A stretch of 64,000 nucleotides of DNA from Enterobacteria phage P922: the sequence record OR999189.1. One strand, given 5' to 3'. The notes under the pieces were generated by a model. That model did no database searches. It had not been told where the DNA came from and saw nothing but the letters and a program-made list of their open reading frames with translations. Position 1 is the first letter of the stretch. The number at the start of each line of letters is the position of its first letter. The position numbers and the translations under genes are program-made. Positions 1 through 64,000 of the stretch are shown here, piece after piece.

Positions 1-492
1 GTCCAGGATTATAATTTTACGGTAGATCACGCTGGATTAGTTGATGCAAATAAATGCGTTTGGAATGCCGAAGCAAAAGGTGAAGTATTTACCGCTGAAG
101 GTTATGTATTGAAACCTTGTTATCCTTCTTGGATGCCTAACGGAAATCGTGTAGCTATTAAATGCAAGAACTCTAAATTTAGCGAAAAGAAAAAGTCTGA
201 TAAGCCTATTAAAGCTAAAGTTGAGTTGTCAGAAGCTGATAATAAATTGCTGGGAATTTTAGCTTGCTACGTTACACTGAACCGAGTAAATAACGTTATT
301 TCTAAAATTGGCGAAATTGGTCCGAAGGATTTTGGAAAGGTGATGGGGCTAACTGTTCAAGATATTTTGGAAGAAACTTCTCGTGAAGGTATTACTTTAA
401 CTCAAGCGGATAATCCTTCTTTGATTAAAAAGGAATTAGTTAAAATGGTACAAGATGTACTTCGTCCGGCTTGGATTGAATTGGTGAGTTAA
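1..492 (+). CDS. rnlB: RNA ligase 2-like protein, C-terminal fragment (5' end outside window)
   Basis: Frame 1 is open from base 1 with no stop; track ORF 109..492 is only the first-Met portion. C-terminus resembles T4 Rnl2 from memory; sits beside gene 24 as in T4. Confidence 0.55.
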
Positions 493-496
493 ATAA

Positions 497-523
497 AAAG
501 GGACCGAAAGGTCCCTTTGTTTT
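497..523. terminator. bidirectional rho-independent terminator between convergent rnlB-like and gene 24
   Basis: Hairpin GGGACC-gaaa-GGTCCC flanked by A-run upstream and TTTGTTTT downstream. Confidence 0.65.
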
Positions 524-1805
524 ATTCATCAACGATAATTTTTGGTAGCTTAACACCTAATAAAACAGACAAATCTGAACGACCCGCCATTTTATCCATG
601 TCTCCACCATCAATTATTCTTGCTTCTTTTTCATCTTTTGCTACAGTGTAAGGATTTGCAGATAAAGCATATCTAACTAATAAACCAATAGATGGCTGCA
701 AACTTTCTGGATCAACTACAACTTTAAATGCACCTACATGTTCAGGGTCATCTAAGTCCAGACCTTCTGTATACGGGGCATAGAAAATTGATCCAACAAT
801 TTCTTTTTCGCCAATATTTTCTACCACGCCAACGATTACATAATCTAATGGGCTGTTAGTGTCACAATAAAGCGGTAAACCATTAGCTAAGAACCCGTAG
901 GCATTTTGTGAAAGATATTTATCATCTTCTGGTTTATGTTTTAACCAACCTGATGCGGCAAGAATCGCAGCAGCACGAGCTGAAGCAACACAGAACGTTG
1001 CTGTATAAGTTGATTCTTTTTGGATATGCGAAACCATTTCACACACCATTCGGTATAATGAACGACCAGCTTCAGGTGCAGATGCATAACTCAAATCAAT
1101 GAATCCGGTGTCAGTAATTCCTGTAACTTTATAGCGTTTTGATACTGTAATCAAAGACTGTAGAATATCTTTATTGATTTCATCCGCCATTTCAGTTGCA
1201 AGCAAATCTTCCAAGAAATTAGGAGCATCGAATCCATTTGCTTCTAAATCTTGTGCTAATTCAACTGTGATGCCAGTTTTAAGTTTACGAGATTTAACTG
1301 CGGTTTGCCATTTATTAATCTGGAATCTAGCATCCGCAATTTCGCTATCAGAGCTTTCAAATTTGCTTGTTGACGCTGCGTCAGAAAATAGGCGAACCTT
1401 TAAAAGAACAATTGCAATCTGAAGAGCTAATTCTAAATCGCTTTCTTCAATGGTAGCAAATGGTGTATCTTCTAATACTTTATAAACGATATTATTATAT
1501 TTGAATAAATCGCCTTTATTGAGAGTTAATTTAGACTCTTCTGTTAATTCTGTGATTTGTTCTCGGTCTACATACCCAGCTTCACCAGCGTAAGTAGCAC
1601 CAGTTTTAAACGTAAATTCGTTGTCTGGGTTAAGGTATTTGATACCATAAAAAGCAGCAACAGGTTGATTAGTTCTTTGTGTTGCTACAATGTCAGAATA
1701 TATTAATTTAGTGGTAGCGCGAGTCAAAGCAACGAGATTTGGGCGACCGATTGAGTTGCTATTCGTTGTGGTTGATTCGCGCAGAAGTTCGTTGATTTTA
1801 GCCAT
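522..1805 (-). CDS. 24: capsid vertex protein gp24
   Basis: 427 aa, N-terminus MAKINELLRE, paralogous to the adjacent major capsid protein; T4 synteny. Confidence 0.9.
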   Translation of the reverse strand: MAKINELLRESTTTNSNSIGRPNLVALTRATTKLIYSDIVATQRTNQPVAAFYGIKYLNPDNEFTFKTGATYAGEAGYVDREQITELTEESKLTLNKGDLFKYNNIVYKVLEDTPFATIEESDLELALQIAIVLLKVRLFSDAASTSKFESSDSEIADARFQINKWQTAVKSRKLKTGITVELAQDLEANGFDAPNFLEDLLATEMADEINKDILQSLITVSKRYKVTGITDTGFIDLSYASAPEAGRSLYRMVCEMVSHIQKESTYTATFCVASARAAAILAASGWLKHKPEDDKYLSQNAYGFLANGLPLYCDTNSPLDYVIVGVVENIGEKEIVGSIFYAPYTEGLDLDDPEHVGAFKVVVDPESLQPSIGLLVRYALSANPYTVAKDEKEARIIDGGDMDKMAGRSDLSVLLGVKLPKIIVDE

Positions 1806-1832
1806 TGCGCTTTCCTTTTGGTTTATATGATT

Positions 1833-1840
1833 TATTTATA
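1833..1840 (-). promoter_or_regulatory. late promoter (TATAAATA) for gene 24
   Basis: Plus-strand TATTTATA 28 nt upstream of the gene 24 start. Confidence 0.6.
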
Positions 1841-1855
1841 CCATAAAAACAACTA

Positions 1856-1876
1856 AAGGGACCCGAAGGTCCCTTA
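1856..1876 (-). terminator. terminator downstream of gene 23
   Basis: Hairpin GGGACC-cgaa-GGTCCC; on the minus strand it is followed by a T-rich run; lies 16 nt after the gene 23 stop. Confidence 0.6.
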
Positions 1877-1888
1877 AATCGTCAAAGA

Positions 1889-3454
1889 TTAGATACCTTT
1901 AACATATACACGGCGGAAGTAAGCGTTTTTACCAAGGCTATTCAGAATAGAAGGCATACCGCTCTGGATGCGAGAAGCCGGAGCCTGAGCAGCGGATTCT
2001 GCAAATGGGTTGATACCGATACCGTAACGAGTTTTGAATCCCATTACTGGTTGGAAGTTCTTCGGATCGGAACCACGCAGCGGAGTCAGAGCTACATATG
2101 GAGCATAGTAAATACCAGCATCCATTTCGTTCGGACCTTTATAACCTACAGTGAAATAATCCTGTTTAGCATACTGGTCGATATATACACGGTATTTACC
2201 ACCCAGAACACCAGCAAATACTGACTTGGTAGTATCAGTGTTAAAGCCGGTAGCCAGACCCTGTGCAGCATAAGAAATGCCAGTATCAACTGAAGCCAGA
2301 ACGTTAACTACGTTACGGGAAGCGATAATGAAGTTACCTTCACCACGACCGGTCTGACGAGCAATTTCAACTGCTTCTTTGTCAATCTGGAACAACAGAG
2401 CTTTAAAGGATTCACCCGCCCAGCGAGCACCACGAATATCAATCGGATCCTGGAAGTCAAATACACCAGCTTTAGAACCTGGAGTCAGGGTCATACCAGA
2501 TTTACCAACCTGAGCTGAGTAGTTAATCCAATCAACAACTTCACGGTTGATTTCCAGCATGATTTCGGTAGCCAGAATACCAGACAGTTCAGCATCAGCA
2601 TCCATACCGTGAACAGCGCGGAGGTCTTGTGCTAATTCGATAGAGTAAGCAGCTTTCAGCTGACGAGATTTAGCTTCGATAACTTGTTTATCGATACGGA
2701 AGCCCATTTCATTCCATGGGTTATCGGTAGAACCGTTGAAACCTTCCTGAAGTTCAGCGATAGAAGTAGCCATACCTTCAGCGATTTCTACCAGTACACC
2801 AGCTTCCATTTGTTTCTTAATTTCAGCATCTAATTTAGCTACGTCAGATGCAGTGGAATCAATTTGTTTAGCTTCTGTAGCTTGCAGATACACAGTACCA
2901 GTGTCCTGGAAGAAGTGGGTGTAAATAGTTCCAACTTCAAGAGTATCACTTGCTTTCAAAGCAGCGAATTTCTTAGCAGCACCCTGACCAGAGAACATTG
3001 CATCTGGACCATACATTGGGTGGAATGCTTCTTTAGCACCTGAAGCGATTGGGTCTTTACCATATACAGCACGCAGTGCGAATACCTGACCAGTCGGGCT
3101 GTTCATCGGCTGAACACCGCAAATATCGAAAGCAATCAGGTTAGGAATAGCACGACGTACCATACCCATAACAGCTGGGCCAATCTGAGTTACTGCGCCA
3201 GAAGTCTGACCAGCAGCGATGTTAGTAGCATTGTAACCATGGTCACCACCGATTTCAGCTTCTGTTAAGAAAGAACCGAACGCTTGGGCGATTTTTTCGT
3301 CTTTGTACTCTGGAGCTGTCTGGAAATCTTTTTCCTGGTTTTCAAAGATTTTAGCGATAATCGCTTGTTTGCTATTAGCAATTTCCGGTAAACCTTCACC
3401 TTCCAGTAATGGCTTCCATTTGTTCAAAAGTTCAGCTTTAGTTTTGATAGTCAT
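1889..3454 (-). CDS. 23: major capsid protein gp23
   Basis: 521 aa, N-terminus MTIKTKAELLNKWKPLLEGEG matches T4 gp23 from memory; synteny 24-23-22-21. Confidence 0.95.
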   Translation of the reverse strand: MTIKTKAELLNKWKPLLEGEGLPEIANSKQAIIAKIFENQEKDFQTAPEYKDEKIAQAFGSFLTEAEIGGDHGYNATNIAAGQTSGAVTQIGPAVMGMVRRAIPNLIAFDICGVQPMNSPTGQVFALRAVYGKDPIASGAKEAFHPMYGPDAMFSGQGAAKKFAALKASDTLEVGTIYTHFFQDTGTVYLQATEAKQIDSTASDVAKLDAEIKKQMEAGVLVEIAEGMATSIAELQEGFNGSTDNPWNEMGFRIDKQVIEAKSRQLKAAYSIELAQDLRAVHGMDADAELSGILATEIMLEINREVVDWINYSAQVGKSGMTLTPGSKAGVFDFQDPIDIRGARWAGESFKALLFQIDKEAVEIARQTGRGEGNFIIASRNVVNVLASVDTGISYAAQGLATGFNTDTTKSVFAGVLGGKYRVYIDQYAKQDYFTVGYKGPNEMDAGIYYAPYVALTPLRGSDPKNFQPVMGFKTRYGIGINPFAESAAQAPASRIQSGMPSILNSLGKNAYFRRVYVKGI

Positions 3455-3472
3455 TTGTGTTAACCTTTAAAA

Positions 3473-4282
3473 TTAGAAACGAGATGCGACTTTCGCATAT
3501 ACACTTACAATATCTTCTGCACCAGGTGCAGCTTTATCTTCTACAGCTTCAGTGACGAAATTTAGTCCGGCTGCTTCAGTATCAGGAGTATTTATACCCT
3601 CAGTAATAGTGCTTTCATCTTTATTAGACTTCTTCACCATTTCTACGATGGCACTCAATTTATTTGAGAATTCATCTGAATAATCCATACCTTCGACCAG
3701 AGCAGAGACTTTTTCTTTTTGAGACTCAGTCAGATCTTTAGTACTTTCGCTCAATGCCACTTCACGCTGCACATAATTGATATATGCGTCACGCTTATTG
3801 AGTTCTTCGAACAGACGAGCTGATTCTTCTTTATGTTCTTGCAGCTCTTCTTCCATTTCAGCCACAACATCAACTGATTCTTCTGGAACAACAACGTTGT
3901 GTTCAACAAAGAGCTCTTTTAATCCACCAAGCATGGATTCAAACAGTTCGGCTTTGATGCCTTTATCAACTGCTAATTTATTTTCAGCGAGCCATTCTTT
4001 CGCAAGATGGTCAATGAATTTAGAAGCTTGCTCAGCAATTTTCTTCTCAGCTTTTTCTTCTGCTTCTTCTTTATTTTTTTCTACTTCTTCTTCTGCTTTT
4101 TCAGCAATTTTAGCGATATGAGATTCAGCTAATTTAACGGCGTGCTGCTTGACGGTAGCTTCGAATACAGTGCCGAAAGTTTCTTTTGCTTCCGGAGAAA
4201 TATTAACTGATTCGAAAATACTATCAAGAGCAACGGAAGCATCAATTTTTTGCGCTTCAGCAATCAGTTGTTCTTTAAGCAT
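3473..4282 (-). CDS. 22: prohead core scaffold protein gp22
   Basis: 269 aa, highly acidic coiled-coil protein between genes 21 and 23. Confidence 0.85.
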   Translation of the reverse strand: MLKEQLIAEAQKIDASVALDSIFESVNISPEAKETFGTVFEATVKQHAVKLAESHIAKIAEKAEEEVEKNKEEAEEKAEKKIAEQASKFIDHLAKEWLAENKLAVDKGIKAELFESMLGGLKELFVEHNVVVPEESVDVVAEMEEELQEHKEESARLFEELNKRDAYINYVQREVALSESTKDLTESQKEKVSALVEGMDYSDEFSNKLSAIVEMVKKSNKDESTITEGINTPDTEAAGLNFVTEAVEDKAAPGAEDIVSVYAKVASRF

Positions 4283-4309
4283 TTTGTAGTCCTGTTGTTT
4301 AGATAATAA

Positions 4310-4317
4310 TATTTATA
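4310..4317 (-). promoter_or_regulatory. late promoter (TATAAATA) for gene 22
   Basis: Plus-strand TATTTATA 28 nt upstream of the gene 22 start. Confidence 0.6.
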
Positions 4318-4951
4318 ACGCTTTTTTCATGGCCTCTGCGAGAGCCATATAGGCGTCATCGGCACTTGTATCGGCTTCCGCCGTCTGTGATTCGGTAATT
4401 TCCTTAGGAGTTACCCATGCATCTGGAGCACTTGGACCCCATACTGCATCAACACCTACAGTTAATTTGAATCCTTCGTTTACGATACGATAACCTTTAT
4501 TTGTGTCAGTCAATGAACCTAATCCACGAGAAGAAACTCCTGGAATCCATCCGGCACGAATATTAGCTGCTAATTTATCTCCAGGACCGTGGTCACCTTC
4601 AATAACACGAGCTCGTCCGTATACGTCATTTCCTTTCCACCACATATCTTCTATAATGATAGCGGCTTGCATCGGGTCAACATTAGCGCGTGGAGGATGA
4701 TTTAATTCTCCGAGAGCTTGTTTAGTTAAAACTTGCTCATTAATATAGTCTTTTACCGCTTTTTCTAATATGCGTTTTGGATAAAGACGTTTATTTCTAT
4801 TGACGACTTCTGCTTGCATGAATATTCCTTCGATGTATAAACCCGGTTTTAAACCTAAGTCTTTTCCATCGTGGGATTCAAGCATTGGCACACCATCAAT
4901 AATTTCGCCAGGTTGACCCCAAGTTTCAATTAGTAATTGGGGTTCATTCAT
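4313..4951 (-). CDS. 21: prohead protease gp21
   Basis: 212 aa; size and position between 68 and 22 match T4 gp21. Confidence 0.85.
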   Translation of the reverse strand: MNEPQLLIETWGQPGEIIDGVPMLESHDGKDLGLKPGLYIEGIFMQAEVVNRNKRLYPKRILEKAVKDYINEQVLTKQALGELNHPPRANVDPMQAAIIIEDMWWKGNDVYGRARVIEGDHGPGDKLAANIRAGWIPGVSSRGLGSLTDTNKGYRIVNEGFKLTVGVDAVWGPSAPDAWVTPKEITESQTAEADTSADDAYMALAEAMKKAL

Positions 4952-5376
4952 TAGCTTAATCCTAATGCTTTACGGCGTTTAAGAGCTTTTTTACGCTTAC
5001 GCTGAGCACGAGATTGACCTGCTGGATTGGCAATCTTCGTTTTGGTAGCTTTGCGAGCAATTTGTCTACGTTTTGCTTTAGACAGCCCAGTGGTTTGAAA
5101 TGCATTACGTTCGCGTGTTTTGCGGTCTTTAGTACGTGTAATTTCACCACGAGCTGAAACGTGCTTAACAATGAATTCATTTAACGGCATATTTTCATTA
5201 ATAGAAGCTAATGCAACTGCTAAATCAGTTTCATCATCAAGCATATTCTCGACAATTGTATTTATATCGTCTTTATTTAAAGCAGAAGACAATTCGTCAA
5301 AGCGACCCTGTGCTTCAGGAATAAGTGCTTCGACATTCTCGAGAACTAATTCATGAGTTTCAGGGATCAGAAGCAT
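4951..5376 (-). CDS. 68: prohead core protein gp68
   Basis: 141 aa, basic C-terminus; position between 67 and 21. Confidence 0.75.
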
Positions 5377-5623
5377 TATTCATCATCCTCGTCTTCGTCA
5401 TCTTCGTCAGAGTCTCTGTCTTTTTTGTCGTCTTTATCATCACCATCTTCGTCTTCGTCATCATCCTTGTCTTCAGGTTCTTCACCTTCGATTAAGAAAT
5501 TACGAGCGATAGCGATTTTTTCTTCTTTAATTAAATCAATCGTTCTTGCAGCCATGGCTTCAGCAAATAATTTACGAGCGGCTACGAGGTCGTTTGATTT
5601 AATAGCTTCAATTAAACCTTCCA

Positions 5624-5624
<1 letters not shown>
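5376..5624 (-). CDS. 67: prohead core protein gp67
   Basis: 82 aa with extremely acidic D/E-rich C-terminal tail; between 20 and 68. Confidence 0.75.
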
Positions 5625-7249
<1,625 letters not shown>

Positions 7250-7281
7250 TTAAGCAGGATGGGGATTTCTCCCCATTCATT

Positions 7282-7773
7282 TTATTCCCAATAATCGAGA
7301 GCGAGAGTTACTTCAAAGGTTTGGATTTCATTGTTTGAATCCCAATCTAACTGAAGTTCACCCACGTTAGTAGGCCACAGGCCTTTAATTTCGACTTCTT
7401 TTGTTACAGTTTTAGCGTCACGAGCATATTGGCGTACAATAGCACTCTTTTTATACTCTGCTGGTTTTCCACCAGTAATTTCGTTTCCTTGCCCAGCAGC
7501 AATGCTTTGCCAGTCAACAAACTTCTGGCGTGCATCATGCGCCTCATCATTCATTACTGTAATAGTCCAGTCATCGAATGTACGATCGCCTGCTACGTTA
7601 ATTTTACGGTTCATAAATCCGACTGGAATTTTTTCTACAATACCAGCTGGTAAAGCAGTGGCTTTACATTGAAACGTAAAATTTTGTCCAAGATAAGAAA
7701 TTTCTACTTGGAATAAGTTAGGTCGAGCAAAATCACCAGATTCAAACGCTCGTGTTACATCATCTACAAACAT
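7282..7773 (-). CDS. 19: tail tube protein gp19
   Basis: 163 aa; size and position beside the sheath gene. Confidence 0.9.
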   Translation of the reverse strand: MFVDDVTRAFESGDFARPNLFQVEISYLGQNFTFQCKATALPAGIVEKIPVGFMNRKINVAGDRTFDDWTITVMNDEAHDARQKFVDWQSIAAGQGNEITGGKPAEYKKSAIVRQYARDAKTVTKEVEIKGLWPTNVGELQLDWDSNNEIQTFEVTLALDYWE

Positions 7774-7787
7774 ATTAGCCTCTGTAG

Positions 7788-7795
7788 TATTTATA
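7788..7795 (-). promoter_or_regulatory. late promoter (TATAAATA) for gene 19
   Basis: Plus-strand TATTTATA 15 nt upstream of the gene 19 start; a second copy at 7847..7854. Confidence 0.5.
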
Positions 7796-7880
7796 TCCCT
7801 ATGTTTAACCTAGGGCATATAGAATTAAAGAATTAAGGATATAGTGTATTTATATGGCCTGCCGAAACAGGCCTTTAGAA

Positions 7881-8498
7881 TCATTCTAGCAAATCCCAAA
7901 GATCTACACTATTTCTTTTTGACTTTTCTCGGTTAGATTCCCAAGTGATTATTTCTAAATTATTAATACCGCCAATTATTTTAGCAGGAATTAAATTATC
8001 AAAACCGTATTTGATAGATACCTTATGATCAAGTTGGTAAGCACCTTCTGTACCACACACTCCTATCTTATCAGCATTCGGCCATTTTGACCAAATTTTC
8101 TTATGCTTACGAGTTTCTCTATATACAGATGAAATATATTCACGCATTTCAGATTTATTTGGGTTCCATCTTGGATGATTTACGCCATGCATACATTCTA
8201 CTGTTTTTCCTTTATTCGCGGAACCATATGAATTATTATGCATTTTGTCTTTATGACGGCAATCACAACAAATATCAGTGTTTCTTCCAATGCGTTGATT
8301 ATATTCAATTCCACATTTATCGCAACGACATTTTACATACGCGGTACTACCTTTAATGTCTTCAACTTTAACATCAATTTCATAATACTTAAATCCGTGT
8401 TTAACCGCTCCAAGAGGTGTTAATTTATATCCCTTTGACTGATAATGTTTAAAATTTGATGGTACAATTTTTACTTTAATGAATTTAGAAATAATCAC
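7881..8498 (-). CDS. free-standing HNH homing endonuclease
   Basis: 205 aa, GTG start after a GAGGA RBS; Cys-rich zinc-binding segment (CRCDKCG...CCDCRH) and C-terminal H-N-N motif (QLDHKVSIKYGF...NNLEIITWESN). Confidence 0.7.
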   Translation of the reverse strand: MIISKFIKVKIVPSNFKHYQSKGYKLTPLGAVKHGFKYYEIDVKVEDIKGSTAYVKCRCDKCGIEYNQRIGRNTDICCDCRHKDKMHNNSYGSANKGKTVECMHGVNHPRWNPNKSEMREYISSVYRETRKHKKIWSKWPNADKIGVCGTEGAYQLDHKVSIKYGFDNLIPAKIIGGINNLEIITWESNREKSKRNSVDLWDLLE

Positions 8499-8536
8499 TT
8501 GATTCCTCGAGAACAGGGGCCGAAGCCCCTTATCAA

Positions 8537-10516
8537 TTAACCTGCAAGACCAGTTAACTCATCGAAATCTGCACCAGTAGCAGTTGCGACGAAATTCAAA
8601 GTAATATAATTTATACTGCGCGCCGGTTGGATGTAGAATGTTGCAACAAACTCATTTCTATCAATTACTGACGGAGTGTTATTTGTTGTATCGCAAACTA
8701 CACGATATTCATAAATTCCACCGAGAGCTTTAATTCCCTGTAAGTATTGGGCAGTTTCTGTGCGGAATGATGAACGAGTAAACGCGTTGTTTAATTCGAA
8801 CAAACGATATTTTGAACTACGTCCGATATTCGTTTTCAACATATTAAACAGACGACGAACGTTAATACGATCAAATGGAGAAGGAACAGAAGTAGCTGTT
8901 TTATCACCATACAATACGTAACCATCACCACCTGTGCCAGTTACTGGGTTGATAGCTTCTTGGTATAAACGGTCGCGCTGAGCTTGGCGAGTTTCAATAG
9001 CAAGTTTAATAACGTTAAGAATCTGGCCGCGATTATAACCAGCTGGAGACATCCAAGTCTGAGAAACGTTATCGGTTCTTGCACATAAACCGGCAATATC
9101 AGCTGCTAATGGAACCCAGCGATTGACATCATTATATTTGTCATACTGATATTTGTAGTTACCATCAATTGCTGCGTAGGTTGAACTGATATTAAAGTTA
9201 TTATCAGTGTATGAACCTGTTGCAGTTCTCCAATTGACTAAGTTATCAACAGCGCGAGTTACAGGAATTCCAACTACAGTTTCGCGCGGTGGTGAGCACA
9301 ATACTAAGCAATCCTGGCGAGCATCCCCAATTGAAACGACGTGTTTTTGGACAGTAGATGCTGTTTCTAAAGATTCACCGGCACAAGAACCCGCAATAAA
9401 CAACTGAACGTCAACAGATTCACGGTCAGCAAAGAAGTCCCAGGCTTCCATTAAATCTCCTGCTGTTACTTCAGCATTTGATGATAATCCACCAGACAGA
9501 GTTAAAATTCCAGAGAATCCTTCTGGCCAGTTTTGTGCAGTTGCGAAAATATATTCTGAACCGCCTTTTGCGAAAAAGTCATCAATGTAGATGTTACTAT
9601 CGTAAATATCTTTTTCACCACGCTTTGTTGAAAGAACAATACTTTGAACAATAGCATCATTACGACGAACTATAATAGCGTATTGCGAATCAGTTTGTGG
9701 TCCATATCCAAAAACTGCCTTGGCAGTAGATGCGCGTGTTCCGCCACCTGGATAAATTGGAAGTAATGCAGAAGCACCTTTTGCGTAGTCAGCTTTAGAT
9801 ACGATTTCAATTTCGATTTTATCGCCCAACTCGCCCGGATAAAGAGCTACTACTCCTGGAATTCCATATTTTTCGAGATTTGCCTGAAAGTCAACCGCTG
9901 TCATAGCAGCTTCAGCATTTTCAATCTCAGCTAATAAAATACCGGAATCAGTAATAATTTTTCCAAGAGTTATTACTGCAGCTAAACCAGATGAAGACGA
10001 AGAAATTTCCGCGGTCCAGTTAGAACCTAATGCTGGATATTCACCGACTTCTTTCGCTTTAGCGATAATTTTTGCGGTAGGAATACTAATTTTCTTAATT
10101 TTTCCATCAGCATCTACTTCGGTAATTTTACCTTCCGTTTCAATGTCTTCTGAAACATACTTAACTGTGATTTTATCTCCAACCGCGTAGTTACTACCTG
10201 GAGTAGAAATAGTGTATTCAATATTACCAGCAATCGGAGATGAGTTTTTAGCGGTATCTCTATCGACAGCACGCACAACTCGCAAATCATTTCCATATTG
10301 TAAGAAATTCATTGCAGACATAAAATAGTCAGCAGTTTCAGCTGTAGGTTGACCAAAAGTATTAACTAAATCTACTTCATTTGTAACCTGTTTGATCTGA
10401 AAAGCAGGACCCCACTGGAATTTACCGGCCAAAGCTGCTGTACCAGTAGAGTTATTAACCACGGTGCTTTGAACCGTAGTTTCTTTGAGCTCAATGCCCG
10501 GAGATAATAAAGTCAT
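8537..10516 (-). CDS. 18: tail sheath protein gp18
   Basis: 659 aa, N-terminus MTLLSPGIELKETTV; length equals T4 gp18. Confidence 0.95.
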   Translation of the reverse strand: MTLLSPGIELKETTVQSTVVNNSTGTAALAGKFQWGPAFQIKQVTNEVDLVNTFGQPTAETADYFMSAMNFLQYGNDLRVVRAVDRDTAKNSSPIAGNIEYTISTPGSNYAVGDKITVKYVSEDIETEGKITEVDADGKIKKISIPTAKIIAKAKEVGEYPALGSNWTAEISSSSSGLAAVITLGKIITDSGILLAEIENAEAAMTAVDFQANLEKYGIPGVVALYPGELGDKIEIEIVSKADYAKGASALLPIYPGGGTRASTAKAVFGYGPQTDSQYAIIVRRNDAIVQSIVLSTKRGEKDIYDSNIYIDDFFAKGGSEYIFATAQNWPEGFSGILTLSGGLSSNAEVTAGDLMEAWDFFADRESVDVQLFIAGSCAGESLETASTVQKHVVSIGDARQDCLVLCSPPRETVVGIPVTRAVDNLVNWRTATGSYTDNNFNISSTYAAIDGNYKYQYDKYNDVNRWVPLAADIAGLCARTDNVSQTWMSPAGYNRGQILNVIKLAIETRQAQRDRLYQEAINPVTGTGGDGYVLYGDKTATSVPSPFDRINVRRLFNMLKTNIGRSSKYRLFELNNAFTRSSFRTETAQYLQGIKALGGIYEYRVVCDTTNNTPSVIDRNEFVATFYIQPARSINYITLNFVATATGADFDELTGLAG

Positions 10517-10544
10517 TTTTAATCCTCTTTAATATGCTTTAATA

Positions 10545-13685
<3,141 letters not shown>

Positions 13686-13726
13686 GATTTCTCCTAATCT
13701 GGGCTTTAATTAGTTTATAATATTTA

Positions 13727-15428
<1,702 letters not shown>

Positions 15429-15440
15429 TTAAAATCCTTT

Positions 15441-15456
15441 GGGGCCTTGCGGCCCC
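15441..15456 (-). terminator. GC-rich hairpin between wac and gene 13
   Basis: GGGGCC-ttgc-GGCCCC; weak U-tract, so may be a stability element rather than a terminator. Confidence 0.35.
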
Positions 15457-15459
15457 ATG

Positions 15460-16926
<1,467 letters not shown>

Positions 16927-18477
16927 TTAGTAATGAACTTTAATAATATAGTTTAATGATATATTCCATGGTCTAGTTTCATAACCAATTAATCCTTCAC
17001 GATTAAGTGTACCATGAGCATCTCTCGGTCCACCTAATTCAAATCCATCATTAGTGAAGTATGAAGCATTATCCCAGTCGGAATATTTTCTAGTTCCAAG
17101 ATATCCTTGATAAACTGACGCGCCAAATGGGCCTTCACTTCTGTTATATTCCCCCCAACCACCGGCGTGTTTATGGTATGACATTTGTTGTGCCTGAACA
17201 CCACCAACATGCATTCCGTCACATCCTACGCCCAGTCTATCCTTTCCATAGCCATCTTGTCCACGTTGATTTAAAATATGACCGCCTGTGCCGGCTCCTC
17301 TGACGAAAAGACCTCGCATATCAGGAATACCAGGATTATTCCAATCACCACCAAATCTTGTTCCAACTACGTTTCTATAATCAGGAAATTGGTCACCTGA
17401 CACGGTTCCACCGTGACACATAGACCAACCTGGAGGTGCTGAATCACCTGCAAACATCATAATAGTCCCAACTGGAATTCTTTCGGACGCATATCTTTCA
17501 GTGGCAACAGGTTGATCGCCATTTTTCCACATTCCGCCGCGTGACCAAATTCCGTTTGCTGTAAGATGGTCTAAATTTAAAGAACCATTAATAGTTTGTC
17601 CACCACGAGTATTAATTACATCTGCGTTCCATGCTAATGCACCAGAGCTATCACCTTCAGGGGCAATACCGGCTTGCGTCGTTAATTTAACTACTCCACG
17701 CATAGAACCAGTAGCTCCTCGACCATTTAGTGTTTCACCTGTTACTGCAACACCCCCTAAATTATTATTAATTTCAGTCTGTGTTCCTAAACGTATAACA
17801 CCCCTATATTCATCTGTTGCAACAGAATTCATAAAGGTATATGGGGAAATTGCATATCCTTCGCGGAGAGTTCCTTGACGAGTTTGCGCAACAGTAGATA
17901 ATTGAACTACTCCTCTCACCGATTCTGTTGCAGTGTCTTCTGACGGAGCTATTTGTGAAATTAATTTTATTGCAAGTTTTTGGGTTTTTAATGGAGTCAT
18001 TGCCGTAGTATCATCTACGCCGGCCAAAGCTGCAGGTGTAGATGATATTTTAATAACCCCGTTTGATGACTCAGACGAATATCTATTTTGGAACACATCG
18101 TCAGTATGGTATTTCAGTTTTTGCGGAGTTATTGATGAATTATTATCTGAGCCTTCTAACGTTTCTTCATTTGTTGAATAACGCGTTAAACCATATTTAG
18201 TTTCAGTAGCATTTGGGTATAATAACCTTGTTGCTAATGTAGCTGGCGTAACGATTTTAGAATTATTAGTTCCATCTAAAACCTCTTGTTCTGACGCAAT
18301 CATTGCTATTCCTTTAACTTCCATAGTTGCATCAGGAATACCATTTACGCCGATATTACTTATTTTTGATAATGCAGACTGCACTGTCGTAACAGTGTTA
18401 GGAAAATTCGATCCTACTGGATCGAATTTAACATATTTTGATTCATTTGATACGTGCTGATATGTATTGTTACTCAT
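16927..18477 (-). CDS. 12: short tail fiber protein gp12
   Basis: 516 aa, Gly-rich fibrous protein; position between wac and 11. Confidence 0.85.
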
Positions 18478-19133
18478 GCTACTCTCTCAAAATAATAAAA
18501 TACTGTAGGTTGTGTGTGACTATCTAGCGTAACAGTTTGCGCACCTAATAATTGCCAAGTTCCGTACCCAGGTTTAGAAGGAGAAATTATTTCCTGTTTG
18601 AAAGTAATTCCTTTATCAGAGTATTGTTCTAAGATATGTTCTTGATTATCTAAATACTTAACTTGTATTTTATTTCCTATGGTAGGATGGTCTTCAAATG
18701 AATCAATTGCAATAAATTTTGCTACCATTTCCTGTAGAGCTATTCTAACGGCACTGGTAAATTCGATTGAAGTCATTCCATTAGTAGCTTTAACAGGAAT
18801 GCCAAACATGTTAACAATAACTGGGTCACCTGGTTTGGCTGAAGTATCATTGACAGTTCCTTCAAATGACCAGTAGTCTGTTTGCTGCACGCCAGTAGGA
18901 GATACGCCACTTATATTAACTAATACAGCTCCAACCTGTTGCTCTGCCATATTTCTAACATCATTGATAGCAGATTCTACATTTGGGTCATAAAAACCTT
19001 TTGCTATTTGTGAAATTGTTACAGCGCCTACTGGCTGATTATTCATAACCGAAATATCATTTTTCTTAGTTCTAAAACCAAGAAAATCTGCTAAGCGGGA
19101 AATAACTCCCGCTTTATTATTAAGTAAACTCAT
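18474..19133 (-). CDS. 11: baseplate wedge / short tail fiber attachment protein gp11
   Basis: Track start 19151; internal ATG ([20 protein letters not shown]) gives 219 aa, the T4 gp11 length, and an ATGA overlap with gene 10. Confidence 0.8.
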
Positions 19134-20938
19134 TATGCAATCCTTATCCAACGGTATACAGTAATAGACGGTTGAATATTACTAATATTAGCAGGAGGAG
19201 TATGTGAAGAGTTTGTTGTTGCGTAATCTTCACGGTATTTTGTATATATAGGACCAGTTTCATCTGGGTCATATTGGCAACCTCCAATAATAACCGATCC
19301 ATTTTCGTCTTCAATTAAAACTCTTTCGTCGGTTTTAGTTGCAGGAAGATTTGCGTTTTCAAGCGTTACTGATGTTGTTCCAACCGTTCCACCGGCAGTA
19401 TGTGAAGGATTTCCACTAGAATCTAAATCATTATTGTTTAAAGCAAAGTTTGGATCCGTAACATCATCATTCCATCCTACTAAAACTTGTCCTTTACCAA
19501 ATAATTTCCATGAACCAAACCCCATATAAGTCACCGGATTATTTGGGTTTATAGCATTTTCATAAATTGAACCTACAGGATAAATGCTATCGAAAATAGA
19601 TGATATTGAATTATACGTTCTAGTATAAGAATCAACTTTTTCAACATTTGGCCAACCGATTTTATCAAAATCCGTTAAGGCTACATCACCAGTAACTTCG
19701 GTAGATGATCCTTTACTAACATAACGGTCATCAGTCAATTCAATGATGTCATCTTTTTCTAAAAGAGTTCCTAAATCATTATTGAACCACGTTATAACGA
19801 TTATATCACCTGATTCAAATTTTCTATCAAATAAAAGACTGGTAGGTTTTCCATCTTCATATTCTATAGAATAATCTGTGTTTGATTCTTTCCATTCACC
19901 ACCAAGAGATATACAACCTTCTTGTGTATCTGAACTAGCGCCTTCACACAAAAACAGAGGATATCCAGCTGTTCCAGCTTGTTGCTGTAAAATTCCATTA
20001 AAACGAACCTCAAGAGAGTTAGGATTAATAGGTTCACCAGGAATTAATCCAAAAGCGGAAAATGGAATTGATTTCATCGTCGATAAATCAGTAACGTAAA
20101 TACTTCCTTCTAATGAAGTCTTTGATGTTAGTTTTGAATCTAGTACTTTTATTTGGCGTCTTGTATATGAACTTCTCCATTGTGATACACCATCCATAAA
20201 TGTTTCAATTTGAACAGTGTCACCAATATTACATGGCTGTCTTAGCCTAATATTAAATCCATCGAGAGGAATTAGTTCTCCTTCATTTTCCCCTGGAGAG
20301 CCAAAGTCACTGTTTTCACTAAATACATCACCGTAATATAATTCGTTACCACGATGTTTTACTCTTATGTTATTAACGTTATAACTAGTTCCACGGAAAA
20401 TATCTAAAAAGTCAGTTTGTCCTTGAACTTCAACTAAAAATTCTTTGCGAGCTACATTACTAATATCTGAACTAATAATTTTATCAATTTGTTTGTTTTT
20501 GACATACTCCCAACGTCCTGGAGCGCAATAAACGAGCTCTAAATCACTAAATTGAATATTAATTTCAACTGACGATGACGACCCTTTAATTGTATCTCCG
20601 GAAGCAGCTACTAAAGTAACTGGATTGATGTTCCATGTAGCGAATACGTCTCTAGCTCTAATTACCTTGTTGTAATCATTAACAGTTCCTTTAGGAAGTT
20701 GTAGAGTTACTCTTCCAGACGAAGTATTAATGGCATATGATTTTCCCCATTCTGCCGTTAGTGTTTGTCCAGATGAAGCATTATAAGTTTTCCAGGCACC
20801 GGCTGAATATGGAACATCTCCATCACCAAGTTCATAATAAAGTTCATCAAAGTTTTCATTTATTTTTATACCACCTTTACGCAGGTAGTCACCGGTACCA
20901 TCATCAACAACATTACCGATATTAATATTTTGTTTCAT
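19133..20938 (-). CDS. 10: baseplate wedge protein gp10
   Basis: 601 aa; T4 length and synteny. Confidence 0.9.
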
Positions 20939-21804
20939 TATTGAGCCACCCCGATTTTCTGCGTAGCGATAACTTTAACTGCTGCTCTCATACTGACAGT
21001 TGAAGAACTTATAGTCGCTGTTACATAATTTGTTTTAATACTAAATGCAATATTAGCGATTTCGTCTTCTTCGGTTTCATTCCCAACCCGCATGACAGCA
21101 TATTCAGAAGAAATGACCTCTGAATTAACAGTATCTACAAGAATATTTATTTCTGCTGTTTTAATTTTTCTTCCATCTACTGATTGGCATGTAACTAACA
21201 ATTTAGCCATGTTATATTCAGTACGATGAAATAGCGGAATGTCAACTGATCCAGACGTAGAAATATTCCATGTACCTTCGGCCGGTGATTCCTTTTGGCC
21301 AAACATACTTTCAATAGAATAATTCCAAACTGACGTAGAATTATCAGATGAAATACAACGTAAAGTAACTTTACTATATGGGCTAGTTACTACCAAATTA
21401 CCTGAAACGCCTTTAATTGAATCAATAGCTTGAATCGTTAAAGGATTAGTAACTGATATTGATCCATTTGAGTTAATAAATTCAACGCAGTCGCCAAGTT
21501 CGCCTCTTTCAATGATAACTTTAACACCAACAGTAGAGGTATCAATATCATGTCTAGTACCAACTTTCACCGGAGTTGCGTACTCTGTGATAGAATGCTT
21601 TTGATAATATCCAGTAGCATGGATAATTTGGCCGTTAGCACCAGTGCCATTTGCTACTGCCATTTTACGCTGATCGCCAAACGCGTTATAAATTGCGTTA
21701 AAATCACTATTAATTTTATTACCACCGTCGAATAAGATATCACCAGTAGAAGCGTTACCAATTTCGCCGGTATCAATCAATTTCTTTGGTTCTTGAATGA
21801 ACAT
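20938..21804 (-). CDS. 9: baseplate wedge protein gp9 (long tail fiber socket)
   Basis: 288 aa; T4 length and synteny. Confidence 0.9.
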   Translation of the reverse strand: MFIQEPKKLIDTGEIGNASTGDILFDGGNKINSDFNAIYNAFGDQRKMAVANGTGANGQIIHATGYYQKHSITEYATPVKVGTRHDIDTSTVGVKVIIERGELGDCVEFINSNGSISVTNPLTIQAIDSIKGVSGNLVVTSPYSKVTLRCISSDNSTSVWNYSIESMFGQKESPAEGTWNISTSGSVDIPLFHRTEYNMAKLLVTCQSVDGRKIKTAEINILVDTVNSEVISSEYAVMRVGNETEEDEIANIAFSIKTNYVTATISSSTVSMRAAVKVIATQKIGVAQ

Positions 21805-21828
21805 AGCGGTTTCCTTATGAGTTTATAG

Positions 21829-21836
21829 TATTTATA
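21829..21836 (-). promoter_or_regulatory. late promoter (TATAAATA) for gene 9
   Basis: Plus-strand TATTTATA 25 nt upstream of the gene 9 start. Confidence 0.6.
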
Positions 21837-21839
21837 AAG

Positions 21840-21862
21840 AAAAAGGGAGCCCATGGGCTCCC
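21840..21862 (-). terminator. rho-independent terminator downstream of gene 8
   Basis: Palindrome GGGAGCCCATGGGCTCCC with a T-run on the minus strand. Confidence 0.65.
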
Positions 21863-21867
21863 TTAAT

Positions 21868-22872
21868 TTAAAATGTAAACAGAATATTGATTTCTTCTGT
21901 TTGATCCATTGCCATAATAATAGGTGGCCTATTTTCCATATAAATCATTTCGCCCGAATGCCTCATTAAATCTTCCGGATCATAGTAATCCTTTTCAGCT
22001 TTAACGTTTGGGTCGTTTGGATGAACTTTAGCTTCAAGAGGATTCGTGATTATCGATATTTGTCTAAATCCTTTATTTCCTGGCAATGCAGCTTCAGGAA
22101 AATAAACTGAATCTAAGTATGCTTTAAAACGAATAGTATTTGCCTTAACCCGGTAAATTAATCCAAAATCATCTTGCTGCCAGGTGAGGTTATCTTCATA
22201 CCCCCATCTAGTCGGATCTTCTTTTAATTCCTCAGGCCAAGGAACCACGATATATTCATTCGTGCATCTGTTTATAGATACATCAGGCGGAATCTCAAAA
22301 AGATATTCCCATACATACCCGTCTCCAGGTTCGATTGTTCCTTCCGCGTCTCCTCGACCTTCAGGAGGAGTCATTGACCTAACAGAAGGAGTCCATTTTC
22401 CACCTAGCTTAAGGCATTCATCCTTATTAGTTAAAGACTCAATTGAGCACATTCCAGTATCAGGAACATCTAAACAACGATATACTAACCAGCCTGCGCC
22501 TGATTCGGTAGCGTTGTAAGGAGCTGAGTTACACACTACAATATCGTTAATTCTAAATGTGTATGGATCCGGATATCTAGTATCTCCCCAATCTCTACGA
22601 GGAATAACTGCATCAAGCATAGATGGAAGAACCTTTACGGTTCCCATCATATGAGTCCACATGTCAGTTACACCTAACACAGAATCAGTGGGATAAGGTG
22701 GGGCAAATCCCACCTCATTTTCGTTTGATGACCACGGTTCTGATCTTCCAAATGTAATAAAGATAGTGTTTTTATCCGGACCACTTCCAATTGAATTATA
22801 AAAATTCAACATTTTTTCTGTTCTAAATTTTGAAGTAACTATCGCACGATAGATAACACTTGAATCATTCAT
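21868..22872 (-). CDS. 8: baseplate wedge protein gp8
   Basis: 334 aa; T4 length and synteny. Confidence 0.9.
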   Translation of the reverse strand: MNDSSVIYRAIVTSKFRTEKMLNFYNSIGSGPDKNTIFITFGRSEPWSSNENEVGFAPPYPTDSVLGVTDMWTHMMGTVKVLPSMLDAVIPRRDWGDTRYPDPYTFRINDIVVCNSAPYNATESGAGWLVYRCLDVPDTGMCSIESLTNKDECLKLGGKWTPSVRSMTPPEGRGDAEGTIEPGDGYVWEYLFEIPPDVSINRCTNEYIVVPWPEELKEDPTRWGYEDNLTWQQDDFGLIYRVKANTIRFKAYLDSVYFPEAALPGNKGFRQISIITNPLEAKVHPNDPNVKAEKDYYDPEDLMRHSGEMIYMENRPPIIMAMDQTEEINILFTF

Positions 22873-25800
22873 CTATTTTAACCTGTGTTGGATTTTCAGG
22901 GTCTCTTGGATTTCCTATATTATCTTTTAGACGTTTATTAACTAAATCCCTAAACTGTGCAAATGTTGTTCCAGATGCGTCAAATAGAGGACTCATTAAC
23001 TTGCGTCGTTCAGAAGGCAATTGACCTTGAAATATTGAATTATTATTTTCAGCATTATAGTCATTAGGAAGAGGATATTTTACACCAGCCATTGGGCCAG
23101 GTTCATAAATTGCTTCTCCTGTTACTGAATCATGTTCAATTTCACCAGTTGGAGTTAATTTAGCTACTCTATCAGCATATTCAGTAGGCAATCCAGAATC
23201 CCACTTGTAGTTTTTGTATTTATTAATTATAGTCTCTGTATGTTTAAGAGTTAAACCGACATTAATAAACATTGTTAAAAGAGTAATTGCTATAAATCCA
23301 AATCCTACTGGATGAACAAAACGAATAACGTCAGATTTCCAGCGAGAAGAAGGTAAATTGGATTTAATTTTCATTACATAATATGATCGGCTTCTATTAA
23401 TATAGTCTATATTATTTTGAAGCAAATCCTTTCCTTTAACACCACGAATAATTTCGCCTTCAAAACTAGGGAGTCTTTCTGCTTTAACTTCTTGACCGGC
23501 AATTAATCTTCCCAAAAGATTATGAATAGTTACAGTCCATTGCAATTTACCGTTAGAATAACTTCTTTCTATATAAGTAACATTACATCTTCCTGTAGCT
23601 GTATAAATCGTTTGTCCTACTAAGTCTTCAGTCAAAGAATCAGATTGAATGATTATATCATATTCAGTACCAGCCCCAGATTCAATTTCAATTTCAACTT
23701 CTTCATTATAAAGAACTTTAAAAAGAAATTTGTATGATGCTTCAATTCCTTTAGTAGAATAAAAATCATAGCTACGTGATTCAAAAAATCTTGCAACAGC
23801 ATCACGTTTATCAGCATTTAAATAAATGTTTCTTTTATATATCTCTGACCACAAATATTCCCATGCATGCTCTTCTCGTGGATATTTGTTACGAATTAAA
23901 TTTCGTAAATTGTTATACTGAGTTCCATATCCATCAGAAAGATATTGAATATATGCTTCGCAAAATGCCTCAAAATTCGAATCTTGTAGTAAATAAGAAT
24001 CAGGCATCATTGTGCCAATCAATGGTCTTAAATCAGGGTCAGCTAATCCATGCTCTTCTTCTGGTGACCAAGGAGTTTCACGCTCTTGGTTTTGTAAAAA
24101 TGCTTTTAAAAATATTCCAGTTGGCTTCCAAATTATTTCAACCGTGTCTCTCACTCGATAGTTAAAATCATAGTAAGAAATTATTTCACCAGAAGATTTA
24201 TAAAAAAGCATCCCAGACGCATATTTTTTAAATCCCGTGAATTTAACATTTGGCATTACTATCGTACAATCACCATCATCCCAGTATTCATGAACTAATC
24301 TATCTGGCGATGTTTCCGGAATATTTTCTATAACTTTAGTGTATTTTAAATCAGCATAAACTACTACAGCTCTGTCAGAGTTGTTTATCCAACAACGTGT
24401 GTTAGATTTTTTAGACCAGTTAAAGAATGGTTCTGCATAATATTTCATCGGTTGAGGCGTAAAAGTTTCCCAATCAGATTTTTCATCTGCTATAAATGCC
24501 ATCATATGATAATGCTTATCGGCTAGCCATTCACGAGGAAATTCATATTTAACAGCACCGATTAACTGATATTTCGCTGCAGTTTCAGGGTCATTAACAA
24601 TGTTATCACTTAAAAATTTAAAATTACTCGAAGATAGAGAAACTAATTTACCGTCAGTTGACATATTCGCATATCCAGGTTGAATACGTCTTCTTTCTTC
24701 TTCAGTGTTGCCAAAAACTCTTTTCCATGTTTTCGTTTCATGATTTAAAATATATATTCCTTTATCAGCAGAGTCAATTATTTTTGATGTTCTAGGATTA
24801 GCATTTAATGTTTCAACTTCACCAATAATAAGAGCAAAAACTTTATCACCGATAGAATCCATTTTATAGCATACTGCTTTAGGATTTCCGGTTATAGTCA
24901 TTGTATCAGGTTCAAAAAGTCTTTCCGAATATGTTGGAGATAATGGATCAGAATCTATAGGTGCATTACTCGTTTTTATGTATCTAACTTTGTCTCTGGC
25001 GACAACGTAAATGTAATAATCAGTGCAAGTAATAGCTTCAGCTATACGATACACATTTGCAGGTAATGTAGCATAAGTACCAAATATTTCAACATCAAAT
25101 CCCAAATGAAGTTGATCTCCAAGTTTAGCAAATGTTATATCTTGTGAACTAAATCTAACATCATCAGCTGACCATCTAACATCAGTAGATTTGCGGCCAT
25201 AGAAAATCTTGTCGTATCCTAGAACGTATGTTGTGCTCGCAGATTGGTAATATACAGTCTTAGATAAAGGATATCCTACACGGTCATTGAAGAGCTTTAC
25301 AGCTTTCCAAGTTTGTCCTTTATCATTAGATACTTTAACTACAGGTTGATAACGCTCAAAAAGATATAGAATCCCTTCTGATTCCATCAAATAAACTCGA
25401 TTAATATCCTTACATACTTGCTGAATAGAACCTTGTATTTCATGATACTCATTTTCACCAATAATAAAATTACTTATTGATGAAACATCAGCATATGATG
25501 GGCTGAATTGGAATGATTCATTCATCAATGCAGCCATTATAGTATCATTATTAAAATTAACATAGTCAGAATTATTAAGAGTAAATTTTTCCTGAATGAA
25601 TTTATTAGCTAATTGCATTTCAATCATGTTTTGAAATGTATAAGCGTTTGTAGCAAAAGTTTCAAACTCTTCAGTATAAATCCAATCAGACTGCTCAAAA
25701 TCCTGCGCAGCTGTAGCTACTCTAATAATGTACGATGTCAATGGATTAGCATTATCAAAAAAGAAGCTGTTATTTGCAGTATATCCTAAGTTAATCCATC

Positions 25801-25963
25801 GGTATTGATTGCTCGGGAGATTTTCTCCCGAGTTTGTTTTTGTCTCAGCGATTTCTACAAAATAGTAGAAATTAGCACCAACGTCATCCCAGCGTACTTG
25901 CACCTGATTTGCGGATAACTTGGAAATTCTGAGACTAGTGACTGAAGGTGCTTTTACTGTCAT
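22865..25963 (-). CDS. 7: baseplate wedge protein gp7
   Basis: 1032 aa; T4 length and synteny. Confidence 0.9.
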   Translation of the reverse strand: MTVKAPSVTSLRISKLSANQVQVRWDDVGANFYYFVEIAETKTNSGENLPSNQYRWINLGYTANNSFFFDNANPLTSYIIRVATAAQDFEQSDWIYTEEFETFATNAYTFQNMIEMQLANKFIQEKFTLNNSDYVNFNNDTIMAALMNESFQFSPSYADVSSISNFIIGENEYHEIQGSIQQVCKDINRVYLMESEGILYLFERYQPVVKVSNDKGQTWKAVKLFNDRVGYPLSKTVYYQSASTTYVLGYDKIFYGRKSTDVRWSADDVRFSSQDITFAKLGDQLHLGFDVEIFGTYATLPANVYRIAEAITCTDYYIYVVARDKVRYIKTSNAPIDSDPLSPTYSERLFEPDTMTITGNPKAVCYKMDSIGDKVFALIIGEVETLNANPRTSKIIDSADKGIYILNHETKTWKRVFGNTEEERRRIQPGYANMSTDGKLVSLSSSNFKFLSDNIVNDPETAAKYQLIGAVKYEFPREWLADKHYHMMAFIADEKSDWETFTPQPMKYYAEPFFNWSKKSNTRCWINNSDRAVVVYADLKYTKVIENIPETSPDRLVHEYWDDGDCTIVMPNVKFTGFKKYASGMLFYKSSGEIISYYDFNYRVRDTVEIIWKPTGIFLKAFLQNQERETPWSPEEEHGLADPDLRPLIGTMMPDSYLLQDSNFEAFCEAYIQYLSDGYGTQYNNLRNLIRNKYPREEHAWEYLWSEIYKRNIYLNADKRDAVARFFESRSYDFYSTKGIEASYKFLFKVLYNEEVEIEIESGAGTEYDIIIQSDSLTEDLVGQTIYTATGRCNVTYIERSYSNGKLQWTVTIHNLLGRLIAGQEVKAERLPSFEGEIIRGVKGKDLLQNNIDYINRSRSYYVMKIKSNLPSSRWKSDVIRFVHPVGFGFIAITLLTMFINVGLTLKHTETIINKYKNYKWDSGLPTEYADRVAKLTPTGEIEHDSVTGEAIYEPGPMAGVKYPLPNDYNAENNNSIFQGQLPSERRKLMSPLFDASGTTFAQFRDLVNKRLKDNIGNPRDPENPTQVKIDE

Positions 25964-27942
25964 TGTGATATAGGCTCCAAATCGATAGTTAAGTATTGCG
26001 GGCGTAAATCATTTTCAAATACAATCAGTGAACCATCACGTGTGAAAATAACATCGTCTATTGGGTCAGAATATAGTTCAATAGTCTGAACCTCAAATTT
26101 ATCGGATGTTAAATTAATTTTAGCGATATTCCAATAAATCATATCAGCTGGATAATTTATTTCACCGATAACATAGTATTTGTCGCGTCCACTAGAATTT
26201 GCTAATTTATTAAAATCGTTGCCTGTGTATGGACGAATGTTTTTATTTTCTGTAACATCACCAGAAGCAAATGGACCAATAATAACTTTACCAATTCCTT
26301 TAGAATTTCGGTCTGTTGATACTATGCGAACGTCATATAATACATCTTCTTCTAAACCAGTATCAGGATTTACAACCTTTCGTCCAGAATTAAATGAAAA
26401 CGTATTAGATTCCATAGAACGGTCTTTTATTTGATTATTGTATTTAATACCTGCTTCAGGCGTTTTATAGAAGTTTTGTACTTCACGAACAATTTGAATT
26501 GTCGCTGATGAGCCAATGATAGAATGATCTGCATCATCTACATATGTCAACATCTTAGATTTAGCGAAAGATGAGTTAAAAATTTCTACGTCTTCGGTAT
26601 AATAACGATCAATTTTATCAATTATTTGACCTTCGAGCCACTGTTCGGATTCTTGCAGCTTATTTAAAGCATATGTGACTTTTAAATTAGTCTTAATAAA
26701 AAGGTAATTAGGAGAAATAATTGATGGTGTAATAGGAGCTAAATTATAGTCTTTGAGATAATTTTTAATATCTTCACGCTGTACAGTAGTTAAATACAGA
26801 CCTGATTTAGGTTTAGCAGCAATAAATGCATAACCGGGTTTTGTAGAATCAGTGAAAGTTTGAACTGCTTGAATAATAGAACCAAATCTCTCTGAAACGA
26901 ATGTATCATAATCAGTCGCAGTTACGCAGCGTTGTTGGGTTTCGCGTTTAATAGTACCCAATTCGCGAATACGCTCAATATCTTCTGGGTCACCACCGCC
27001 GTCTGCTCCAACGAAATCTGGGTCGTCGTTTGGATTTTCATTAATATTGATGACAGTTATATTTGTTAATGTATCTGCATATGAAAATCCGACTGCGCCA
27101 TTCGCATCTGCACCGTTAGTACTGATGTACTCAATAACAATCGTAGAGTTCTGGGTAGGTTTAAGACCTCCAATATAATTAGCGGTCAATGCTCCTTCTG
27201 CCGCATTAACGGAAATCTCACCTTCACCAAAATAAAATTCAGTATTTCCATCAATAGTTTCACGCATGTAGTAAATTGTTGATGTAGAACCAGCATGAAC
27301 CATTGACTTTCTTGTCCAGTTAATCCATTCTGCTCCATCAACGTATAGTTTAACTTGGTTTCTATCTATATTTTTGTCATAAATGATAATAGGTGTTAAT
27401 TTATCATAAATGATTTCAGTTCTTACTATACGTCCTTGGGCTAATTTTAAACGCGGAAAATATTGGTTATTTTTATCGCGAATAGCAATAACATCTTCAG
27501 TAGATACAAAGTTATAAGGATTAACGGAAGTATCTTTTGCATATGCTAAAAAGCGAGTACCACGAGGAATAGTAATATAATTTCTATTCAATGCGTCTGT
27601 ACAAGTTAGCATAATTTCAGTTTGAGCAGCTGATTTTGAAGTAGGTAAATATCCATTATCTTGTGCAGCTTGAACTACTGAACTACGCAAATTAGCAGTA
27701 CGCATAAAGCTTTCATACAAGGCAGCATTACCAAACTGCTGAATGTACAATGTATTATAAGCCAAAAGGTCACACAGAACGTTTAATCTTGAGCCTTCAA
27801 AATCATAATCCAAAAATTCATTTTGGCCATTAAGCCATTCAATGAGGTTTTGTTTTATTTCAGCAAATGTACCCCCGACGAATATCTCGGGAATAGCATT
27901 TGCTGTTCTTGTTAATTGATAATTTACAGGGGTCTTTGCCAT
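25960..27942 (-). CDS. 6: baseplate wedge protein gp6
   Basis: 660 aa; T4 length and synteny. Confidence 0.9.
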   Translation of the reverse strand: MAKTPVNYQLTRTANAIPEIFVGGTFAEIKQNLIEWLNGQNEFLDYDFEGSRLNVLCDLLAYNTLYIQQFGNAALYESFMRTANLRSSVVQAAQDNGYLPTSKSAAQTEIMLTCTDALNRNYITIPRGTRFLAYAKDTSVNPYNFVSTEDVIAIRDKNNQYFPRLKLAQGRIVRTEIIYDKLTPIIIYDKNIDRNQVKLYVDGAEWINWTRKSMVHAGSTSTIYYMRETIDGNTEFYFGEGEISVNAAEGALTANYIGGLKPTQNSTIVIEYISTNGADANGAVGFSYADTLTNITVININENPNDDPDFVGADGGGDPEDIERIRELGTIKRETQQRCVTATDYDTFVSERFGSIIQAVQTFTDSTKPGYAFIAAKPKSGLYLTTVQREDIKNYLKDYNLAPITPSIISPNYLFIKTNLKVTYALNKLQESEQWLEGQIIDKIDRYYTEDVEIFNSSFAKSKMLTYVDDADHSIIGSSATIQIVREVQNFYKTPEAGIKYNNQIKDRSMESNTFSFNSGRKVVNPDTGLEEDVLYDVRIVSTDRNSKGIGKVIIGPFASGDVTENKNIRPYTGNDFNKLANSSGRDKYYVIGEINYPADMIYWNIAKINLTSDKFEVQTIELYSDPIDDVIFTRDGSLIVFENDLRPQYLTIDLEPISQ

Positions 27943-27950
27943 TTTAAATC

Positions 27951-28244
27951 CTATTTAATGAATACTTTAGATGATGCCTGAGCCACAGTATCACCGCATG
28001 ATATTGGATCAGCCATTTGAACAGCTTTCTTTCCAGTGACATATACCTTAGAAGTTCTAGGTTGTGCCACTCCGCCATGTGTTTCATATGGCTTTTTAAT
28101 TTCTGTATGTTCTGTAATTGGATCACCTGCCACGAGAACAGCAATTCCTCCAGTGAATACTTTACTTTGTGTAGCATTCACAACTGTTGGAGGCCACGCT
28201 TCATGACCAGCAGTAACACACTTATCATAACTTAATCCTGACAT
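27951..28244 (-). CDS. 5.4: PAAR-repeat spike tip protein gp5.4
   Basis: 97 aa, small Gly-rich protein between genes 5 and 6; matches T4 gp5.4 size. Confidence 0.8.
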
Positions 28245-28801
28245 TATTGCCTCTCATATACGTAGCTTCTTAATTTATTAGCCCAACGACTCCAATTTCC
28301 AACTATAGTTTTTGTGTAATTTTTAACAAGAGTTTTTCTTATTGGAGCAGGAGGATCCGTTGGTTCAGTAGTATCAGAAGATGACCTAGAATTACTACCA
28401 GAACCTCCAGATTCACTTTGTTCTTGATAGTCATATATTAATGTTACTTCGTAAGTGAATGTCTTCTGGAGGTTTTGAGGAGCTTTCCATAGATATAACT
28501 GAGTATTAGAATCAGTTGGAAGGTCTTCCCATGAAGCAGCAGTTTTAAATTCATTATCTAAACGATATTTTAGTGCGTCATTTCCAAATCCAAACACAGA
28601 TTCATACGTTCCATATAAACGATTTTCTTCTACTAAAACCCCAGGAGTTTCTTCGTAACTAGTTATATTTATAGATACTAACGTTTCACCTGTTTCTAAT
28701 TGAGCGGTAAAGGTGACGTCAATAGAAGAACCTTCCATGGATTCTCCTAAATCAGCGCTCATTGGAAGTATATTAGCCAATGTCAATCCTCGATCCATCA
28801 A
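28244..28801 (-). CDS. hypothetical protein (gp5.1 position)
   Basis: 185-aa ORF between gene 5 and 5.4; overlaps the 3' end of gene 5 by about 29 nt. Confidence 0.55.
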
Positions 28802-30500
28802 TTGTGTATTGACCAGATGAAATAGAACTCATAGATGCCATTTTTTCTGTCCAATCACCACCAACGTCCCAATCAACTGTCCCAGCAACTTTCCAAGAAA
28901 GATTTCCATTTACTGTATTAGTCTGATTTCCTTCAACTAAAGTGGTAGCATCTCCTTTAACTGTAATGTCAGCATTACCTTCGACTACAATAGTAACATT
29001 ACCTTTAACTAGGATAGTTCCATTACCTTCAACTGTCTTAGTTTCATCGCCACGGACAAATATTGTGTTGCTTCCATCTATTTGGTGAAGACGATTATCC
29101 ATGTTGTAGTAAATTTCTGATCCACCGACGTTAGTCTTTTTATCGCCGGCTACCAAAAAATTACCGTCAGCATTTGTTATATCATACAAATTATCAACAG
29201 TTTTTCTTGTTCTTCTTCCTGACGGTGATACTTCCTCATATGTTCCAGTCGGATGAACTAATCTGTATCGTTCTTGTCCAGGCGTATCATCAAATTCCTG
29301 AATATGACCGCTTTCAGTTTCCATTGTGTGAACATATGGATATTCACCTTTATATGAAGAAACAGGTTCTTTAAATAAAATTCTCGAATCATTCGGAATA
29401 GGAGGGTCAGCTGGATCAGAAGACTTTGCTACAGTAGCAGCCATTGCTGACAAAGACCTAGCTGGTGTTTTCACTTCAATACCATATGATTCCAAATTCC
29501 CTGTAAGAATAATCATGGTAACACGGGATGCACGGCCTTTTGTTTGTTGATACCACAATGAATCACGACCAGCTTTATATGCTTTTTCCCAATCTCCGGC
29601 TAACATAGCTGTTAACATTGTGTTAAATTTAGCTACACCGCCAACACCCATCTGAAATGCCATATTTTCTAATGCCATTTGACGGGAACGATTAACTGCT
29701 TGCCAAACTGGGCCAACTTTAGAATGTGATTTAATGTCACGTTGCATATCAGCCAAATCGCGTTCAAATAAAGTTACCGCTTCTTCCATTGTAATAGAAC
29801 CTGGATTTCCGGTAATTTCACGACCAACTTGTTTTGATAAAACTTTATTAATTTGAGTCATATCACGAACTGGCTGCTTCATGATAAGATGACCAATACC
29901 AATTGTCGGATATCCTTCAGTATCCCAATAAACTTTTAGTCTTAATCCTTCATCGCGGCGAAGCATTTCAGCCATTGACATATTTGGATTATCATCAGTT
30001 GGAATTTCTGATAGCGGTCTATCATCAGGATTTATCGCAGTATCTAGATTGCTATCTTGGATAATATTAGAAGACGAATCATATCCTACTTCTCCGCCTT
30101 GGTTTAATACGTTAGTATCATTTCCTAGACGTCTAGGATACTGTCCAGTTGGGTCAGAAAAGCCTTCAAGTCTATTAGGTTTTTCACGAACTATTCCGCC
30201 ATATGTGCCAAGGACAATTCCGTTAGTTTTCCATTTGTCTAAAAAATGACCATAAACTCTAGTTCCTTCTACTGGACCAGTAACGGAGCCTCCAATTCCA
30301 GACATTGCTGCAGAAGTTATAGGTTGAATAACTGACATCCATGGTAATTTATCGGTTGGAATACCCATTACGTCGCCTTGCGCTCTTTGAGGTGGATGCA
30401 GACCAACCACACGAACACGAACACGACCTAATTTTAATGGGTCCATTCTATCTTCAACAACACCAACAAACCAATTAAGGTTATTACTTATCATTTCCAT
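28773..30500 (-). CDS. 5: baseplate hub + tail lysozyme (cell-puncturing device) gp5
   Basis: 575 aa; central lysozyme motif DTEGYPTIGIGHLI parallels lysozyme e ([14 protein letters not shown]); C-terminal beta-helix repeats (VEGN...VKGD). Confidence 0.95.
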   Translation of the reverse strand: MEMISNNLNWFVGVVEDRMDPLKLGRVRVRVVGLHPPQRAQGDVMGIPTDKLPWMSVIQPITSAAMSGIGGSVTGPVEGTRVYGHFLDKWKTNGIVLGTYGGIVREKPNRLEGFSDPTGQYPRRLGNDTNVLNQGGEVGYDSSSNIIQDSNLDTAINPDDRPLSEIPTDDNPNMSMAEMLRRDEGLRLKVYWDTEGYPTIGIGHLIMKQPVRDMTQINKVLSKQVGREITGNPGSITMEEAVTLFERDLADMQRDIKSHSKVGPVWQAVNRSRQMALENMAFQMGVGGVAKFNTMLTAMLAGDWEKAYKAGRDSLWYQQTKGRASRVTMIILTGNLESYGIEVKTPARSLSAMAATVAKSSDPADPPIPNDSRILFKEPVSSYKGEYPYVHTMETESGHIQEFDDTPGQERYRLVHPTGTYEEVSPSGRRTRKTVDNLYDITNADGNFLVAGDKKTNVGGSEIYYNMDNRLHQIDGSNTIFVRGDETKTVEGNGTILVKGNVTIVVEGNADITVKGDATTLVEGNQTNTVNGNLSWKVAGTVDWDVGGDWTEKMASMSSISSGQYTIDGSRIDIG

Positions 30501-31074
30501 AAGATTTCTCCATTATACGTATAAGGTCGTTCATAAATGAATTGATGTCTGATTTTGCTATTATTTTTATTTGACGAAGTTTTTCATTTTCAAGAACAGC
30601 AGCTTCATACGTATCGACCGCAGCAAGTGCTCCTTCATATTGAGGATATTTTCTAGCTTTATCGCCTTTGTCATACCAAACATATGGATTATCATCGTAT
30701 GATATTAAATTATAAAATTTTTCACCGTTTTCATTCACATGATATACTATTTGGTCTCCACCTACGTTTTTGTATTTTTGTATAGATGCTTGATAAGCAG
30801 CTTCTTGCGAAGTAATCCATCCATAATACGGATCATAATTATCATTACACATCAATAAAACCCAATACAACTGCGGATTTCCATATATAGCGTTTGCTAA
30901 TTCTTCCGGGCGTGGTGAACCTTTAATATAATAAGTACGTAAACGGTATCCCGCAAGAGCACGTTTGAAATAGTCTTTATAGTTTCTAAAAATATCTGTC
31001 ATAGGAATAGTCGGCGCGTTTTTATTCACCGTTTTGGCCGCATATTCAATCGGATCAAAAAATGTAAAGAGCAT
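30484..31074 (-). CDS. 53: baseplate wedge protein gp53
   Basis: 196 aa; T4 length; overlaps the start of gene 5. Confidence 0.85.
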   Translation of the reverse strand: MLFTFFDPIEYAAKTVNKNAPTIPMTDIFRNYKDYFKRALAGYRLRTYYIKGSPRPEELANAIYGNPQLYWVLLMCNDNYDPYYGWITSQEAAYQASIQKYKNVGGDQIVYHVNENGEKFYNLISYDDNPYVWYDKGDKARKYPQYEGALAAVDTYEAAVLENEKLRQIKIIAKSDINSFMNDLIRIMEKSYGNDK

Positions 31075-31087
31075 GGGCCCTCCTGTT

Positions 31088-31095
31088 TATAAATA
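31088..31095 (+). promoter_or_regulatory. late promoter (TATAAATA) for gene 4
   Basis: TATAAATA 27 nt upstream of the gene 4 ATG. Confidence 0.6.
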
Positions 31096-31102
31096 TATTA
31101 TC

Positions 31103-31110
31103 TATTTATA
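31103..31110 (-). promoter_or_regulatory. late promoter (TATAAATA) for gene 53
   Basis: Plus-strand TATTTATA 29 nt upstream of the gene 53 start; divergent from the gene 4 promoter. Confidence 0.55.
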
Positions 31111-31121
31111 AGGAGAATCCA

Positions 31122-31574
31122 ATGGCATATTCTGGAAAATGGGTTCCTAAAAATATATCAAAATATAGAGGTGACCCTAAAAAAATTACGTATAGATCAA
31201 ATTGGGAAAAATTCTTTTTTGAATGGTTAGATAAAAATCCAGAAATTATTGCATGGGGTAGTGAAACAGCAGTAATTCCTTATTTTTGTAATGCAGAAGG
31301 GAAAAAACGTAGATACTTCATGGATATTTGGATGAAAGATTCTTCTGGACAAGAATTTTTTATTGAAATAAAACCTAAAAAAGAAACACAACCACCAGTT
31401 AAACCAGCACATCTAACAACTGCAGCGAAGAAAAGATTTATGAATGAAATTTATACATATTCAGTTAATACTGACAAATGGAAAGCAGCGCAATCTTTAG
31501 CTGAAAAGCGTGGAATAAAATTTAGAATTTTAACAGAAGATGGATTACGAGCTCTTGGCTTTAAGGGGGCATAA
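31122..31574 (+). CDS. 4: head completion protein gp4
   Basis: 150 aa; T4 length; divergent from gene 53 with a late promoter upstream. Confidence 0.8.
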
Positions 31575-32398
31575 TGGCTATTTTTCAAATAATTAATGAA
31601 AGCACTCCCCAAGTTCCAAAGGTTAAGCAATCATTAAACGAAAAGAAATGGATTCAGATAGGTCTTGAATACAAAAAGGCCAAAGCAAAAGGAATGACAG
31701 GAAAGAAATTTGCTGAAGAAAGAGGAATCAAATACTCTACGTTTACTTCGGCAATGTCAAAATATGCTTCAGGAATTAAAACGGCTGAAAAGATTCAAAA
31801 GCTTGAATCAAAACCAATGAATAAACTCAATAAGCAAGAAAGACAACTGCTTATGATAAATTCATTCAGGCAAACATTGCGTGATAAAATTCGTAATGAA
31901 GGTGCAGCAATTAATAATAAAACCAGAAAGTGGTTTGCTGAAACTATTAAGCAAGTAAAAGGACATAAAGTTGTTCGCCCGCAGCCGGGACGAATATATG
32001 CTTTTGCTTATGATGCTAAACACAAAGAAACTCTTCCTTATTGGGATAAATTTCCTTTGATAATTTACCTCGGTTTAGGTAAACATAATTTAATGTATGG
32101 ATTGAACTTGCACTATATTCCACCTAAAGCTCGTCAGCAATTTCTAGAAGAGCTTTTAAAGCAATATTCAAATACACCTACTATTACTAATAAAACGAAA
32201 TTAAAAATTGATTGGAGTCAAGTGAAAGGATTTAGGGGTGCAGACCAAATGATTAAGGCATATATACCTGGTAATATTATGGGTAGCCTTGTTGAAATCG
32301 CCCCGAAAGACTGGGCGAACGTCGTGTTAATGCCACTTCAGCAGTTCGTTTCAAAAGGAAAACGTTTCTCTGCAAACAAAGTCTGGTCAAATATCTAA
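31574..32398 (+). CDS. 2: DNA end protector protein gp2
   Basis: 274 aa; T4 length and order 4-2-3-1. Confidence 0.8.
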
Positions 32399-32504
32399 TT
32401 CTATTATCTTCCATTCTTTTCTATTGTTTGTTCTAATTGGAATTGAATGGAAGGGACTTAGACCCATTATACCACCAACACTTATAAAGCATTATGAGGA
32501 ATAT

Positions 32505-33035
32505 ATGTCGCAAGCACTACAACAAATTTTTAACCAAGCAAATACAACTAACTTTGTAGTATCAATACCGCATAGTAATACTACATCTGCTTTTACTTTA
32601 AATGCTCAGTCAGTTCCTATTCCAGGAATTAGGATACCTGTTACTGATACCGTGACTGGGCCGTTTGGACTGGGCCGAGCACAACGTCCAGGTGTTACAT
32701 TTGAGTACGACCCACTCATTGTGAGATTTATAGTTGATGAAGAGCTTAAGTCGTGGATAGGAATGTATGAATGGATGCTAGGAACTAGCAACTATCTTAC
32801 AGGTGAAAATACTGCCCAAAAAACAGGTCCTGAATACATCACGCTTTACATTTTAGATAATAGTAAAACTGAAATCGTGATGTCAATAAATTTTTATAAG
32901 CCTTGGGTTTCTGACTTGTCTGAAGTAGAATTTAGCTACACGGAAGATTCAGACCCAGCTTTAGTATGTACAGCAACGATTCCTTATACGTATTTTCAAG
33001 TAGAAAAAGATGGCAAAATTATAGCAGAAGTTTAA
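32505..33035 (+). CDS. 3: tail tube terminator / tail completion protein gp3
   Basis: Track ORF starts upstream; first ATG after GAGGA RBS (MSQALQQIF) gives 176 aa, the T4 gp3 length. Confidence 0.75.
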   Translation: MSQALQQIFNQANTTNFVVSIPHSNTTSAFTLNAQSVPIPGIRIPVTDTVTGPFGLGRAQRPGVTFEYDPLIVRFIVDEELKSWIGMYEWMLGTSNYLTGENTAQKTGPEYITLYILDNSKTEIVMSINFYKPWVSDLSEVEFSYTEDSDPALVCTATIPYTYFQVEKDGKIIAEV

Positions 33036-33059
33036 TGCTTCAGTTTCATGTGTTATAAT
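33036..33059 (+). promoter_or_regulatory. middle-mode promoter (MotA box + -10) for gene 1
   Basis: TGCTTCA at 33036..33042 and TATAAT at 33054..33059, 13 bp apart; 26 nt upstream of the gene 1 ATG. Confidence 0.5.
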
Positions 33060-33084
33060 CTTAACTAAATTTGAGGAGAAACAT

Positions 33085-33809
33085 ATGAAACTAATCTTTT
33101 TAAGTGGTGTAAAGCGTAGTGGAAAAGATACTACTGCTGATTTTATCATGAGCAATTATTCTGCGGTTAAATATCAACTTGCTGGTCCTATTAAAGATGC
33201 ATTGGCTTATGCATGGGGTGTATTTGCAGAAAACACTGACTATCCTTGCTTAACTCGTAAAGAGTTTGAAGGAATTGACTATGATCGTGAGACTAATTTA
33301 AATCTGACTAAATCAGAAGTAATCACGATTATGGAACAAGCATTTTGCTATCTTAATAGTAAAAGCCCAATTAAAGGTGTGTGTGTTTTTGAGGACGAAG
33401 GACAAGAATCAGTTGATTCCGTAGCATGTAACAAGATTATTGACGTTATAAATAATATTGAAGATCAATGGTCAGTCCGTCGTCTGATGCAAGCCCTAGG
33501 TACGGATTTGATTGTTAATAACTTCGACCGCATGTATTGGGTAAAATTATTTGCTTTAGATTATCTTGATAAATTTAACTCAGGTTATGATTATTATATC
33601 GTTCCTGATACTCGTCAAGATCATGAAATGGATGCGGCTAGGGCGATGGGTGCTACAGTAATTCATGTAGTTCGTCCTGGTCAAAAATCCAATGATACTC
33701 ATATTACAGAAGCTGGATTGCCAATTCGTGATGGCGATTTAGTAATTACAAACGATGGTTCTCTTGAAGAACTTTTTTCTAAAATTAAAAATACACTAAA
33801 GGTACTATA

Positions 33810-33810
<1 letters not shown>
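33085..33810 (+). CDS. 1: deoxynucleoside monophosphate kinase gp1
   Basis: 241 aa; P-loop GVKRSGKDT; N-terminus MKLIFLSGVKRSGKDTTADFIMSNY as in T4 gp1. Confidence 0.9.
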
Positions 33811-34495
<685 letters not shown>

Positions 34496-34507
34496 TTTCA
34501 CAAAGTT

Positions 34508-34537
34508 GTTTACACGTTGATGAGGTAGTGATACTAT
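34508..34537 (+). promoter_or_regulatory. early promoter (GTTTAC -35 / TGATACTAT extended -10) for ipI
   Basis: GTTTAC at 34508 and TACTAT at 34532, 18-bp spacer. Confidence 0.55.
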
Positions 34538-34567
34538 TACCTTATCAAAATTAATTAGGAAAATAAA

Positions 34568-34855
34568 ATGAAAACATTTAAAGAATTTACTTCTACAGCT
34601 ACCCCGGTTTCTACTATTACCGAAGCTACTCTTACTTCTGAAGTTATTAAAGCAAATAAAGGACGAGAAGGTAAACCAATGATTAGTCTGGTTGATGGCG
34701 AAGAAATCAAAGGTACTGTTTACTTAGGTGATGGGTGGTCTGCTAAAAAGGATGGTGCTACAATCGTTATCTCTCCTGCTGAAGAAACTGCGTTGTTTAA
34801 AGCTAAACACATTTCTGCGGCACATCTCAAGATTATTGCTAAAAATCTTTTGTAA
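34568..34855 (+). CDS. ipI: internal head protein I precursor (IPI-like)
   Basis: 95 aa; N-terminal leader MKTFKEFTS with an ITE cleavage motif; body ATLTSEVIKANKGREGKPMISLVDGEEIKG resembles T4 IPI* from memory. Confidence 0.65.
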   Translation: MKTFKEFTSTATPVSTITEATLTSEVIKANKGREGKPMISLVDGEEIKGTVYLGDGWSAKKDGATIVISPAEETALFKAKHISAAHLKIIAKNLL

Positions 34856-34873
34856 TAAATAATTCACAAAGTT

Positions 34874-34903
34874 GTTTACATGGGGTTTTAGTTGTGATAC
34901 TAT
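34874..34903 (+). promoter_or_regulatory. early promoter for the second ip-like gene
   Basis: GTTTAC at 34874, TACTAT at 34898; -10/5'UTR identical to the ipI promoter. Confidence 0.55.
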
Positions 34904-34933
34904 TACCTTATCAAAATTAATTAGGAAAATAAA

Positions 34934-35242
34934 ATGAAAACTTACCAAGAATTTATCAATGAAGCGGCTGCACCAAAGACATTCGTTATTAATACTCAAG
35001 CGAGTCTTGATGATGAGTACGCAGATGCAATTCTGAGGTCACTTGCTAAGAACGGCGTTGAAGTATCTGCATCGGACTTTAAGAAAGGGTCTTCCGAGAT
35101 GTTTATTTCTATAACTAAAGGATCTAAAGCTAAGATTAAATCATCATTCGGAGTTGCTCGTACCGATCAAATCGACAATCATGACTTTAAACAAACTGGT
35201 GCTAAACGGCATAATACGATTGCATCACGCGGAATAAAATAG
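34934..35242 (+). CDS. internal-protein-like protein with capsid targeting leader
   Basis: 102 aa; leader MKTYQEFINEA; identical promoter/5'UTR module to ipI. Confidence 0.65.
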   Translation: MKTYQEFINEAAAPKTFVINTQASLDDEYADAILRSLAKNGVEVSASDFKKGSSEMFISITKGSKAKIKSSFGVARTDQIDNHDFKQTGAKRHNTIASRGIK

Positions 35243-35253
35243 TTTATAAAACC

Positions 35254-35283
35254 GTTTACTTTTAGATAGGGTAGTGATACTAT
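35254..35283 (+). promoter_or_regulatory. early promoter
   Basis: GTTTAC at 35254, TGATACTAT around 35278; palindrome AGGGTA...TACCCT flanks the -10. Confidence 0.5.
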
Positions 35284-35311
35284 TACCCTATCAACTACTG
35301 AGGAGAATAAA

Positions 35312-35497
35312 ATGAAACGTTGTGAATTAATTCGAAATGTTGCTATTGCAATTTCTGCTTCCGCTTTTAGTTTTTCAATGTTTGTTGGATTTATATGTGG
35401 ATTATTGACTACAGCAGAAAATGTTTTTTCACTTGTAGTAGCATTTTTAATTGGTTTAATCGCTATTGTTATGGATAAAATTTCTAAAGGTGAATAA
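35312..35497 (+). CDS. small hydrophobic membrane protein
   Basis: 61 aa with two hydrophobic helices; preceded by an early promoter and GAGGAG RBS. Confidence 0.5.
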   Translation: MKRCELIRNVAIAISASAFSFSMFVGFICGLLTTAENVFSLVVAFLIGLIAIVMDKISKGE

Positions 35498-35902
35498 ATG
35501 AATATTAACGAATATTATGTTTATGCTGGGGATTATGCAAATCCTTCTCATTTTGAAGGTAATTTAATACCTGATAGAGTTTTTAATACTCCTTTTGAAG
35601 CGTGGAGTTGGGTTGAAAGTAAAAATGGATTTTCTTATCGTTATGTTGAAGTAACTGATTGGAAAGGAACTAAATATCCTAAAGAGCATTATTATGTAGA
35701 CCCATCTAAAGTAAATTTTCTTTTGTTCGCAGGCGATAATTACTATCCTTGCGGTGGATATGATGATTTGATTGCGTATGCTGAAACAGAAGATGAATTA
35801 CGCCAAATTATTGAAGACAATAAATCAAAACGATTTGGCGATAGTTTTGACTGGTGGCAAATCGTAAATGCCCATACACATACTATTGTTGATAAAGGTT
35901 AA
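35498..35902 (+). CDS. hypothetical protein
   Basis: 134-aa ORF, tightly coupled to the upstream ORF. Confidence 0.55.
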   Translation: MNINEYYVYAGDYANPSHFEGNLIPDRVFNTPFEAWSWVESKNGFSYRYVEVTDWKGTKYPKEHYYVDPSKVNFLLFAGDNYYPCGGYDDLIAYAETEDELRQIIEDNKSKRFGDSFDWWQIVNAHTHTIVDKG

Positions 35903-35904
35903 TA

Positions 35905-36192
35905 ATGATTCTTTATGCGAAAGTATCATCCATTGAAAATGGATATAAATATGATCAAGAAGCAGCTAAAGCCTTGATTGATGATTATGGCATTTTAACA
36001 TGTTTTGAAGTTGAAAAGGTTTACATTGACCGTTCATCTTCTCAAGTTAAATTAGTGAAGGAAGACCGTAAATTTAATACAGTAAATTTTGATTTCTTTA
36101 TTGAAACGGAAAAAGGTCCTCTTGAATATGATATTTTCAAGAATCCTTTGGGTCTTGAATGCATCGTAAATATGTATTATCATAAATGGTAA
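35905..36192 (+). CDS. hypothetical protein
   Basis: 95-aa ORF starting 3 nt after the upstream stop. Confidence 0.5.
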   Translation: MILYAKVSSIENGYKYDQEAAKALIDDYGILTCFEVEKVYIDRSSSQVKLVKEDRKFNTVNFDFFIETEKGPLEYDIFKNPLGLECIVNMYYHKW

Positions 36193-36289
36193 ATATGCTT
36201 TAAGAATTATTTGTTATTATTAACTTATATCGCACTGATTAATACCCTCTATCATCAAGGGTTCTTGTTTGAGAGCCTTTGTTAATAAT

Positions 36290-36362
36290 TGGGAATTAGC
36301 CAAGTTGGTAAGGCACTGGATTTTGATTCCAGGATGCAAAGGTTCGAGTCCTTTATTCCCAG
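36290..36362 (+). tRNA. tRNA-Gln (anticodon UUG)
   Basis: Hand-folded cloverleaf: acceptor TGGGAAT/ATTCCCA, anticodon loop ttTTGat, T-loop GGTTCGAGTCC. Confidence 0.8.
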
Positions 36363-36363
36363 C

Positions 36364-36450
36364 GCGAGAATGGTCAAATTGGTAAAGGCACAGCACTTAA
36401 AATGCTGCGGAATGATTTCCTTGTGGGTTCGAGTCCCACTTCTCGCACCA
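36364..36450 (+). tRNA. tRNA-Leu (anticodon UAA)
   Basis: Acceptor GCGAGAA/TTCTCGC, anticodon loop ctTAAaa, long variable arm, encoded CCA. Confidence 0.8.
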
Positions 36451-36455
36451 AATTT

Positions 36456-36529
<74 letters not shown>

Positions 36530-36539
36530 ATTTAATTTA

Positions 36540-36612
36540 CTCCGTGTAGCTAGTTTGGTAGAGCGCCTGATTTGGGATCAGGAGGTCCAAGGTTCAAATC
36601 CTTGTATGGAGA
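36540..36612 (+). tRNA. tRNA-Pro (anticodon UGG)
   Basis: Anticodon stem CCTGA/TCAGG with loop ttTGGga; T-arm CAAGGTTCAAATCCTTG; acceptor stem has two G-U pairs. Confidence 0.7.
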
Positions 36613-36614
36613 CT

Positions 36615-36704
36615 GGAGGCGTGGCAGAGTGGTTTAATGCACCGGTCTTGAAAACCGGCAGTCGCTCCGGCGACTCATAGGTTCAAATCCTATCGCCTCC
36701 GCCA
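36615..36704 (+). tRNA. tRNA-Ser (anticodon UGA)
   Basis: Acceptor GGAGGCG/CGCCTCC, anticodon loop ctTGAaa, long variable arm, encoded CCA. Confidence 0.8.
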
Positions 36705-36709
36705 GTTTT

Positions 36710-36785
36710 GCTGATTTAGCTCAGTAGGTAGAGCAACTCACTTGTAATGAGAAGGTCGGCGGTTCGATTCCGTTAATCAGCACCA
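36710..36785 (+). tRNA. tRNA-Thr (anticodon UGU)
   Basis: Acceptor GCTGATT/AATCAGC, D-arm GCTCAGTAGGTAGAGC, anticodon loop ctTGTaa, encoded CCA. Confidence 0.8.
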
Positions 36786-36786
36786 A

Positions 36787-36861
36787 GGCCCTGTAGCTGG
36801 AAGGTTCAAGCAAGCGACTCATAATCGCCAGATGGTGGTTCAATTCCACCCAGGGCCACCA
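36787..36861 (+). tRNA. tRNA-Ile/Met (anticodon CAU; probably the lysidine-modified Ile type)
   Basis: Acceptor GGCCCTG/CAGGGCC, anticodon loop ctCATaa, T-loop GGTTCAATTCC, encoded CCA. Confidence 0.7.
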
Positions 36862-36870
36862 AATTAATTT

Positions 36871-36957
36871 GGGGAGTTATCCCGTAGAGGTAGCGGTGTG
36901 GACTGTAAATCCATTGTCATTGCGACTCGGGTGGTTCGACTCCATCACTCCCCACCA
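36871..36957 (+). tRNA. tRNA-Tyr (anticodon GUA)
   Basis: Acceptor GGGGAGT/ACTCCCC, anticodon stem-loop GTGGA-ctGTAaa-TCCAT, long variable arm, encoded CCA; D-arm fold uncertain. Confidence 0.6.
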
Positions 36958-36961
36958 ATTT

Positions 36962-37036
36962 GGATGTGTAGCTCAATGGCAGAGCGATCGCCTGTTAAGC
37001 GATTGGTTATAGGTTCGAATCCTATCACGTCCGCCA
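36962..37036 (+). tRNA. tRNA-Asn (anticodon GUU)
   Basis: Acceptor GGATGTG/CACGTCC, D-arm GCTCAATGGCAGAGC, anticodon loop ctGTTaa, encoded CCA. Confidence 0.75.
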
Positions 37037-37040
37037 AATC

Positions 37041-37116
37041 CGAGGCATAGCTCAGAAGGAAGAGCAAGGACCTTCTAAGTCCTAGGTCGTAGGTTCGATC
37101 CCTACTGCCTCGACCA
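37041..37116 (+). tRNA. tRNA-Arg (anticodon UCU)
   Basis: Acceptor CGAGGCA/TGCCTCG, D-arm GCTCAGAAGGAAGAGC, anticodon loop ctTCTaa, T-loop GGTTCGATCC, encoded CCA. Confidence 0.75.
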
Positions 37117-37132
37117 ATTAAGTGAGGAAAAT

Positions 37133-37483
37133 ATGAAAGGTAATGTTTATTTAGTAGTTCATGATTTAACATTCTATTTTAATCACAATGACACTGTTAT
37201 TTCTGAACGTGTAATTAATTTACTTTATCAGCATGCAGATTATGTTTATGTCGAAAATGAATACGGTCATTGGCAATTTCTCAAAAATCGTTCATTTGGT
37301 TTAGATGGTTACGAATATTTTGAACGTAAAGATCTTTTAGATAAAATTCCGTTATCTACACAATATCAAAATCACAAGTCTTTATATAAATGCCGCCCAA
37401 TTCGAAATGCTGAATCTGCATATGAAGCGATTGATTTATGGCGTAAACGCCGTGAACAAATTGATGCTTTAAAAGAATATTAA
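37133..37483 (+). CDS. hypothetical protein
   Basis: 116-aa ORF with GAGGAAAA RBS starting 17 nt after tRNA-Arg. Confidence 0.55.
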   Translation: MKGNVYLVVHDLTFYFNHNDTVISERVINLLYQHADYVYVENEYGHWQFLKNRSFGLDGYEYFERKDLLDKIPLSTQYQNHKSLYKCRPIRNAESAYEAIDLWRKRREQIDALKEY

Positions 37484-37689
37484 GAAACCGGGTCGCTACC
37501 GGTAAGTCGTCGGACTGATGTTCCCTGGAGTATAGTTTCTCCCACAGTTTTACTGTGTTCTGATTCTTTACTATCACAGCAGAAACGGCGCACCGAATTA
37601 TCGATTCGAGGAAATATCTTTGCCGTAAGCCGAGTAGCGTTTTTGACGGAACGTTCGGATATGATCGAGATATGGCCTTTTAAAAATAT

Positions 37690-37817
37690 TGAGTAGCGTC
37701 AACTACTTAATAACCGGGTTCGAATCCCGGCGTTTCGTACAAACACTTGCCTTAGCAGGTGGAACCCCGACAAGGTTGCCGCAAGGCTTAGCCCCGACCG
37801 AAAGGTTGGGGCTTTTT
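37690..37817 (+). ncRNA. candidate small stable RNA(s) downstream of the tRNA array (T4 rnaC/rnaD-like)
   Basis: About 400 nt without a credible ORF; tRNA-like T-arm CCGGGTTCGAATCCCGG and terminal hairpin GCCCCGACCGAAAGGTTGGGGC followed by TTTTT. Confidence 0.3.
37791..37817 (+). terminator. rho-independent terminator
   Basis: GC stem CCCCGACC...GGTTGGGG followed by a T5 run. Confidence 0.6.
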
Positions 37818-37907
37818 AGTTTGAATCACATAGAGAATGCTGTTACGGATAATAACAAAGTAATAAATAATTAATAACCAACCGATAAATTATTTCAAGG
37901 ATTTTAA

Positions 37908-38471
37908 ATGAAAACCTATGCCGAATTTTTAACCGAAGCAGCAAAATTACCATCTGAAGCAGATCTTACTAAAGTATTCTTCCAATTAGACCCAAAAGAC
38001 CGTGGCGATTTTCTTAAGTGGAAAGCTAAAGCTATTGAAATGTATAACATCGATAATAGTTCTTTTACGATGAGTCAAGAAAATAAATTCAATAAAGCAT
38101 TTTTCAAAATTTCTAAGAAATTGGCATCAGGCGCTCAGGTTCCTAAATCTGCCTTAGCTACTCCTGAACGTGCACCTGTTAAAATTTCTAAGAATATGTT
38201 TGACACTAAAAAATATGTTAATGCTTTGAATAAAGCTCTTGACGCATTGGATGATGCAAAGAAGGCAGCCCGTGATCTTCAAGACGTGTACACCGATTTT
38301 GATCGTAAAACTAAAGGTTCTATTTCAAATAGCGAACGCAATAGTGTAAGTGTTTATTCTGATAGCCTTGATGTTCTTGGCGATGCGTATACTGAAATTA
38401 AAAATCGTATTAACACTGCATCTAAGCTAAAAGCTGCCGCAGAAGCTATAATAACTAAACTAGATAAATAA
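37908..38471 (+). CDS. internal-protein-like protein with capsid targeting leader
   Basis: 187 aa; leader MKTYAEFLTEA; followed by a terminator hairpin. Confidence 0.6.
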   Translation: MKTYAEFLTEAAKLPSEADLTKVFFQLDPKDRGDFLKWKAKAIEMYNIDNSSFTMSQENKFNKAFFKISKKLASGAQVPKSALATPERAPVKISKNMFDTKKYVNALNKALDALDDAKKAARDLQDVYTDFDRKTKGSISNSERNSVSVYSDSLDVLGDAYTEIKNRINTASKLKAAAEAIITKLDK

Positions 38472-38479
38472 TTTTAAAT

Positions 38480-38504
38480 CCCTATCTAAATGATAGGGCT
38501 TTTT
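38480..38504 (+). terminator. rho-independent terminator
   Basis: Hairpin CCCTATC-taaat-GATAGGG followed by CTTTTT. Confidence 0.65.
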
Positions 38505-38637
38505 GGTATCTAGGCCTTTCTGGACCTCTCTAGGCATCATTTAGTTTCTACCCTTTATAATATATTATCCTATCCTTTAATTGCCCCTCCCTGCCCTAGA
38601 ATTCTCTAAAACTTTTTAAAAATTTTTTCACAAAACT

Positions 38638-38667
38638 GTTTACACCCTTGTCATTCCATGGTACTAT
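38638..38667 (+). promoter_or_regulatory. early promoter
   Basis: GTTTAC at 38638 and TGGTACTATACAACTATCAA at the -10 region. Confidence 0.5.
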
Positions 38668-38710
38668 ACAACTATCAACTACTGATACAGAAAACAACTT
38701 GGAGAATGAA

Positions 38711-38974
38711 ATGGATAATTACGGCGAACTGTTCAACTTCTTTATGAAATGTGTTTCAGAAGATTTCGGTCGTACAGTGAATGATATTAAAGTTATCGGT
38801 CCTGACTATCCGATGTTTGAAACTTACGCAGTAATGGGTAATGAAGACGGTCAGTGGTATACTGTAAAGGTTGTGATTAACATGTTCACTGCTGAAGGTT
38901 ATGTTAAACTGTCTTCTAAAGTTTACCATGATAACGACGAAATTGCAGAAGAATATTTTAATAATATGAAATAA
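38711..38974 (+). CDS. hypothetical protein
   Basis: Track ORF starts at a TTG inside the promoter; first ATG (MDNYGELFNF) after GGAG RBS gives 87 aa. Confidence 0.5.
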   Translation: MDNYGELFNFFMKCVSEDFGRTVNDIKVIGPDYPMFETYAVMGNEDGQWYTVKVVINMFTAEGYVKLSSKVYHDNDEIAEEYFNNMK

Positions 38975-39029
38975 GTTTACATAGGCTCATGATTGAGATA
39001 TTATGAGCCTATAATTTGAGGAAACTGTT

Positions 39030-39560
39030 ATGTCTCTTTATACCGAACTGAATGAAACTTCCGAAAAATCTTTTGATGGTATTTTATCAATAATGCAAAA
39101 GCAGATATTAGAACAGCTTAGTGAAGCCGCAAGCAACGGACATAAGGCTTGTCGAATCCCAAGCCCACATCGTCGCCTGTATGAACGCCCTCTTATTAAT
39201 TGGCTAGAAAGTGAAGGTCTTACGGTTAAGATTTGTCCTGCCAAATTTGATGTCCCACGCATTCTTAATATTTACTGGGATAAACCGGTTGAGAAACCGA
39301 TTGAGAAAAGTGACCCTTGGGTTGTTAATGTAAAAACATATGATAATGGATGCTCACTTGAGGTGTCTGCTGTAATTAAAGGCACTCACGGTGAAAAATC
39401 GTGGGGTTGGCCTGGTAAAGATAAAGAAATCGTGTTAAGTGTAAAAGCTACTAGTATTAGTACTCCTATAGCTAAAAGCATTATTAATGCTGCTATCGAT
39501 GAAGCTGAACGAATTTGTAAAATTAAAAATAGTTTACATCTCTCAAATAATGGGATATAA
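39030..39560 (+). CDS. hypothetical protein
   Basis: 176-aa ORF with GAGGAAA RBS. Confidence 0.55.
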   Translation: MSLYTELNETSEKSFDGILSIMQKQILEQLSEAASNGHKACRIPSPHRRLYERPLINWLESEGLTVKICPAKFDVPRILNIYWDKPVEKPIEKSDPWVVNVKTYDNGCSLEVSAVIKGTHGEKSWGWPGKDKEIVLSVKATSISTPIAKSIINAAIDEAERICKIKNSLHLSNNGI

Positions 39561-39603
39561 TTCTTCCACAGATTTTAAATCTCAATTAACCTAAGGAAAT
39601 ACT

Positions 39604-40197
39604 ATGAACACACTGAAGAAAATTGTTGAGTTTATTCGCACTAAACTTGGTTCTGCTATGGCTAAAAATCTATCTGTTGAAGAACAGTATACTGCTGCAG
39701 CAGCAAAATTACTTGATAAAATTAAAGACCTAAAAACTGCTTCTGTTAAATCTATTAATGAAGAAAAACGTATTCGTGAACTTGTTATCGAAAAGAATCG
39801 ACAAGCCGAATCAAAAGAGCGTGAAATTCGCAAACTTCTTTCCGAAGGTCAAGATGTAACAATGCATGCTAAGCTCGGTTTACTATATCGTCGAACAGCT
39901 GAGCAGTTGACTACTAAAGCTGATGGTTATGCTGAAATGCGAATTGAAATCGCCAAGAAAGTAGTTGAGTTAGATGATGCTCGCCAAGAACTTGCGGTTA
40001 AATTGGAATATATCCGTGAAACTCGTGCGGCAAATGCCCTTGGAATTAGTACTGCCGATGATGTAGTTGAAATTGCAGCGCTAACTAAGGTTGATATTGA
40101 AGATACTCTTGCTCGAGTTGAAACCTTTAACGGTAATATTTCCGGGGTTGAAACTACCTCTGCCGATGTTCAGGAATACATTAATTCTCTGAAATAA
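39604..40197 (+). CDS. coiled-coil protein, weak PspA/IM30-like resemblance
   Basis: 197 aa, predicted mostly alpha-helical with heptad-like charged repeats; followed by hairpin AAGGGGC-ttcg-GCCCCTT. Confidence 0.55.
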
Positions 40198-40238
40198 TGA
40201 TAAGGGGCTTCGGCCCCTTATACTTGGAGTAAATAGGA

Positions 40239-40853
40239 ATGAAAATGAAAATGCAAAGTGATTTCAATTCAATGTTTGAAGAGTTCCAAAGACAGGTTGA
40301 TGTTCCAGACCAATTACTAAATGCTCTTAAACGTATGGCAGAAGGACGTAATTACTATTGGGGGTCTTCATATGAAACTGATGAAAGTCTTTCTGGAAGA
40401 TTTTCTAGAGGTAAAAAGTCTTTAATACGTCCTGGAATACTCATTAACAGTATTGAATCAATTCATTCATTGACGTGTGATTTTGATGTTGAATTTACTG
40501 ATTTCATTTCTCCTGAATGGACAGTTTGTTATTTAAATGACGATTATGATTATCTTGGCGTTTATAGTTTAAGTGACGCGTGGTTTAGACGTAATTTACA
40601 AAAGTCAAATTTATTTTATATTGATACTACGGTAAAATTTCAGGGAAAGAAATATTTCTTTACTCTTATAGTTGACTCTGAAACAAAATATGAAAATAAG
40701 CGTATTCTTAATAAAAGGAATATCTTGACTATTATTGATGATCTTTTTGATAAATTCGTGGAAAATCCTAATTTTGAAAGCGATTTATTACTAGAAAAAT
40801 TTGTTAAGGAATGTAGAGAATATGTCAAAGCCATCACTATACCTTCCAAGTAA
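40239..40853 (+). CDS. hypothetical protein
   Basis: 204-aa ORF with GGAG RBS. Confidence 0.55.
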   Translation: MKMKMQSDFNSMFEEFQRQVDVPDQLLNALKRMAEGRNYYWGSSYETDESLSGRFSRGKKSLIRPGILINSIESIHSLTCDFDVEFTDFISPEWTVCYLNDDYDYLGVYSLSDAWFRRNLQKSNLFYIDTTVKFQGKKYFFTLIVDSETKYENKRILNKRNILTIIDDLFDKFVENPNFESDLLLEKFVKECREYVKAITIPSK

Positions 40854-41214
40854 ACCTGTGAAGTATGAACTAAAGCGCCAGATAATTTCTACCGATGTAT
40901 TAATGGGTCCTGTGGTAGCTGTATCATTTGTGATTCTGCTAATTGCTGGAATGGTTATAGACGTTATGACTGATATTGAATCCGGTGTAATATTTGGAGC
41001 AACGCTAATTCTTCCATTAATAATTCCGCTTTTATTAGTACCTGTAAATTGGGTAGGATACTGGTATCAAGGAAGACATTATCGTAAACGCGTACGTGAA
41101 TGGAAAGCTCAGTGTAAAAAGATTAAAAAGGAACACCAGCTTAAACTAGATATGTATGAATTTAACGAAATTATGAAATTTGTTAAGGAATCACGATGCA
41201 AAAGCCAAAACTAA
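40822..41214 (+). CDS. small membrane protein, paralog 1 of 3 (C-terminal CRK motif family)
   Basis: First ATG in the track ORF; two hydrophobic helices; C-terminus FVKESRCKSQN. Confidence 0.5.
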   Translation: MSKPSLYLPSKPVKYELKRQIISTDVLMGPVVAVSFVILLIAGMVIDVMTDIESGVIFGATLILPLIIPLLLVPVNWVGYWYQGRHYRKRVREWKAQCKKIKKEHQLKLDMYEFNEIMKFVKESRCKSQN

Positions 41215-41558
41215 ATAAAGTCAAATATTCGTTTCTCGAGGCAATGTTAATTCTTGCTGTATCAGTATTTGCAGCTCTTGCGGGTAGTCTTATTGGATTA
41301 ATGATTGACTGTTTTATTTTAAACGTCGATGGTTCAGCAATTATAACAGAGGTTTGGAGTGAACTTCGTTTTACTATAGCAATTTCATTATTTTCATTCT
41401 TTGGCACTATATTATATTTTCATTATGATAATTTTAAAATAAATTGGCAAAGAAAAAAGGATTACAAAATACAATTAAAAGAATATAATAACTACATGTC
41501 TTATATTGAAAATGAATCAATGAAAGAGTTTGTGAGTGATTGTAGGAAAATTAAATGA
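41196..41558 (+). CDS. small membrane protein, paralog 2 of 3
   Basis: 120 aa; two hydrophobic helices; C-terminus FVSDCRKIK; overlaps neighbours. Confidence 0.55.
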   Translation: MQKPKLNKVKYSFLEAMLILAVSVFAALAGSLIGLMIDCFILNVDGSAIITEVWSELRFTIAISLFSFFGTILYFHYDNFKINWQRKKDYKIQLKEYNNYMSYIENESMKEFVSDCRKIK

Positions 41559-42043
41559 TTTTAAAAACTCGCTGGTATGATTTAGATGATGGGGACGATG
41601 GCATTTCAGTTGATGGAGTTGACTGGAGTGGCTGTTCCGAAGATATGAAAAATTTGCTGATTAGGGAGTTTAGAATGGGATATCAACCAGTTAAGCCATC
41701 TACTGCAACAAATGATAAATTCGTGTGTATTCATAATGGTCGCGCTAAATTAACGAACGCTGATTGGTTCACAGATAAAATTATGATTCTGTGGTACATT
41801 ATTAGTTTTCCTGTGACATCATTTGTATTTTGCTTCTTTGGAGAAAGTCCAGTAGGCAGAACGGGAGATTGGATTATTTTAACCATACTTGTTAATATTT
41901 TTACAGCAGCAATATTATCTGGGATATGGTACACGTTCATTGAAATGCCATGGCGGCTACGCAGACAACAAAAGATTTTTGATGAAAAGAAATATACTCA
42001 AAATTTAAATAACTTTATCACTGAATGCAGGAAATTAAAATGA
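41555..42043 (+). CDS. small membrane protein, paralog 3 of 3
   Basis: 162 aa; two hydrophobic helices; C-terminus FITECRKLK; ATGA overlap with upstream gene. Confidence 0.55.
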   Translation: MILKTRWYDLDDGDDGISVDGVDWSGCSEDMKNLLIREFRMGYQPVKPSTATNDKFVCIHNGRAKLTNADWFTDKIMILWYIISFPVTSFVFCFFGESPVGRTGDWIILTILVNIFTAAILSGIWYTFIEMPWRLRRQQKIFDEKKYTQNLNNFITECRKLK

Positions 42044-42480
42044 AAACATTATCAGCTGGTATTATCTTTATGACAGAAGATAAAGATTTATTTATGGGTC
42101 GGGTTACTGGTTCTCGTAAGCCTGGAATGATGGCACATCGCTGGGATATTCCAAAGGGCCGTGTAGAAAATTCTGATTTAAGCGCATTAGATGCAGCACG
42201 AAGAGAATGTTTAGAAGAGACTGGTTTTAACAATTATAATCCAGATCTTCTAGAAGACCTAGGTGTATTTAAATATTCTAGTAATAAAGACCTACAGTTA
42301 TTTTATTATACGATTCCAGTAGAGCATGAGATGTTTAGAAATTGCTATTGCGAGTCTTATTTTGAAAATAAAGATGGCGTTATGATTCCAGAGATGGATG
42401 CTTTTGCTCTTATTCCTCGTACCCAGTGGCAATATGTGATGGGCCCTTCACTTTACCGAATAATGAACAGCCTCTTTTAA
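42025..42480 (+). CDS. nudE: Nudix hydrolase NudE (e.1)
   Basis: 151 aa; Nudix box RECLEETGF; directly upstream of lysozyme e as in T4. Alternative ATG at 42040. Confidence 0.75.
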   Translation: MQEIKMKTLSAGIIFMTEDKDLFMGRVTGSRKPGMMAHRWDIPKGRVENSDLSALDAARRECLEETGFNNYNPDLLEDLGVFKYSSNKDLQLFYYTIPVEHEMFRNCYCESYFENKDGVMIPEMDAFALIPRTQWQYVMGPSLYRIMNSLF

Positions 42481-43283
<803 letters not shown>

Positions 43284-43284
43284 T

Positions 43285-43314
43285 GTTTACTTCCTCCAAG
43301 GGTTTTGATACTAT
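43285..43314 (+). promoter_or_regulatory. early promoter for denV
   Basis: GTTTAC at 43285, TGATACTAT at about 43306..43314. Confidence 0.5.
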
Positions 43315-43341
43315 ACATTCATCAACTACTTGGAGGAAATT

Positions 43342-43755
43342 ATGACCCGTATCAATTTAACACTTGTTTCTGAATTGGCCGACCAACATCTTATGGCTGA
43401 GTATCGTGAATTACCACGCGTATTTGGTGCAGTCCGTAAACATGTTCAAAACGGTAAATGTGTAAAGGATTTTAAAATCTCTCCAACATTTATATTAGGC
43501 ACAGGTCACGTAACATTCTTTTACGACAAACTCGAATTTTTACGTTTACGTCAAATCGAGCTAATCGCTGAATGCTTGAAACGTGGTTTCAAAATCAAGG
43601 ACACGACTGTCCAGGATATTTCCGACATCCCTGCCGAATTTCGTAATAATTATGTCCCGGACGAAGCGTCCATTGCGATAAGTCAAGCACGCTTAGATGA
43701 AAAAATTGCTCAACGTCCTACTTGGTACAAATACTATGGTAAATCAATTTACTAA
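43342..43755 (+). CDS. denV: endonuclease V (pyrimidine dimer DNA glycosylase)
   Basis: First ATG gives [34 protein letters not shown], matching T4 endonuclease V from memory. Confidence 0.9.
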
Positions 43756-43767
43756 GGAAAAATTAAA

Positions 43768-44022
43768 ATGTATCAAGAATTTATCGCTGAAGCAGATGCC
43801 AAAGGCCCCAAATTTAAAGTTAAAGCTTTCATTGGTGATGCCGAAGATTTTGGCTCATTAAAACGTAATGGGTATTCTTTCTCAGGCGGCAATGGTAAAG
43901 AAATAAACACCTATGCAAAACGTAGTGAAATTGCTTATGTTGTAGTAAGCCCTAAAGTAGATGTTGACGATATTGGATACGATTTTAACAACTTCGGAAT
44001 TATTTCTGGCGGTAAAGCTTAA
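43768..44022 (+). CDS. internal-protein-like protein with variant leader (MYQEFIAEA, lacks KT)
   Basis: 84 aa; leader matches the capsid targeting consensus except for loss of two codons after Met. Confidence 0.5.
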   Translation: MYQEFIAEADAKGPKFKVKAFIGDAEDFGSLKRNGYSFSGGNGKEINTYAKRSEIAYVVVSPKVDVDDIGYDFNNFGIISGGKA

Positions 44023-44025
44023 ACA

Positions 44026-44055
44026 GTTTACGCTTAAGTATTAATATGGTATAAT
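44026..44055 (+). promoter_or_regulatory. early promoter for the IPIII-like gene
   Basis: GTTTAC at 44026, TGGTATAAT at about 44047..44055. Confidence 0.5.
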
Positions 44056-44083
44056 TACTCTATCAAAACAAACAAGGAAACAC

Positions 44084-44659
44084 ATGAAAACGTATAAAGA
44101 ATTTATCGCTGAAGCTTCTGTGGAAAAGGCCAAAGGCATTAATAAAGATGAGTGGACTTACCGAGGAAATGGTTTTGACCCTAAAACAGCCCCTATTGAA
44201 CGATACTTAGCTACAAAAGCTTCCGACTTTAAAGCTTTCGCTTGGGAAGGACTTCGCTGGTGTACTGATCTAAATATTGAAGTTGATGGGCTTAAATTTG
44301 GCCATATTCAAGATGTTGTTGCTAGTAACTTGGACGCAGCTTTTGTTAAAGCTGACGGTGACCTTCGTCGCTGGAATTTAAAATTATTCTCTAAACAGAA
44401 AGGCCCAGTGTTTGTGCCTAAAGCTGGTAAATGGGTTATTGATAATAAATTAGCTAAGGCTGTCAACTTCGCCGGTCTTGAATTTGCCAAGCACAAATCG
44501 GCATGGAAAGGTCTTGATGCAATGGCTTTCCGTAAAGAATTCGCCGAGGTTATGACTAAAGGCGGCTTTAAGGCAGAACTAGATACCTCTAAAGGTACGT
44601 TTAAAGACGCTAATGTTCAGTATGCTTACGCCGTTGCTAATGCAGCCCGTGGTAATTAA
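44084..44659 (+). CDS. internal head protein III-like
   Basis: 191 aa; leader MKTYKEFIAEA; size close to T4 IPIII (about 194 aa). Confidence 0.6.
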   Translation: MKTYKEFIAEASVEKAKGINKDEWTYRGNGFDPKTAPIERYLATKASDFKAFAWEGLRWCTDLNIEVDGLKFGHIQDVVASNLDAAFVKADGDLRRWNLKLFSKQKGPVFVPKAGKWVIDNKLAKAVNFAGLEFAKHKSAWKGLDAMAFRKEFAEVMTKGGFKAELDTSKGTFKDANVQYAYAVANAARGN

Positions 44660-44836
44660 TAAGGCCGATACTTAGGCCTATTTACATTCAAATAACATGG
44701 GAACAAGCTGGACCTCATGATTCTATGAGAGATTCCCGCCAACCTGTAATAAGGTCGAGCCCAAGTGCGGTAATGGGTAAATACAGAAATGGACAATTCA
44801 TGCGCCATGGAATGGCCCAAATTTAGAGAGAATAAA

Positions 44837-45379
44837 ATGAGAACATTTTTAACTGGTCCTTATCTATCCCTGATGAATGCTTTTACACACCATTCTGATG
44901 CTAGAGTAGAAGAAATTTGTAATAGTGGATTTTATGTACCTGATTCGTCGCATTTATTTAAAGAATATTGTACACTTCGTTTAGATGGTGGCAGACAATC
45001 TGGTAAATCAACTGCAGTAACTAATTTTGCCGCTAATTGGTTGTATGACGGTGGAACAGTTATTGTTCTTTCTAATACTTCAGCTTACGCTAAAATTTCT
45101 GCGGGCCACATTAAAAAAGAATTTTCGCGTTATTCTAGCGATGATATTCGATTCCGCTTATTTACTGATTCTGTGCGCAGTTTTATTGGGAATAAAGGAA
45201 GCAAGTTCAGAGGTTTATCGCTTTCGCGGATTTTGTATATAATCGATGAGCCTGTTAAATCTCCTGATATGGATAAAATTTACGATATTCATATTGAAAC
45301 TGTGCACCACTGTTGCAATAGTAAATGCTGCATTGGCGGTATTACTCGTCCGCAGTTTTTCGTAATTGGGATGCAATGA
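44837..45379 (+). CDS. P-loop NTPase-like hypothetical protein
   Basis: First ATG with GAGAG RBS; Walker A GGRQSGKST and Walker-B-like LYIIDEP. Confidence 0.5.
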   Translation: MRTFLTGPYLSLMNAFTHHSDARVEEICNSGFYVPDSSHLFKEYCTLRLDGGRQSGKSTAVTNFAANWLYDGGTVIVLSNTSAYAKISAGHIKKEFSRYSSDDIRFRLFTDSVRSFIGNKGSKFRGLSLSRILYIIDEPVKSPDMDKIYDIHIETVHHCCNSKCCIGGITRPQFFVIGMQ

Positions 45380-45705
45380 TGACAGATACGCAACTTTTCG
45401 AATATCTTTATTTTTCGCCAAAAACTATTAAAAATAAATTGGTGAATCATTTTGAAATTTTGGCAAATAACAACGTCTTGAGCGAATTTTATCCCAAGCA
45501 ATACAAATTACAAAAAGGTGTATTCAAAGGATGCAGAGTTTTGTGCACTGCTCCTAATGCAAGATTAATGAATAAAATTCCATATTTTACCATGGAATTT
45601 ATTGATGGACCTTTTAAAGGACTAATCACCCAAAGTTTAATGGCATATGATTCTGAGCCATTTTTAATTAAAGAACAATCTTGGATAAATTTATTTTCTA
45701 ATTGA
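45376..45705 (+). CDS. hypothetical protein
   Basis: 109 aa from ATGATG overlapping the upstream stop. Confidence 0.45.
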
Positions 45706-45713
45706 GAGGTTAT

Positions 45714-46076
45714 ATGAAAGCATACCAAATTCTTGAAGGCACACATAAAGGTACTATTTATTTTGAAGATGGTATTCAAGCACGAATTATTGTTTCTAAA
45801 ACCTTTAAAGAGGATTCTTTTGTAGACCCAGAAATTTTCTATGGTTTGCATGCCCGTGAAATTGAAATTGAAACACAACCTACAGTTAAAATCGAGGGTG
45901 GTCAACACCTGAACGTTAACGTTCTGCGTCGTGAAACTCTGGAAGATGCAGTTAAGCATCCGGAAAAATATCCGCAGCTGACCATCCGTGTATCCGGTTA
46001 TGCAGTTCGCTTTAACTCTCTGACTCCGGAACAGCAGCGCGACGTTATCGCTCGTACCTTTACTGAGAGTTTGTAA
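45714..46076 (+). CDS. autonomous glycyl radical cofactor (GrcA/YfiD-like, T4 Y06I-like)
   Basis: C-terminal about 60 aa ([60 protein letters not shown]) matches E. coli GrcA from memory, including the RVSGY glycyl radical motif. Confidence 0.8.
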
Positions 46077-46297
46077 TGGCAAAGATAATTATTGAAGGTT
46101 CTAAAGATGTGCTAAATGCTTTCGCCGAGTGGTTTAGTAATTCAGGCGAACAGCAATTTAATGAAGCATGGAACATGGGTGATATTAGTGGAATTTATCC
46201 TACGACAGAAATTTCTGTTCAGGGATATGGCATTCATGAACCTATTCGTTTAGTTGAATATGATTTGGGTACTGGTGAGGAAGTAAAATATGATTGA
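46076..46297 (+). CDS. hypothetical protein
   Basis: 73-aa ORF with ATG start, translationally coupled to neighbours. Confidence 0.45.
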   Translation: MAKIIIEGSKDVLNAFAEWFSNSGEQQFNEAWNMGDISGIYPTTEISVQGYGIHEPIRLVEYDLGTGEEVKYD

Positions 46298-46556
46298 AGA
46301 TATTAAGGGTTATAAGCCACATACTGAAGAGAAAATCGGTAAAGTGAATGCTATCAAAGATGCTGAAGTTCGTTTAGGACTTATCTTTGACGCTTTATAC
46401 GATGAATTCTGGGAAGCACTAGATAATTGCGAAGACTACGAATTCGCAAAGAATTATGCTGAAAGCCTCGATCAGCTAACTATTGCTAAAACGAAACTCA
46501 AAGAAGCCAGTATGTGGGCTTGTCGTGCTGTGTTCCAACCAGAGGAAAAATATTAA
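46290..46556 (+). CDS. hypothetical protein
   Basis: 88-aa ORF overlapping the upstream stop. Confidence 0.45.
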
Positions 46557-46834
46557 TGGCTCAATTAAGCGCAGGGTTTGGTTATGAGTATTATACTGCC
46601 CCTCGTCGTGTATCTGTTGCTCCTAAGAAAATTCAAAGTCTTGATGACTTCCAGGAAGTAGTCCGCAAAGCTTTCCAGGACTATGCACGTTATCTTAAAG
46701 AAGATTCACAGGACTGTCTCGAAGAAGATGAAATTGCTTACTATGAGCAGCGTCTTGAACAGCTTAAAAACCTACATGAGGTTCGTGCAGAAGTTACAAA
46801 GTCTATGAATAAATTGATTAGATTTAAAGAATAA
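46556..46834 (+). CDS. hypothetical protein
   Basis: First ATG ([13 protein letters not shown]) overlapping the upstream stop (TAATG); 92 aa. Confidence 0.45.
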
Positions 46835-46836
46835 TT

Positions 46837-46866
46837 GTTTACTTTTCCTCTTGACTGTGGTATAAT
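46837..46866 (+). promoter_or_regulatory. early promoter for regB
   Basis: GTTTAC at 46837, TGGTATAAT ending at 46866. Confidence 0.5.
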
Positions 46867-46893
46867 TTTTCTATCAGTTAAGAGGAGAATAAC

Positions 46894-47355
46894 ATGACTA
46901 TCAACACAGAAGTTTTTATCCGTCGAAATAAGCTCCGTCGTCACTTTGAGTCGGAGTTTCGTCAAATTAACAATGAGATTCGTGAGGCATCAAAAGCAGC
47001 AGGGGTCTCATCGTTTCATCTAAAATATTCTCAGCATCTTCTTGATCGTGCAATTCAACGGGAGATTGATGAGACATATGTTTTTGAATTATTCCACAAA
47101 ATAAAAGACCATGTTTTAGAAGTTAATGAATTCCTGAGTATGCCTCCGCGTCCTGACATTGACGAGGATTTTATTGATGGGGTTGAATATCGTCCTGGGC
47201 GTTTAGAAATCACAGATGGAAATCTTTGGCTTGGATTTACAGTTTGTAAACCTAATGCGAAGTTCAAAGACCCGTCGCTTCAGTGCAGGATGGCAATTAT
47301 TAACAGTCGTCGTTTACCAGGAAAGGCTTCTAAAGCAGTAATTAAAACTCAATGA
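46894..47355 (+). CDS. regB: site-specific endoribonuclease RegB
   Basis: 153 aa; N-terminus MTINTEVFIRRNKLRRHFESEF consistent with T4 RegB from memory; early promoter upstream. Confidence 0.7.
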   Translation: MTINTEVFIRRNKLRRHFESEFRQINNEIREASKAAGVSSFHLKYSQHLLDRAIQREIDETYVFELFHKIKDHVLEVNEFLSMPPRPDIDEDFIDGVEYRPGRLEITDGNLWLGFTVCKPNAKFKDPSLQCRMAIINSRRLPGKASKAVIKTQ

Positions 47356-47362
47356 GGTAAGC

Positions 47363-47908
47363 ATGAGAAAAGCACTACTCGCTGGTCTATTGGCCATTTC
47401 AATGATGGCACATAGCTCCGAGCATACTTTCAGTAATGTCCAACTCGATAACATGCGTTACGCATATCAATTCGGGGAACAATTTTCTAAGGATGGAAAA
47501 TATAAAACACACAAAAATATCCACAAGAGTGGATTAGGTCATATAATGGCTGCTATTTTATGGCAAGAAAGCTCTGCCGGAGTTAATTTAAAATCTAAAC
47601 CAAAGCATCATGCCTATGGAATGTTCCAAAATTATTTGCCGACCATGCGAGCAAGAGTTAAGGAACTTGGTTATAATATGACCGATGCTGAAATAAAAAG
47701 AATGTTGAATAAACGGTCCAATTCAGCTTCCTGGGCGTACATTGAACTTTCTTATTGGTTAAATATACATAAGGGCGATATAAGAAAGGCAATATCCTCT
47801 TATAATTCGGGATGGAATGTTAAAGCAGGTTCTAAATATGCTTCTGAAGTCCTAGAAAAGGCTAACTACCTTAAAAATAATAAACTGTTGGAAATAGTAA
47901 ATGACTAA
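47363..47908 (+). CDS. secreted lytic-transglycosylase-like protein
   Basis: 181 aa; signal-peptide-like N-terminus (MRKALLAGLLAISMMAHS); SLT-like motifs WQESSAG, YGMFQ, SYNSGWN. Confidence 0.55.
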   Translation: MRKALLAGLLAISMMAHSSEHTFSNVQLDNMRYAYQFGEQFSKDGKYKTHKNIHKSGLGHIMAAILWQESSAGVNLKSKPKHHAYGMFQNYLPTMRARVKELGYNMTDAEIKRMLNKRSNSASWAYIELSYWLNIHKGDIRKAISSYNSGWNVKAGSKYASEVLEKANYLKNNKLLEIVND

Positions 47909-48242
47909 AATTTTGGTTTTATGTGTAGGATTAATTTCATTTTCTGCGTTAGCAAATACATCATACACTGAAATTAGAGAGTATGTAAACCGTACTGCCG
48001 CGGATTATTGTGGGAAAAATAAAGCATGCCAAGCTGAATTTGCGCAGAAATTAATATATGCATATAAAGACGGAGAAAGAGATAAATCAAGCAGATATAA
48101 AAATGATACTTTATTAAAACGATATGCTAAAAAGTGGAATACCTTAGAATGTTCAGTTGCGGAGGAGAAAGATAAAGCCGCTTGTCATTCAATGGTTGAC
48201 CGTTTGGTAGATTCTTATAATCGAGGATTGAGTACTAGATGA
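47901..48242 (+). CDS. small secreted/membrane-anchored hypothetical protein (vs-region)
   Basis: 113 aa with hydrophobic N-terminus (MTKILVLCVGLISFSALA) and several Cys. Confidence 0.5.
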   Translation: MTKILVLCVGLISFSALANTSYTEIREYVNRTAADYCGKNKACQAEFAQKLIYAYKDGERDKSSRYKNDTLLKRYAKKWNTLECSVAEEKDKAACHSMVDRLVDSYNRGLSTR

Positions 48243-48718
48243 TTGTAAAATATATCAAGGGCGATATTGTCGCCCTATTTCTTCAAGGTAATATTATTGC
48301 GCACGGATGCAACTGCTTCCACACAATGGGCTCTGGTGTAGCGGGTCAATTAGCAAGAGCCTATCCCAAAATTTTAGAAATAGATAAAACCACTACCGAA
48401 TACGGTTCTCGTGATAAATTAGGCGATATGTCTATTGTTTTTAAGCATAGTCCTACGGGATTTGGTATATGCTATAACCTGTATACGCAATACGAACCGG
48501 GTCCTAATCTTGATTATGGTGCTTTAGTAAATTGCATGATAGAATTAAATCTACAGGCAGAAACCCTTTTGTTTAAACCAGTAATTTACATTCCACGCAT
48601 AGGTTGTGGTATTGCTGGCGGTGATTGGGATAAGGTTTCTAAATTAATCGACATGTTTACTCCTGATATTGATTTAATAGTGGTGGATTATGAAAGCACA
48701 TTACCCACATCCGTTTGA
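48239..48718 (+). CDS. macro-domain-like protein (putative ADP-ribose binding/hydrolase)
   Basis: 159 aa; motifs KGDIVALF...NIIAHGCNC, MGSGVAGQLARAYP and IPRIGCGIAGGDW resemble macro domain signatures. Confidence 0.55.
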   Translation: MIVKYIKGDIVALFLQGNIIAHGCNCFHTMGSGVAGQLARAYPKILEIDKTTTEYGSRDKLGDMSIVFKHSPTGFGICYNLYTQYEPGPNLDYGALVNCMIELNLQAETLLFKPVIYIPRIGCGIAGGDWDKVSKLIDMFTPDIDLIVVDYESTLPTSV

Positions 48719-48902
48719 CCCTAAAAATAAAGTGGAAATTATTCGTCAATGGGAACGCATTTGCCGTACTAAATGCCCAATTAATAGTCTACATGATGTA
48801 GATAAAGACTACATCGGAACATTCGTTGAATATACCTTTATTGATAAGAAAGGTCGTAAACAACATGTAGAAGAATATTGCTTAAAGGTTACATGGTTAT
48901 GA
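48690..48902 (+). CDS. hypothetical protein
   Basis: 70-aa ORF with ATG start overlapping the upstream gene. Confidence 0.4.
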   Translation: MKAHYPHPFDPKNKVEIIRQWERICRTKCPINSLHDVDKDYIGTFVEYTFIDKKGRKQHVEEYCLKVTWL

Positions 48903-49084
48903 GTTTAAGTAAAGAACAAAAAGACAGACTGTTTTCTCTTATTCACGAAGTTATGGATAAAAATAGTGAATTGGAAAAAGTTTGCGATGAATGCGGTCCT
49001 TTTAATACCGACGAATACGAAGAACTGTGTAAAGATTTCGACGATAAAGAACAAGAACTTATTGATTATATAAATTCCTTATGA
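48893..49084 (+). CDS. hypothetical protein
   Basis: Track ORF starts at a TTG; first ATG gives about 63 aa; acidic, Cys-containing. Confidence 0.4.
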   Translation: MVMSLSKEQKDRLFSLIHEVMDKNSELEKVCDECGPFNTDEYEELCKDFDDKEQELIDYINSL

Positions 49085-49269
49085 TTACTCGCGAACAAAA
49101 GAATGAAATACGATTTTTAATCAGCGAAATTACTAGTTTAGAACGAGATTTATCTTTTGAATTGGCTTCGGATTATGGAGATGCTGAAACATACTACGAA
49201 TTAGTAAAATCTATCGATAAAGCTGAAAATGATTTAGAAACATATTTAGAAAATTTAACTAAGGACTAA
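49081..49269 (+). CDS. hypothetical protein
   Basis: 62-aa acidic ORF; ATGA overlap with upstream gene. Confidence 0.45.
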   Translation: MITREQKNEIRFLISEITSLERDLSFELASDYGDAETYYELVKSIDKAENDLETYLENLTKD

Positions 49270-49270
49270 G

Positions 49271-49852
49271 ATGGCGAGTTTAATTTTTACTTATGCAGCA
49301 ATGAATGCTGGAAAATCTGCTTCTCTTTTGACTGCTGCACATAATTATAAAGAACGTGGAATGAGTGTATTAGTTCTTAAACCTGCTATTGATACTCGCG
49401 ATTCTGTCTGTGAAGTCGTTTCTCGCATTGGAATTAAACAGGAAGCGAATATTATTACGGATGATATGGATATTTTTGAGTTCTATAAATGGGCTGAAGC
49501 ACAAAAAGATATTCATTGTGTATTTGTAGATGAAGCACAGTTTTTAAAAACTGAACAGGTGCATCAATTAAGCCGAATTGTCGATACATATAATGTTCCT
49601 GTTATGGCTTATGGTCTAAGGACTGATTTCGCCGGAAAATTATTTGAAGGTTCTAAAGAACTTTTGGCGATTGCGGATAAACTTATTGAACTAAAGGCAG
49701 TTTGTCATTGCGGTAAAAAAGCGATTATGACAGCTCGATTAATGGAAGATGGAACACCAGTTAAAGAAGGTAATCAAATCTGTATTGGTGATGAAATTTA
49801 TGTTTCTTTGTGTAGAAAACATTGGAACGAATTAACTAAAAAGCTCGGTTAG
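49271..49852 (+). CDS. tk: thymidine kinase
   Basis: 193 aa; P-loop AAMNAGKSASLL; C-terminal Cys cluster; matches T4 Tk from memory. Confidence 0.9.
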   Translation: MASLIFTYAAMNAGKSASLLTAAHNYKERGMSVLVLKPAIDTRDSVCEVVSRIGIKQEANIITDDMDIFEFYKWAEAQKDIHCVFVDEAQFLKTEQVHQLSRIVDTYNVPVMAYGLRTDFAGKLFEGSKELLAIADKLIELKAVCHCGKKAIMTARLMEDGTPVKEGNQICIGDEIYVSLCRKHWNELTKKLG

Positions 49853-49894
49853 TGCAAAAGTTATAAATAGGTTTATCTAACTAAAGGGGTATAT

Positions 49895-50107
49895 ATGCTA
49901 CAATTAACTGAAAAGCAACTTCGCAATCTTACTGTGCTTCAATTAGATGAAATTCGTAGGGAAGTTGGAAATATCATTTCAGCTTTGCGTCGAGAAGTAT
50001 CACTCAACCAATCTCCGGCAGACTATACTAGATTGCGAAATTTTGAAAAATACCTTGATAAAGTTAAGGCCGTGCATCGGCATAAAGTAAATACAGGACA
50101 AAAATGA
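49895..50107 (+). CDS. hypothetical protein
   Basis: 70-aa ORF with AGGGG RBS between tk and rI. Confidence 0.45.
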
Positions 50108-50119
50108 TAGGAGGCCTTT

Positions 50120-50413
50120 ATGGCCTTAAAAGCAGCGGCACTTTTTGCCATGCTAGGATTGTCATTTGTTTTATCTCCATCGATTGAAGCGAATGTCGAT
50201 CCTCATTTTGATAAATTTATGGAATCTGGTATTAGGCACGTTTATACACTTTTTGAAAATAAAAGCGTAGAATCGTCTGAACAATTCTATAGTTTTATGA
50301 GAACGACCTATAAAAATGACCCGTGCTCTTCTGATTTTGAATGTATAGAGCGAGGCGCGGAGATGGCACAATCATACGCTAGAATTATGAACATTAAATT
50401 GGAGACTGAATGA
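50120..50413 (+). CDS. rI: lysis inhibition regulator rI
   Basis: 97 aa; signal-anchor N-terminus MALKAAALFAMLGLSFVLSPSIEA; near-identical to T4 rI from memory. Confidence 0.8.
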   Translation: MALKAAALFAMLGLSFVLSPSIEANVDPHFDKFMESGIRHVYTLFENKSVESSEQFYSFMRTTYKNDPCSSDFECIERGAEMAQSYARIMNIKLETE

Positions 50414-50796
50414 AATTCAGCGACTTTTCACAAAGTGGAAAACCTTCAAAGGCAGATGAATACTTAGGTTTATTAATGGCTGCGCAAGCTTATTTTCATT
50501 CTGCGCATTTTGAAACTAAAAGTTATGCTAGACACAAAGCATACGATTTTATTTTCTCTGAGTTGCCAGATTTGATTGACAAATTTGGTGAGCAGTATTT
50601 GGGGTATTCTGGTAGAAAATACACACCTTCAATTCCAGATGCTAGTAAACTTCCTACCGACACAATTAAAATGATTGATCGTATACTAGACCAATCTAAC
50701 AGCATTTACAAAGAAATGCCTCCAGCCATTCAAAGCACGATAGATGATATTACTGGAATGTTTTATCAAAGTAAGTATCTTCTTTCCCTCGAATAA
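50410..50796 (+). CDS. hypothetical protein (rI.1 position)
   Basis: 128-aa ORF overlapping the rI stop; followed by a strong terminator. Confidence 0.55.
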
Positions 50797-50800
50797 CATT

Positions 50801-50824
50801 AGTCTCCTTCGGGAGACTTTTTTC
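50801..50824 (+). terminator. rho-independent terminator
   Basis: Hairpin AGTCTCC-ttcg-GGAGACT followed by TTTTTT. Confidence 0.7.
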
Positions 50825-50833
50825 ATTTTACCG

Positions 50834-50863
50834 GTTTACTTTCCATTTGAGCTGTGATACTAT
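50834..50863 (+). promoter_or_regulatory. early promoter
   Basis: GTTTAC at 50834, TGATACTAT ending at 50863; directly after the terminator. Confidence 0.5.
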
Positions 50864-50891
50864 ACAACCATCGGATAAAGAGGAGAACATC

Positions 50892-51080
50892 ATGAAAATT
50901 GAAGCACTTAATCAAGAAGGAAATATCTACGTCATCATTAATGGTGATTTTTTCGTCGACATGGATGAAGTTACTAGTGAAGAACTTGAAGAACTTCTTA
51001 AGAAACGTTATGATATGTGTGATGAAGCTGCAACTCACATGGCGTGTGCAATATTCTCTCTTTCATATGTGGTGGAATAA
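50892..51080 (+). CDS. hypothetical protein
   Basis: Track ORF starts at a TTG; first ATG after AGGAGAA RBS ([10 protein letters not shown]) gives 62 aa. Confidence 0.45.
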
Positions 51081-51283
51081 TGATTAGTATCGAACAAGCA
51101 GATAAAATTAAAGAATTGGTAGCTTTAATTCGCAAAGCAGATGGGGAACTTAGTGACTTTGGTTGGTTTTCGTCAGGTATTGCAAATAAAGGTATTGAAG
51201 AATTTGAAGCTAAAGTTGATAATGCTGTAGAAGCTTTAGATATGTTTCTTGATGAAATTATCGATCATAATACGAGAGTTTAA
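51080..51283 (+). CDS. hypothetical protein
   Basis: Track ORF starts at a GTG; ATG at 51080 (MISIEQADK) overlaps the upstream stop (TAATG); 67 aa. Confidence 0.45.
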   Translation: MISIEQADKIKELVALIRKADGELSDFGWFSSGIANKGIEEFEAKVDNAVEALDMFLDEIIDHNTRV

Positions 51284-51285
51284 GT

Positions 51286-51480
51286 ATGCTGACACACGAA
51301 CAGTTTGAAAAAATCATTAAATTAGTACGTGATGTTGAAATAGATTCATATCAATTAGCAGTTGAGCATTGTGAAGGATATTCATACGACGGTATAGAAG
51401 CAGCTAAAAGAGATTTGGATAAATCCAAAGCTAAGTTAGTTCAATATCTTGAAATGATTAGGTGGAATAATGAAAACTGA
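51286..51480 (+). CDS. hypothetical protein
   Basis: 64-aa ORF with ATG start. Confidence 0.45.
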   Translation: MLTHEQFEKIIKLVRDVEIDSYQLAVEHCEGYSYDGIEAAKRDLDKSKAKLVQYLEMIRWNNEN

Positions 51481-51643
51481 AAAGCAGATGTTTTTAATGA
51501 AGCTAATTGAAGAATATGCTAATGCAGTTTCTGACTATGAGTATTCTTCTCGTGAAAGAGGTACAGCTTTCGCAAAGGAAGAAATGAAAATTATGGTTGA
51601 TGCTCACACAAAGCTTCAGAATTTTATTGAAAACGTCATTTAA
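51470..51643 (+). CDS. hypothetical small protein
   Basis: 57-codon ORF (MKTEKQMFLMKLIEEYANAV...) not in the track (under 60 aa); ATG overlaps the upstream gene end. Confidence 0.35.
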   Translation: MKTEKQMFLMKLIEEYANAVSDYEYSSRERGTAFAKEEMKIMVDAHTKLQNFIENVI

Positions 51644-51645
51644 CG

Positions 51646-51675
51646 GTTTACAAGTTGGCAAGGTTATGGTATAGT
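51646..51675 (+). promoter_or_regulatory. early promoter
   Basis: GTTTAC at 51646, TGGTATAGT ending at 51675. Confidence 0.45.
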
Positions 51676-51810
51676 AATCTTGTCAACTGCTAAGGAGAAG
51701 AGAATGAAAGTTTTGTTTGTTGTGTATGTGATGATTCAATATAATTACCCAATGTTTACTTATAATCTGGTGAACAACATTATTGATATTATTCAAAGGA
51801 GTATGTAATT

Positions 51811-52368
51811 GTGAGTGAGTCGAAGAGAATCAATATGAAACGATTAGTACTAGAAGTTAGTTCACTTTTTGGTGAATTGGCTATAGAAAAAGTAAATAAT
51901 ATGTATCGTTTGACGCAAGAAGACGATATGCTATATTTTACGCCTAGCGAAATTATTCATTTAACCCAAATTGAAAAACCTTACACTGATAAAATTGTAA
52001 GCATTAATGATGAGCATAAAATTCATTTCTATTCTTTATGCCCAGGATTTAACATTGAAAGCGAGTCAATATGCTTATCAATTAATAATTGGGATAATTT
52101 TATAACTAAAATTAAATATTTTTATTATTCTAACGAAAGAAAACATGGTTTAAAATGGTTTAAAAATTGCAATGCTATTATTACTAACGATTGCAATCAG
52201 AATGATGAAACTCTTTTAAATGTATCAAAATGTTATGAAGAGGGAGATGTCTTAACTATTCGTCAAATTGATGATTTTCGATCACATATTGTCACATTTA
52301 CCAAAGACGAAGCTATTGCGCTAAAGACTTATCTTGATTCTGTCATTCCAACTATGATTTCAAAGTGA
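51811..52368 (+). CDS. hypothetical protein, paralog pair member 1
   Basis: 185 aa, GTG start after GGAG RBS; C-terminus SKDEAIALKTYLDSVIPTMISK resembles the next ORF. Confidence 0.5.
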   Translation: MSESKRINMKRLVLEVSSLFGELAIEKVNNMYRLTQEDDMLYFTPSEIIHLTQIEKPYTDKIVSINDEHKIHFYSLCPGFNIESESICLSINNWDNFITKIKYFYYSNERKHGLKWFKNCNAIITNDCNQNDETLLNVSKCYEEGDVLTIRQIDDFRSHIVTFTKDEAIALKTYLDSVIPTMISK

Positions 52369-52374
52369 GGAAAT

Positions 52375-52896
52375 ATGTTTATTTCAAGTGAAAGCGGTTT
52401 AATTCGTGTTGAATTTAAAAATGACATCTTCCTTATTCAAGGAGATGATATTATTAAAATGAGTTATGACGAAATCAAGAAAATTTGTCATATTCTTGAA
52501 AGTCGTGGAAAAGGAAATGCTACTATCGATATAGGTGATTTATGGGTGACACTTTATGAAGTATCCGAAGGATTTAACATTGAAGATGAAAACAACATCT
52601 TAGCTATTGATAAAAGAAGTGATTTGTTTGATGTGTTAAAAGTTTATGAACAGTCAAACGGTGGAAGAAAAGCTGCATTGATTTATCAAAAACCACATTC
52701 ATGTGGAACTGCTTCAATCATTTCAAATATTGAAGATGAAACTGATACTTATATGTGTGTTTTAAAAGCTGGTGGTGACCGTCATCCGGATTTTATTTCT
52801 ATTCGTCAAAACAATGGAGAAATTTCATTATCAAAATCAGAAGCTGAAGCTATGATTAAGTATTTAACAACTGTTACACCTTCAATGAAAGGATAA
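52375..52896 (+). CDS. hypothetical protein, paralog pair member 2
   Basis: 173 aa; C-terminus SKSEAEAMIKYLTTVTPSMKG parallels the upstream ORF. Confidence 0.5.
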   Translation: MFISSESGLIRVEFKNDIFLIQGDDIIKMSYDEIKKICHILESRGKGNATIDIGDLWVTLYEVSEGFNIEDENNILAIDKRSDLFDVLKVYEQSNGGRKAALIYQKPHSCGTASIISNIEDETDTYMCVLKAGGDRHPDFISIRQNNGEISLSKSEAEAMIKYLTTVTPSMKG

Positions 52897-52898
52897 TT

Positions 52899-53360
52899 AT
52901 GATTATTAATGAAAGCTCTTGGCACTATAAATTATTCAAAATGTTTAATGATGAATGGAAACGACCTAAGACACTGTGTGCATACTTTTGGTCTATTGTT
53001 ATCCCTACATTTTTCGTTTCTTTTTTCGGATGTACTATACTCGCAGGTCTAACTATTATCTGTGCAGAAATCATGCAGAAATGGTTTATTTATGGTAGTT
53101 TATGGACTCTTATTCCATCAGCATTTATACTTGCTATTTTGCTTGTTTTACTTATTATTGGTTCATTTGTTATTCCTGCACAACTACATGAAAAATATAA
53201 AGATTATAAATGGAAAAAGGATTATGCTTTACATGTAGAAAATATTGATAGGGCGTATAAAGGTTTACCTCCTATTCAACCCAAGAAATCTATTATCGTC
53301 GAATTTTTAAAAACGCGTAAAGCTAAAGTATGTCCTGTTATTGAATATAAGGCTGAATGA
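52899..53360 (+). CDS. small membrane protein
   Basis: 153 aa with two long hydrophobic helices; coupled to the downstream NTase gene. Confidence 0.5.
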   Translation: MIINESSWHYKLFKMFNDEWKRPKTLCAYFWSIVIPTFFVSFFGCTILAGLTIICAEIMQKWFIYGSLWTLIPSAFILAILLVLLIIGSFVIPAQLHEKYKDYKWKKDYALHVENIDRAYKGLPPIQPKKSIIVEFLKTRKAKVCPVIEYKAE

Positions 53361-54370
53361 TGAAAACAGTAATGAAAAGCTATTTCGGTAGTCATCTTTA
53401 TGGAACTTCTACTCCAGAATCTGATGTAGATTTTAAAGAAATCTTTGTTCCTCCTGCTCGTGATATTCTTATCGGAAATGTTAAAGAGCATATGAGTAAA
53501 AACACTAACAACACATCATCTAAAAACACTAAAGATGATATTGACCATGAACTATACAGTCTTAAGTATTTCTTTAAATTAGCAGCAGATGGTGAAACTG
53601 TAGCATTGGATATGCTTCACACTCCACCTGAGCTAGTGGTTAAATCTGATTTGCCTGATGTATGGAAGTTTATTCAAGACAATCGTTCTCGTTTTTATAC
53701 GACTAACATGAAATCCTATTTAGGATATGTCCGCAAGCAAGCTTCTAAATATGGTGTTAAGGGTTCTCGTTTGGCTGCATTACGTGATGTATTGAAAGTA
53801 GTTAATCAAATCCCCGATCAGTGGGTTGATTACCGAGAAGATGGAACACAAGGACAACGTCGTACTAAAGTTGAAGATATTAAGCATCGTCTTCCAGAGA
53901 ACGAATTCTGCGAATGGGTATTCCATAATCATGAGAAAACAGGCCCACAGACGTTCTACACAGTGTTGGGTCGTAAATATCAGACAACGCTTTCTCTTAT
54001 TGAGCTTAAGCAGTCACTGAACAAATTAGATGCTGAATACGGTGAACGTGCTCGTAAGGCCGAAGCCAATGAAGGTATTGACTGGAAAGCTCTGAGTCAT
54101 GCTTGCCGTGGTGGACTCCAACTATTGGAAATTTACAAAACTGGTGACTTGGTTTATCCACTCCAAGATGCTCCATTTATTCTCGACGTGAAGTTGGGTA
54201 AACATCCATTTAAAACGGTTCAAGAGTTTTTGGAAGATGTGGTCGATCAAGTAGAAGCAGCATCTACTGAAGCTTCTAAGAACGGTATGCAGCAAAAAGT
54301 AGACATGGGTTTTTGGGATGACTTCCTTGAGAGGGTTTATCTTGAAAACCACCGAAGTTATTATAAATGA
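53357..54370 (+). CDS. Pol-beta-superfamily nucleotidyltransferase-like protein
   Basis: 337 aa; N-terminal NTase signature FGSHLYGTSTPESDVDF (GS-x10-DxD); followed by a strong terminator. Confidence 0.65.
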   Translation: MMKTVMKSYFGSHLYGTSTPESDVDFKEIFVPPARDILIGNVKEHMSKNTNNTSSKNTKDDIDHELYSLKYFFKLAADGETVALDMLHTPPELVVKSDLPDVWKFIQDNRSRFYTTNMKSYLGYVRKQASKYGVKGSRLAALRDVLKVVNQIPDQWVDYREDGTQGQRRTKVEDIKHRLPENEFCEWVFHNHEKTGPQTFYTVLGRKYQTTLSLIELKQSLNKLDAEYGERARKAEANEGIDWKALSHACRGGLQLLEIYKTGDLVYPLQDAPFILDVKLGKHPFKTVQEFLEDVVDQVEAASTEASKNGMQQKVDMGFWDDFLERVYLENHRSYYK

Positions 54371-54372
54371 TA

Positions 54373-54396
54373 GGGAGCCTTCGGGCTCCCTTTTTT
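54373..54396 (+). terminator. rho-independent terminator
   Basis: Hairpin GGGAGCC-ttcg-GGCTCCC followed by TTTTTT. Confidence 0.7.
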
Positions 54397-54420
54397 ATTT
54401 CAAAAATTTTTCACAAAATT

Positions 54421-54450
54421 GTTTACAAGCATAAAGCTTTATGGTACTAT
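54421..54450 (+). promoter_or_regulatory. early promoter
   Basis: GTTTAC at 54421, TGGTACTATACAACTATCAA at the -10 region; directly after the NTase terminator. Confidence 0.5.
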
Positions 54451-54487
54451 ACAACTATCAAAACAAACACTTAAACGGAAAAACAAA

Positions 54488-54637
54488 ATGAAAATTACAC
54501 CAATTGAAGTAAAAAAGTTGATTGACACAGAAGAAATTTCAGAGTGTTTTGAAAGTTTCTTAGAAGATGCAACTGAAGATAATGCAGTTTATCTCGCTCA
54601 GAAAATTATCGAAACTTATTTGGAGAAGAATCAATGA
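54488..54637 (+). CDS. hypothetical small acidic protein
   Basis: Track ORF starts upstream inside the promoter; first ATG (MKITPIEVKK) gives 49 aa. Confidence 0.4.
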   Translation: MKITPIEVKKLIDTEEISECFESFLEDATEDNAVYLAQKIIETYLEKNQ

Positions 54638-54897
54638 CAGTTTACGTAGATGTTTTAATGAATCATGGATGGAAACTTCGCGGTCATCCAACTAAAAATT
54701 GTCATATGTTCACTGATGGAGATATTGAAGAGCTTCATGAAATGGCAGAAGCAATAGGAATGAAACGTTCTTGGTTTCAAGATAAACGCATTAAACATTA
54801 TGACTTACACGCTCGGCGACGCCAAAAAGCTATAGAACTTGGCGCCGTAGAAGTATCTCGTCGCGAAGCAGTAAAAATTTGGCAAACATTAAAATAA
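54634..54897 (+). CDS. hypothetical protein
   Basis: 87-aa ORF with ATGA overlap with the upstream gene. Confidence 0.45.
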   Translation: MTVYVDVLMNHGWKLRGHPTKNCHMFTDGDIEELHEMAEAIGMKRSWFQDKRIKHYDLHARRRQKAIELGAVEVSRREAVKIWQTLK

Positions 54898-54900
54898 ATT

Positions 54901-54930
54901 GTTTACAGCAGGGTAGTAGTGTGATACTAT
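54901..54930 (+). promoter_or_regulatory. early promoter for the AAA+ ATPase gene
   Basis: GTTTAC at 54901, TGATACTAT ending at 54930; palindrome GGGTA...TACCC flanks the -10. Confidence 0.5.
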
Positions 54931-54966
54931 TACCCTATCAAAACAAATGTAAAATTGGAGAATAAA

Positions 54967-55935
54967 ATGAAAACTGTAACTATCAATAAGGGTATCTACT
55001 TCGGTAAAGAAATCTCTGGAACTTTTGAGCTCTTAGGTGAATGGTTCCCAGATAATGCTCCGGTAGATGCACAAGGAGATGGTAAAGTTTTTGTTGAAAT
55101 TGACGGTAAGCGTCGCGGTGTTTGGGTTTACAAATCAGACATTTCATATGATGGTGTAAAAGTTGAAGAAGTTAAAGAATCATATGAAGATATGAAAACC
55201 CGCATTAATAAAAGATTTAATGTTATGGGAATGATGACGAATGGTATTATTAACGGAAATATTCGTTCATTAATTATCTCTGGTGCGGCGGGTATTGGTA
55301 AAACGTATTCTTTAGATAAAGCTTTGAATAAAGCAAATGATAATGGATACATTGAATATAAAAGCATTAATGGTAAAATCTCTGGTATCGGTCTTTATGA
55401 ACAGCTTTGGAATAATCGTGAAGAGAATTCTGTCCTTTTGATTGATGATGTGGATGTTTTCTCTGATATGGACATTCTTAATCTTCTGAAAGCTGCTCTG
55501 GACACTGGAGAGACCCGTAAAGTCTGCTGGAGCACCGCATCTTCTTACTTAGAAGAAAAAGGCATTGAGCGTGAGTTTGAATTTAAAGGAACGATTGTTT
55601 TTATCACAAACGTTGACATTGACCGCGAATTAGACCGTGGTACTAAACTTGCTCCACATTTACAAGCATTAGTGTCCCGCTCGGTTTATTTGGATTTGGG
55701 TGTTCACACTAATGAAGAAATTATGGTCAGGGTTGAAGATGTTATTCTTTCAACTGACATGATGCAAAAGCGCGGTCTTTCTGATGAAGAAACTTATAAA
55801 GCATTATCATGGATGAAAGTTAATGTTAATCGTTTACGCAATGTTTCACTGCGTACTGCTCTTTATCTTGCTGACTTTATTATGACCGACAAAAACGGTT
55901 GGGAAGAAATTGCTGAGGTTACTCTTCTGAAATAA
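54967..55935 (+). CDS. AAA+ ATPase-like protein
   Basis: First ATG after GGAG RBS (track start is TTG); Walker A SGAAGIGKT and Walker B VLLIDDVD. Confidence 0.65.
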   Translation: MKTVTINKGIYFGKEISGTFELLGEWFPDNAPVDAQGDGKVFVEIDGKRRGVWVYKSDISYDGVKVEEVKESYEDMKTRINKRFNVMGMMTNGIINGNIRSLIISGAAGIGKTYSLDKALNKANDNGYIEYKSINGKISGIGLYEQLWNNREENSVLLIDDVDVFSDMDILNLLKAALDTGETRKVCWSTASSYLEEKGIEREFEFKGTIVFITNVDIDRELDRGTKLAPHLQALVSRSVYLDLGVHTNEEIMVRVEDVILSTDMMQKRGLSDEETYKALSWMKVNVNRLRNVSLRTALYLADFIMTDKNGWEEIAEVTLLK

Positions 55936-56024
55936 TTCATAAGAGGACTTCTATGACAAAAAGGCAGTTCAGAAATAGATTATATGGACTGCCATTAAAA
56001 AGATAACTAGAATTAAACTGGTGA

Positions 56025-56339
56025 ATGGAGGTAATGATGTTATACTCAAAGGCTCGTGAAATTTACGAAACTAAAATTAAAGAAGCAGTATTTAAGTTCG
56101 CAACGACAATGCGATGGACAAATGACTGGGAGTATTCAAAAAATCATAAGAAGCCCATGGTGACAAGAAAGGCTCATATGTTAGTGTTAATAGACCGTGA
56201 GCAGATTAAAGCCCGAGAAGCCCTCCAGAATCATAAAAAGGCTGCCTTTGAATGGTTTATGGATAACACTGCTCCTGAGACTAAGAAAGCAGTGAGCGCA
56301 TGGTTCAGTGGAAAAAATTGTGAAAGAAGTTTCTTTTAG
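56025..56339 (+). CDS. hypothetical protein
   Basis: 104-aa ORF; possible alternative starts at 56034/56037. Confidence 0.45.
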   Translation: MEVMMLYSKAREIYETKIKEAVFKFATTMRWTNDWEYSKNHKKPMVTRKAHMLVLIDREQIKAREALQNHKKAAFEWFMDNTAPETKKAVSAWFSGKNCERSFF

Positions 56340-56341
56340 TG

Positions 56342-56371
56342 GTTTACAAGACTGTTCCTCTGTGGTACTAT
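56342..56371 (+). promoter_or_regulatory. early promoter
   Basis: GTTTAC at 56342, TGGTACTATACAACTATCAA at the -10 region. Confidence 0.5.
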
Positions 56372-56399
56372 ACAACTATCAACTACGGAGGAACACAAA

Positions 56400-56927
56400 A
56401 TGAACGCTAAAGATATTTTCAACCTGGTAAATTACAACGATGGTAAATTTAAATCTGAAGCGCAAAGCAAGTTCTTTAACGACATCTCAATCGGAGGTGA
56501 AATCACTGTTGATGGAGGACAAATTTACAAATCCCGTTGGAATTGGATCGTTATTATTGATGAGATCGGTATTGTAGAAATTTACAAGAATACGAATAAA
56601 AATCGTACATTACACTGGTCTCGTGATACTAACGAACAGTACAAAAAGGATAAAGCATCTAAAATGTCTCGTGTAACTCAAGAAGATATTGAGTTCATCA
56701 AGAAAGATATTTTAATGTATGATAACTTAATTGCTGAAGAGCAAGCTGTTATTGATAAATTTGACGAGATTAAAGCTTCTCGTGAAATTCCTGATTTTAT
56801 GAAAGAATCAGTAAATGAACGATACTCTCTCATTTCAGAGCGTATTGAAACTTACAAAAAGCAAAGAGCTGAACGCCAAAATACTCTTCGGAAGTTTGAA
56901 GAACGGTTAAAGACGGTACTCGCATAA
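56400..56927 (+). CDS. hypothetical protein with C-terminal coiled coil
   Basis: 175-aa ORF with GGAGG RBS and early promoter upstream. Confidence 0.5.
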   Translation: MNAKDIFNLVNYNDGKFKSEAQSKFFNDISIGGEITVDGGQIYKSRWNWIVIIDEIGIVEIYKNTNKNRTLHWSRDTNEQYKKDKASKMSRVTQEDIEFIKKDILMYDNLIAEEQAVIDKFDEIKASREIPDFMKESVNERYSLISERIETYKKQRAERQNTLRKFEERLKTVLA

Positions 56928-56982
56928 CCGCTTTATACCAAGGATGGTATAATGGTTCTAAGCCCTTTTAATTGAGATTATT

Positions 56983-57390
56983 ATGAAACGGTTGATAATT
57001 AAAAGATTGAATTTATTGATATGTTGTTTATGTATAGTAGTTGCATATGGTTATTACGCAATTAATGATTATATGCATTATAAAGATTATGATGTTACTG
57101 TAGTTAATACTATTACAGGAACTCAAGGAAAAGGGTCTAGTTTATCGTTTATTGCCGTATATGAACTCAAAGACGGTTATAGATTTAGTGAATATATTTC
57201 CCCAGAGATGTATTCTTCAATAGAAAAAGGTGATAATATTACTGTAAGTTTACGTCCTTTCGACGTAAAACAGACACTGTTTGATAATATTGTTTGGTTC
57301 TTTGGGATGGTATTAGTTCAATCCGTGTGTGGCGCTTATGTAGTTTGTTCAATCATATTCTGTGTATTTAGTAAAATTGAAATTGAGTGA
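56983..57390 (+). CDS. small membrane protein
   Basis: 135 aa with N- and C-terminal hydrophobic helices. Confidence 0.45.
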   Translation: MKRLIIKRLNLLICCLCIVVAYGYYAINDYMHYKDYDVTVVNTITGTQGKGSSLSFIAVYELKDGYRFSEYISPEMYSSIEKGDNITVSLRPFDVKQTLFDNIVWFFGMVLVQSVCGAYVVCSIIFCVFSKIEIE

Positions 57391-57397
57391 GGAAAAT

Positions 57398-58288
57398 ATG
57401 TCAGTAGTAATTAATAATGTCAATGCAGTAATTAAATCTTTAGTTAATAAAAAAATGATGAATGAATGGACTGTACTTCGTCGTGGAGAGCCAGATAAAT
57501 TTTTTCATAGATTTAACCCAACTTTGGATTTGAATGTTATTGATAAAGATGTTCATGCCGAAATTTTAGATAAGTTTAAAGTTGATATTGGATTTGGATT
57601 AGAAAAACATTTGCAGCGAACAAGCGGATCTGGAATGAGTTTATCTAATCGCATTATGAAAGCCCTTAATAAAATTGGAGCATTGTCTCGTATTAACGCG
57701 AGTGAAATCCTTCGTAATTATAATAAAGGATATGACCTTTATGGTCGACTGATGCCAAAATTATCATTCGATCAAATGATAGCGGATTTGTGGGAAAATC
57801 AAAGACGATTATTAGCATTAGGCGCTCGATTAGCTAAAGGTTTAGATAAACAAATGATTTTTAAGACCAATAATACAGAAGACCTTAAATGCTTTAAATT
57901 TAGTATTCGTGGAGATGATTATTACATCAGAGCTCACTCTACAGATTATGCTAATATGGGGCATCATCTCTGTTTAGCTTTTGAAGTTTTAAAAGAAGCT
58001 GGAACATTAGAATATACGTCTGGTGCTAAATGCCCTATTGGTTCAAGTTGTATTTTAATTTATCGCCCGGATGAATCCAGTTCAACTAAATTGCCTACAA
58101 AACCTGTACCGGTTCGTAGTAACGAAAAACATTCTGAACAAATTGATTATTTTAATAAGCAGATTGAAGAGCTGAATATTTCTATTCAACAATATGATGA
58201 TGAAATTTTCAGACTATCTGGATTGAGTAGTAAAGCTAAATCTGAGCGTGAAAAGTTAATTAAAATTGTTGATTTACTTAAATCTTAA
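57398..58288 (+). CDS. hypothetical protein, paralog A of a four-member coiled-coil-tailed family
   Basis: First ATG after GAGGAAAA RBS (MSVVINNVNAV); about 296 aa; C-terminal coiled coil of about 45 aa. Confidence 0.55.
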   Translation: MSVVINNVNAVIKSLVNKKMMNEWTVLRRGEPDKFFHRFNPTLDLNVIDKDVHAEILDKFKVDIGFGLEKHLQRTSGSGMSLSNRIMKALNKIGALSRINASEILRNYNKGYDLYGRLMPKLSFDQMIADLWENQRRLLALGARLAKGLDKQMIFKTNNTEDLKCFKFSIRGDDYYIRAHSTDYANMGHHLCLAFEVLKEAGTLEYTSGAKCPIGSSCILIYRPDESSSTKLPTKPVPVRSNEKHSEQIDYFNKQIEELNISIQQYDDEIFRLSGLSSKAKSEREKLIKIVDLLKS

Positions 58289-58296
58289 GGAACACC

Positions 58297-59325
58297 ATGA
58301 AAACTCGTTCTCAAATTGAAGATATGGTTCGTAATGCCAGTTATACTCGTGATGTTATGACATTTTTGTGTGAAAATAATTTAGACCCTGATAAAGTTAA
58401 TCGTGTTATTCATCACTTTAAGTATACGAATAGCAGTGAATGGGTGCGTAATTTTAGTAAAGCGGGATATATTACACAAATGACTGCTCGTGAGCAACTC
58501 ACCGATTTCTGTAAAACTATTGATTATAAAAATCCTTTATTTGTTCAAGGCGTTGGTCAAAGTAAGGTCGATTTATCATCTGGATTTTTCAATCCAAATC
58601 ATTATCGTATTGAATGGAGATTTATTGCTCTGTTCCGTAGACAATTAAAGCAAATTTTATCAACTGCGAGTCGATTAAAAGGTTCTGATATTAACTTAAA
58701 GAACCTGAAATTTGATGGTTATACTCTTCAGATGGAAGTAAGACCATTAAAAGAAAATAATAGAACTGCACGAATTAGCTTTAAACCTAATACAAAAAAT
58801 TCTCTTTCAATTTGCGAATGCCTTAAATCGCAGTTGACAGAAGCATTTAAGTATATGGATGTTGTTGCCGCTGTTCAGTCTAAGATTTTACCTCATTTTG
58901 AGCGAAATTGGGAACATACAACAACGTATGAACTTGATATGATCGTTTCATTTAAATACGATTTTTTGAGAAAGGACGAAGTCACGCAAGAGAAAAAGCA
59001 AGAAGTGCAAGATAACTTAAATTTAAATTTATCTAATTACTCATCAAACGATCCTAAATTTTGGATGTATAGTTCAGGTAATAAGGATGCATGGAAATTC
59101 AATAAAGTGAATTTTCTTCCTGTTGAAAATCCGAGTCTTAAACCTGTTGAAAAATGGCATGCAGATGCGATTGAGAAGTCTATCAAGGCAGTAGATGATG
59201 AACTCGTTAAAGCAACTAATGAAGTGCTAGAAGCTGAAAAGATGCTAGAAAAAGCTCAAGAAAAAGTCAAAAATCTTACGAAGCAACGTTCTAAACTGAA
59301 CAATGCACTAAATGCACTAAACTAG
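58297..59325 (+). CDS. hypothetical protein, paralog B
   Basis: 342 aa; N-terminus MKTRSQIED; C-terminal coiled coil (ELVKATNEVLEAEKMLEKAQEKVKNLTKQRSKLNNALNALN). Confidence 0.55.
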   Translation: MKTRSQIEDMVRNASYTRDVMTFLCENNLDPDKVNRVIHHFKYTNSSEWVRNFSKAGYITQMTAREQLTDFCKTIDYKNPLFVQGVGQSKVDLSSGFFNPNHYRIEWRFIALFRRQLKQILSTASRLKGSDINLKNLKFDGYTLQMEVRPLKENNRTARISFKPNTKNSLSICECLKSQLTEAFKYMDVVAAVQSKILPHFERNWEHTTTYELDMIVSFKYDFLRKDEVTQEKKQEVQDNLNLNLSNYSSNDPKFWMYSSGNKDAWKFNKVNFLPVENPSLKPVEKWHADAIEKSIKAVDDELVKATNEVLEAEKMLEKAQEKVKNLTKQRSKLNNALNALN

Positions 59326-59354
59326 TTTACTTTGCCACAAGGATGTGGTATAAT
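59325..59354 (+). promoter_or_regulatory. early promoter inside the four-paralog cluster (before paralog C)
   Basis: GTTTAC at 59325, TGGTATAAT ending at 59354. Confidence 0.5.
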
Positions 59355-59382
59355 GTTCTTACTTTCTACTGAGGAGATTAAT

Positions 59383-60384
59383 ATGACTCGTAACGAATAT
59401 ATCAAATCATTCAATAGCGTTATTGATGATAAAGTTAAACCTATGTCTAGTCAGAATAGTGTTCTTTCTATTATCAATCAATGGCTCAATAATATTGATG
59501 TAAGCATTGTTTCTTCCAACAGATTTATTCACGAAGTTCGTGAAATTTCTAGTCGTACAGATAAAGATGACATTAAGAAAACCTTTAAAGGGTCTCGTCT
59601 TCTTTCATACTTAGTCAACAGAGATATTCTTGGTAAATTTGGGAAAGAAATTAAACGAACTAAAGATGTAGTAGGATATAATTGGTTCGGTGATGTTAAT
59701 TCTTATCATCTTAATAATAAAGAAGACCCTGAGAATATTTTTACTCGTCGTTGGATTAGTAATTTCAGACTTTTCAAAGGACAAATTCTAAAATCAGCTT
59801 CTAAATTATGTTATGGCGATTATCGTCAAATTCATCCTTTGGCTTCTGATATGATTATCGTAAAAGAATATGAACTTGATAAAAATAAAGTAGCTATTTT
59901 TGTGAATTATGGATTTTTTACACCAGACGCTAACCAAAAGAATATTAATAAATTTTTCTCAATTGCTAGCACTATAACTTATCAATTAGAGGCGGCTTTG
60001 GGCTGTATGGAAACCGTAAAAAGTATTCATACTTATCCTTTTAAAAATATGTGCGGTTGGGAAGGATATAAAATTATAATTAGCCTCCGTGAAGTGAAAC
60101 GTACGTACTCACCGACTGATAAAGAAATTTACCAACAAAAATGTGATGAAATTGTGAATACTCCTAAAGAAGAAACTACCCTTGAAGAACTAATGGAATG
60201 TCTTGACGATTCGCCTGAACCGATAGAAATTCGTCCAGAAGTTATTGCACTAGAAAAAGCTTATAAAGAAGTTCTAGAAATTTCTAATAAAGCGCAGAAA
60301 GATTATGAGAAGGCTAAAAGGATTTGGGAAGAATCTGTTAATCGCCTTGATCGTTTGGAACAAGCTTTACAGTTAATTAAGTAA
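59383..60384 (+). CDS. hypothetical protein, paralog C
   Basis: First ATG after GAGGAG RBS (track start is TTG); 333 aa; C-terminal coiled coil. Confidence 0.55.
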   Translation: MTRNEYIKSFNSVIDDKVKPMSSQNSVLSIINQWLNNIDVSIVSSNRFIHEVREISSRTDKDDIKKTFKGSRLLSYLVNRDILGKFGKEIKRTKDVVGYNWFGDVNSYHLNNKEDPENIFTRRWISNFRLFKGQILKSASKLCYGDYRQIHPLASDMIIVKEYELDKNKVAIFVNYGFFTPDANQKNINKFFSIASTITYQLEAALGCMETVKSIHTYPFKNMCGWEGYKIIISLREVKRTYSPTDKEIYQQKCDEIVNTPKEETTLEELMECLDDSPEPIEIRPEVIALEKAYKEVLEISNKAQKDYEKAKRIWEESVNRLDRLEQALQLIK

Positions 60385-60436
60385 TTTAAAGCCAAGGATG
60401 GCTCGGAGTATAAATCATTAACCAAGTGAGAAGAAC

Positions 60437-61363
60437 ATGAAAACTCGTAAACATTATATTGATTATTTTGACAGTCTTATTACTAAACATCGTAATTATC
60501 AGATAGGACATAGAGCAGTAATCAATAATATTCTTCGTGATTTTTTAGACTATATTGGATGGGAAAACCATATTTGTAAAGATACACAAAATGCGTATTC
60601 ACATTCTCTTGGTTCTTTGCTAGAGTGGTTCAAACGTTCCCGATTACTATCTTCTGTGATAGCTGTTAATAATGTTAAAAAATTTATGTATCCAAGCTAC
60701 ATTGAGACTAATGTATCAAATGCTAATGTTGTTACATTTAATATTATTAATGACGTGAAAAGAACTTATTTAGAAGAATGGTTTTCTAAAAATAGTAAAG
60801 AAAAATTTGCTAGTGAGTTTTCACATGAATTTAATAATAATGTGAATATGCTTTTTAAGCATTCTCGTAGACTGTTTTGTCATGGCGATGACCGTACTAT
60901 TAATGTAAATGTAAAAGATTGGGTTACGGCTAAATTTATTCCATCATCACAGAATGGACCATTTGAATTGTCAATTATTGTTTGTGCTCCGCATGAAATA
61001 TATAAAAATCTTCCATATATGAAACCGCGTGAAGCTAATAAACATAATAAAACGATTCGTTCTTTGACTTATAATCTTCGTACGTTATTGTCTAAAATGG
61101 ACGTAGTTGAATCCTTTGATGATAATACGAATTATGGTCTTTCACTGTTTGAAACTAAAGTTGTTATTAAGTTAAAGGACCCTAGTAAATTTAAACCTAC
61201 ACCAAAGCCCAATCATGGGAATGATACTATGAAAGAAGAACGCGAATATCTCAGTGCCCGTTTGATTGAAGTTGAAAAACAGATTGAAGAGCATACTAAA
61301 GTTATTAAGGCTTTAACCGCCAAAGCAAATGGTTTACGTGATGCTATTGAGGTACTGAAATGA
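60437..61363 (+). CDS. hypothetical protein, paralog D
   Basis: 308 aa; N-terminus MKTRKHYIDY; C-terminal coiled coil ([42 protein letters not shown]). Confidence 0.55.
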   Translation: MKTRKHYIDYFDSLITKHRNYQIGHRAVINNILRDFLDYIGWENHICKDTQNAYSHSLGSLLEWFKRSRLLSSVIAVNNVKKFMYPSYIETNVSNANVVTFNIINDVKRTYLEEWFSKNSKEKFASEFSHEFNNNVNMLFKHSRRLFCHGDDRTINVNVKDWVTAKFIPSSQNGPFELSIIVCAPHEIYKNLPYMKPREANKHNKTIRSLTYNLRTLLSKMDVVESFDDNTNYGLSLFETKVVIKLKDPSKFKPTPKPNHGNDTMKEEREYLSARLIEVEKQIEEHTKVIKALTAKANGLRDAIEVLK

Positions 61364-61677
61364 AAAAGCGTTTATTAGAAGATATTGCAGCTTCAAGTAA
61401 TTCCAGTCTAATTAAAATTATTATGGCTGGTGAAGAAGACGATCTAGAAATGCGTGGAAAGATTCATGGTTGTGACGATCTAGACTTTAAACCTCCAGCT
61501 TGGGATGCCATTATGGTTATGGTTGAACGTCGCGAAAGGGCTTCTAAAAACGTTCCTAATTGTCCTGAATGCGGTACTGAACAGGTTCAATTAGTCCATT
61601 GGCAGACTAGTAATCTTCGTTATAAATGCCGTCATTGCAAACACCGATTTAACCGAGAAGAAAATGACAAAGCGTAA
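61360..61677 (+). CDS. small zinc-ribbon protein
   Basis: 105 aa; CxxC...CxxC motif (CPECGTEQ...CRHCKH); overlaps neighbours. Confidence 0.5.
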
Positions 61678-61906
61678 AGAATATATGGAGACTGCTGAAA
61701 AGGCAGTCCGTGAATTAGCAATAGCGTATTATAATGAACACGGTAAATTTCCTGATAGATACAGCGTGCTTAAATCTGCTTTAACTCGTTCATATAAAAA
61801 TATGCTATCAGAAGTAAGTGATATTATATACAAACATAAAGAACAAACAGGTCAAAGTCTTGATTACGACGAGACTTTTAAACAAGTACTAGGAATTAAG
61901 GAATAA
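61664..61906 (+). CDS. hypothetical protein
   Basis: 80-aa ORF immediately upstream of nrdC. Confidence 0.45.
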
Positions 61907-61907
61907 T

Positions 61908-62171
61908 ATGTTTAAAGTATATGGCTATGATAGCAACATCCACAAATGTGTGTATTGCGATAATGCAAAACGTCTTTTGACTGTGAAGAAACAGCCGTTT
62001 GAATTTATCAACATTATGCCGGAAAAAGGTGTTTTTGATGACGAGAAAATTGCTGAGCTTCTGACGAAACTAAGTCGTGATACTCAAATCGGATTGACGA
62101 TGCCACAAGTATTTGCTCCTGATGGAAGTCATATTGGTGGATTTGACCAATTGCGGGAATACTTTAAATGA
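61908..62171 (+). CDS. nrdC: glutaredoxin/thioredoxin NrdC
   Basis: 87 aa; active-site CVYC; sequence MFKVYGYDSNIHKCVYCDNAKRLL matches T4 NrdC from memory. Confidence 0.9.
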   Translation: MFKVYGYDSNIHKCVYCDNAKRLLTVKKQPFEFINIMPEKGVFDDEKIAELLTKLSRDTQIGLTMPQVFAPDGSHIGGFDQLREYFK

Positions 62172-62476
62172 TAGAATTAAATGAACAGACTATTTTTCTA
62201 GGCGATGGCACAGAAGACGAACTGGAATATAAACTATATGAATATATGGTTTGGTTAGCTAAAGCAGAAGGTATAGACTTTGTTGTGGCTAACCCGTATG
62301 GCGAGAACACGGTTGTAATCGGTGGTACTGCTTATGAAGTCCAATGGCAATACGTTGGGCTTGAATCTGAAGAATTTGAAGAAGATGAGCATGGTGATTG
62401 GCATCCAGTGGGTCCTTGGTATTGGGAAAACGGTGAACCTGATTTTGAAGTGTCGAGTTGGTGGTGTGATAAATGA
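62168..62476 (+). CDS. hypothetical acidic protein
   Basis: 102-aa ORF overlapping the nrdC stop. Confidence 0.45.
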   Translation: MIELNEQTIFLGDGTEDELEYKLYEYMVWLAKAEGIDFVVANPYGENTVVIGGTAYEVQWQYVGLESEEFEEDEHGDWHPVGPWYWENGEPDFEVSSWWCDK

Positions 62477-62793
62477 CTATTGAAAATAAATTAGATGTTG
62501 ATGCAGTTCTGAGTGAAATCATTGAAGACCATGATGCATTTTCAGAAAATTATGATTTTGATTTTTCAGACTATCTTAAACCTGTCGAAATAGAAGACTG
62601 GGTACAAGATGGCAAATGTCAATATCGGCAGTGTGTTTATTTTAGCCCAAAACATAATGTACATGTTTCCGTAAATGAATGCCGTTCAGGTTCTTACCAT
62701 TCTGACTGGTATTATGCAGTTCCGACTGTTGAATTAGTCGAGCCCCGTGAACGTGTAGTAACTCAGACAATACGAGAATGGATTACGCTATAA
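62473..62793 (+). CDS. hypothetical protein
   Basis: 106-aa ORF; ATGA overlap with upstream gene. Confidence 0.45.
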   Translation: MTIENKLDVDAVLSEIIEDHDAFSENYDFDFSDYLKPVEIEDWVQDGKCQYRQCVYFSPKHNVHVSVNECRSGSYHSDWYYAVPTVELVEPRERVVTQTIREWITL

Positions 62794-62916
62794 AACCTTG
62801 GTGGGCGGCTAGATGGGAAACAGTAGAGCCAGAGCCGGAAGAACCGGTTTACACTGATGAAGAAACAGTATATAATGAACCTACGATAAATGACTTAATT
62901 GATATGGAGATGGGAC

Positions 62917-63363
62917 ATGATTACAGTAGATAAGTGGTTTAGAATTAATCGTGCTGATAAAGGGCTATGTAATTATTGGCCAGAACTTAGTGCAGGTACT
63001 GTCTTTAAAGTTCGTGAACTCGCAAAAGAATGCGAAGATGATATAGAACCTGATACTGGAATTATTGAAATTGAACTTTCTGATGGAAAGATTATTAACA
63101 TCTATGATAAGCCAATTACGTATTGGTGCTTGTGGAATACTGAATCAGTAGAAAATGGCGAGATTGAAGAAGTTGTAGAACGAGTTGATCAAGCTATTCA
63201 TAAACCTAAAGCCGCTTTTCAAGGTGAACGCATTTCATATGCATTAGCTAAATTAGCTGCGCAAGAAAACAACGATGGCTATGAAGGAAATTTGATGCAA
63301 GCTGCGGCAGAATATATTGAATGGCTTGAAACTCAAATTTCTTTTTCTGACCGAGCATTTTAA
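62917..63363 (+). CDS. hypothetical protein
   Basis: Track ORF starts at a TTG; first ATG after GGAG RBS (MITVDKWFRIN) gives 148 aa. Confidence 0.45.
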   Translation: MITVDKWFRINRADKGLCNYWPELSAGTVFKVRELAKECEDDIEPDTGIIEIELSDGKIINIYDKPITYWCLWNTESVENGEIEEVVERVDQAIHKPKAAFQGERISYALAKLAAQENNDGYEGNLMQAAAEYIEWLETQISFSDRAF

Positions 63364-63539
63364 TGAAAACTGAATTGGTTTATACTGAAAAGTTAAATGG
63401 TGGTAAGGTTTGGAAACTTTTTATTAAAGGAAGTCCTACCGACTCTAATATGACCACTTGTGTAGGAACTTATTCTCGTCCTACTAAAAAGATGATTCGG
63501 CAATATAAGCGATTGCATCGAATGTTTTACAATACTTGA
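63363..63539 (+). CDS. hypothetical small protein
   Basis: 58-aa ORF (MKTELVYTEKLNGG...) not in the track; ATG overlaps the upstream stop (TAATG). Confidence 0.3.
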   Translation: MKTELVYTEKLNGGKVWKLFIKGSPTDSNMTTCVGTYSRPTKKMIRQYKRLHRMFYNT

Positions 63540-63580
63540 AAATAATAAATACCCTTATCTATTTAAGGTAAGGGTTTATT

Positions 63581-64000
63581 ATGTTATTGACTGGCAAATT
63601 ATATAAAGAAGAAAAACAGAAATTTTATGATGCACAAAACGGTAAATGCTTAATTTGCCAACGAGAATTAAATCCTGATGTTCAAGCTAATCACCTTGAC
63701 CATGACCATGAATTAAATGGACCGAAAGCAGGAAAGGTACGTGGATTGCTTTGTAATCTCTGCAATGCTGCAGAAGGTCAAATGAAACATAAATTTAATC
63801 GTTCTGGTTTAAAGGGACAAGGTGTTGATTATCTTGAATGGTTAGAAAATTTACTTACTTATTTAAAATCCGATTACACCCAAAATAATATTCACCCTAA
63901 CTTTGTTGGAGATAAATCAAAGGAATTTTCTCGTTTAGGAAAAGAGGAAATGATGGCTGAGATGCTTCAAAGAGGATTTGAATATAATGAATCTGACACT
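63581..64000 (+). CDS. 49: recombination endonuclease VII (Holliday junction resolvase), 3' end outside window
   Basis: Open frame to the window end (140 codons); MLLTGKLYKEEKQKFYDAQNGKCLICQRELNPD with Zn-binding Cys and HDH motif matches T4 endo VII from memory. Confidence 0.9.
   Translation, partial: MLLTGKLYKEEKQKFYDAQNGKCLICQRELNPDVQANHLDHDHELNGPKAGKVRGLLCNLCNAAEGQMKHKFNRSGLKGQGVDYLEWLENLLTYLKSDYTQNNIHPNFVGDKSKEFSRLGKEEMMAEMLQRGFEYNESDT

Follow-up and report, generated by a model that had tools for sequence, protein, structure and literature searches.

The window analysed here, the whole 64,000-nucleotide stretch of Enterobacteria phage P922 (OR999189.1), belongs to a Tequatrovirus (T4-like) genome. 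Over 33800-36300 its identity is 99.7% with Escherichia phage EC.W14-2 and, one extra gene aside, ~95% with T4. The EC.W14-2 record (L001, PQ860993.1), which is the closest in GenBank, is labelled complete and circular at 116 kb vs. the ~165-170 kb usual for Tequatrovirus, and has a 'hypothetical protein' annotated over tRNA genes found by ARAGORN; the assembly is probably incomplete and its annotation weak. The plus strand carries, in order, gene 1 (dNMP kinase), 57A, 57B, ipI, an ip7-type gene, trna.4, trna.3 and trna.2, followed by ten contiguous tRNA genes. The interval between the conserved genes 57B and trna.4 is the polymorphic ipI locus, occupied here by two cassettes, ipI and the ip7-type gene, each preceded by a copy of a shared module. 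The features are:

34040-34495, plus strand: gene 57B, conserved left anchor of the ip locus (Pfam PF23474 Acb1, E 2.6e-60)
34497-34514, plus strand: 18-mer TTCACAAAGTTGTTTACA of module 1, exact, comprising an A/T-rich upstream region and the -35 GTTTAC (34508-34513)
34517-34548, plus strand: hairpin of module 1, 14-bp stem (3 G.U pairs) and 4-nt loop (RNA fold -15.9 kcal/mol, z -3.05)
34528-34575, plus strand: 48-mer GTGATACTATTACCTTATCAAAATTAATTAGGAAAATAAAATGAAAAC (GTGATACTATT...ATGAAAAC) of module 1, exact
34568-34855, plus strand: ipI, 95 aa (Pfam IPI_T4, PF11634, E 7e-54, residues 20-95)
34863-34880, plus strand: second exact copy of the 18-mer (module 2), with -35 GTTTAC (34874-34879)
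34880-34911, plus strand: hairpin of module 2, weaker and shifted in register (RNA fold -11.9 kcal/mol, z -1.39)
34894-34941, plus strand: second exact copy of the 48-mer (module 2), with Shine-Dalgarno (SD) 34923-34926 and ATG 34934
34934-35242, plus strand: ip7-type internal protein gene, 102 aa (PHROG 2667 'internal head protein', E 2e-42)
35243-35311, plus strand: module 3 (nhmmer 89 bits; fold -16.4 kcal/mol, z -2.57)
35312-35497, plus strand: trna.4-like small membrane-protein ORF, 61 aa, conserved right anchor (PHROG 1692; T4 annotation trna.4)
about 54895-54970, plus strand: fourth copy, of the same subfamily, 5' of nrdC.10 at a non-ip locus (nhmmer 39 bits, E 3e-11)

The name 57B is that of the T4 and T2 annotations; with a gene of the Acb1 anti-CBASS family directly 5' of the ip cassettes, the interval forms a series of counter-defence genes. 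The ipI product scores 180 bits against PF11634 (cut-off 25), over residues that correspond to mature IPI*, the nuclease inhibitor left once the 19-residue leader (MKTFKEFTSTATPVSTITE) preceding it has been removed. In DNA, the ipI body and T4 ipI share 99.2% identity, and the ipI product differs from T4 IPI by one amino acid. Counterparts of the second gene carry the annotations ip7 (T2) and 'Ip7 protein' (EC.W14-2); in DNA, its body shares 94.6% identity with T2 ip7 and at most 95.7% with that of any sampled phage.

The 18-mer and the 48-mer each occur exactly twice on the plus strand, 366 bp apart, and neither repeat is a product of chance; with dinucleotide-preserving shuffles, the expectation for the 48-mer was 0.00 matches, even with 3 mismatches allowed, and that for the 18-mer was 0.02 matches with 2 mismatches allowed. 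A divergent 13-nt spacer (CGTTGATGAGGTA vs. TGGGGTTTTAGTT) lies between the two blocks, and the full repeat unit extends over 93 nt at 87% identity (34497-34589 vs. 34863-34955). The 48-mer of module 1 contains the -10 core GTGATACTATTACC, the right hairpin arm, the 5'UTR and an SD, AGGA (34557-34560), and runs at its coding end through the ATG (34568) into K and T codons. A preliminary description of this DNA had reported that a ~48-bp module is identical 5' of ipI and of the next ip-like gene while the coding bodies differ; both statements hold, with the exact repeats beginning at 34528 and 34894, and the ipI and ip7 proteins only weakly alike, within their first ~32 residues (BLASTP E 0.001). 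It missed the fourth copy, as well as a third, degenerate one (35236-35317, 75-84% identity, period 380 bp) 5' of the trna.4-like ORF. Its label, a promoter/5'UTR/start-codon module, is a fair one that nonetheless omits two elements described below, the hairpin over the -10 and the capsid-targeting leader (CTS) as a shared coding part.

Module copies 1-3 wholly fill the intergenic spacers of 72, 78 and 69 nt. Their order of elements is an A/T-rich stretch, the -35 GTTTAC, a hairpin around an extended -10 (TG-n-TACTAT), a ~24-nt 5'UTR with SD, and ATG AAA AC. Copy 1 starts at the 57B stop codon (34493-34495); a promoter scan returned TTTACA-17-TACTAT there, with TG before the hexamer and the -10 at 34532-34537, placing the predicted +1 at ~34544 and thus leaving a ~24-nt leader before the ATG. 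Module 3 has its -35 at 35254-35259, its hairpin at 35265-35292 and its -10 TACTAT at 35278-35283, followed by a different 5'UTR (type U2, see below) with SD GAGGAG (35300-35305). T4 early promoters carry GTTTAC at -36 to -31 and a GT-rich stretch 5' of -12 (Nolan 2006). With the -10 set at -12 to -7, GTTTAC falls at -36 to -31 in all three tandem copies, and all three read GTGA-TACTAT, with T at -12, A at -11 and T at -7. The module geometry fits a T4 early promoter, whose activity is predicted from it. The other T4 promoter classes were sought and rejected: the late motif TATAAATA is absent in and near the modules, its nearest plus-strand copies being at 33447 (inside gene 1) and 35944, and inspection by eye found no middle (MotA) TGCTT box at about -30 in the module sequences. 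One base off the late motif is AATAAATA (34854-34861), which overlaps the ipI double stop just 5' of module 2, and which is also found in T4.

In the ip genes the module runs on into ~10 codons encoding a leader of the form MKT[YF][QK]EF..E. The CTS is a ~10-residue propeptide that ends in L/I-x-E and targets internal proteins (IPs) to the prohead core, after which the gp21 protease cleaves it off. The ipI product begins MKTFKEF...ITE, followed by A, with its Pfam domain starting at residue 20, and the ip7 product begins MKTYQEFINE, followed by AAAP. Three further ORFs of the window have CTS-like leaders: 37908-38471 (187 aa, MKTYAEFLTE, PHROG 2280 of unknown function), 43002-43283 (93 aa) and 44084-44659 (191 aa, IPIII-sized, MKTYKEFIAE). 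Only the last of them has an early-promoter-like upstream region, and the exact module is absent from all three.

The hairpin of module 1 encloses TG-n-TACTAT. That of module 2 pairs AUGGGGU with ACCUUAU (2 G.U pairs) and has an inner 4-bp stem, enclosing the -10 TACTAT at 34898-34903; its left arm is of a 'post-ipI' type, as in T4. The -10 is enclosed by the hairpin in all three tandem window copies and in T4, whose two modules show the same two folding modes as the window copies. Because the predicted +1 lies inside the right arm, the hairpin would need read-through RNA or single-stranded DNA to form. It lacks a U-tract, and a scan for intrinsic terminators over 33800-36400 returned 0 terminator-like sites, so a terminator role like that of the PeSL elements discussed below is unsupported for the ip module. 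Pairing is seen in 97% of cells over 17 distinct Tequatrovirus modules that share one register; covariation within Tequatrovirus is weak, at one compensatory pair (G-C to A-U), and 17 of 500 shuffles scored at least as high. In six ip promoters of distant T4-like phages a hairpin occupies this position too, with arms unrelated in sequence, and ip genes of other genera that have an upstream region of their own again show GTTTAC, the -10 and a hairpin over the -10. This conservation of architecture rather than of sequence argues for some function of the hairpin.

One alternative is that the ip genes are old tandem paralogues with diverged bodies, whose 5' ends are alike through purifying selection with no part in recombination. 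A plausible function can be named for each conserved element (-35, extended -10, SD, CTS), and, as just described, distant T4-like phages retain the architecture while the sequence changes. Yet the identity reaches positions that have no consensus requirement. In a search of the window with a module profile, the three tandem ip copies scored 83-89 bits, as against 10-39 bits for the other early-promoter-like sites (10-27 bits when the fourth copy is also set aside), so the modules are more alike than promoter function alone needs. Further observations against constraint alone, given below, concern the reassortment of parts of the module, the position of gene presence/absence junctions and a base private to one lineage; taken with the scores, they make this explanation improbable in our judgment.

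We compared the 57B-to-trna.4 interval in 16 Tequatrovirus loci: the window, T4, T2, nine further GenBank phages and four IMG/VR contigs. The IMG/VR loci were obtained through the 57B protein, 36 in all and mostly from more distant genera; four were near enough for block analysis, and the remainder served solely for the conservation of hairpin architecture. Blocks were tabulated for 15 of the 16 loci, the data for L028 being taken separately. Six unrelated ip families were found: ipI, ip5 (84 aa), ip7 (102 aa) and families of 90, 77 and 74 aa. Their arrangements number at least ten, although the loci were picked partly for differing length and the frequencies are not representative: ipI alone (T4, ECO78), ipI-ip7 (the window), ip5-ip7 (T2), ipI-ip90-ip7-ip74 (UFV-AREG1) and, in other loci, ip90-ip7, ip90-ip7-ip74, ipI-ip77, ip5-ip77, ip7 alone and ip77 alone. 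Each ip-gene junction in the 15 tabulated loci is a 58-85-nt spacer consisting of the module only.

In many more distant T4-like phages (L006, L011, L015, L018, L021, L022, L024, L026, L027, L029-L032, L037 and L040, in each at about 5450) the start of the first ip gene overlaps the stop codon of 57B (TAAAATG). Such genes, without an intergenic module, presumably have no separate promoter and depend on translational coupling to 57B. One of these, the IMG/VR T4-like contig L021, has at about 6170-6250 a module 5' of an ip7-like gene in which the core GATACTATTACCTCATCAA is repeated twice, an internal tandem duplication pointing to slippage, or to unequal exchange, in the -10/right-arm block.

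Within the modules, blocks assort separately. Which 5' block is present (stop codon, -35 and left hairpin arm) goes with the gene lying upstream. For the block of right arm and 5'UTR there are three types, U1 (CCTCATCAAAATTAATTAGGAAAAT), U2 (CCCTATCAACTACTGAGGAGAAT) and U3 (CCCTATCAAAACAAA...GGA), which are untied from the downstream gene: ip90 occurs with U1 (in L028), U2 and U3, ip77 and ip74 each with U2 or U3, and trna.4 with U2 or, in F25, U3. Leader codons reassort as well, with KTFKEF and KTYQEF both seen for each of ipI, ip7, ip90 and ip77. Phages without ipI have, after 57B, a module with the 'post-ipI' left arm, joined through the 18-mer, the same block that the preliminary description had picked out. 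Hybrid modules, window copy 2 included, have imperfect hairpins, as expected if a crossover in the core GTGATACTATTACC united left and right arms of different origin. This reassortment of sub-blocks among the same gene bodies is a four-gamete-like pattern, which counts against selection on 5' ends alone.

The breakpoints between near relatives also lie in the module. Aligned by blastn to T4, which has ipI only, the window matches over 34000-34939 and again from 35274, and both pieces overlap on a single T4 stretch, from the core to ATGAAA. Aligned to UFV-AREG1, with its four ip genes, pieces end or start at 34891, 34965, 35271 and 35317. The breakpoints of both comparisons coincide with the -10 core, ATGAAA or the leader end. 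Divergence likewise shifts across the module, from the near-identity of the ipI body with T4 to the lower identities of the ip7 body. Apart from the stop-codon end and three single bases, the T2 ip5-ip7 spacer matches the window ipI-ip7 spacer. Gene presence/absence junctions inside the module are a further point against constraint as the sole explanation. The preliminary description had proposed that repeats shorter or more degenerate than read, with edges away from gene-content breakpoints, would speak against its reading; the repeats proved as long and exact as read, and gene-content breakpoints do fall at the edges of the module. Its view of the cassettes as recombination substrates is supported by the mosaics and by the breakpoints in the modules, from which we infer the recombination itself.

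Homing endonucleases bring about marker exclusion and co-conversion in T-even crosses. SegB-type breaks could drive conversion over the ip locus in mixed infections, the modules being merely where tracts end; in T4, segB lies in the tRNA cluster about 1.5 kb downstream of the locus. No segB-sized ORF is present among the ten contiguous tRNA genes of the window, and the junctions recur at a few fixed positions in the module instead of being graded from one cleavage site, so that of all the explanations weighed here this one strikes us as the most far-fetched.

We therefore favor, with considerable confidence, a process in which module-mediated recombination adds, deletes or swaps ip cassettes, each independently expressed from its own T4 early promoter. 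The same module flanks all cassettes, within a genome and in co-infecting T-even phages, and would provide the homology for exchange; homologous recombination or gene conversion in the module, through the very active general recombination of the phage, would then insert, delete or exchange an ip gene, and in every case promoter, ribosome site and packaging signal would be in place for the incoming gene. The leader would direct the protein into the prohead and then be cut off by gp21. The ipI-ip7 order of the window could have come about by one in-module crossover between a T4-type (57B-ipI-trna.4) and a T2-type (57B-ip5-ip7-trna.4) locus. Promoter activity, a role for the hairpin and the recombination events are all deduced here from sequence, and the mosaic patterns could in part stem from several old events rather than from a hot spot. 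Between the hairpin arms the strictly invariant core amounts to only ~14 nt, little for classical homologous exchange; the ~100 nt around it are 78-90% identical.

Elements of this kind have already been described, reported in 1994 and generalised in 2010-2014, and the window is one more example. Arbiol 2010 and Comeau 2014 credit Repoila et al. 1994 with conserved promoter/stem-loop-like sequences at variable IP loci and with the hypothesis of IP shuffling, which according to Comeau 2014 included a possible change of host range. As known through these two papers and the T2 ip5/ip7 annotation, the motif of Repoila, Tetart, Bouet and Krisch (EMBO J 1994) lies at the same locus (57B to the tRNA genes), with genes of the same names (ipI, ip5, ip7), and is the same early promoter with an AT-rich stem-loop, for which the same shuffling of ip genes was proposed. 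Against this account the window shows no difference in kind; the ipI-then-ip7 order and a lineage-private base set it apart. Arbiol 2010 described the IP-locus elements as T4 early promoters with weaker AT-rich stem-loops, possibly behind the plasticity of IP loci, and suggested that they confine shuffling to two IP loci.

The ip module also resembles the PeSL cassettes of RB49/phi1, PST/T4 and nt-1/KVP40 (Arbiol 2010, Comeau 2014), in that both have a strong intergenic early promoter, a stem-loop over the -10, an SD and a start codon, and both lie in a hyperplastic region with variable small genes downstream and with indel or replacement junctions inside the element. As in PeSLs, an early promoter is joined with a stem-loop in or beside it, at insertion, deletion or replacement junctions between near relatives. 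The two differ in that PeSLs have an E. coli sigma-70 consensus, while the -35 of the window (GTTTAC/TTTACA) is of the T4 early type; in that PeSLs have a terminator stem with G/C tracts, while the stem in the window is AT-rich, with G.U pairs and no polyG or polyC; and in that the shared unit of the ip module extends into coding sequence as the CTS leader. Integron attC/attI cassettes are similar as small single-gene units with a repeated element forming an imperfect hairpin, in tandem and with variable gene content. The resemblance goes no further: the ip locus has no integrase or site-specific recombination site, each of its cassettes has its own promoter, and exchange presumably proceeds by the general homologous recombination of the phage.

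A quasi-integron process has nonetheless to be weighed, in which exchange between flanking modules would loop out a mini-circle of one gene and one module, to be packaged and to re-integrate at any module. The unit structure, one gene plus one module at periods of 366 and 380 bp, fits such circles, as does the presence of a module of the same subfamily at a non-ip locus, 5' of nrdC.10, and PeSL mini-circles have been demonstrated in the related phages RB49 and phi1 (Arbiol 2010). The same study, however, termed the IP-associated elements analogues and not homologues of PeSLs, and ordinary crossovers can also yield every arrangement observed; we regard the circles as very unlikely. All three alternatives (functional constraint, mini-circles and endonuclease co-conversion) are less well supported than recombination in the module.

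Beyond this known system the window offers minor points that are slightly new, namely a rare ipI-ip7 junction, a private base in both tandem copies and the module at nrdC.10. The complete ipI-ip7 junction was found in only one of 50,697 phage records (EC.W14-2). Both tandem modules read CCTTATC (34542-34546, 34908-34912), which converts a hairpin G-C pair to G.U, vs. CCTCATC or CCCTATC in every other sampled Tequatrovirus module. Among the same 50,697 records, the ipI-upstream module with this base has a 100% match only in EC.W14-2, and an exact 30-mer search of IMG/VR for it gave no match. That two tandem copies have a private base in common counts against constraint alone and suggests gene conversion between them.

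The fourth copy lies 20 kb from the ip locus, 5' of a gene that we call nrdC.10 after RB51, and has the exact core GTGATACTATTACC, a U3-type UTR and ATGAAAACT. It has 39 consecutive nt, GGGTAGTAGTGTGATACTATTACCCTATCAAAACAAATG, in common with the module preceding trna.4 in phage F25. Between nrdC.11 and nrdC.10 the window has two extra ORFs (54419-54637 and 54634-54897) with promoter modules at their bounds, the span 54410-54427 having been grouped with the fourth copy; the RB51 nrdC.11-nrdC.10 spacer has the exact 18-mer TTCACAAAGTTGTTTACA instead. Most of 523 phage records match this region only from the nrdC.10 SD onward. By these similarities the modular principle appears to be at work outside ip loci as well, as Comeau 2014 argued for T4 and PST. 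The nrdC.10 module and its 39-nt identity with the F25 trna.4 module suggest ectopic exchange between ip and non-ip loci, which, if true, runs against the suggested confinement of shuffling to two IP loci (Arbiol 2010). That the tandem modules evolve in concert, through recent gene conversion between the copies, and that the exchange network extends beyond ip loci is a tentative proposal, which we think has somewhat less than an even chance of being right.

T4 IPI is packaged in the head and injected, and Ip1, Ip2 and Ip3 of T4 each inhibit a different GmrSD-type restriction enzyme, which gives a reason for the turnover of the ip locus. Since internal proteins are injected anti-restriction factors, the ip set affects which hosts a phage can infect. 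A module that brings together promoter, ribosome site and packaging signal would render any ip gene exchangeable yet functional, and the shared ip module may therefore be useful for host-range prediction and engineering.

Follow-up and report, generated by a model that had tools for sequence, protein, structure and literature searches.

On balance, we lean towards the reading that the palindrome around the -10 element of a set of T4-type early promoters is the stem of an RNA hairpin, which is overlaid on the promoter and insulates the cistrons of polycistronic early RNA. The structure and the evolution of these stem-loops are well supported, and we infer from them both the action as RNA and the effect on that RNA. 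The DNA studied is a stretch of 64,000 nt (the window) from Enterobacteria phage P922 (OR999189.1), by its sequence a T4-like coliphage (Tequatrovirus). The region of the finding is 95–98.5% identical to Tequatrovirus coliphages, with Shigella phage CT01 and Escherichia phage EcNP1 as the top matches. From ~31 kb of the window onward the early-gene strand is the + strand, which corresponds to the minus strand of the T4 record.

The three sites at which a first-pass annotation had described the repeat (the focal sites) are early promoters with the layout GTTTAC-N15-TGATACTAT. They carry the elements of T4-type early promoters, namely a -35 GTTTAC(A/T), an extended -10 TGn, a -10 TAnnnT, a 17-bp spacing counted from TTTAC(A/T) and an A/T-rich upstream region, and they lie on the early-gene strand directly before a Shine-Dalgarno sequence and an ATG. 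The first (34508..34537, + strand; -35 GTTTAC at 34508–34513, TGA at 34529–34531, -10 TACTAT at 34532–34537) is the ipI promoter, with IPI encoded downstream by ORF 34568..34855. The second (35254..35283, + strand) stands before the trna.4 homologue (ORF 35312..35497), and the third (54901..54930, + strand) serves the nrdC.10 homologue and is near-identical to the T4 frd.2 promoter (T4 146143). The orthologous T4 promoters are found at 73939 (that of the ipI promoter), 73572 and 146143. On the + strand of the window we counted 9 instances of GTTTAC-N14-20-TACTAT, where 0.07 would be expected. The ATCAA behind the -10, which had been taken as a marker of the subfamily, is present at all three sites but has the same spacing in 9 of 15 window early promoters; it is a general early-promoter feature that marks the +1 region. 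A second subfamily had also been described, and its 20-mer TGGTACTATACAACTATCAA is indeed found exactly at 38659..38678, 54442–54461 and 56363–56382 (+ strand). It represents a sequence-conserved promoter and leader cassette, and no repeat embraces the -10 at the second-subfamily promoters 38638 and 54421.

An inverted repeat around the -10 is present and non-random at all three focal sites. The arms AGGGTA/TACCCT that the annotation had given for it are not found at 34522, where they read AGGTA/TACCT, and a start at 54913 clips the left arm of the third site. Segment 35266..35292 is ATAGGGTAgtgatactatTACCCTATC, a perfect repeat of 8–9 bp around TGATACTAT with the arms (G)ATAGGGTA / TACCCTAT(C). 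Folded as RNA, the hairpin of the trna.4-homologue promoter extends over 35265..35292 (+ strand; GATAGGGTAGTG / TATTACCCTATC, 12 bp, loop AUAC) and has a predicted energy of -16.4 kcal/mol (z -4.8 against dinucleotide shuffles, as for all z scores given here; antisense -12.2). At 34522..34545 full pairing gives TTGATGAGGTA/TACCTTATCAA, 11 bp with one G.T, and the RNA hairpin of the ipI promoter (34517..34548, + strand; TTGATGAGGTAGTG / TATTACCTTATCAA, 14 bp, 3 G.U, loop AUAC) reaches -15.9 kcal/mol (z -5.9; antisense -7.7). The left arm AGGGTA of promoter 54901 lies at 54910–54915, five bases farther from the -10, and the hairpin of the nrdC.10-homologue promoter (54910..54936, + strand; AGGGTAGTAGTG / TACTATTACCCT, 12 bp, loop UGA; -15.2 kcal/mol, z -3.8) holds the -10 hexamer itself within its stem when folded as RNA. 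A hairpin had been among the objects suggested earlier, and in this the annotation was right. A scan of the window with Rfam 15 at gathering score returned 10 tRNAs only and no match for the hairpins.

The same architecture recurs at other early promoters with other arms. We scored the complementarity of the 15-nt spacer with the 40 nt after the -10 and tested it against shuffles: p<=0.002 was obtained for 7 of 16 window early promoters, among them 34508 and 35254 (54901 has p=0.048), and p<=0.01 for 13 of 38 promoter-like sites on the T4 early strand, while 1.5% of 400 random sites with the same geometry reached p<=0.01. Among the matches listed, an ungapped helix score >=8 was found in 32 of 180 unique T4-like promoters against 1.45 in shuffles; this set comprises the window, T4 and IMG/VR contigs, in which a pattern scan gave at least 120 stretches. 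Together with the motif count of 9 against 0.07 and the fold z scores, the complementarity p values and the 1.5% rate at random sites exclude chance. We distinguish class A hairpins, whose right arm begins 0–4 nt past the -10 and which have the -10 in the loop or at the stem top, from class B hairpins with the right arm on the Shine-Dalgarno sequence, which is covered in about a third of cases. The focal hairpins are of class A. Further class A hairpins lie on the + strand at early promoter 38975 (38981..39012; ATAGGCTCATGAT / ATTATGAGCCTAT; -18.0 kcal/mol, z -6.7), with an arm sequence other than at the focal sites, and at promoter 51646 of the mobD.2 homologue (51653..51688; left arm AGTTGGCAAGGTTAT, 15 bp, 2 G.U; -19.0 kcal/mol, z -7.8; antisense -7.6), whose T4 counterpart is a perfect Watson-Crick stem. 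Class B, also on the + strand, is represented by the denV early promoter 43285 (43291..43338; spacer TTCCTCCAAG pairing with CTTGGAGGAA, which is the Shine-Dalgarno sequence; -19.1 kcal/mol, z -5.1), the regB early promoter 46837 (46843..46889; TTTTCCTCTTGACTG / CAGTTAAGAGGAGAA, 15 bp, 2 G.U, over the Shine-Dalgarno sequence; -21.6 kcal/mol, z -6.0), whose hairpin is identical in T4 (62797), and promoter 56342 of the nrdC.8 homologue (56353..56395; TGTTCCTCTG / CGGAGGAACA, over the Shine-Dalgarno sequence; -20.2 kcal/mol, z -6.4). The arms are thus unrelated among promoters of one genome (ATAGGGTA, TTGATGAGGTA, ATAGGCTCATGAT, AGTTGGCAAGGTTAT, TTCCTCCAAG and others); they are 5 to 15 bp long, enclose loops of 3 to about 30 nt and pair in variable registers. 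Besides the internal-protein (IP) loci, embedded hairpins are found at regB, denV, dmd, cd.3, mobD.2 and nrdC.8; promoters 39532, 44026 and 59325 have neither an upstream terminator nor any repeat. One further early promoter (34874..34903, + strand) serves an extra internal-protein gene (34934..35242). It shares the right arm (TACCTT) and the leader with the ipI promoter and pairs weakly (ATGGGGT/ACCTTAT, 2 G.U; complementarity p=0.52), because its spacer is of another type. The IP genes behind 34508 and 34874 have the N-terminal motif MKT(F/Y)(K/Q)EF and the leader ATCAAAATTAATTAGGAAAATAAAATGAAAAC in common. The T4 trna.4 promoter, which likewise pairs only weakly, looks as if window promoters 34874 and 35254 had recombined.

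The geometry of the promoters bears on the question of whether the repeat is used as DNA or as RNA. By sigma-70 geometry the start site should lie about 7 nt past the -10, at the A of ATCAA; for promoter 35254 this is the A at about 35290, within the 3' arm. Throughout class A the right arm contains the start site placed in this way and the left arm invariably precedes it, so that the promoter's own transcript cannot fold and only read-through RNA can. The arms of class B target the Shine-Dalgarno sequence, which is an RNA-level target and meaningful in RNA only. Interior mismatches on the sense strand comprise 20 G.T and 7 A.C, against 58:63 in the shuffled null; the single-step variants in orthologues are nearly all G.U-forming, and the focal stems reach into GUGAUACUAU via G.U pairs. 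The focal hairpins are 4–11 kcal/mol more stable as sense than as antisense RNA. Without masking, sense against antisense folding came out at 50 versus 15; with the extended -10 forced to be unpaired it was 25 versus 25, where a composition null gives 27% sense-better. Because of this 25 versus 25 after masking of the conserved extended -10, the strand evidence for class A is moderate and not decisive. Taken together, we consider it most likely that the hairpin acts as RNA.

The two classes differ in what they are predicted to do to the ribosome-binding site. At the class B promoters 43285, 46837 and 56342 the predicted unpaired probability of the stretch from Shine-Dalgarno to AUG is 0.18–0.31 in read-through RNA versus 0.56–0.63 in the own transcript. 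No such masking is predicted at the three focal sites, with values of 0.62–0.63 for read-through RNA and 0.60–0.85 for the own transcript, and the focal stems stop 5–20 nt before the Shine-Dalgarno sequence. With its predicted accessibility unchanged, a role of class A as a mask of the ribosome-binding site is not supported. As a reference, the experimentally validated hairpin of gene e (PMC3014915), which lies at 42478–42525 in the window, has a predicted energy of -16.2 kcal/mol; with -19 to -22 kcal/mol the class B hairpins are at least as strong. The hairpins of T4 e, soc, 49 and I-TevI (McPheeters 1986, reviewed in PMC3014915) resemble the present ones in that the 5' arm is upstream of an internal start site and read-through RNA alone folds, and the class B 3' arm likewise sequesters the Shine-Dalgarno sequence. 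However, they embed a late promoter, whereas here an early sigma-70 promoter is embedded and the temporal logic is reversed. The three focal sites lack the defining feature of that group, masking of the Shine-Dalgarno sequence, and have the transcript-origin logic in common with it.

The embedded repeat and an upstream terminator tend to exclude each other. With an intrinsic terminator <=90 nt upstream the repeat is present in 1 of 19 promoters, compared with 37 of 107 promoters without one (Fisher p=0.012). The nrdC.10 gene illustrates the exchange: in T4 it has a terminator and a promoter without repeat, while in the window an insertion of two ORFs (54488..54897) separates the gene from the terminator, and the repeat-bearing promoter 54901 is found instead. 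The distance from the end of the upstream ORF to the -35 is 0–12 nt at every repeat-bearing window promoter versus 37–166 nt at terminator-preceded ones. With a gap of 0–12 nt, the promoter core and a short leader are the only untranslated RNA between the cistrons, and within the promoter core, constraint is lowest in the spacer and in the bases that follow the -10.

Early promoters with a stem-loop are known from T4-like phages as PeSLs, in which the stem-loop precedes the AT-rich region of the promoter (PMC4122927, PMC2839356) and has been shown to terminate (PMC2839356); recombination at these cassettes has been proposed (PMC4122927, PMC2839356). A position at junctions of indels or replacements and the formation of mini-circles also belong to the description of PeSLs. 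The window contains such PeSL-type units, one at 54372..54450 (+ strand) with the terminator AGGGAGCCTTCGGGCTCCCT and its T-run (54372–54398) followed by promoter 54421 without an embedded hairpin, and one of the same layout at 50801–50863 (50801/50834). The focal sites are like PeSLs (Arbiol 2010, PMC2839356; Comeau 2014, PMC4122927) in the combination of early promoter and stem-loop, in their location in hyperplastic regions and in adjoining indel junctions. The PeSL stem, however, is GC-rich, has a U-run, terminates and lies upstream, whereas the focal stems straddle the -10, spanning the spacer and the bases after it, and have neither a U-run nor an upstream terminator. The focal sites are therefore not PeSLs as defined.

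The main rival to an insulating hairpin is an attenuator or terminator: the same RNA hairpin would pause or stop polymerases arriving from upstream co-transcriptionally, and each cassette would start with its own 'stop', PeSL-like but merged with the promoter. The mutual exclusion with canonical upstream terminators would fit such a functional redundancy, the stem-loops of PeSLs are proven terminators (PMC2839356), and the annotation of OL960580 (WebGeSTer, TransTermHP) labels these very hairpins, over the ipI, trna.4 and e.7 promoters, as rho-independent terminators. Nevertheless, we regard this as unlikely. There is no U-run after the stems at 34548, 35292 and 54936 (...TACCCTATCAACTACTGAGG, ...TACCCTATCAAAACAAATG), the stems are AU-rich with G.U pairs, and class B hairpins close only past the Shine-Dalgarno sequence with loops of 25–30 nt, a poor geometry for a terminator. 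Moreover, delayed-early expression of T4 depends on read-through (PMC2988021). Our scan of the window for intrinsic terminators did not list the focal stems, which lack the GC-rich hairpin with an immediate U-tract of such terminators.

The repeat is not lost from orthologous promoters: T4, T2 and Mosigvirus still have it, as do T4-like contigs that are farther removed. The idea that conservation exceeds what sigma-70 needs is borne out, with pairing as the property that is kept. In the 35254 stem, other phages show the variants GATGGGGTA (G.U) and TAGATAGGGTA/TACCCTATCTA. Among IP-type promoters that share the leader ATCAAAATTAATTAGGAAAATAAAATG unchanged, the arms are TGATGAGGTA/TACCTCATCA in T4 (perfect pairing) and TGATAGGACT/AGTCCTATCA in Mosigvirus, and right arms with G.U pairs are TACCTTATCAA in the window and TATCTCATCA in T2. 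For the 38975 type we found ATAGGCTC/GAGCCTAT (window, T4), ATGGGCTC/GAGCCCAT (contigs L004, L008), ATAGGCTC/GAGCCTGT (L015, a U.G intermediate) and ACAGGCTC/GAGCCTGT (L009, L150). The family of 54901 contains the compensated arms GGGTT/AACCC, GGGCT/AGCCC, GGTCT/AGACC, AGGCT/AGCCT and AGGGTA/TACCCT. In an ungapped alignment of 78 TGATAYTAT promoters compared with 500 shuffles, pairing in the class A register holds for 57.7% of cells versus 51.0% in shuffled sets (0/500), both sides are changed in 93 cells versus 53 (0/500), and the covariation score is 0.26 versus 0.18 (0/500) and versus 0.07–0.19 in slid registers; owing to the relatedness of the compared sequences the counts do not represent independent events, and their direction is consistent. 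A fixed alternative register (columns 10–21 with 25–36) was not significant over all 78 aligned promoters because it is confined to a subfamily, in which compensated pairs are found at that register. Judged from these comparisons, it is the pairing that is conserved and not a protein recognition sequence. Recombination of promoter cassettes, or a correction of quasi-palindromes on a template, could account for part of the 'compensation'.

The correction of quasi-palindromes is classically studied in T4; many of the promoters are paralogous cassettes and some have no repeat at all. The repeats might accordingly have no function and be inherited with duplicated cassettes, kept or perfected by templated quasi-palindrome mutation. 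We consider this improbable, since unrelated arms arose at many promoters, the excess over shuffles is 20-fold, and mutation bias alone would not lead one to expect a preference for G.U, arms aimed at the Shine-Dalgarno sequence or the exclusion of terminators.

We give a low probability, too, to a DNA hairpin or cruciform that serves recombination and shuffling of cassettes, as the first-pass annotation had suggested, or a supercoil-tuned melting of the promoter. Indel junctions do adjoin the promoters, as at the extra IP gene, at the insertion before nrdC.10 and at the recombinant-looking T4 trna.4 promoter; according to a remark in the T4 record, the loop of 14 nt that separates the arms of the cd.3 promoter had at one time been reported in inverted orientation, and recombination of cassettes has been proposed in the PeSL literature (PMC4122927, PMC2839356). 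As DNA, however, the focal hairpins are weak (-5.8 to -6.9 kcal/mol, loops of ~10 nt), and imperfect arms lead to A.C mismatches on the other strand, which are poor for extrusion. The homology of -35, -10 and leader alone accounts for recombination, and neither the Shine-Dalgarno arms nor the exclusion of terminators is predicted by a cruciform.

Very little speaks for the operator of the first-pass annotation, in its full form a palindrome at which a dimeric regulator, from the phage or the host, would repress early promoters, e.g. as an early shut-off factor: dyad symmetry around the -10 is typical of operators, such as the LexA- and lambda-type ones that overlap the -10, and of the CRP site, early shut-off is unexplained (PMC2988021, PMC3014915), AGGGTA/TACCCT recurs at 35254, 54901 and T4 146143, and the T4 ipII and ipIII promoters carry a CRP-like TGTGA-N8-TCACA, but the arms are wholly different among promoters of one genome, both change in orthologues next to an identical leader, arm length, loop and register vary (left plus right column 45, 46 and 51, plus the Shine-Dalgarno arms) with neither a conserved half-site nor a fixed spacing, G.T mismatches are tolerated and exceed A.C, and promoters behind terminators, a circumstance irrelevant to a promoter repressor, lack the repeat. 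A single shared operator is ruled out by the divergence of the arms within a genome and their covariation between genomes. The CRP-like motif TGTGA-N6-8-TCACA was not found in the window; it occurs only in the T4 ipII and ipIII promoters.

For the insulating RNA hairpin that we prefer, we propose the following mechanism. The 5' arm would be the promoter spacer, about -30 to -14, and the 3' arm would be the discriminator with the first transcribed bases, about -6 to +5, in class A, or the Shine-Dalgarno sequence, about 15 nt farther on, in class B, with the -10 in the loop or at the stem top. A polymerase starting at the promoter would begin inside the 3' arm and its own mRNA would be free of the hairpin, while on polycistronic early, middle or late RNA coming from upstream the hairpin would mark and insulate the cistron boundary. 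A gene with a class B hairpin would be translated from its own immediate-early transcript and be silent on read-through RNA. By analogy, class A is probably an intercistronic barrier that halts decay by exonucleases or of the RNase E type, or a punctuation mark for processing. It may protect the upstream cistron against 3'-exonucleolytic decay or, alternatively, prevent 5'-end-dependent attack of RNase E/G from spreading downstream. The decay blocked in this way could start, for example, after cuts by RegB; the exact RegB consensus GGAGAAUAAAA (PMC1702504) is present in the genes behind 35254 and 54901. Class A would then take the part that the terminator hairpin plays in PeSL-type cassettes.

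Hairpins that stabilise intercistronic mRNA are known from the REP elements (malE-malF). Like REP, the class A hairpin is a stable stem-loop in the untranslated intercistronic gap of a polycistronic mRNA and presumably has no terminator activity; unlike REP, it belongs to no repeated sequence family and sits on a functional promoter, and its stabilising effect is putative. A partial description of the stem-loops may exist in Repoila 1994, whose promoter/leader blocks of the IP locus are said, in the account of PMC2839356, to carry weaker AT-rich stem-loops of variable size. Promoters 34508 and 34874 likewise precede internal-protein genes, although the feature described here is not confined to IP loci. 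The literature that we searched does not describe stems that span the -10 of early promoters, nor their covariation or the exclusion of terminators. We regard the stem-loops as a variant of promoter-embedded or PeSL-type hairpins.

T4 early promoters are known to contain conserved information beyond the sigma-70 elements, the meaning of which is unclear (PMC2988021), and part of this 'extra consensus' would be explained if RNA structure constrains the bases of the spacer and the start. As a tentative extension, about one third of the T4-type early promoters might be dual-coded, with 40–55 bp serving both as a strong sigma-70 promoter in DNA and as a selected read-through stem-loop in RNA. Together with the terminator cassettes, they might provide a genome-wide insulation of cistrons that contributes to the abrupt end of early protein synthesis. 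It would then depend on the insulation whether a gene is served by its own immediate-early promoter only or also by delayed-early, middle and late read-through. The fate of a message would depend on its promoter of origin, which would offer a simple way to pass post-transcriptionally from immediate-early to later patterns, and a phage with almost no intergenic space would stack DNA and RNA signals on the same bases. Mutagenesis of T4 promoters and comparisons of their strength would need to be re-read, as mutations in the spacer would also break the hairpin. The stems are of relevance for the annotation of T4-like genomes, where they are labelled as terminators, and for synthetic constructs in which T4 promoters are reused. 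As for more remote phages, an IMG/VR search with the trna.3-homologue protein returned mainly distant relatives, and nested double helices were observed at some promoters of distant relatives (contigs L017 and L027).

We found an extra internal-protein gene in the window relative to T4 (34934..35242, product MKTYQEFINEA...), lying between the early promoters 34874 and 35254, which are named by the start of their -35 element. The T4 trna.4 promoter (T4 73572) is composed of the spacer of promoter 34874 and the downstream portion of promoter 35254: judged by its sequence, it is the product that a recombinational deletion across the shared TGATACTAT would be expected to produce. In T4-like phages of Klebsiella (matches H60-H66 in the phages collection) similarity is limited to window 35271-35343, with ~94% identity, a segment spanning the -10, the right arm of the repeat, the leader and the first trna.4 codons. 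This short block is therefore much more widely conserved than the sequence on either side of it.

Compared with T4, the window carries an insertion of two small ORFs (54488..54637 and 54634..54897) between nrdC.11 and nrdC.10. On one side of them lies promoter 54421, which is preceded by a terminator, and on the other promoter 54901, whose sequence is almost the same as that of the T4 frd.2 promoter (T4 146143). The arrangement of the internal-protein-like ORFs at 43004-43283 and 43768-44659 also departs from that in T4: one (MKTYSEF...) overlaps the e stop codon and stands in place of ipIII/ipII, and two (MYQEFIAEA... and MKTYKEFIAEA...) are located downstream of denV, the last of which is preceded by the early promoter 44026, a promoter that does not carry the repeat.

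As a positive control from within the window we used the classic hairpin of gene e (lysozyme) at 42478-42525, which contains two late promoters (TATAAATA) and yielded -16.2 kcal/mol with a z of -4.6. In the related phage genome OL960580, the depositors' pipeline (WebGeSTer, TransTermHP) called 'rho-independent terminators' at 4609-4657, 4975-5021 and 9576-9621; these calls overlap the early promoters annotated for ipI, trna.4 and e.7 and correspond to the same hairpin stems as the promoter-straddling palindromes of the window.

Other palindromes were observed at promoters of T4 and of the window. Around the -10 of the ipII and ipIII early promoters (T4 record 65799 and 66498, minus strand) we found AATTGTGA...TCACAATT, with a perfect 14-bp repeat at ipII; the TGTGA-N8-TCACA of these promoters is similar to CRP sites with an 8-bp spacer, and a motif search of the window returned no CRP-like TGTGA-N6-8-TCACA. 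At promoter 59325 the spacer and the extended -10 contain a small hairpin, GCCACA-agga-TGTGGT (window 59333-59350), which is also present at T4 50973 and 2458, with the motif ccacaaggatgTGGTATAAT common to three T4 promoters; it pairs the promoter bases in a different manner from the stems that straddle the -10. According to a remark in the T4 record itself, the 14 nt at 133300..133313 are the inverted complement of the sequence published earlier. This segment coincides exactly with the loop (extended -10) of the cd.3 early promoter, whose arms are GGTAGAG/CTCTACC, and the discrepancy reflects either an inversion between these arms or an old sequencing artefact.

Downstream of promoters 35254 and 54901, the Shine-Dalgarno regions at 35301-35311 and 54955-54965, respectively, carry the complete consensus GGAGAAUAAAA for RegB/S1 cleavage, as reported for T4. 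The tRNA cluster at 36290-37113 comprises 10 tRNA genes, compared with 8 annotated in T4.

What the first reader, a model, noticed from the sequence alone, without database searches (positions are those of the whole stretch)
37484..37907. About 400 nt non-coding structured region downstream of the tRNA array
A gene-dense phage leaves about 420 bp without a credible ORF. It contains several hairpins (ACCGG-gtcgcta-CCGGT; CTGTG...CACAG), a tRNA-like T-arm (CCGGGTTCGAATCCCGG) and ends in a terminator. This is where T4 encodes small stable RNAs of unknown function, so it likely encodes one or two sRNAs or tRNA-like remnants.
Basis: partly seen in the sequence, partly recalled or inferred. Interest (0 to 1): 0.45.

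Follow-up and report, generated by a model that had tools for sequence, protein, structure and literature searches.

The report
T4 small stable RNAs rnaD/rnaC
This gap holds this phage's copies of two small stable RNAs known in phage T4 since the 1970s (species 2/rnaD and species 1/rnaC) plus the terminator of the tRNA operon; it is an ordinary, known locus, but the function of these RNAs is still unknown.

Summary
Window 37480-37594 is the orthologue of T4 rnaD (species 2 RNA). Window 37601-37739 is the orthologue of T4 rnaC (species 1 RNA). A conserved trailer (37740-37789) and an intrinsic terminator (37790-37817) follow, and 37818-37907 is just the leader of the next gene. The stretch 37483-37820 is 90% identical to T4.

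No Rfam family matches either RNA, but covariation across T4-like genera supports both folds. rnaC is tRNA-shaped: a 7-bp acceptor stem, a canonical T arm and two non-tRNA arms. The loops of those two arms are complementary 6-mers (UUGACG/CGUCAA) with two independent compensatory changes, so they probably kiss. rnaD has a 5' hairpin and a conserved P2-P3 core with an invariant UCCCUG.

The two RNAs occur independently in tRNA arrays of many T4-like genera, and rnaD also occurs in rV5-like phages. A published convergent adaptive SNP in phage BW-1 maps to window 37555 and restores the CACAG/CUGUG pairing.

Function remains unknown. The locus is already known and interest is modest.

The parts
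37480..37594 (+). rnaD orthologue (T4 species 2 RNA), about 115 nt. The ends are placed by homology to the T4 annotation, and the 5' end overlaps the TAA stop codon (37481-37483) of the upstream 116-aa ORF.
   Evidence: Alignment to T4 NC_000866 rnaD, 71053-71171 complement. An nhmmer profile hits 37482-37594 at E = 1.6e-25. The 5' ~45 nt and 3' ~25 nt are conserved; the central ~50 nt cannot be aligned with T4.
   Evidence: Sequence and fold. A hairpin with a different sequence sits at this position in 17 of 19 relatives; one of the two apparent exceptions was a mis-cut of my own script.
37506..37527 (+). rnaD core, 5' side: P2 strand (G37506, C37508-G37512), internal loop, P3 strand (37519-37522) and the invariant junction UCCCUG (37522-37527).
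   Evidence: RNAalifold recovers P2 and P3. Pair counts: P2 100% and P3 96% paired in 19 sequences, with 5 of 10 pairs showing compensatory changes; slid controls give 30-49% paired.
37528..37577 (+). rnaD P4: hypervariable tip arm plus the 3' junction AUCAC.
   Evidence: At least six unrelated P4 sequences, all hairpins, sit on the same conserved core in relatives. The convergent adaptive SNP 164264 T>C in phage BW-1 maps to window 37555. It changes CUAUG to CUGUG, which is the window's state, and so restores the stem (PMC12685909).
37578..37594 (+). rnaD core, 3' side: P3 strand AGCA (37578-81), GAAA, P2 strand CGGCGC (37586-91) and the tail ACC.
37601..37739 (+). rnaC orthologue (T4 species 1 RNA), 139 nt, tRNA-shaped. 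It has an acceptor-like stem (37602-08 with 37731-37), a long arm 1 (37609-37679), an A-rich linker, arm 2 (37687-37712) and a T arm (37714-37730).
   Evidence: Alignment to T4 rnaC, 70908-71046 complement, with 2 differences in 139 nt. nhmmer E = 1.2e-42. In 20 sequences from about 10 genera, 93.0% of cells are paired against 37-45% in slid controls, and 30 of 53 pairs have compensatory changes.
37643..37648 (+). rnaC arm 1 apical loop UUGACG, one partner of the proposed loop-loop (kissing) helix.
   Evidence: Complementary to 37697-37702. The helix is 100% paired in 20 sequences and has two independent compensatory events: Tegunavirus UUGAUG/CAUCAA and Klebsiella phage EI UUGGCG/CGCCAA.
37697..37702 (+). 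rnaC arm 2 loop CGUCAA, the other partner of the kissing helix.
37740..37789 (+). Conserved 3' trailer: hairpin CACUUGC-CUUA-GCAGGUG (37744-61), an invariant single-stranded GGAACCCCGACAAGG (37761-75) and a small variable hairpin.
   Evidence: Nearly invariant after rnaC in Tequatrovirus and Gaprivervirus relatives. It directly follows rnaD in the Dhakavirus loci (L246, L247) and several IMG/VR contigs, which lack rnaC. Fold z = -4.56. In the first hairpin, variation is confined to the loop.
37790..37817 (+). Intrinsic terminator of the tRNA/rnaD/rnaC transcription unit.
   Evidence: 10-bp stem, GAAA loop, T run. It is conserved in T4. PMC2330249, citing Broida & Abelson, states that transcription of the T4 tRNA cluster terminates after the species I gene.
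37818..37907 (+). A+T-rich leader of the downstream 187-aa ORF (Shine-Dalgarno AAGGA at 37897-37901, ATG at 37908). It is not part of the RNA genes.
   Evidence: It cannot be aligned with T4. In many relatives a 157-aa ORF cassette with a duplicated terminator is inserted here.

Best explanation
The interval carries two RNA genes, rnaD (species 2 RNA) and rnaC (species 1 RNA), followed by the trailer and terminator of the phage tRNA operon.

Shown by homology and comparative analysis:
- Both RNAs are orthologous to the annotated T4 stable RNAs.
- Both folds are maintained by compensatory substitutions across T4-like genera.

Inferred biogenesis:
- They are transcribed as the 3' end of the long tRNA-array transcript. 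A late-promoter consensus TATAAATA lies at 35944, and the transcript here also carries the 116-aa ORF.
- Transcription stops at the terminator 37790-37817.
- The RNAs are then cut out by the host tRNA-processing machinery. rnaC presents an acceptor stem stacked on a canonical T arm, which is the RNase P substrate shape, so RNase P would make its 5' end.
- In other phages both RNAs sit in slots directly between tRNAs, so flanking tRNA cleavages release them. 3' exonucleases would then trim back to the terminal helices.

Inferred function:
- rnaC cannot decode. It has no D arm or anticodon arm, and its two replacement arms appear locked by a 6-bp loop-loop helix.
- I think both act as stable trans-acting RNAs that bind proteins: rnaC as a tRNA mimic, and rnaD through its invariant core with a rapidly changing tip.
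- I expect their effect to be accessory and host-dependent rather than essential.

Rough probabilities: identity and biogenesis about 0.9; trans-acting protein-binding or decoy role about 0.35-0.4; purely cis role in operon processing or stability about 0.2; base-pairing regulator about 0.1; other about 0.3.
For: Identity:
- 90.4% identity to T4 over 37483-37820, with T4's annotated rnaD and rnaC falling on 37480-37594 and 37601-37739.
- 819 phage records carry the region.
- Some records annotate rnaC under the match.

Expression in T4: a Northern blot detected RNAC and RNA-seq classed RNAC and RNAD as late RNAs (PMC9697503). PMC2330249 describes a single ~1.75-kb precursor that terminates after species I.

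Structure:
- rnaC: 93% of cells paired against ~40% in slid controls, and 30 of 53 pairs compensatory.
- rnaD core: 92.6% paired against 30-49%, and 8 of 15 pairs compensatory.
- Kissing helix: 100% paired in 20 sequences with two independent double changes.

Modular, tRNA-slot position:
- rnaC lies between tRNA-Trp and tRNA-Gly in Karamvirus, and immediately next to tRNAs in Tegunavirus, Gelderlandvirus and Winklervirus.
- rnaD lies between tRNA-Arg and tRNA-Ile in Providencia phage PSTCR6 and after tRNA-Met in the Vequintavirinae phage W70.
- The Dhakavirus loci L246/L247 and several IMG/VR contigs have rnaD without rnaC.

tRNA-likeness: ARAGORN calls a 96-nt 'tRNA-Phe' inside the rnaC copy of L009, and the SonariX record annotates its rnaC copy as a tRNA.

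Host-dependent effect: the only mutation shared by three BW-1 lines adapted to ECOR34 restores the rnaD tip hairpin (PMC12685909).

No E. coli chromosomal homologue was found.
Against: - No expression data exist for this particular phage.
- The ends are placed by homology only. Here rnaD follows an ORF rather than tRNA-Arg, so its 5' end must be made differently from T4's.
- No function is known. Reviews and recent papers still call it unknown (PMC3014915, PMC12685909).
- From memory, T4 deletions removing the tRNA region are viable on laboratory strains.
- The T-loop sequence is not conserved in Winklervirus-type copies (UGCAUCC), so strict tRNA mimicry is not universal.
- The acceptor stem carries two U-U mismatches in most copies.
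- The BW-1 result is one study without a reconstructed mutant.
- rnaD alone does not fold better than shuffled sequence (z = -1.12).
Confidence: 0.85

Rival explanations
1. Cis-acting operon furniture. The structures exist only to terminate, stabilise and order the processing of the tRNA precursor, acting as 3' exonuclease barriers and spacers. The stable RNAs would be by-products with no trans function.
For: In T4 and in this window they sit at the 3' end of the tRNA transcript, just before the terminator. rnaD's ends lie in helices. From memory, the region is dispensable in T4 on laboratory strains.
Against: In other genera both elements sit in the middle of tRNA arrays, far from any terminator, and they move independently of each other. 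Loop and junction residues that make no secondary-structure pairs are invariant: UCCCUG, and the two kissing 6-mers. A by-product would not need a conserved tertiary contact. The BW-1 adaptive SNP lies in the rnaD tip, not at a processing site.
Confidence: 0.2
2. Decayed tRNA pseudogenes or neutral spacer ('tRNA-like remnants') with no function.
For: rnaC keeps a perfect T arm and an acceptor-like stem but has lost the D and anticodon arms. No tRNA model scores it.
Against: Strong purifying and compensatory evolution is seen over about 10 genera. The T4 and window rnaC copies are 98.6% identical while flanking genes come and go. In T4 RNAC accumulates as a discrete RNA on a Northern blot, and both RNAs are detected by RNA-seq (PMC9697503).
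Confidence: 0.03
3. A small protein gene: the 61-aa TTG ORF at 37689-37874, which matches PHROG family phrog_28391.
For: phrog_28391 matches at E = 1.8e-32. Many GenBank records annotate 'hypothetical protein' over this DNA.
Against: The ORF has a TTG start and no evident Shine-Dalgarno sequence (my reading). It begins inside rnaC arm 2 and reads through the T arm, the trailer and the terminator hairpin. T4's curated annotation has rnaC here and no CDS. In other genera the same DNA runs straight into a tRNA gene. Substitutions follow RNA pairing. The PHROG family is most simply explained by repeated automatic ORF calls on conserved RNA-coding DNA.
Confidence: 0.03
4. Counter-defence RNAs, a more specific form of the trans-acting reading. 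rnaC would be a tRNA decoy for host tRNA-targeting nucleases or tRNA-binding sensors. rnaD's variable tip would be matched to variable host factors.
For: - The rnaD P4 arm is hypervariable on an invariant core.
- The convergent BW-1 mutation on the semi-permissive host ECOR34 restores P4 pairing (PMC12685909).
- The genes are accessory and modular and are shared between Straboviridae and Vequintavirinae.
- Phage tRNAs are known to rescue infection from tRNA-cleaving defence systems such as PARIS (bioRxiv 10.1101/2024.01.02.573894, seen; abstract only).
Against: There is no direct evidence and no identified host target. rnaC has no anticodon-like loop to be cleaved. P4 variation could equally come from recombination and homing-endonuclease traffic in this region (PMC2330249).
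Confidence: 0.2

Closest known systems
Bacteriophage T4 rnaC (species 1 RNA, T4s001)
   Same: Orthologous: 137 of 139 nt identical, in the same position after rnaD and before the same trailer and terminator, with the same fold.
   Different: Nothing material. Expression in this phage has not been tested.
Bacteriophage T4 rnaD (species 2 RNA, T4s002)
   Same: Same position. The 5' hairpin, the P2-P3 core, the invariant UCCCUG and the 3' end are the same.
   Different: The central P4 arm (~50 nt) is replaced by an unrelated hairpin, the T2/BW-1/DalCa type. Here the gene follows a 116-aa ORF instead of abutting tRNA-Arg.
tRNA (Rfam RF00005)
   Same: rnaC has a 7-bp acceptor-like stem stacked on a 5-bp T stem with the canonical UUCGAAU loop. 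It lies in tRNA slots of tRNA arrays, and ARAGORN and some annotators occasionally call it a tRNA.
   Different: There is no D arm and no 7-nt anticodon loop. The arm in the anticodon-arm position has 10 bp and a 6-nt loop that pairs with another loop. It is 139 nt long and its 3' tail is UACAAA, not CCA. Neither Rfam nor ARAGORN hits it in the window.
Bacterial Y-RNA-like YrlA (RF02553) and other tRNA-like domains such as the tmRNA tRNA-like domain
   Same: All are non-decoding RNAs that borrow the acceptor/T-arm shape and therefore engage tRNA-processing enzymes.
   Different: There is no sequence or covariance-model match to this region. The only YrlA hit in the scan lies on real tRNAs at 36902-37016 and is far below threshold. 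There is no Ro-binding stem and no tag reading frame, and ARAGORN finds no tmRNA.
Loop-loop kissing complexes (for example TAR/TAR*-type 6-bp kissing loops; from memory)
   Same: Two hairpin loops carry perfectly complementary 6-mers that covary.
   Different: Here the contact is intramolecular, or possibly a dimer, within a tRNA-shaped RNA. It has not been tested experimentally.

Membership tests
T4 rnaC / species 1 RNA | Full-length sequence homology to the T4 gene (70908-71046 complement). | tested here: met
   colinear, with 2 differences in 139 nt. nhmmer E = 1.2e-42.
T4 rnaC / species 1 RNA | Conserved fold: acceptor-like stem, two arms and a T arm. | tested here: met
   93% of cells paired, 30 of 53 pairs with compensatory change, slid controls 37-45%.
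T4 rnaC / species 1 RNA | Accumulates as a stable ~140-nt RNA in infected cells. | not testable with these tools
   Shown for T4 only (Northern blot in PMC9697503).
T4 rnaD / species 2 RNA | Sequence homology to the T4 gene (71053-71171 complement). | tested here: met
   the 5' ~45 nt and 3' ~25 nt are near-identical. The central P4 arm cannot be aligned. nhmmer E = 1.6e-25.
T4 rnaD / species 2 RNA | Conserved core: P1, P2, P3 and the UCCCUG junction. | tested here: met
   92.6% paired and 8 of 15 pairs compensatory.
T4 rnaD / species 2 RNA | Accumulates as a stable ~120-nt RNA in infected cells. | not testable with these tools
   T4 only: RNA-seq classed RNAD as a late RNA (PMC9697503); the probe described there was for RNAC.
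tRNA (RF00005) | Cloverleaf with a D arm and a 5-bp anticodon stem carrying a 7-nt loop, scoring above the model threshold. | tested here: not met
   No RF00005 hit in 37484-37907 even at E <= 10. ARAGORN finds none there. The fold lacks both arms.
tRNA (RF00005) | Acceptor stem stacked on a T arm with a canonical T loop. | tested here: met
   37602-08 with 37731-37, and 37714-30 (CCGGG-UUCGAAU-CCCGG). The acceptor stem has two U-U mismatches that become U-A and C-G in Tegunavirus.
tmRNA | tRNA-like domain plus a tag reading frame. | tested here: not met
   ARAGORN finds no tmRNA. The only Rfam tmRNA hit (permuted, 14 bits) lies on tRNAs at 36834-36908.
Intrinsic (rho-independent) terminator | G+C-rich hairpin followed by a U run, at the end of a transcription unit. 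| tested here: met
   37790-37813 plus TTTTT. The position is conserved in T4.
Hfq-type 3'-end-derived sRNA (considered for the trailer 37740-37817) | A discrete RNA ending at the terminator, with a conserved single-stranded seed and Hfq binding. | not testable with these tools
   Only the architecture fits: an invariant GGAACCCCGACAAGG upstream of the terminator. No expression or binding data exist.

The most novel reading that the evidence does not exclude
rnaD is a horizontally mobile phage RNA module found in both Straboviridae and Vequintavirinae. Its invariant core (P2-P3 and UCCCUG) would bind a conserved partner, while its hypervariable tip hairpin would set host-specific infection success, for example by neutralising a variable host defence or host factor. 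rnaC would be a tRNA-shaped RNA locked by an intramolecular kissing loop that acts as a tRNA decoy. The BW-1 adaptive SNP, which restores the tip hairpin, would be the first genetic handle on a 50-year-old 'function unknown' locus.
Probability: 0.2. Interest if true: 0.7.

Novelty: already known. Interest (0 to 1): 0.3.

Why it matters
As a finding it rediscovers the rnaD/rnaC locus of T4-type phages, so it adds no new kind of element. It matters only in a secondary way. These RNAs have had no assigned function since the 1970s, have no Rfam family and are unannotated or mis-annotated as proteins or tRNAs in many of the phage records examined here.

The comparative models built here give concrete, testable handles on that old question:
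- the tRNA-shaped rnaC fold with a covarying kissing loop;
- the rnaD core with a hypervariable tip;
- the independent occurrence of the two RNAs in tRNA slots;
- the link to the BW-1 adaptive SNP.

Tried and rejected
- Rfam at E <= 10 over 36000-38700 gave only chance-level hits in the interval: isrK on the minus strand (16 bits), anti-hemB (14 bits) and Rev39 (11 bits). No family exists.
- ARAGORN finds no tRNA or tmRNA in the interval.
- The first two degenerate pattern scans of IMG/VR were too loose. Tighter patterns and nhmmer filtering were needed.
- The whole-interval fold pairs rnaD GAAACG with the rnaC 3' strand CGUUUC. I rejected this as a conserved feature, because other genera have CGUUCC there and rnaD is not adjacent. 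It could still be a precursor conformer in Tequatrovirus.
- My first P2 register (bulged C, U-A and G-C outer pairs) was rejected in favour of RNAalifold's register (bulged U, G26-C119). Only that register survives in the Providencia, Karamvirus and Raoultella copies, with a G-C to A-U change.
- I considered a K-turn reading of the P2/P3 internal loop and dropped it, because the loop sequence is not conserved.
- Pairing between the rnaD UCCCUG and the rnaC CGAGGA gives 5 of 6 pairs with a mismatch, which is not convincing.
- A distant blastn search for a host mimic or origin in 5,426 E. coli genomes found no match.
- Pfam finds nothing for the 116-aa and 61-aa ORFs.
- Literature searches for a described function found none. 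The Miller 2003 T4 genome review is not held.

Full report
**What is at the coordinates.**
The window is a T4-type (Tequatrovirus) phage.
- ARAGORN finds ten tRNA genes at 36290-37116.
- A 116-aa ORF follows at 37133-37483, and a 187-aa ORF starts at 37908.
- Between them (37484-37907) there is no credible ORF.
- A textbook intrinsic terminator lies at 37790-37817.
- G+C is 0.42-0.48 here, like the tRNA array, against 0.30-0.34 in neighbouring genes.
- The interval folds better than shuffles: z = -3.98 overall, -2.75 for the rnaC part and -4.56 for the trailer. The rnaD part alone is not significant at z = -1.12.

**Identity.**
- The annotated T4 genome has, after tRNA-Arg, misc_RNA rnaD ('species 2 RNA', 71053-71171 complement) and rnaC ('species 1 RNA', 70908-71046 complement).
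- Alignment puts these on window 37480-37594 and 37601-37739. The following ~75 nt, up to and including the terminator, are also conserved. Identity is 90.4% over 37483-37820.
- rnaC differs from T4 at 2 of 139 positions.
- In rnaD the first ~45 nt and last ~25 nt match, but the central ~50 nt are a different sequence.
- The region occurs in 819 phage records.
- Rfam has no family for either RNA: nothing above chance appears at E <= 10.
- The literature agrees that these are stable RNAs of unknown function made from the T4 tRNA region (PMC3014915). RNAC was detected by Northern blot, and both were classed as late RNAs by RNA-seq (PMC9697503).
- They are part of a ~1.75-kb precursor that terminates after species I (PMC2330249, citing Broida & Abelson). 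That paper also maps T2L/RB1/RB3 tRNA regions that carry extra tRNAs and ORFs but lack segB, which is the arrangement seen here.

**rnaC structure.**
- Homologues from Winklervirus, Karamvirus, Tegunavirus, Gelderlandvirus, Marfavirus (Klebsiella phage EI), Citrobacter phage Ursula, Enterobacter phage SonariX and IMG/VR contigs were collected and aligned (A3, A6, A7).
- RNAalifold gives a tRNA-shaped fold:
  - a 7-bp acceptor-like stem;
  - a long arm in the D-arm position;
  - a 9-nt A-rich linker;
  - a 10-bp arm with a 6-nt loop;
  - a canonical T arm.
- On 20 distinct sequences, 93.0% of cells pair (slid controls 37-45%), and 30 of 53 pairs show compensatory change.
- The two U-U mismatches in the acceptor stem become U-A and C-G in Tegunavirus.
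- The apical loop of the long arm (UUGACG, 37643-48) is complementary to the loop of the second arm (CGUCAA, 37697-702).
- This 6-bp loop-loop helix is intact in all 20 sequences. It has two independent double changes: UUGAUG/CAUCAA in Tegunavirus and UUGGCG/CGCCAA in phage EI.
- I found no description of this contact in the searchable literature. It is a prediction, not a demonstrated structure.
- rnaC cannot decode, because it has no anticodon loop or D arm. It does present the acceptor/T-arm shape that RNase P recognises. From memory, the classical literature reports RNase P-dependent maturation of species 1.

**rnaD structure.**
- Nineteen diverse copies (A5) share four elements:
  - a 5' hairpin P1, whose sequence varies while the hairpin is kept;
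  - a long-range helix P2 (GuCGUCG with CGGCGC);
  - a 4-bp helix P3 (UGUU with AGCA);
  - an invariant junction UCCCUG.
- Over these helices, 92.6% of cells pair against 30-49% in slid controls, and 8 of 15 pairs are compensatory.
- The arm P4 is a hairpin in every copy but has at least six unrelated sequences and lengths. The window has the T2/BW-1/DalCa type, whose apex is the CACAG/CUGUG hairpin.

**Distribution.**
- The two RNAs are independent modules that occupy tRNA slots.
- rnaC lies between tRNA-Trp and tRNA-Gly in Karamvirus, directly upstream of tRNA-Trp in Tegunavirus, and between tRNA-Met and tRNA-Gly in an IMG/VR contig.
- rnaD lies between tRNA-Arg and tRNA-Ile in Providencia phage PSTCR6, and after tRNA-Asn in Karamvirus, far from rnaC.
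- The Dhakavirus loci L246/L247 and several IMG/VR contigs have rnaD followed directly by the trailer, with no rnaC.
- rnaD also occurs in Vequintavirinae: W70 and A73 after tRNA-Met, and Cronobacter phage CR9 before tRNA-Asn.
- No E. coli chromosome carries anything similar.

**A functional hint.**
- PMC12685909 reports that three independent lines of phage BW-1 evolved on the semi-permissive host ECOR34 shared a single SNP, 164264 T>C, in rnaD.
- BW-1 is 97% identical to the window here. I mapped the SNP to window 37555.
- On the RNA strand the change is A>G. It turns BW-1's CUAUG into CUGUG, repairing a C-A mismatch in the CACAG/CUGUG apex. The window and other relatives already carry G.
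- This suggests that the P4 apex matters for growth on some hosts. It is one study without a reconstructed mutant.

**Mechanism, and how sure.**
- Identity and biogenesis have confidence of about 0.9. The steps are co-transcription with the tRNA array, termination at 37790-37817, and excision by tRNA-processing nucleases with trimming to terminal helices.
- For function, I favour stable trans-acting, protein-binding RNAs with accessory, host-dependent effects (about 0.35-0.4). Within this, rnaC would be a tRNA mimic and rnaD a conserved core with a variable tip. A counter-defence role is a more specific version (about 0.2).
- The main rival is a purely cis role in precursor processing or stability (about 0.2). 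Mid-array positions, independent mobility and invariant unpaired residues argue against it.
- Pseudogene or neutral spacer, and protein-coding readings, are each at or below 0.03.
- The 61-aa TTG ORF matches phrog_28391. It starts inside rnaC, reads through the terminator, has no evident Shine-Dalgarno sequence, and is best explained as repeated automatic mis-annotation.

**Rest of the interval.**
- The trailer 37740-37789 is almost invariant across Tequatrovirus, Dhakavirus and Gaprivervirus loci and further IMG/VR contigs. It has a hairpin at 37744-61, then a single-stranded GGAACCCCGACAAGG, then a small variable hairpin.
- Together with the terminator it has the architecture of a 3'-end-derived sRNA of about 75 nt, which would hide among tRNAs on gels. 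This is speculation and untested.
- 37818-37907 is the leader of the next ORF. In many relatives a 157-aa ORF with a duplicated terminator is inserted at this point.

**Verdict.**
The element is already known as T4 rnaD/rnaC and is of modest interest. The added value lies in the covariation-backed structural models, the modular distribution and the link to the BW-1 SNP.

Noticed in passing
window 37689-37874 (+): A 61-aa TTG ORF over the rnaC 3' half, the trailer and the terminator matches PHROG family phrog_28391 (E = 1.8e-32). Many GenBank records annotate 'hypothetical protein' here. This looks like a protein family created by automatic ORF calls on conserved RNA-coding DNA.
   Followed up: partly
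window 37133-37483 (+): A 116-aa ORF (phrog_3355, unknown function, no Pfam hit) sits between tRNA-Arg and rnaD, where T4 has nothing. Its stop codon overlaps the homology-predicted 5' end of rnaD, so the rnaD 5' end cannot be made by tRNA-Arg 3' processing as in T4.
   Followed up: partly
window 37787-37826; L002 (phage DalCa) 1889-1928 and 2446-2485: Many close relatives (DalCa, HP3, BW-1, YUEEL01 and others) carry a ~560-bp insertion after the terminator. It holds a 157-aa ORF flanked by a duplicated copy of the terminator. The window lacks it.
   Followed up: partly
window 37740-37789: The trailer between rnaC and the terminator is almost invariant across several genera, including a single-stranded GGAACCCCGACAAGG. 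In Dhakavirus it directly follows rnaD. It could be a separate 3'-end-derived small RNA or a processing signal.
   Followed up: partly
L004:717-855 (Karamvirus AS6); also L230:577-736, L234:5781-5908, L259, L260, L263, L268, L269, L287, L331: A third conserved, structured-looking element of ~145 nt (GGCAGUCCAGAGAGAUGAGUAUUGGGAGG...CAUCAAGCUACUUGUUUGUACUCUCUGGACCCGG) sits in tRNA arrays of Karamvirus-type and other phages, between tRNAs. It has no Rfam match and is partly annotated as a hypothetical protein. It is absent from the window.
   Followed up: partly
L009:7816-7911; L357:573-667 (Enterobacter phage SonariX): tRNA finders and annotators call part of rnaC a 95-96-nt tRNA: ARAGORN gives 'tRNA-Phe' and the SonariX record gives 'tRNA-Met'. 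rnaC copies may therefore inflate tRNA counts in some phage genomes.
   Followed up: no
window 36787-36861; L248:1418-1492 (Vequintavirinae phage W70): The tRNA with anticodon CAU, called Met by ARAGORN, sits at the position of T4's annotated tRNA-Ile. It is nearly identical to the tRNA that precedes the rnaD-like element in the rV5-like phage W70. This suggests exchange of tRNA-array segments between the two phage groups.
   Followed up: no
window 37580-37586 and 37731-37736: In the whole-interval fold, rnaD GAAACG pairs with the rnaC acceptor 3' strand CGUUUC, making 6 Watson-Crick pairs. This competes with the mismatched rnaC acceptor stem. It is seen only where rnaD and rnaC are adjacent, because other genera have CGUUCC. 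It could be a precursor conformer or a coincidence.
   Followed up: partly
window 35944-35951 (+): A T4 late-promoter consensus TATAAATA lies ~340 nt upstream of the tRNA array, inside the trna.2-like ORF. A transcript from it could read through the tRNAs, rnaD and rnaC late in infection.
   Followed up: no

Follow-up and report, generated by a model that had tools for sequence, protein, structure and literature searches.

What do the small membrane-protein genes preceding nudE and the lysozyme gene e of T4-type phages contribute to infection, and why do their products end in similar peptides? About half of T4 genes, e.2 to e.6 included, have no assigned function. We addressed these questions in a 64,000-nucleotide stretch of DNA from Enterobacteria phage P922 (sequence record OR999189.1), hereafter the window. 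A preliminary description had picked out three consecutive, translationally coupled ORFs encoding membrane paralogs with a common basic tail, and had suggested a role in superinfection exclusion, immunity or lysis regulation.

Genomic context of the e.5–e.2 module

Judging from its 96.7% DNA identity to Tequatrovirus genomes, the window is Tequatrovirus (a T4-like phage), and its gene order e.6–e.5–e.4–e.3–e.2–nudE–e is that of T4 (Table 1). The locus proteins match PHROG families with E-values of 1e-55 to 1e-110, which identifies the three ORFs as orthologues of the T4 early genes e.4, e.3 and e.2. Synteny agrees with this assignment: e.4 sits between e.5 and e.3 and overlaps both, e.3 lies between e.4 and e.2, and e.2 lies directly upstream of nudE, as members of the e.2 family do. 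The ORFs had been placed correctly and their coupling holds, with overlaps of 19 nt (e.4/e.3) and 4 nt (ATGA, e.3/e.2); nudE is in turn translationally coupled to e.2 through a second ATGA overlap (42040–42043). The best sigma-70-like promoter match upstream of e.6 falls at a spot equivalent to an early promoter annotated in T4 record L13089, and the GC-rich hairpin between e.6 and e.5 is annotated as a stem-loop or terminator in the T4 and e11/2 records.

Table 1. Positions of genes, predicted transmembrane (TM) segments, tail-motif copies and regulatory elements in the window
Feature	Position	Strand	Description
Sigma-70-like promoter, best match	39533..39561	+	TTTACA-17-TATAAT, 11/12; upstream of e.6
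e.6	39604..40197	+	197 aa; mostly helical by composition; always directly upstream of e.5
GC-rich hairpin	40200..40221	+	AAGGGGC-UUCG-GCCCCUU; between e.6 and e.5
e.5 orthologue	40239..40853	+	204 aa; phrog_2607, E 1.1e-109; no hydrophobic segment
Motif copy 1 (e.5)	40800..40820	+	F-V-K-E-C-R-E; AAGGAA 13 nt upstream of e.4 ATG (40822)
e.4 orthologue	40822..41214	+	130 aa, ATG start; phrog_2604, E 2.4e-70, residues 1–130
e.4 TM1	40903–40968		aa 28–49 (Kyte–Doolittle)
e.4 TM2	40984–41049		aa 55–76 (Kyte–Doolittle)
Motif copy 2 (e.4)	41179..41199	+	F-V-K-E-S-R-C; AAGGAA is Shine–Dalgarno, 6 nt before e.3 ATG (41196)
e.3 orthologue	41196..41558	+	120 aa; phrog_2330, E 1.2e-55, full-length match
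e.3 TM1	41244–41321		aa 17–42 (Kyte–Doolittle)
e.3 TM2	41364–41426		aa 57–77 (Kyte–Doolittle)
Motif copy 3 (e.3)	41529..41555	+	F-V-S-D-C-R-K-I-K; AGGAAA is Shine–Dalgarno, 7 nt before e.2 ATG
e.2 orthologue	41555..42043	+	162 aa, full-length; phrog_2203, E 1.1e-78
e.2 TM1	41780–41842		aa 76–96 (Kyte–Doolittle)
e.2 TM2	41870–41941		aa 106–129 (Kyte–Doolittle)
Motif copy 4 (e.2)	42014..42040	+	F-I-T-E-C-R-K-L-K; AGGAAA is Shine–Dalgarno, 7 nt before nudE ATG (42040)
nudE (Nudix hydrolase)	42040..42480	+	PF00293, E 1.5e-13
Lysozyme gene e	42517–43005	+	3' of nudE

All three genes are accessory and had been catalogued before, in a group of phages that has been sampled very well. In GenBank L13089, T4 e.4, e.3 and e.2 are msp5, msp6 and msp7, labelled 'conserved hypothetical, predicted membrane protein'. 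About 500 Tequatrovirus-type records each carry e.5, e.4 and e.3, and about 447 carry e.2. The family of these small membrane proteins (16 clusters at 50% identity in a search of 1.84 billion proteins) is limited to enterobacterial T4-like phages; e.6 is much commoner than the e.5 to e.2 genes, with 1106 phage records. In other genera, e.3 is separated from e.2 and e by 3 kb of unrelated genes. The window e.3 and e.4 proteins are about 81–84% identical to T4-type proteins (80.8% for e.3 against T4 e.3/msp6), and a copy of e.4 with 100% identity occurs in Salmonella phage pSe_SNUABM_01. Precomputed annotation places a PF26873 domain on 99/99 e.4 homologues among the matches listed and a PF26896 domain on e.2 homologues. 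Our own sequence searches of Pfam (in a copy that lacks the PF26873 model), NCBIfam, PADLOC and the PDB returned no meaningful match for the locus proteins, with 0 PADLOC families at E ≤ 0.1 for e.6, e.5, e.4, e.3 and e.2. The name 'sulfurtransferase' on some public e.3 and e.4 records found no rhodanese or sulfurtransferase match in Pfam or NCBIfam at permissive thresholds and, like the labels 'DNA primase' and 'host specificity protein' given to locus proteins, is without support. A literature search found no paper on the function of e.2–e.5 and no function assignment.

T4 omics data place the RNA of the e.4–e.2 region early and give the proteins protein-level timing classes (PMC9697503 supplements 4 and 6). 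In CRISPRi-ART of T4, e.2–e.6 were scored 'Not Fit', i.e. their knock-down had no fitness effect (PMC11879866 supplement 15), a negative result that is weak because the essential lysozyme gene e was also scored 'Not Fit'. The e.5–e.2 module is accessory. T2-type phages have lost e.2, and in the T4 reference its reading frame is broken by frameshifts.

Membrane topology and paralogy

Kyte–Doolittle windows bear out the two hydrophobic helices described for each of e.4, e.3 and e.2. From this hydropathy and the positive-inside rule (the short loops are acidic and the flanks K/R-rich), the three look like small inner-membrane proteins, predicted to form N-in/C-in hairpins. In the AlphaFold2 model of e.4 (pLDDT 74; helices 24–49, 54–111 and 114–123), TM2 runs on as a cytoplasmic helix to residue 111 and the tail motif sits on helix 114–123; the long helix following the hairpin is basic and contains an internal EWKAQCKK motif. 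In fold searches with this model, the BFVD matches were all members of the e.4 family itself, and no PDB match had an E-value below 4. e.2 begins with an acidic, cytoplasmic domain (aa 1–75) displaying W-x-x-[LI]-D-[DE]...G-[ILM]...[VI]-[DG]-W-x-x-C, which is conserved in distant members; its variants do not fit an EF-hand. The e.2 structure model (pLDDT 51) was too poor for a fold search.

The view of the three proteins as paralogs stands for one pair. When genus-diverse profiles were compared by hhalign (within-genus alignments being uninformative, Neff 1.2–1.6), e.4 and e.3 proved homologous over their full length: they scored 41.0 across 117 columns where the null gave 17.5 ± 3.7, and 0/200 zone-preserving shuffles reached their score. 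For e.4 and e.2 the score (23.9) was not significant, being reached by 15/200 shuffles, and for e.3 and e.2 the score of 40.9 (0/200 shuffles) came from the last 19 residues only. Similarity of both hairpin and tail, the signature of a single paralogous family, was thus not found for every pair: e.4 and e.3 are paralogues, and e.2, which has an acidic N-terminal domain that they lack, is a different protein that shares with them only the topology and the last ~19 residues. Note that a natural e.4::e.2 chimera with a hybrid TM1 occurs in public phage genome records.

The tail motif and its fourth bearer

The tails quoted in the preliminary description, FVKESRCKSQN (e.4), FVSDCRKIK (e.3) and FITECRKLK (e.2), are right, the latter two terminating ...MKEFVSDCRKIK and ...LNNFITECRKLK, respectively. 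The pattern proposed for them, F-x-x-x-CRK-[IL]-K, fits e.3 and e.2, but e.4 carries a shifted variant, FVKESRCK. The common consensus is h-x-x-[FW]-[IV]-x-x-C-R-[K/E], a short amphipathic C-terminal peptide whose hydrophobic positions (h, F, I/V, C, h) fall at i, i+3, i+4, i+7 and i+10. A fourth bearer had been missed: soluble e.5, which ends ...FVKECREYVKAITIPSK and has the motif near its C-terminus (...LLLEKFVKECREYVK...). Six-frame translation of the window yields three matches to [FW][IV]xxC[RK] in open frames of at least 40 aa, all within 12 residues of a stop; shuffled controls give about 1.1–1.3 matches in total, with a probability of 0.005–0.01 for at least three near a stop, and adding 69 kb of T4 still leaves only the same three.

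Conservation in relatives, the point on which the motif had been said to stand or fall, was found in seven genera: besides the window's own, these are Mosigvirus, Dhakavirus, Gaprivervirus, Jiaodavirus, Kanagawavirus and Pseudotevenvirus, whose homologues are only 20–50% identical outside the motif. Soluble bearers comprise e.5 in every genus and a 92-aa ORF of Kosakonia phage 305, and the e.5-like protein of RB43 displays ...LEKFIHSCKK about 40 aa before its own stop, with no hairpin proteins nearby. The e.4 orthologues of three genera are devoid of the motif Cys (FIKEVRN, FVKEVRRK and FIKNVRRK). The hydrophobic moment of the tails is 0.32–0.72 (0.43–0.72 without the 108-aa tail of Jiaodavirus) against an e.5 background of 0.34 ± 0.18, and their net charge ranges from -1 to +2 in most orthologues, reaching +5 in one and being neutral or negative in several. 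A scan of IMG/VR for F-I-x-E-C-R-K followed by a stop or ATG gave 23 matches, of which 12 are T4-like e.2 or e.3 ends; outside T4-like phages, the remaining matches in IMG/VR lie in short open frames that are not members of these families, at a number close to the chance estimate. A gp21 prohead-protease site (I-x-E), a ClpX C-motif-2 degron and mimicry of the FtsZ C-terminal peptide were also considered and discarded, as the motif variants do not fit them.

Selection on the peptide

The motif almost always lies next to the following start codon and overlies a purine-rich, Shine–Dalgarno-like stretch, so that the conservation of its K-E, E-E and R-K codons may be partly driven by nucleotide function. 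Two observations indicate that selection acts on the peptide itself: motif Arg is encoded by five of the six possible codons (AGA, AGG, CGA, CGT and CGC), and the C-tails have a dN/dS of 0.08–0.16 at a normal dS of 0.18–0.20, similar to that of the gene remainder (15 Tequatrovirus loci). Motif Cys is likewise encoded by both TGT and TGC. In Gaprivervirus and Kanagawavirus, moreover, the e.5 motif is located 30–40 nt before the next start, apart from its Shine–Dalgarno, and is still conserved.

By the same measure, constraint on the proteins is strongest in the cytoplasmic tails and weakest in the TM helices and loops. The TM segments have dN/dS values of 0.38–0.80; together with the periplasmic loops they span 0.26–1.27, the upper value coming from the e.2 loop, which counts only 9 codons. 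Among close relatives, most TM positions vary between e.4 hairpin variants, whose tails are identical. The relaxed constraint on the TM helices need not point to a passive anchor, however; a membrane interface that evolves fast could have the same effect.

The motif DNA as ribosome-binding site and recombination joint

In the window, the motif copies lie 0–12 nt from, or over, the following start codon. Their K-E, E-E and R-K codons spell AAGGAA, GAGGAA and AGGAAA, and the motif DNA usually contains the Shine–Dalgarno of the next, overlapping gene (Table 1). The first 16 nt of copies 1 and 2 (AAATTTGTTAAGGAAT) are the same, so that the e.5/e.4 and e.4/e.3 junctions have in common 16 identical nucleotides as well as ATG-NNA-AAG-CC. 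None of the eight junctions that were folded has significant RNA structure (z -1.2 to +0.7).

The repeated copies also provide the microhomology for a precise deletion of e.2. The left breakpoint of this natural deletion lies in copy 3 and the right one in copy 4, the junction in T2 and F26 reading GAGTTTGTGAGTGAT/TGCAGGAAATTAAAATG (the slash marks the breakpoint); a hybrid motif remains after the deletion and the coupling of nudE is intact. In the T4 reference, e.2 has suffered -1 and +1 frameshifts, 78 nt apart, and because of these it is annotated as only 102 aa; the window carries the intact 162-aa form. The situation recalls the promoter-early stem-loop (PeSL) cassettes that drive modular shuffling in T4-type genomes (PMC2839356, PMC4122927): both involve short repeats at gene boundaries, a plastic T4-type region, and gene gain or loss through recombination. 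Unlike PeSL cassettes, the window repeat lies inside coding sequence, has only about 9–11 nt of identity and comes without a promoter and terminator hairpin, and a single clean event is documented at its copies, the e.2 deletion (T2, F26).

A possible docking function of the tails

With low confidence, we tentatively favour a reading in which the hairpins would mainly anchor the proteins in the membrane and the tails would do the work: early in infection, the tails would present one shared docking helix on the cytoplasmic side of the inner membrane. Through this helix, e.5, e.4, e.3 and e.2 might bind one another, or each might bind the same cytoplasmic partner, which the membrane forms would hold at the membrane. 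Docking or complex formation by the tails is something that we purely infer. Candidate partners would be a host protein or e.6, which is always adjacent and more widespread, and which we retain as a context gene and, by inference only, as a candidate partner of the tail motif. The narrower proposal, that the shared tail is a dedicated docking peptide uniting e.5, e.4, e.3 and e.2 with a common partner (e.6 or a host factor) in a membrane-tethered early complex, is doubtful. Homology of e.6 to PspA/IM30, by which the cluster would have been connected with membrane-stress biology, was also considered. E. coli PspA gave a colinear, weak BLASTP match (E 0.015); the candidate was rejected, with an hhalign E of 0.21, no PspA or Vipp1 among the PDB matches and no Pfam match.

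Other explanations place the function in the membrane. The hairpins could be the working parts, binding and inhibiting or hijacking a host inner-membrane protein, with the tail as a regulatory or stability element. Small two-helix membrane proteins often inhibit or hijack membrane proteins, and those of the locus are made early, are accessory and belong to a family confined to enterobacterial T4-like phages; nevertheless, we consider this unlikely in view of the low constraint on the TM helices, the e.4 hairpins that vary above identical tails, the existence of the e.4::e.2 chimera and the lack of PADLOC, Pfam and NCBIfam links. A transporter, a protease, a sensor or a membrane-acting defence effector are conceivable targets of such hairpins. 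The exclusion, immunity and lysis-regulation guesses of the preliminary description are not supported by the data: the proteins resemble neither Imm, Sp, holins nor PADLOC models, their RNA is early, strong selection falls on the cytoplasmic tails rather than on loops or TM helices, and the defining motif is found on soluble proteins too. Exclusion, in which, as with Imm, the hairpins would change the inner membrane and thereby keep out the DNA of a second T-even phage, does have points in its favour. T4 Imm (83 aa), likewise early and non-essential, is a small protein of the inner membrane and has two hydrophobic helices; the e.4, e.3 and e.2 genes are dispensable in single-phage infection; and the variation of TM and loop regions among close relatives, including the distinct e.4 hairpin variants and the e.2 loop, could mirror a phage–phage arms race. 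Imm, however, has neither a long conserved cytoplasmic tail nor the F-I-x-x-C-R motif. No homology to T4 Imm, Sp, Ac or other small T4 membrane proteins was found, Imm scoring only 2.5–3.1 bits against the e.4, e.3 and e.2 profiles in hmmsearch, and T4 exclusion is explained by imm and sp. With e.2 lost in T2 and broken in the T4 reference, we find exclusion or immunity distinctly improbable. Least probable of all is a holin-like control of membrane permeabilisation. The predicted two-TM, N-in/C-in topology with a charged C-tail is that of class II holins and pinholins (e.g. S21 68 of phage 21), and the genes are transcribed in the same direction as lysozyme gene e, starting two genes upstream of it. 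Against this, expression is early and not late, the tails are much longer and carry a conserved motif, and no holin family match was obtained in Pfam, PHROGs, BFVD or the PDB (Foldseek); besides, e.3 lies far from e in other genera, e.2 is naturally lost, and T4 has its own holin t (gpT), encoded elsewhere in its genome, and antiholin rI.

Two further explanations concern the tail itself. It could be an in-plane amphipathic membrane-targeting helix, which would bring e.5 to the membrane and lay the e.4, e.3 and e.2 tails flat on the inner leaflet. As in MinD and FtsA, a short amphipathic helix stands at the extreme C-terminus of an otherwise soluble protein, e.5, which is encoded beside membrane proteins; the hydrophobic moment is high in most bearers, and the Jiaodavirus sequences SWIKEMK and AWIRSCRK resemble the FtsA tail, WIKRL. 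Unlike in MinD and FtsA, the charge of the tail is near neutral in several orthologues, membrane binding is putative, and the near-invariance of F-I and C-R, together with the low dN/dS, exceeds what amphipathicity needs, which makes this explanation rather unlikely as well. Alternatively, the motif might have no protein function: a junction cassette (ribosome-binding site and start region) would have been duplicated, would have spread along with the genes and would be kept for downstream translation, with the peptide as a by-product. The proximity of the copies to start codons, their Shine–Dalgarno-like codons, the identity of two junctions and the use of the copies as recombination sites all fit such a cassette. 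The codon data largely refute it, five Arg and both Cys codons being used in tails whose dS is normal and whose dN is the lowest; F, I/V and C play no part in a ribosome-binding site, the motif is conserved even at a distance from the next start in Gaprivervirus and Kanagawavirus e.5 and in the RB43 e.5-like protein, and the junctions have no significant RNA structure. A motif devoid of protein function is therefore very unlikely.

Implications

The shared tail motif is a modest new handle on already known genes. Four consecutive early proteins, three membrane-bound and one soluble, have the same peptide end and so give a reason for studying them jointly; the tail peptide, e.g. ...QNLNNFITECRKLK, is a short bait for pull-downs, with few residues to mutate (F, I/V, C and R). 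The same ~25 nt encode a selected peptide, provide the ribosome-binding site of the next gene and supply the microhomology for in-frame gene loss. The docking reading would extend to further small motif-carrying proteins in other genera. If it is true, these genes would form a hitherto unrecognised host-takeover or protection module of T-even phages with a linear motif, not a domain, as its hallmark, and the DNA of this motif, being also ribosome-binding site and recombination joint, would allow modules to be added or dropped in frame.

Identity and gene order

A 2.9-kb query around the region matched 682 phage records, with a best identity of 96.7%, and by sequence comparison the phage is a Tequatrovirus (T4-like). 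The positions, consecutive overlaps and C-terminal tails given for three small membrane-protein ORFs in the preliminary description were found to be exact. These ORFs lie in the T4 gene order, e.6–e.5–e.4–e.3–e.2–nudE–e–…–denV, and are therefore e.4, e.3 and e.2, named msp5–7 in an older T4 record. The e.4/e.3 overlap is 19 nt, while the e.3/e.2 and e.2/nudE junctions are ATGA overlaps. No match was found for the ORFs in the local Pfam copy, NCBIfam or PADLOC; precomputed Pfam assignments on homologues are PF26873 (e.4) and PF26896 (e.2). We are very confident of this identity and architecture.

Genes e.2 to e.5 are catalogued genes without an assigned function and form no new system; a literature search returned no paper on their function or on their common tail. 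Among 1.84 billion proteins, the e.2 family forms 16 clusters at 50% identity, all from T4-like phages of enterobacteria. A 100% identical e.4 protein is present in a public Salmonella phage genome. Several product names given to e.3–e.6 homologues in public records look like propagated annotation errors, being unsupported by Pfam, NCBIfam and PHROGs: 'sulfurtransferase', 'DNA primase', 'phosphoserine phosphatase', 'host specificity protein', 'head outer capsid protein' and 'portal vertex protein'.

Features of the e.6–e.2 region and of related loci (L, loci from other phages; other positions refer to the window)
Feature	Position	Strand	Description
Sigma-70-like promoter	39533-39561		upstream of e.6
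e.6	39604-40197		upstream of e.5
GC-rich hairpin, UUCG loop	40200-40221		between e.6 and e.5; stem-loop/terminator in T4 and e11/2 records
e.5	40239-40853	+	soluble protein, upstream of e.4; tail ...LLLEKFVKECREYVKAITIPSK
e.4	40822-41214	+	130 aa; PHROG 2604, E 2.4e-70
e.4 N-terminal peptide LY[LM]PS[KE]P	40822-40857		kept in four genera
e.4 hairpin	40903-41049		variable within one genus
e.3	41196-41558	+	120 aa; PHROG 2330, E 1.2e-55
e.2	41555-42043	+	162 aa; PHROG 2203, E 1.1e-78
TG[TC]AGGAAA motif copies	41529-41555, 42014-42040		borders of the e.2 deletion
T4 reference e.2	L001 3992-4461	-	= window 41555-42043
e.2 deletion site, T2/vB_Eco_F26	L019, L022, about 2000-2060
W-[VI]-S-S-S-x-x-C ORFs	L003 2857-3651; L006 5691-6712; L025 2957-4562		absent from window

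Topology and paralogy

As first noticed, e.4, e.3 and e.2 each contain two hydrophobic segments; the loop is acidic and short, K and R abound in the flanks, and an N-in/C-in hairpin is predicted for all three. The AlphaFold2 model of e.4 (pLDDT 74) displays helices 24–49 and 54–111 and a final helix, 114–123, containing the tail motif, and that of e.2 is poor (pLDDT 51). Even within a single genus, hairpin variants of e.4 differ strongly in sequence (e.g. GPVVAVSFVILLIAGMVIDVMTDIESG... versus VEIIPVIMFTISTIIGFIILEHNKNASRE...), several of them lying between nearly identical N- and C-tails, a mosaic, cassette-like pattern. The DNA coding for the N-terminal peptide of e.4 lies within the 32-nt e.5/e.4 overlap, where the e.4 frame is better conserved than the e.5 frame.

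The proposal that the three proteins are paralogues holds for e.4 and e.3 and fails for e.2. BLAST comparison of the pairs gives borderline values (E = 0.006, 0.005 and 0.11), and single-genus profiles are too shallow to settle the question, which profiles including other genera do. With null shuffles preserving the tail/TM/loop layout, the e.4 and e.3 profiles score 41.0 over 117 columns (shuffles, 17.5 ± 3.7; 0 of 200), the e.4–e.2 comparison is not significant (15 of 200) and the e.3–e.2 similarity is significant for the last 19 residues only. These scores indicate that e.4 and e.3 are true paralogues and set e.2 apart: it carries an extra conserved acidic N-terminal domain and has only the architecture and tail in common with the other two. 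In other genera, e.3 and e.2 are separated by ~3 kb of unrelated genes, hence e.2 is no recent tandem copy. The e.5 profile matches e.2 and e.3 at the tail only.

The tail motif

The motif, h-x-x-[FW]-[IV]-x-x-C-R-[K/E], is carried by four consecutive genes, e.5 (missed in the preliminary description), e.4, e.3 and e.2, and is the sole element common to their products. It corresponds to a short amphipathic helix (hydrophobic positions h, F, I/V, C and h), also found on soluble proteins. In a six-frame scan restricted to reading frames open for 40 aa or more, [FW][IV]xxC[RK] occurs three times in the window, each within 12 residues of a stop (shuffle P = 0.005–0.01 for the pattern near stops); a further 69 kb of T4 gave zero extra matches.

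The motif is conserved far outside the genus: Mosigvirus (e.5 FIMECREY, e.4 FVKEIRCK, e.3 FIKECRK), Dhakavirus (e.2 FIEECRK), Gaprivervirus (FIAECREY, FIKEVRN, FIKECKS, FIEECRK), Jiaodavirus (FIKYCRE, FVKEVRRK, as well as WIRSCRK and WIKEMK at the ends of two further small membrane proteins), Kanagawavirus (FVDQCRA, FIKNVRRK, FIQMCRG on a soluble 92-aa protein, e.2 FIKGCRN) and Pseudotevenvirus RB43, whose e.5-like protein carries FIHSCKK in a neighborhood that lacks hairpin partners. An exhaustive profile search recovered distant e.2 homologues that retain FIK[GEM]CR[KN], the remaining protein being beyond easy alignment. In a viral contig scan, the motif-at-junction arrangement was confined to T4-like phages of enterobacteria.

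In most cases the motif codons at the same time form the Shine-Dalgarno sequence for the gene that follows (AAGGAA, GAGGAA or AGGAAA, 6–13 nt before the ATG), as would be expected if the motif were a by-product of the ribosome-binding site. The codon data contradict this reading: Arg is encoded by AGA, AGG, CGA, CGT or CGC and Cys by TGT or TGC, and across 15 Tequatrovirus loci the C-tail dN/dS is 0.16 (e.4), 0.13 (e.3) and 0.08 (e.2), with a dS (0.18–0.20) equal to that of other parts of the genes. Moreover, the e.5 motif of Gaprivervirus and Kanagawavirus lies 30–40 nt from the next start, apart from the Shine-Dalgarno, yet is conserved. No significant RNA structure was found at the junctions. 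The DNA varies where constraint on the peptide predicts, and we conclude that the motif is a selected peptide, its coding sequence doubling as a ribosome-binding site.

Natural variants

T2 and phage F26 lack e.2, which in T2-type phages was precisely deleted through recombination of the two TG[TC]AGGAAA copies. Their e.3/nudE junction, ...GAGTTTGTGAGTGAT|TGCAGGAAATTAAAATG..., joins the e.3 motif on the left to the e.2 motif and nudE start on the right, giving a hybrid tail, FVSDCRKLK, with nudE coupling intact; this hybrid is also the tail of the PP01-type e.3 cluster (163 member sequences). Some 10% of the Tequatrovirus-type records contain e.4 and e.3 without e.2 (e.4, 498; e.3, 498; e.2, 447). 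The T4 reference e.2 carries compensating -1/+1 frameshifts 78 nt apart and is annotated as 102 aa only, and in UFV05/UFV09-type phages e.4(1–31) is fused to e.2(87–162), e.3 being removed. Together, loss, frameshifts and fusion show these genes to be both dispensable and modular. The gene-boundary repeat used in gene loss resembles the PeSL (promoter-early stem-loop) cassettes of T4-type phages (PMC2839356, PMC4122927), but at the e.3/e.2/nudE boundaries the repeat is coding sequence.

The T4 shifts map to an A-run in ...TTTATAAAAATCC (-1) and to TTATCTAGGG (+1); TM2 is out of frame and the conserved-tail frame is regained after the second. Other public genomes share the 102-aa form (P0194, 22 members). 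The vB_EcoM-UFV05/UFV09 chimera (P0144, on 5 contigs) joins window 40822–40914 to 41813–42043, by eye at a CCTGTG microhomology in TM1. On short metagenome contigs (P0143/P0206), one protein fuses the e.4 N-terminus to an HTH_11-like sequence and another an HTH-like N-terminus to the 22 C-terminal residues of e.2, which suggests a variant with a foreign HTH gene in place of everything between the e.4 hairpin and e.2.

Expression and neighborhood

In T4, e.2–e.6 RNAs are early, and the proteins are classed as early (e.4, e.5), middle (e.2, e.6) or late (e.3) (PMC9697503, supplements 4 and 6). CRISPRi-ART knock-down of e.2–e.6 was scored 'Not Fit', i.e. no fitness effect, a weak result because the essential gene e scored alike (PMC11879866, supplement 15). 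Past the GC-rich hairpin, the genes from e.5 to nudE overlap and are coupled. BLAST aligns e.6 colinearly but weakly with E. coli PspA (E 0.015); neither profile nor PDB searches bore this out, and the homology was rejected.

In other Tevenvirinae genera, a tandem array of three to five ORFs for small soluble proteins (65–105 aa) lies between e.3 and e.2, followed by conserved ~319-aa and ~228-aa proteins. Nearly all of the small ORFs terminate in W-[VI]-S-S-S-x-x-C-stop or something close to it (GAWVSSSALC, GGWVSSSSEC, QGWVSSSYSC, KIWYPSSC...). They form a second family of paralogues, whose hallmark is a Cys motif at the C-terminus, and might be precursor-peptide-like.

Possible role of the hairpins and tails

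The constrained parts of the proteins are cytoplasmic, the hairpins withstand heavy substitution, even chimerism, and the common tail helix also occurs on soluble proteins. These features suggest that the hairpins would serve as membrane anchors, the tails presenting a shared helix for docking on the inner side of the membrane, through which the four proteins may bind each other or one common partner. A candidate partner is e.6, because it is always adjacent to e.5 and occurs in 1106 phage records (including Aeromonas, Klebsiella and Cronobacter phages and RB43), far more than its neighbors; a host protein is another. We hold this anchor-and-docking scheme only tentatively.

The hairpins may instead act on a host membrane protein, but constraint is weakest in the TM helices (dN/dS 0.38–0.80 in 15 Tequatrovirus loci). 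The amphipathic character of the tail would fit a membrane-targeting helix, whereas its near-neutral charge and its invariance do not. For a putative role of e.4, e.3 and e.2 in superinfection exclusion, no homology was found, and the conserved parts lie on the cytoplasmic side. Holin-like lysis control sits poorly with early RNA, the lack of a family match and the presence of gpT in T4. The conserved motif offers a clear experimental handle on unexplained accessory genes.

Follow-up and report, generated by a model that had tools for sequence, protein, structure and literature searches.

A 3′ half matching Escherichia coli grcA in the T4-like phage gene vs.6 points to gene conversion from the host chromosome

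Introduction

The closest described relatives of the gene treated here are the small glycyl radical proteins that act as spare parts for pyruvate formate-lyase (PFL). In Escherichia coli this part is GrcA (YfiD), a stand-alone protein of ~14 kDa whose disordered residues 1–60 contribute to cPFL binding and activation, and whose residues 61–127 reproduce residues 693–759 of PFL (PMC8683613); the radical site of PflB is Gly734 (PMC8683613). Phage T4 encodes a counterpart, Y06I, and as summarised in PMC8683613 this protein behaves like YfiD in that it receives a glycyl radical from PFL-AE and restores PFL that has been cleaved by O2 (Wagner et al. 2001, via PMC8683613). The T4 gene, vs.6 (NP_049730; NC_000866, 63557–63919), lies between vs.7 and vs.5 in the annotated order denV, vs.8, vs.7, vs.6, vs.5, vs.4, vs.3, regB, vs.1, vs. 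Both the gene and its biochemical role are textbook material for T4.

At the level of DNA, the nearest parallel comes from psbA and psbD of T4-like cyanophages, in which G+C content is patchy and intragenic exchange with the host copy has been described (Sullivan et al. 2006, PMC1484495). Like these cyanophage genes (Sullivan et al. 2006; Zeidner et al. 2005), vs.6 is an auxiliary metabolic gene with intragenic host segments.

Here, we describe vs.6 as it occurs in a 64,000-nt stretch of the genome of Enterobacteria phage P922 (OR999189.1), hereafter called the window. The window adds no new system to what is known from T4; our subject is the nucleotide sequence of the 3′ half of the gene, which closely matches that of the host gene grcA. 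This vs.6/grcA nucleotide patch and its parallel in Klebsiella phages appear undescribed in the searchable literature, where the papers found deal with the function of the protein; the key T4 papers lie outside that literature, and we claim no priority.

Results

The window gene and its locus

The window is a segment of a Tequatrovirus (T4-like) genome, and the 5-kb stretch around vs.6 shares 98.3% identity with phage vB_EcoM_Nami and 98.2% with EcNP1. The gene opens with the ATG at 45714 and closes with the TAA at 46074–46076, giving a coding sequence of 363 nt and a protein of 120 aa that begins MKAYQILEG. Reading the open reading frame directly confirmed the start, the coordinates and the glycyl-radical motif reported in a first-pass annotation made from the sequence alone. 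The motif, RVSGYAV, occupies residues 92–98; its Gly95 corresponds to Gly102 of GrcA, a 7-residue offset in the 6OWR alignment, and to Gly734 of PflB. The coordinates of these and the other features discussed below are collected in Table 1.

Table 1. Features of vs.6 and its surroundings, in window coordinates
Feature	Position	Strand	Basis
vs.6 / Y06I ortholog CDS, 120-aa GrcA-type autonomous glycyl radical cofactor	45714..46076	+	ORF, T4 identity, Pfam, PDB
N-terminal half, phage-type composition, GC3 0.18, diverged homolog of the disordered GrcA N-terminal half	45714..45896	+	hhalign, identity
Putative host-derived conversion tract, exact E. coli grcA match of 170 nt	45897..46066	+	Longest exact run
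GGT codon of Gly95, radical glycine in RVSGYAV	45996..45998	+	Sequence; 6OWR and 1CM5 alignments
Last three sense codons GAG AGT TTG, right tract edge	46065..46073	+	Phage and E. coli states mixed in related phages
Shine-Dalgarno-like GAGAGG, 4 nt 5′ of the vs.6 ATG	45704..45709	+	Read from sequence
Sigma-70-like promoter, TTTACG + 17-nt spacer + TGnTATAAT	44027..44055	+	Consensus scan, 10/12 matches

Comparison with T4 identifies the gene. The window protein matches that of T4 vs.6 at 118 of 120 residues (T54P and R73H in T4), and the nucleotide alignment is colinear and gapless. The two genes are alike in length (363 nt), in place and in having an E. coli-identical 3′ block, and they differ at a few synonymous sites, including those in the two codons that open the tract and a GAA/GAG codon near its end. 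Gene order in the window is the same as in T4, with Pfam matches to Pyr_excise (denV) at 43339, Acb2/Tad1 (vs.4) at 46290 and REGB_T4 at 46894. The window gene is the ortholog of T4 vs.6 (Y06I), an already known gene. The first-pass annotation mentioned the reported T4 protein Y06I as similar, but it set the two phages apart by contrasting a position upstream of regB here with one near tk in T4; this contrast is mistaken, because T4 vs.6 also lies upstream of regB and downstream of denV, in the same place. The sigma-70-like site listed in Table 1 is a putative early promoter that may serve the same-strand run vs.8-vs.7-vs.6-vs.5-vs.4-vs.3, and it carries little weight since the count of consensus matches in the region is no higher than in shuffles.

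A host-like tract in the 3′ half

To the left and right of a point near its middle, vs.6 relates to the host gene in two different ways. When the gene was compared by blastn with 5,426 complete E. coli genomes, only positions 45894–46076 matched, at 97.8% identity and always in grcA; the coding sequence upstream of 45894 gave no alignment in these genomes. Aligning the gene to E. coli grcA had been proposed in the first-pass annotation as the way to define the transfer boundary, and a maximum chi-square analysis of the codon alignment places it at 45897, where identity changes from 0.51 upstream to 0.98 downstream. The chi-square maximum of 101 was reached by 0 of 2000 permutations. Of the whole 64-kb window, megablast aligned this block alone to grcA, and it did so in every one of the 5,426 E. 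coli genomes; the only other match listed for the window was tRNA-Tyr-like, in a plasmid record, and the median genome has a second matching place.

Composition also breaks within the gene. GC3 rises from 0.18 in the N-terminal half to 0.43 in the block. The phage background for 60-codon windows is 0.234 ± 0.068, and the block ranks in the top 0.4% of such windows. Five of its six leucine codons are CTG (phage usage 7%) and all three of its proline codons are CCG (phage usage 14%). Of the four codons earlier singled out as E. coli-style, CTG and CCG are thus informative; CGT and GGT do not discriminate, because both are common in the phage too.

How much of the identity would follow from protein conservation can be gauged from phage GAP161, in which the block protein is 60/60 identical to E. 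coli GrcA, with 82.8% identity in the DNA and agreement at 32 of 60 third positions. In the window, 58 of 60 third positions match E. coli grcA (P = 6e-14 under the GAP161 expectation). Nucleotide identity therefore stands above what the protein alone predicts, and the 170-nt exact run and the GC3 break support the earlier description of the 3′ half as host-like. At the nucleotide level, this half is of recent E. coli origin.

The edges of the tract are sharp. On the left, identity with E. coli begins at GAAGGTGG (EGG); on the right, it ends within the last three codons, whose E. coli counterpart reads GAA AGC CTG. After the TAA the sequence is that of the phage, TAATGGCAAAG, which overlaps the start of vs.5 and is not the E. 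coli terminator. Both junctions lie within the region of coding homology, and flanking DNA of the host is absent.

With E. coli grcA, the phage block shares 98.3% identity at a dS of 0.05–0.15, and the same block of E. coli grcA is 92.8% identical to that of Citrobacter amalonaticus and 83.9% identical to that of Salmonella. Because the phage block is closer to E. coli than either of these hosts is, the donor is Escherichia itself and the event is recent. The same E. coli-identical 3′ block is found in T4 itself and in the 1986 T4 sequence X04567. Assembly contamination was considered and is ruled out by the occurrence of the block in X04567, in hundreds of independent isolates and in metagenome contigs.

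A Klebsiella parallel and the limits of its generality

A comparable tract with a different donor is found in Jiaodavirus. In KPV15, 15882-6-5 and K65PH164, as well as in a metagenomic relative and an IMG/VR fragment, GC3 is ~0.3 in the N-terminal half and ~0.60 in the C-terminal half, and a tract of ~158 nt is 97–99% identical to K. pneumoniae grcA, with 1–5 mismatches over the 159-nt interior. The left junction is the same as in the E. coli phages, the right junction lies ~25 nt before the stop codon, and the patch encodes LLDAVEH instead of LEDAVKH. A degenerate-pattern scan located the matching K. pneumoniae-type allele on 21 gut-metagenome contigs; its species was assigned through the 7.9-kb flank, which is 99.3–99.7% identical to K. 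pneumoniae. A GTDB scan yielded 80 grcA loci, K. pneumoniae not among them, and none of these matched the Jiaodavirus block at more than 88%. In all, 138 phage records are at least 90% identical to the K. pneumoniae-type allele.

The pattern is restricted to certain phage lineages, because blocks of two other host types are absent and several lineages are unconverted. Neither a Salmonella-type nor a Citrobacter amalonaticus-type block was present in the phage collection searched, where the best full-length phage matches were 84% for Salmonella and 92.3% for Citrobacter amalonaticus, the latter being E. coli-type blocks. Krischvirus and T5-like phages that infect E. coli, and Slopekvirus phages that infect Klebsiella, are unconverted despite their hosts. 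All three converted genera (Tequatrovirus, Mosigvirus and Jiaodavirus) fall within the Tevenvirinae.

Evidence for repeated installation of the patch

GenBank phage records are bimodal in their identity to the E. coli block, with 638 at 95% or above, 8 at 90–95% and 809 below 90%; the N-terminal halves of the same phages are 80% to 100% identical to that of the window. These population numbers were taken from BLAST identity bands because IMG/VR gave only six Tequatrovirus/Mosigvirus alleles, and the sample behind the detailed comparisons that follow is small (13 E. coli-phage and 5 Jiaodavirus-type alleles).

Between Tequatrovirus and Mosigvirus, the two parts of the gene have diverged to very different degrees. 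Third positions differ at a mean of 14 of 61 in the N-terminal half and at 1.9 of 56 within the interior of the tract (per-pair Fisher tests, p 1e-5 to 0.04), dS is 0.39–0.65 in the N-terminal half and 0.07–0.18 in the C-terminal block, and both genera include members with zero interior mismatches to E. coli. When the window is aligned with HX01, the tract is fully identical (1.00), whereas identity is 0.8–0.9 in the flanks and drops to 0.72 immediately after the tract. The tracts of the two genera have a common left junction, as they would also have after a single event, and the nearest fixed Tequatrovirus/Mosigvirus difference lies ~10 nt upstream of it.

Differences within the tract are distributed unevenly. 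Those in the interior that distinguish phages from E. coli are nearly all singletons, and those found in two or more phages cluster in the last three codons, as GAA/GAG, AGC/AGT and CTG/TTG/CTA, where all four combinations of the adjacent AGY and YTG sites are present among the Tequatroviruses. An edge mosaic of this kind would be expected if conversion recurred and its end points varied close to where homology ends. Pairs of phages within a genus show the converse of the between-genus pattern: dS in the N-terminal half and in the tract is 0.055 and 0.204 for HX01 and p000v, and 0.026 and 0.195 for 15882-6-5 and K65PH164. Homogenisation is evidently not rapid, since p000v and K65PH164 retain 4–5 interior mismatches. 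Judging from these alignments, the patch arose more than once, with separate installations in at least two or three genera and from two host species.

We consider it unlikely that each host species gave up its allele in one conversion, after which the patch spread by recombination among phages without continuing exchange with the host. To move the patch alone between genera would need crossovers within ~10 nt at its left side and within ~9 nt at its right; the interior differences, mostly singletons, are not shared by lineage; and the within-genus pairs, near-identical in the N-terminal half but more diverged in the tract, suggest that tracts have had separate histories. What speaks for such spread is that T-even phages recombine with one another at high frequency (PMC3016280), that Tequatrovirus and Mosigvirus have the left junction and the GAG/AGT states in common, and that Tequatroviruses isolated on Yersinia and Salmonella still bear the E. 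coli block.

The N-terminal half and the resident gene

The first-pass annotation interpreted vs.6 as a chimera produced by host capture. The host-copied 3′ half survives closer inspection; a fusion to unrelated phage sequence, if the chimera is read in that way, does not, as the N-terminal half is itself homologous to GrcA. This half has ~51% nucleotide identity to E. coli grcA, and at the protein level it is ~29% identical and 7 residues shorter. Used alone, it found no match in Pfam or NCBIfam, so we turned to profile–profile comparison: hhalign of 10 phage against 12 host N-terminal halves gave a probability of 97% and an E-value of 1.3e-10 over 59 aligned columns.

Homologs of vs.6 were found in Karamvirus, Slopekvirus, Pseudotevenvirus, Krischvirus, Gualtarvirus, T5-like phages (Epseptimavirus) and jumbo Vibrio phages, and at T4-like loci with annotated neighbours, vs.4 or regB adjoins the homolog. 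The radical domain of these other genera is near-invariant as a protein and is written with phage-type synonymous sites; its third-position identity to any sampled host is ~0.4–0.55, with 22–45 mismatches per 159 interior nt. The first six groups named thus have the same protein as the window gene in an unconverted DNA state. Because the N-terminal half is homologous to GrcA, because syntenic relatives are phage-coded and because the junctions fall inside homology, we read the host-like half as a conversion patch in a resident gene. The tract is, judging from these comparisons, the signature of homologous recombination (gene conversion) and not of illegitimate capture.

A one-off capture, in which part of host grcA became fused a single time to a phage ORF unrelated to it and the product was then inherited vertically, is quite improbable. 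It is contradicted by the homology of the N-terminal half to that of GrcA over its full length, and again by a tract that is ~7-fold less diverged than the N-terminal half at third positions between genera. The sharp break in composition and identity inside the ORF is what such a capture would leave, as is the left junction common to Tequatrovirus and Mosigvirus, but both junctions lie within coding homology with the host flank absent, sister genera have an intact syntenic vs.6 with phage codons in the radical domain, and Jiaodavirus holds the allele of another host.

Protein family and function

In the window vs.6 protein, the Pfam family Gly_radical (PF01228) scores 67.2 bits against a cutoff of 22.2, and PDB matches include the NMR structure of YfiD/GrcA (6OWR, E 4.6e-42) and residues 697–759 of PflB (E 4.8e-26). 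The assignment to a GrcA/YfiD-type glycyl radical cofactor, made at first pass, is thereby upheld by both the Pfam and the 6OWR matches. Residues 61–120 are identical in protein sequence to residues 68–127 of GrcA/YfiD. The NCBIfam equivalog TIGR04365 scores 154.6 bits (E 1.4e-45), under its 170-bit cutoff, with vs.6 residues 20–120 aligned to profile positions 25–126; E. coli GrcA itself scores 233.9 bits, and the shortfall arises because the N-terminal half of vs.6 has diverged. The DNA breakpoint falls at phage codon 61/62 (GrcA 68/69), a few residues inside the YfiD domain boundary.

Among known proteins, then, vs.6 resembles E. coli GrcA in its radical domain, in a homologous N-terminal half and in the role reported for the T4 ortholog. 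It differs from GrcA in being phage-borne and in probably being transcribed early instead of under host anaerobic regulation. The C-terminal domain of PflB (residues 693–759; 1CM5, 2PFL) is the fold element that vs.6 replaces, and the radical motif is conserved between them. PflB is a protein of 759 aa, whereas vs.6 is a small stand-alone protein, bounded by neighbour genes, that lacks the PFL catalytic barrel and is nearer to GrcA in the variable residues, where PflB has MNREMLLDAMEN.

NrdD, the phage anaerobic ribonucleotide reductase, is likewise a glycyl radical enzyme cleaved by oxygen, and the first-pass annotation suggested that vs.6 might repair it. That vs.6 serves NrdD instead of host PFL is very improbable, and the suggestion found no support: the radical domain is 100% identical to GrcA and close to PflB 697–759, none of the 33 PDB sequences that match at E ≤ 0.001 is an NrdD chain, no nrdD occurs among the large ORFs checked at 50–62 kb of the window, and the T4 ortholog is reportedly activated by PFL-AE and rescues cleaved PFL (as relayed in PMC8683613). 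Repair of PFL, which the same annotation had also put forward, is what the T4 ortholog has been documented to do (Wagner et al. 2001, cited through PMC8683613). By analogy with that ortholog, host PflA would place the radical on the vs.6 glycine, and the vs.6 radical domain would replace the C-terminal piece that is lost when oxygen cleaves PFL at Gly734. Rescue of PFL would in turn be expected to sustain acetyl-CoA, ATP and formate in infected cells in the anaerobic or microaerobic gut.

Direction of transfer

The host gene shows none of the heterogeneity of its phage counterpart. GC3 of E. coli grcA is uniform (0.41 in the N-terminal part and 0.43 in the C-terminal part) and in line with host usage, and dS between hosts is 0.37 in the C-terminal and 0.62 in the N-terminal part for E. 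coli versus Citrobacter, and 1.04 and 0.80, respectively, for E. coli versus Salmonella. Because the host gene is uniform and its halves diverge in step, and because the block is an outlier in the phage, the direction of transfer is from host to phage.

Although identity by itself has no direction, the reverse reading, that E. coli and K. pneumoniae took the 3′ half of grcA from T-even phages, can be given practically no weight when composition is even along host grcA, the block stands out within the phage and the host block diverges in step with the N-terminal part as vertical descent predicts. Equally negligible is the prospect that nothing was transferred and that convergent codon or RNA-element selection made the sequences alike in a 59-aa domain under extreme protein constraint across phages and hosts, which is refuted by the far lower third-position agreement of phages with the same protein (GAP161, above), by a dS of ~1.0 between E. 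coli and Salmonella grcA in the same block, and by Klebsiella phages that follow the synonymous choices of K. pneumoniae and not those of E. coli.

Discussion

We think it likely that vs.6 is a resident spare part of T-even phages in which the DNA of the radical domain has been overwritten by conversion from host grcA. Under this model, a full-length grcA homolog would long have been present at this locus in T4-like phages; in the E. coli phages Tequatrovirus and Mosigvirus, ~175 nt of the radical domain would have been overwritten with chromosomal E. coli grcA as the template, and in Jiaodavirus the same overwrite would have drawn on the K. pneumoniae allele. The host DNA would presumably be copied during recombination-dependent replication. 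Unconverted phage alleles have exact runs of 20–35 nt in common with host alleles, and such runs could seed the first conversion; on cytosine-containing DNA, T4 recombines efficiently even where homology is short, plasmid marker rescue being an example. The tract begins at EGGQHLNV, with which the conserved domain opens, and ends at the stop codon because host–phage homology is absent beyond either point. Since a host-like allele is near-identical to its template, repeat conversion would be easy, so that the interior would stay at 0–5 mismatches with the rest of the gene diverging at the phage rate. T4 degrades host DNA early in infection, however, and this counts against the model because it should limit the supply of template.

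A bolder proposal is that conversion is ongoing, with T-even phages continuing to re-copy the radical half of vs.6 from the chromosome of whichever host species they currently infect; from the alleles at hand we regard this tentatively, as having a little less than an even chance of being right. What speaks for it is that E. coli phages and Klebsiella phages each bear the allele of their own host, and that the tract is homogenised inside and mosaic at its edges. Conversion might be favoured if it matches the spare part to the PFL and PFL-AE of the host, as LLDAVEH may exemplify, or it may be a neutral by-product. If ongoing conversion is true, vs.6 would offer a naturally occurring and experimentally tractable readout of how virulent phages recombine with the chromosome of their host, and its tract would record at the molecular level which host species were infected recently. 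In practice, the tract could help to infer the recent natural host of T4-like isolates.

The cyanophage genes psbA and psbD offer the closest comparison for these events. As in those genes, vs.6 has a supported breakpoint, a segment at host-level identity, and donors that differ with the host of the phage. In contrast to them, the patch in vs.6 is single, sharply bounded and 98–100% identical to an identified host species, and it occurs in enterobacterial T-even phages that degrade host DNA, with transfer clearly from host to phage and with a breakpoint at a structural domain boundary. The exchange of patches in auxiliary genes, known from cyanophage psbA, thus extends to enteric T-even phages.

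These features give the locus an interest beyond its own biochemistry. A virulent phage that destroys the DNA of its host nevertheless bears a tract of ~170 nt that is identical to the host chromosome, and this tract provides a sequence-defined case in which recombination between lytic phages and host chromosomes can be measured. The tract also calls for caution with tools that take host-like k-mers in a phage genome as a sign of contamination.

Variation in vs.6 among related phages

Two of the vs.6 genes compared here depart in length (Table). In that of Klebsiella phage KPV15, one nucleotide is deleted relative to the other Jiaodaviruses and the gene is annotated as two CDSs; the host-identical tract is kept intact, and the deletion is either a sequencing error or the mark of a pseudogene. 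In Escherichia phage OES_C-2, the N-terminal half has been shortened from EIEIE to EIE by a slip in a GAAATTGAAATTGAA repeat, and the 3′ end of this gene (GAG AGC CTG) is the most E. coli-like among the phages examined.

In Providencia phage PSTRCR_121 (Gualtarvirus), where the gene adjoins denV, the variable residues of the radical domain are of the PflB type and not the GrcA type (MNREMLLEAMEDP...LTKEQQ), which suggests that pflB may also be a source or match for phage spare parts. Phage vs.6-like genes are also found on six IMG/VR contigs from human-associated metagenomes (L113-L118). Their N-terminal halves (SIWLIEDNKARCLVAK...EYREV) are intermediate in type between those of hosts and that of T4, their C-terminal domains carry Pasteurellaceae-type residues (NPDKYPQ), and their closest host match is Haemophilus, at 81%. 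The pattern may reflect older host matching within another phage lineage.

An antisense reading frame over vs.6

An open reading frame overlaps vs.6 on the opposite strand and reaches a GC3 of 0.62 in 60-codon windows because the host-like block of vs.6 is there read in reverse. This frame is almost certainly spurious, and it is a possible trap for gene callers.

Genes in the surrounding region

In T4, denV is followed directly by vs.8, with no genes between them; in the window, by contrast, two ORFs occupy the interval between denV and the vs.8-like gene. Their products begin MYQEFIAEA... and MKTYKEFIAEA..., respectively, starts that resemble the leader by which internal proteins of T4 are targeted to the capsid. 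A Pfam search with the two ORFs returned no match for either, and they are probably variable internal-protein genes. At the vs.4 position, two genes 3′ of vs.6, lies an ORF that matches the hairpin domain of Acb2/Tad1, a known anti-CBASS family of cyclic-nucleotide sponges.

Features in the window and in comparison phage loci (coordinates within each sequence)
Feature	Sequence	Coordinates	Strand	Basis or size
tRNA gene cluster	window	36290-37116	+	10 genes
ORF, denV to vs.8-like gene	window	43768-44022	+	ORF call
ORF, denV to vs.8-like gene	window	44084-44659	+	ORF call
Antisense ORF overlapping vs.6	window	45489-46082	-	197 aa
Acb2/Tad1 hairpin-domain ORF	window	46290-46556	+	Pfam match, 71 bits
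Two neighbouring paralogous y05I-like ORFs	window	51811-52896	+	domain matches
vs.6, KPV15	L083	1499-1860		362 nt
vs.6, OES_C-2	L220	1325-1681		6 nt shorter
vs.6-like gene, PSTRCR_121	L089	1284-1685		

The tRNA cluster comprises genes for Gln, Leu, Gly, Pro, Ser, Thr, Met(CAT), Tyr, Asn and Arg; T4 has eight tRNA genes. In the region of tRNA-Tyr, the window shares 90.5% identity with a tRNA-Tyr on an E. coli O111:H8 plasmid record. Both paralogous ORFs match the N- and C-terminal domains of a T4 y05I-like putative transcription factor.
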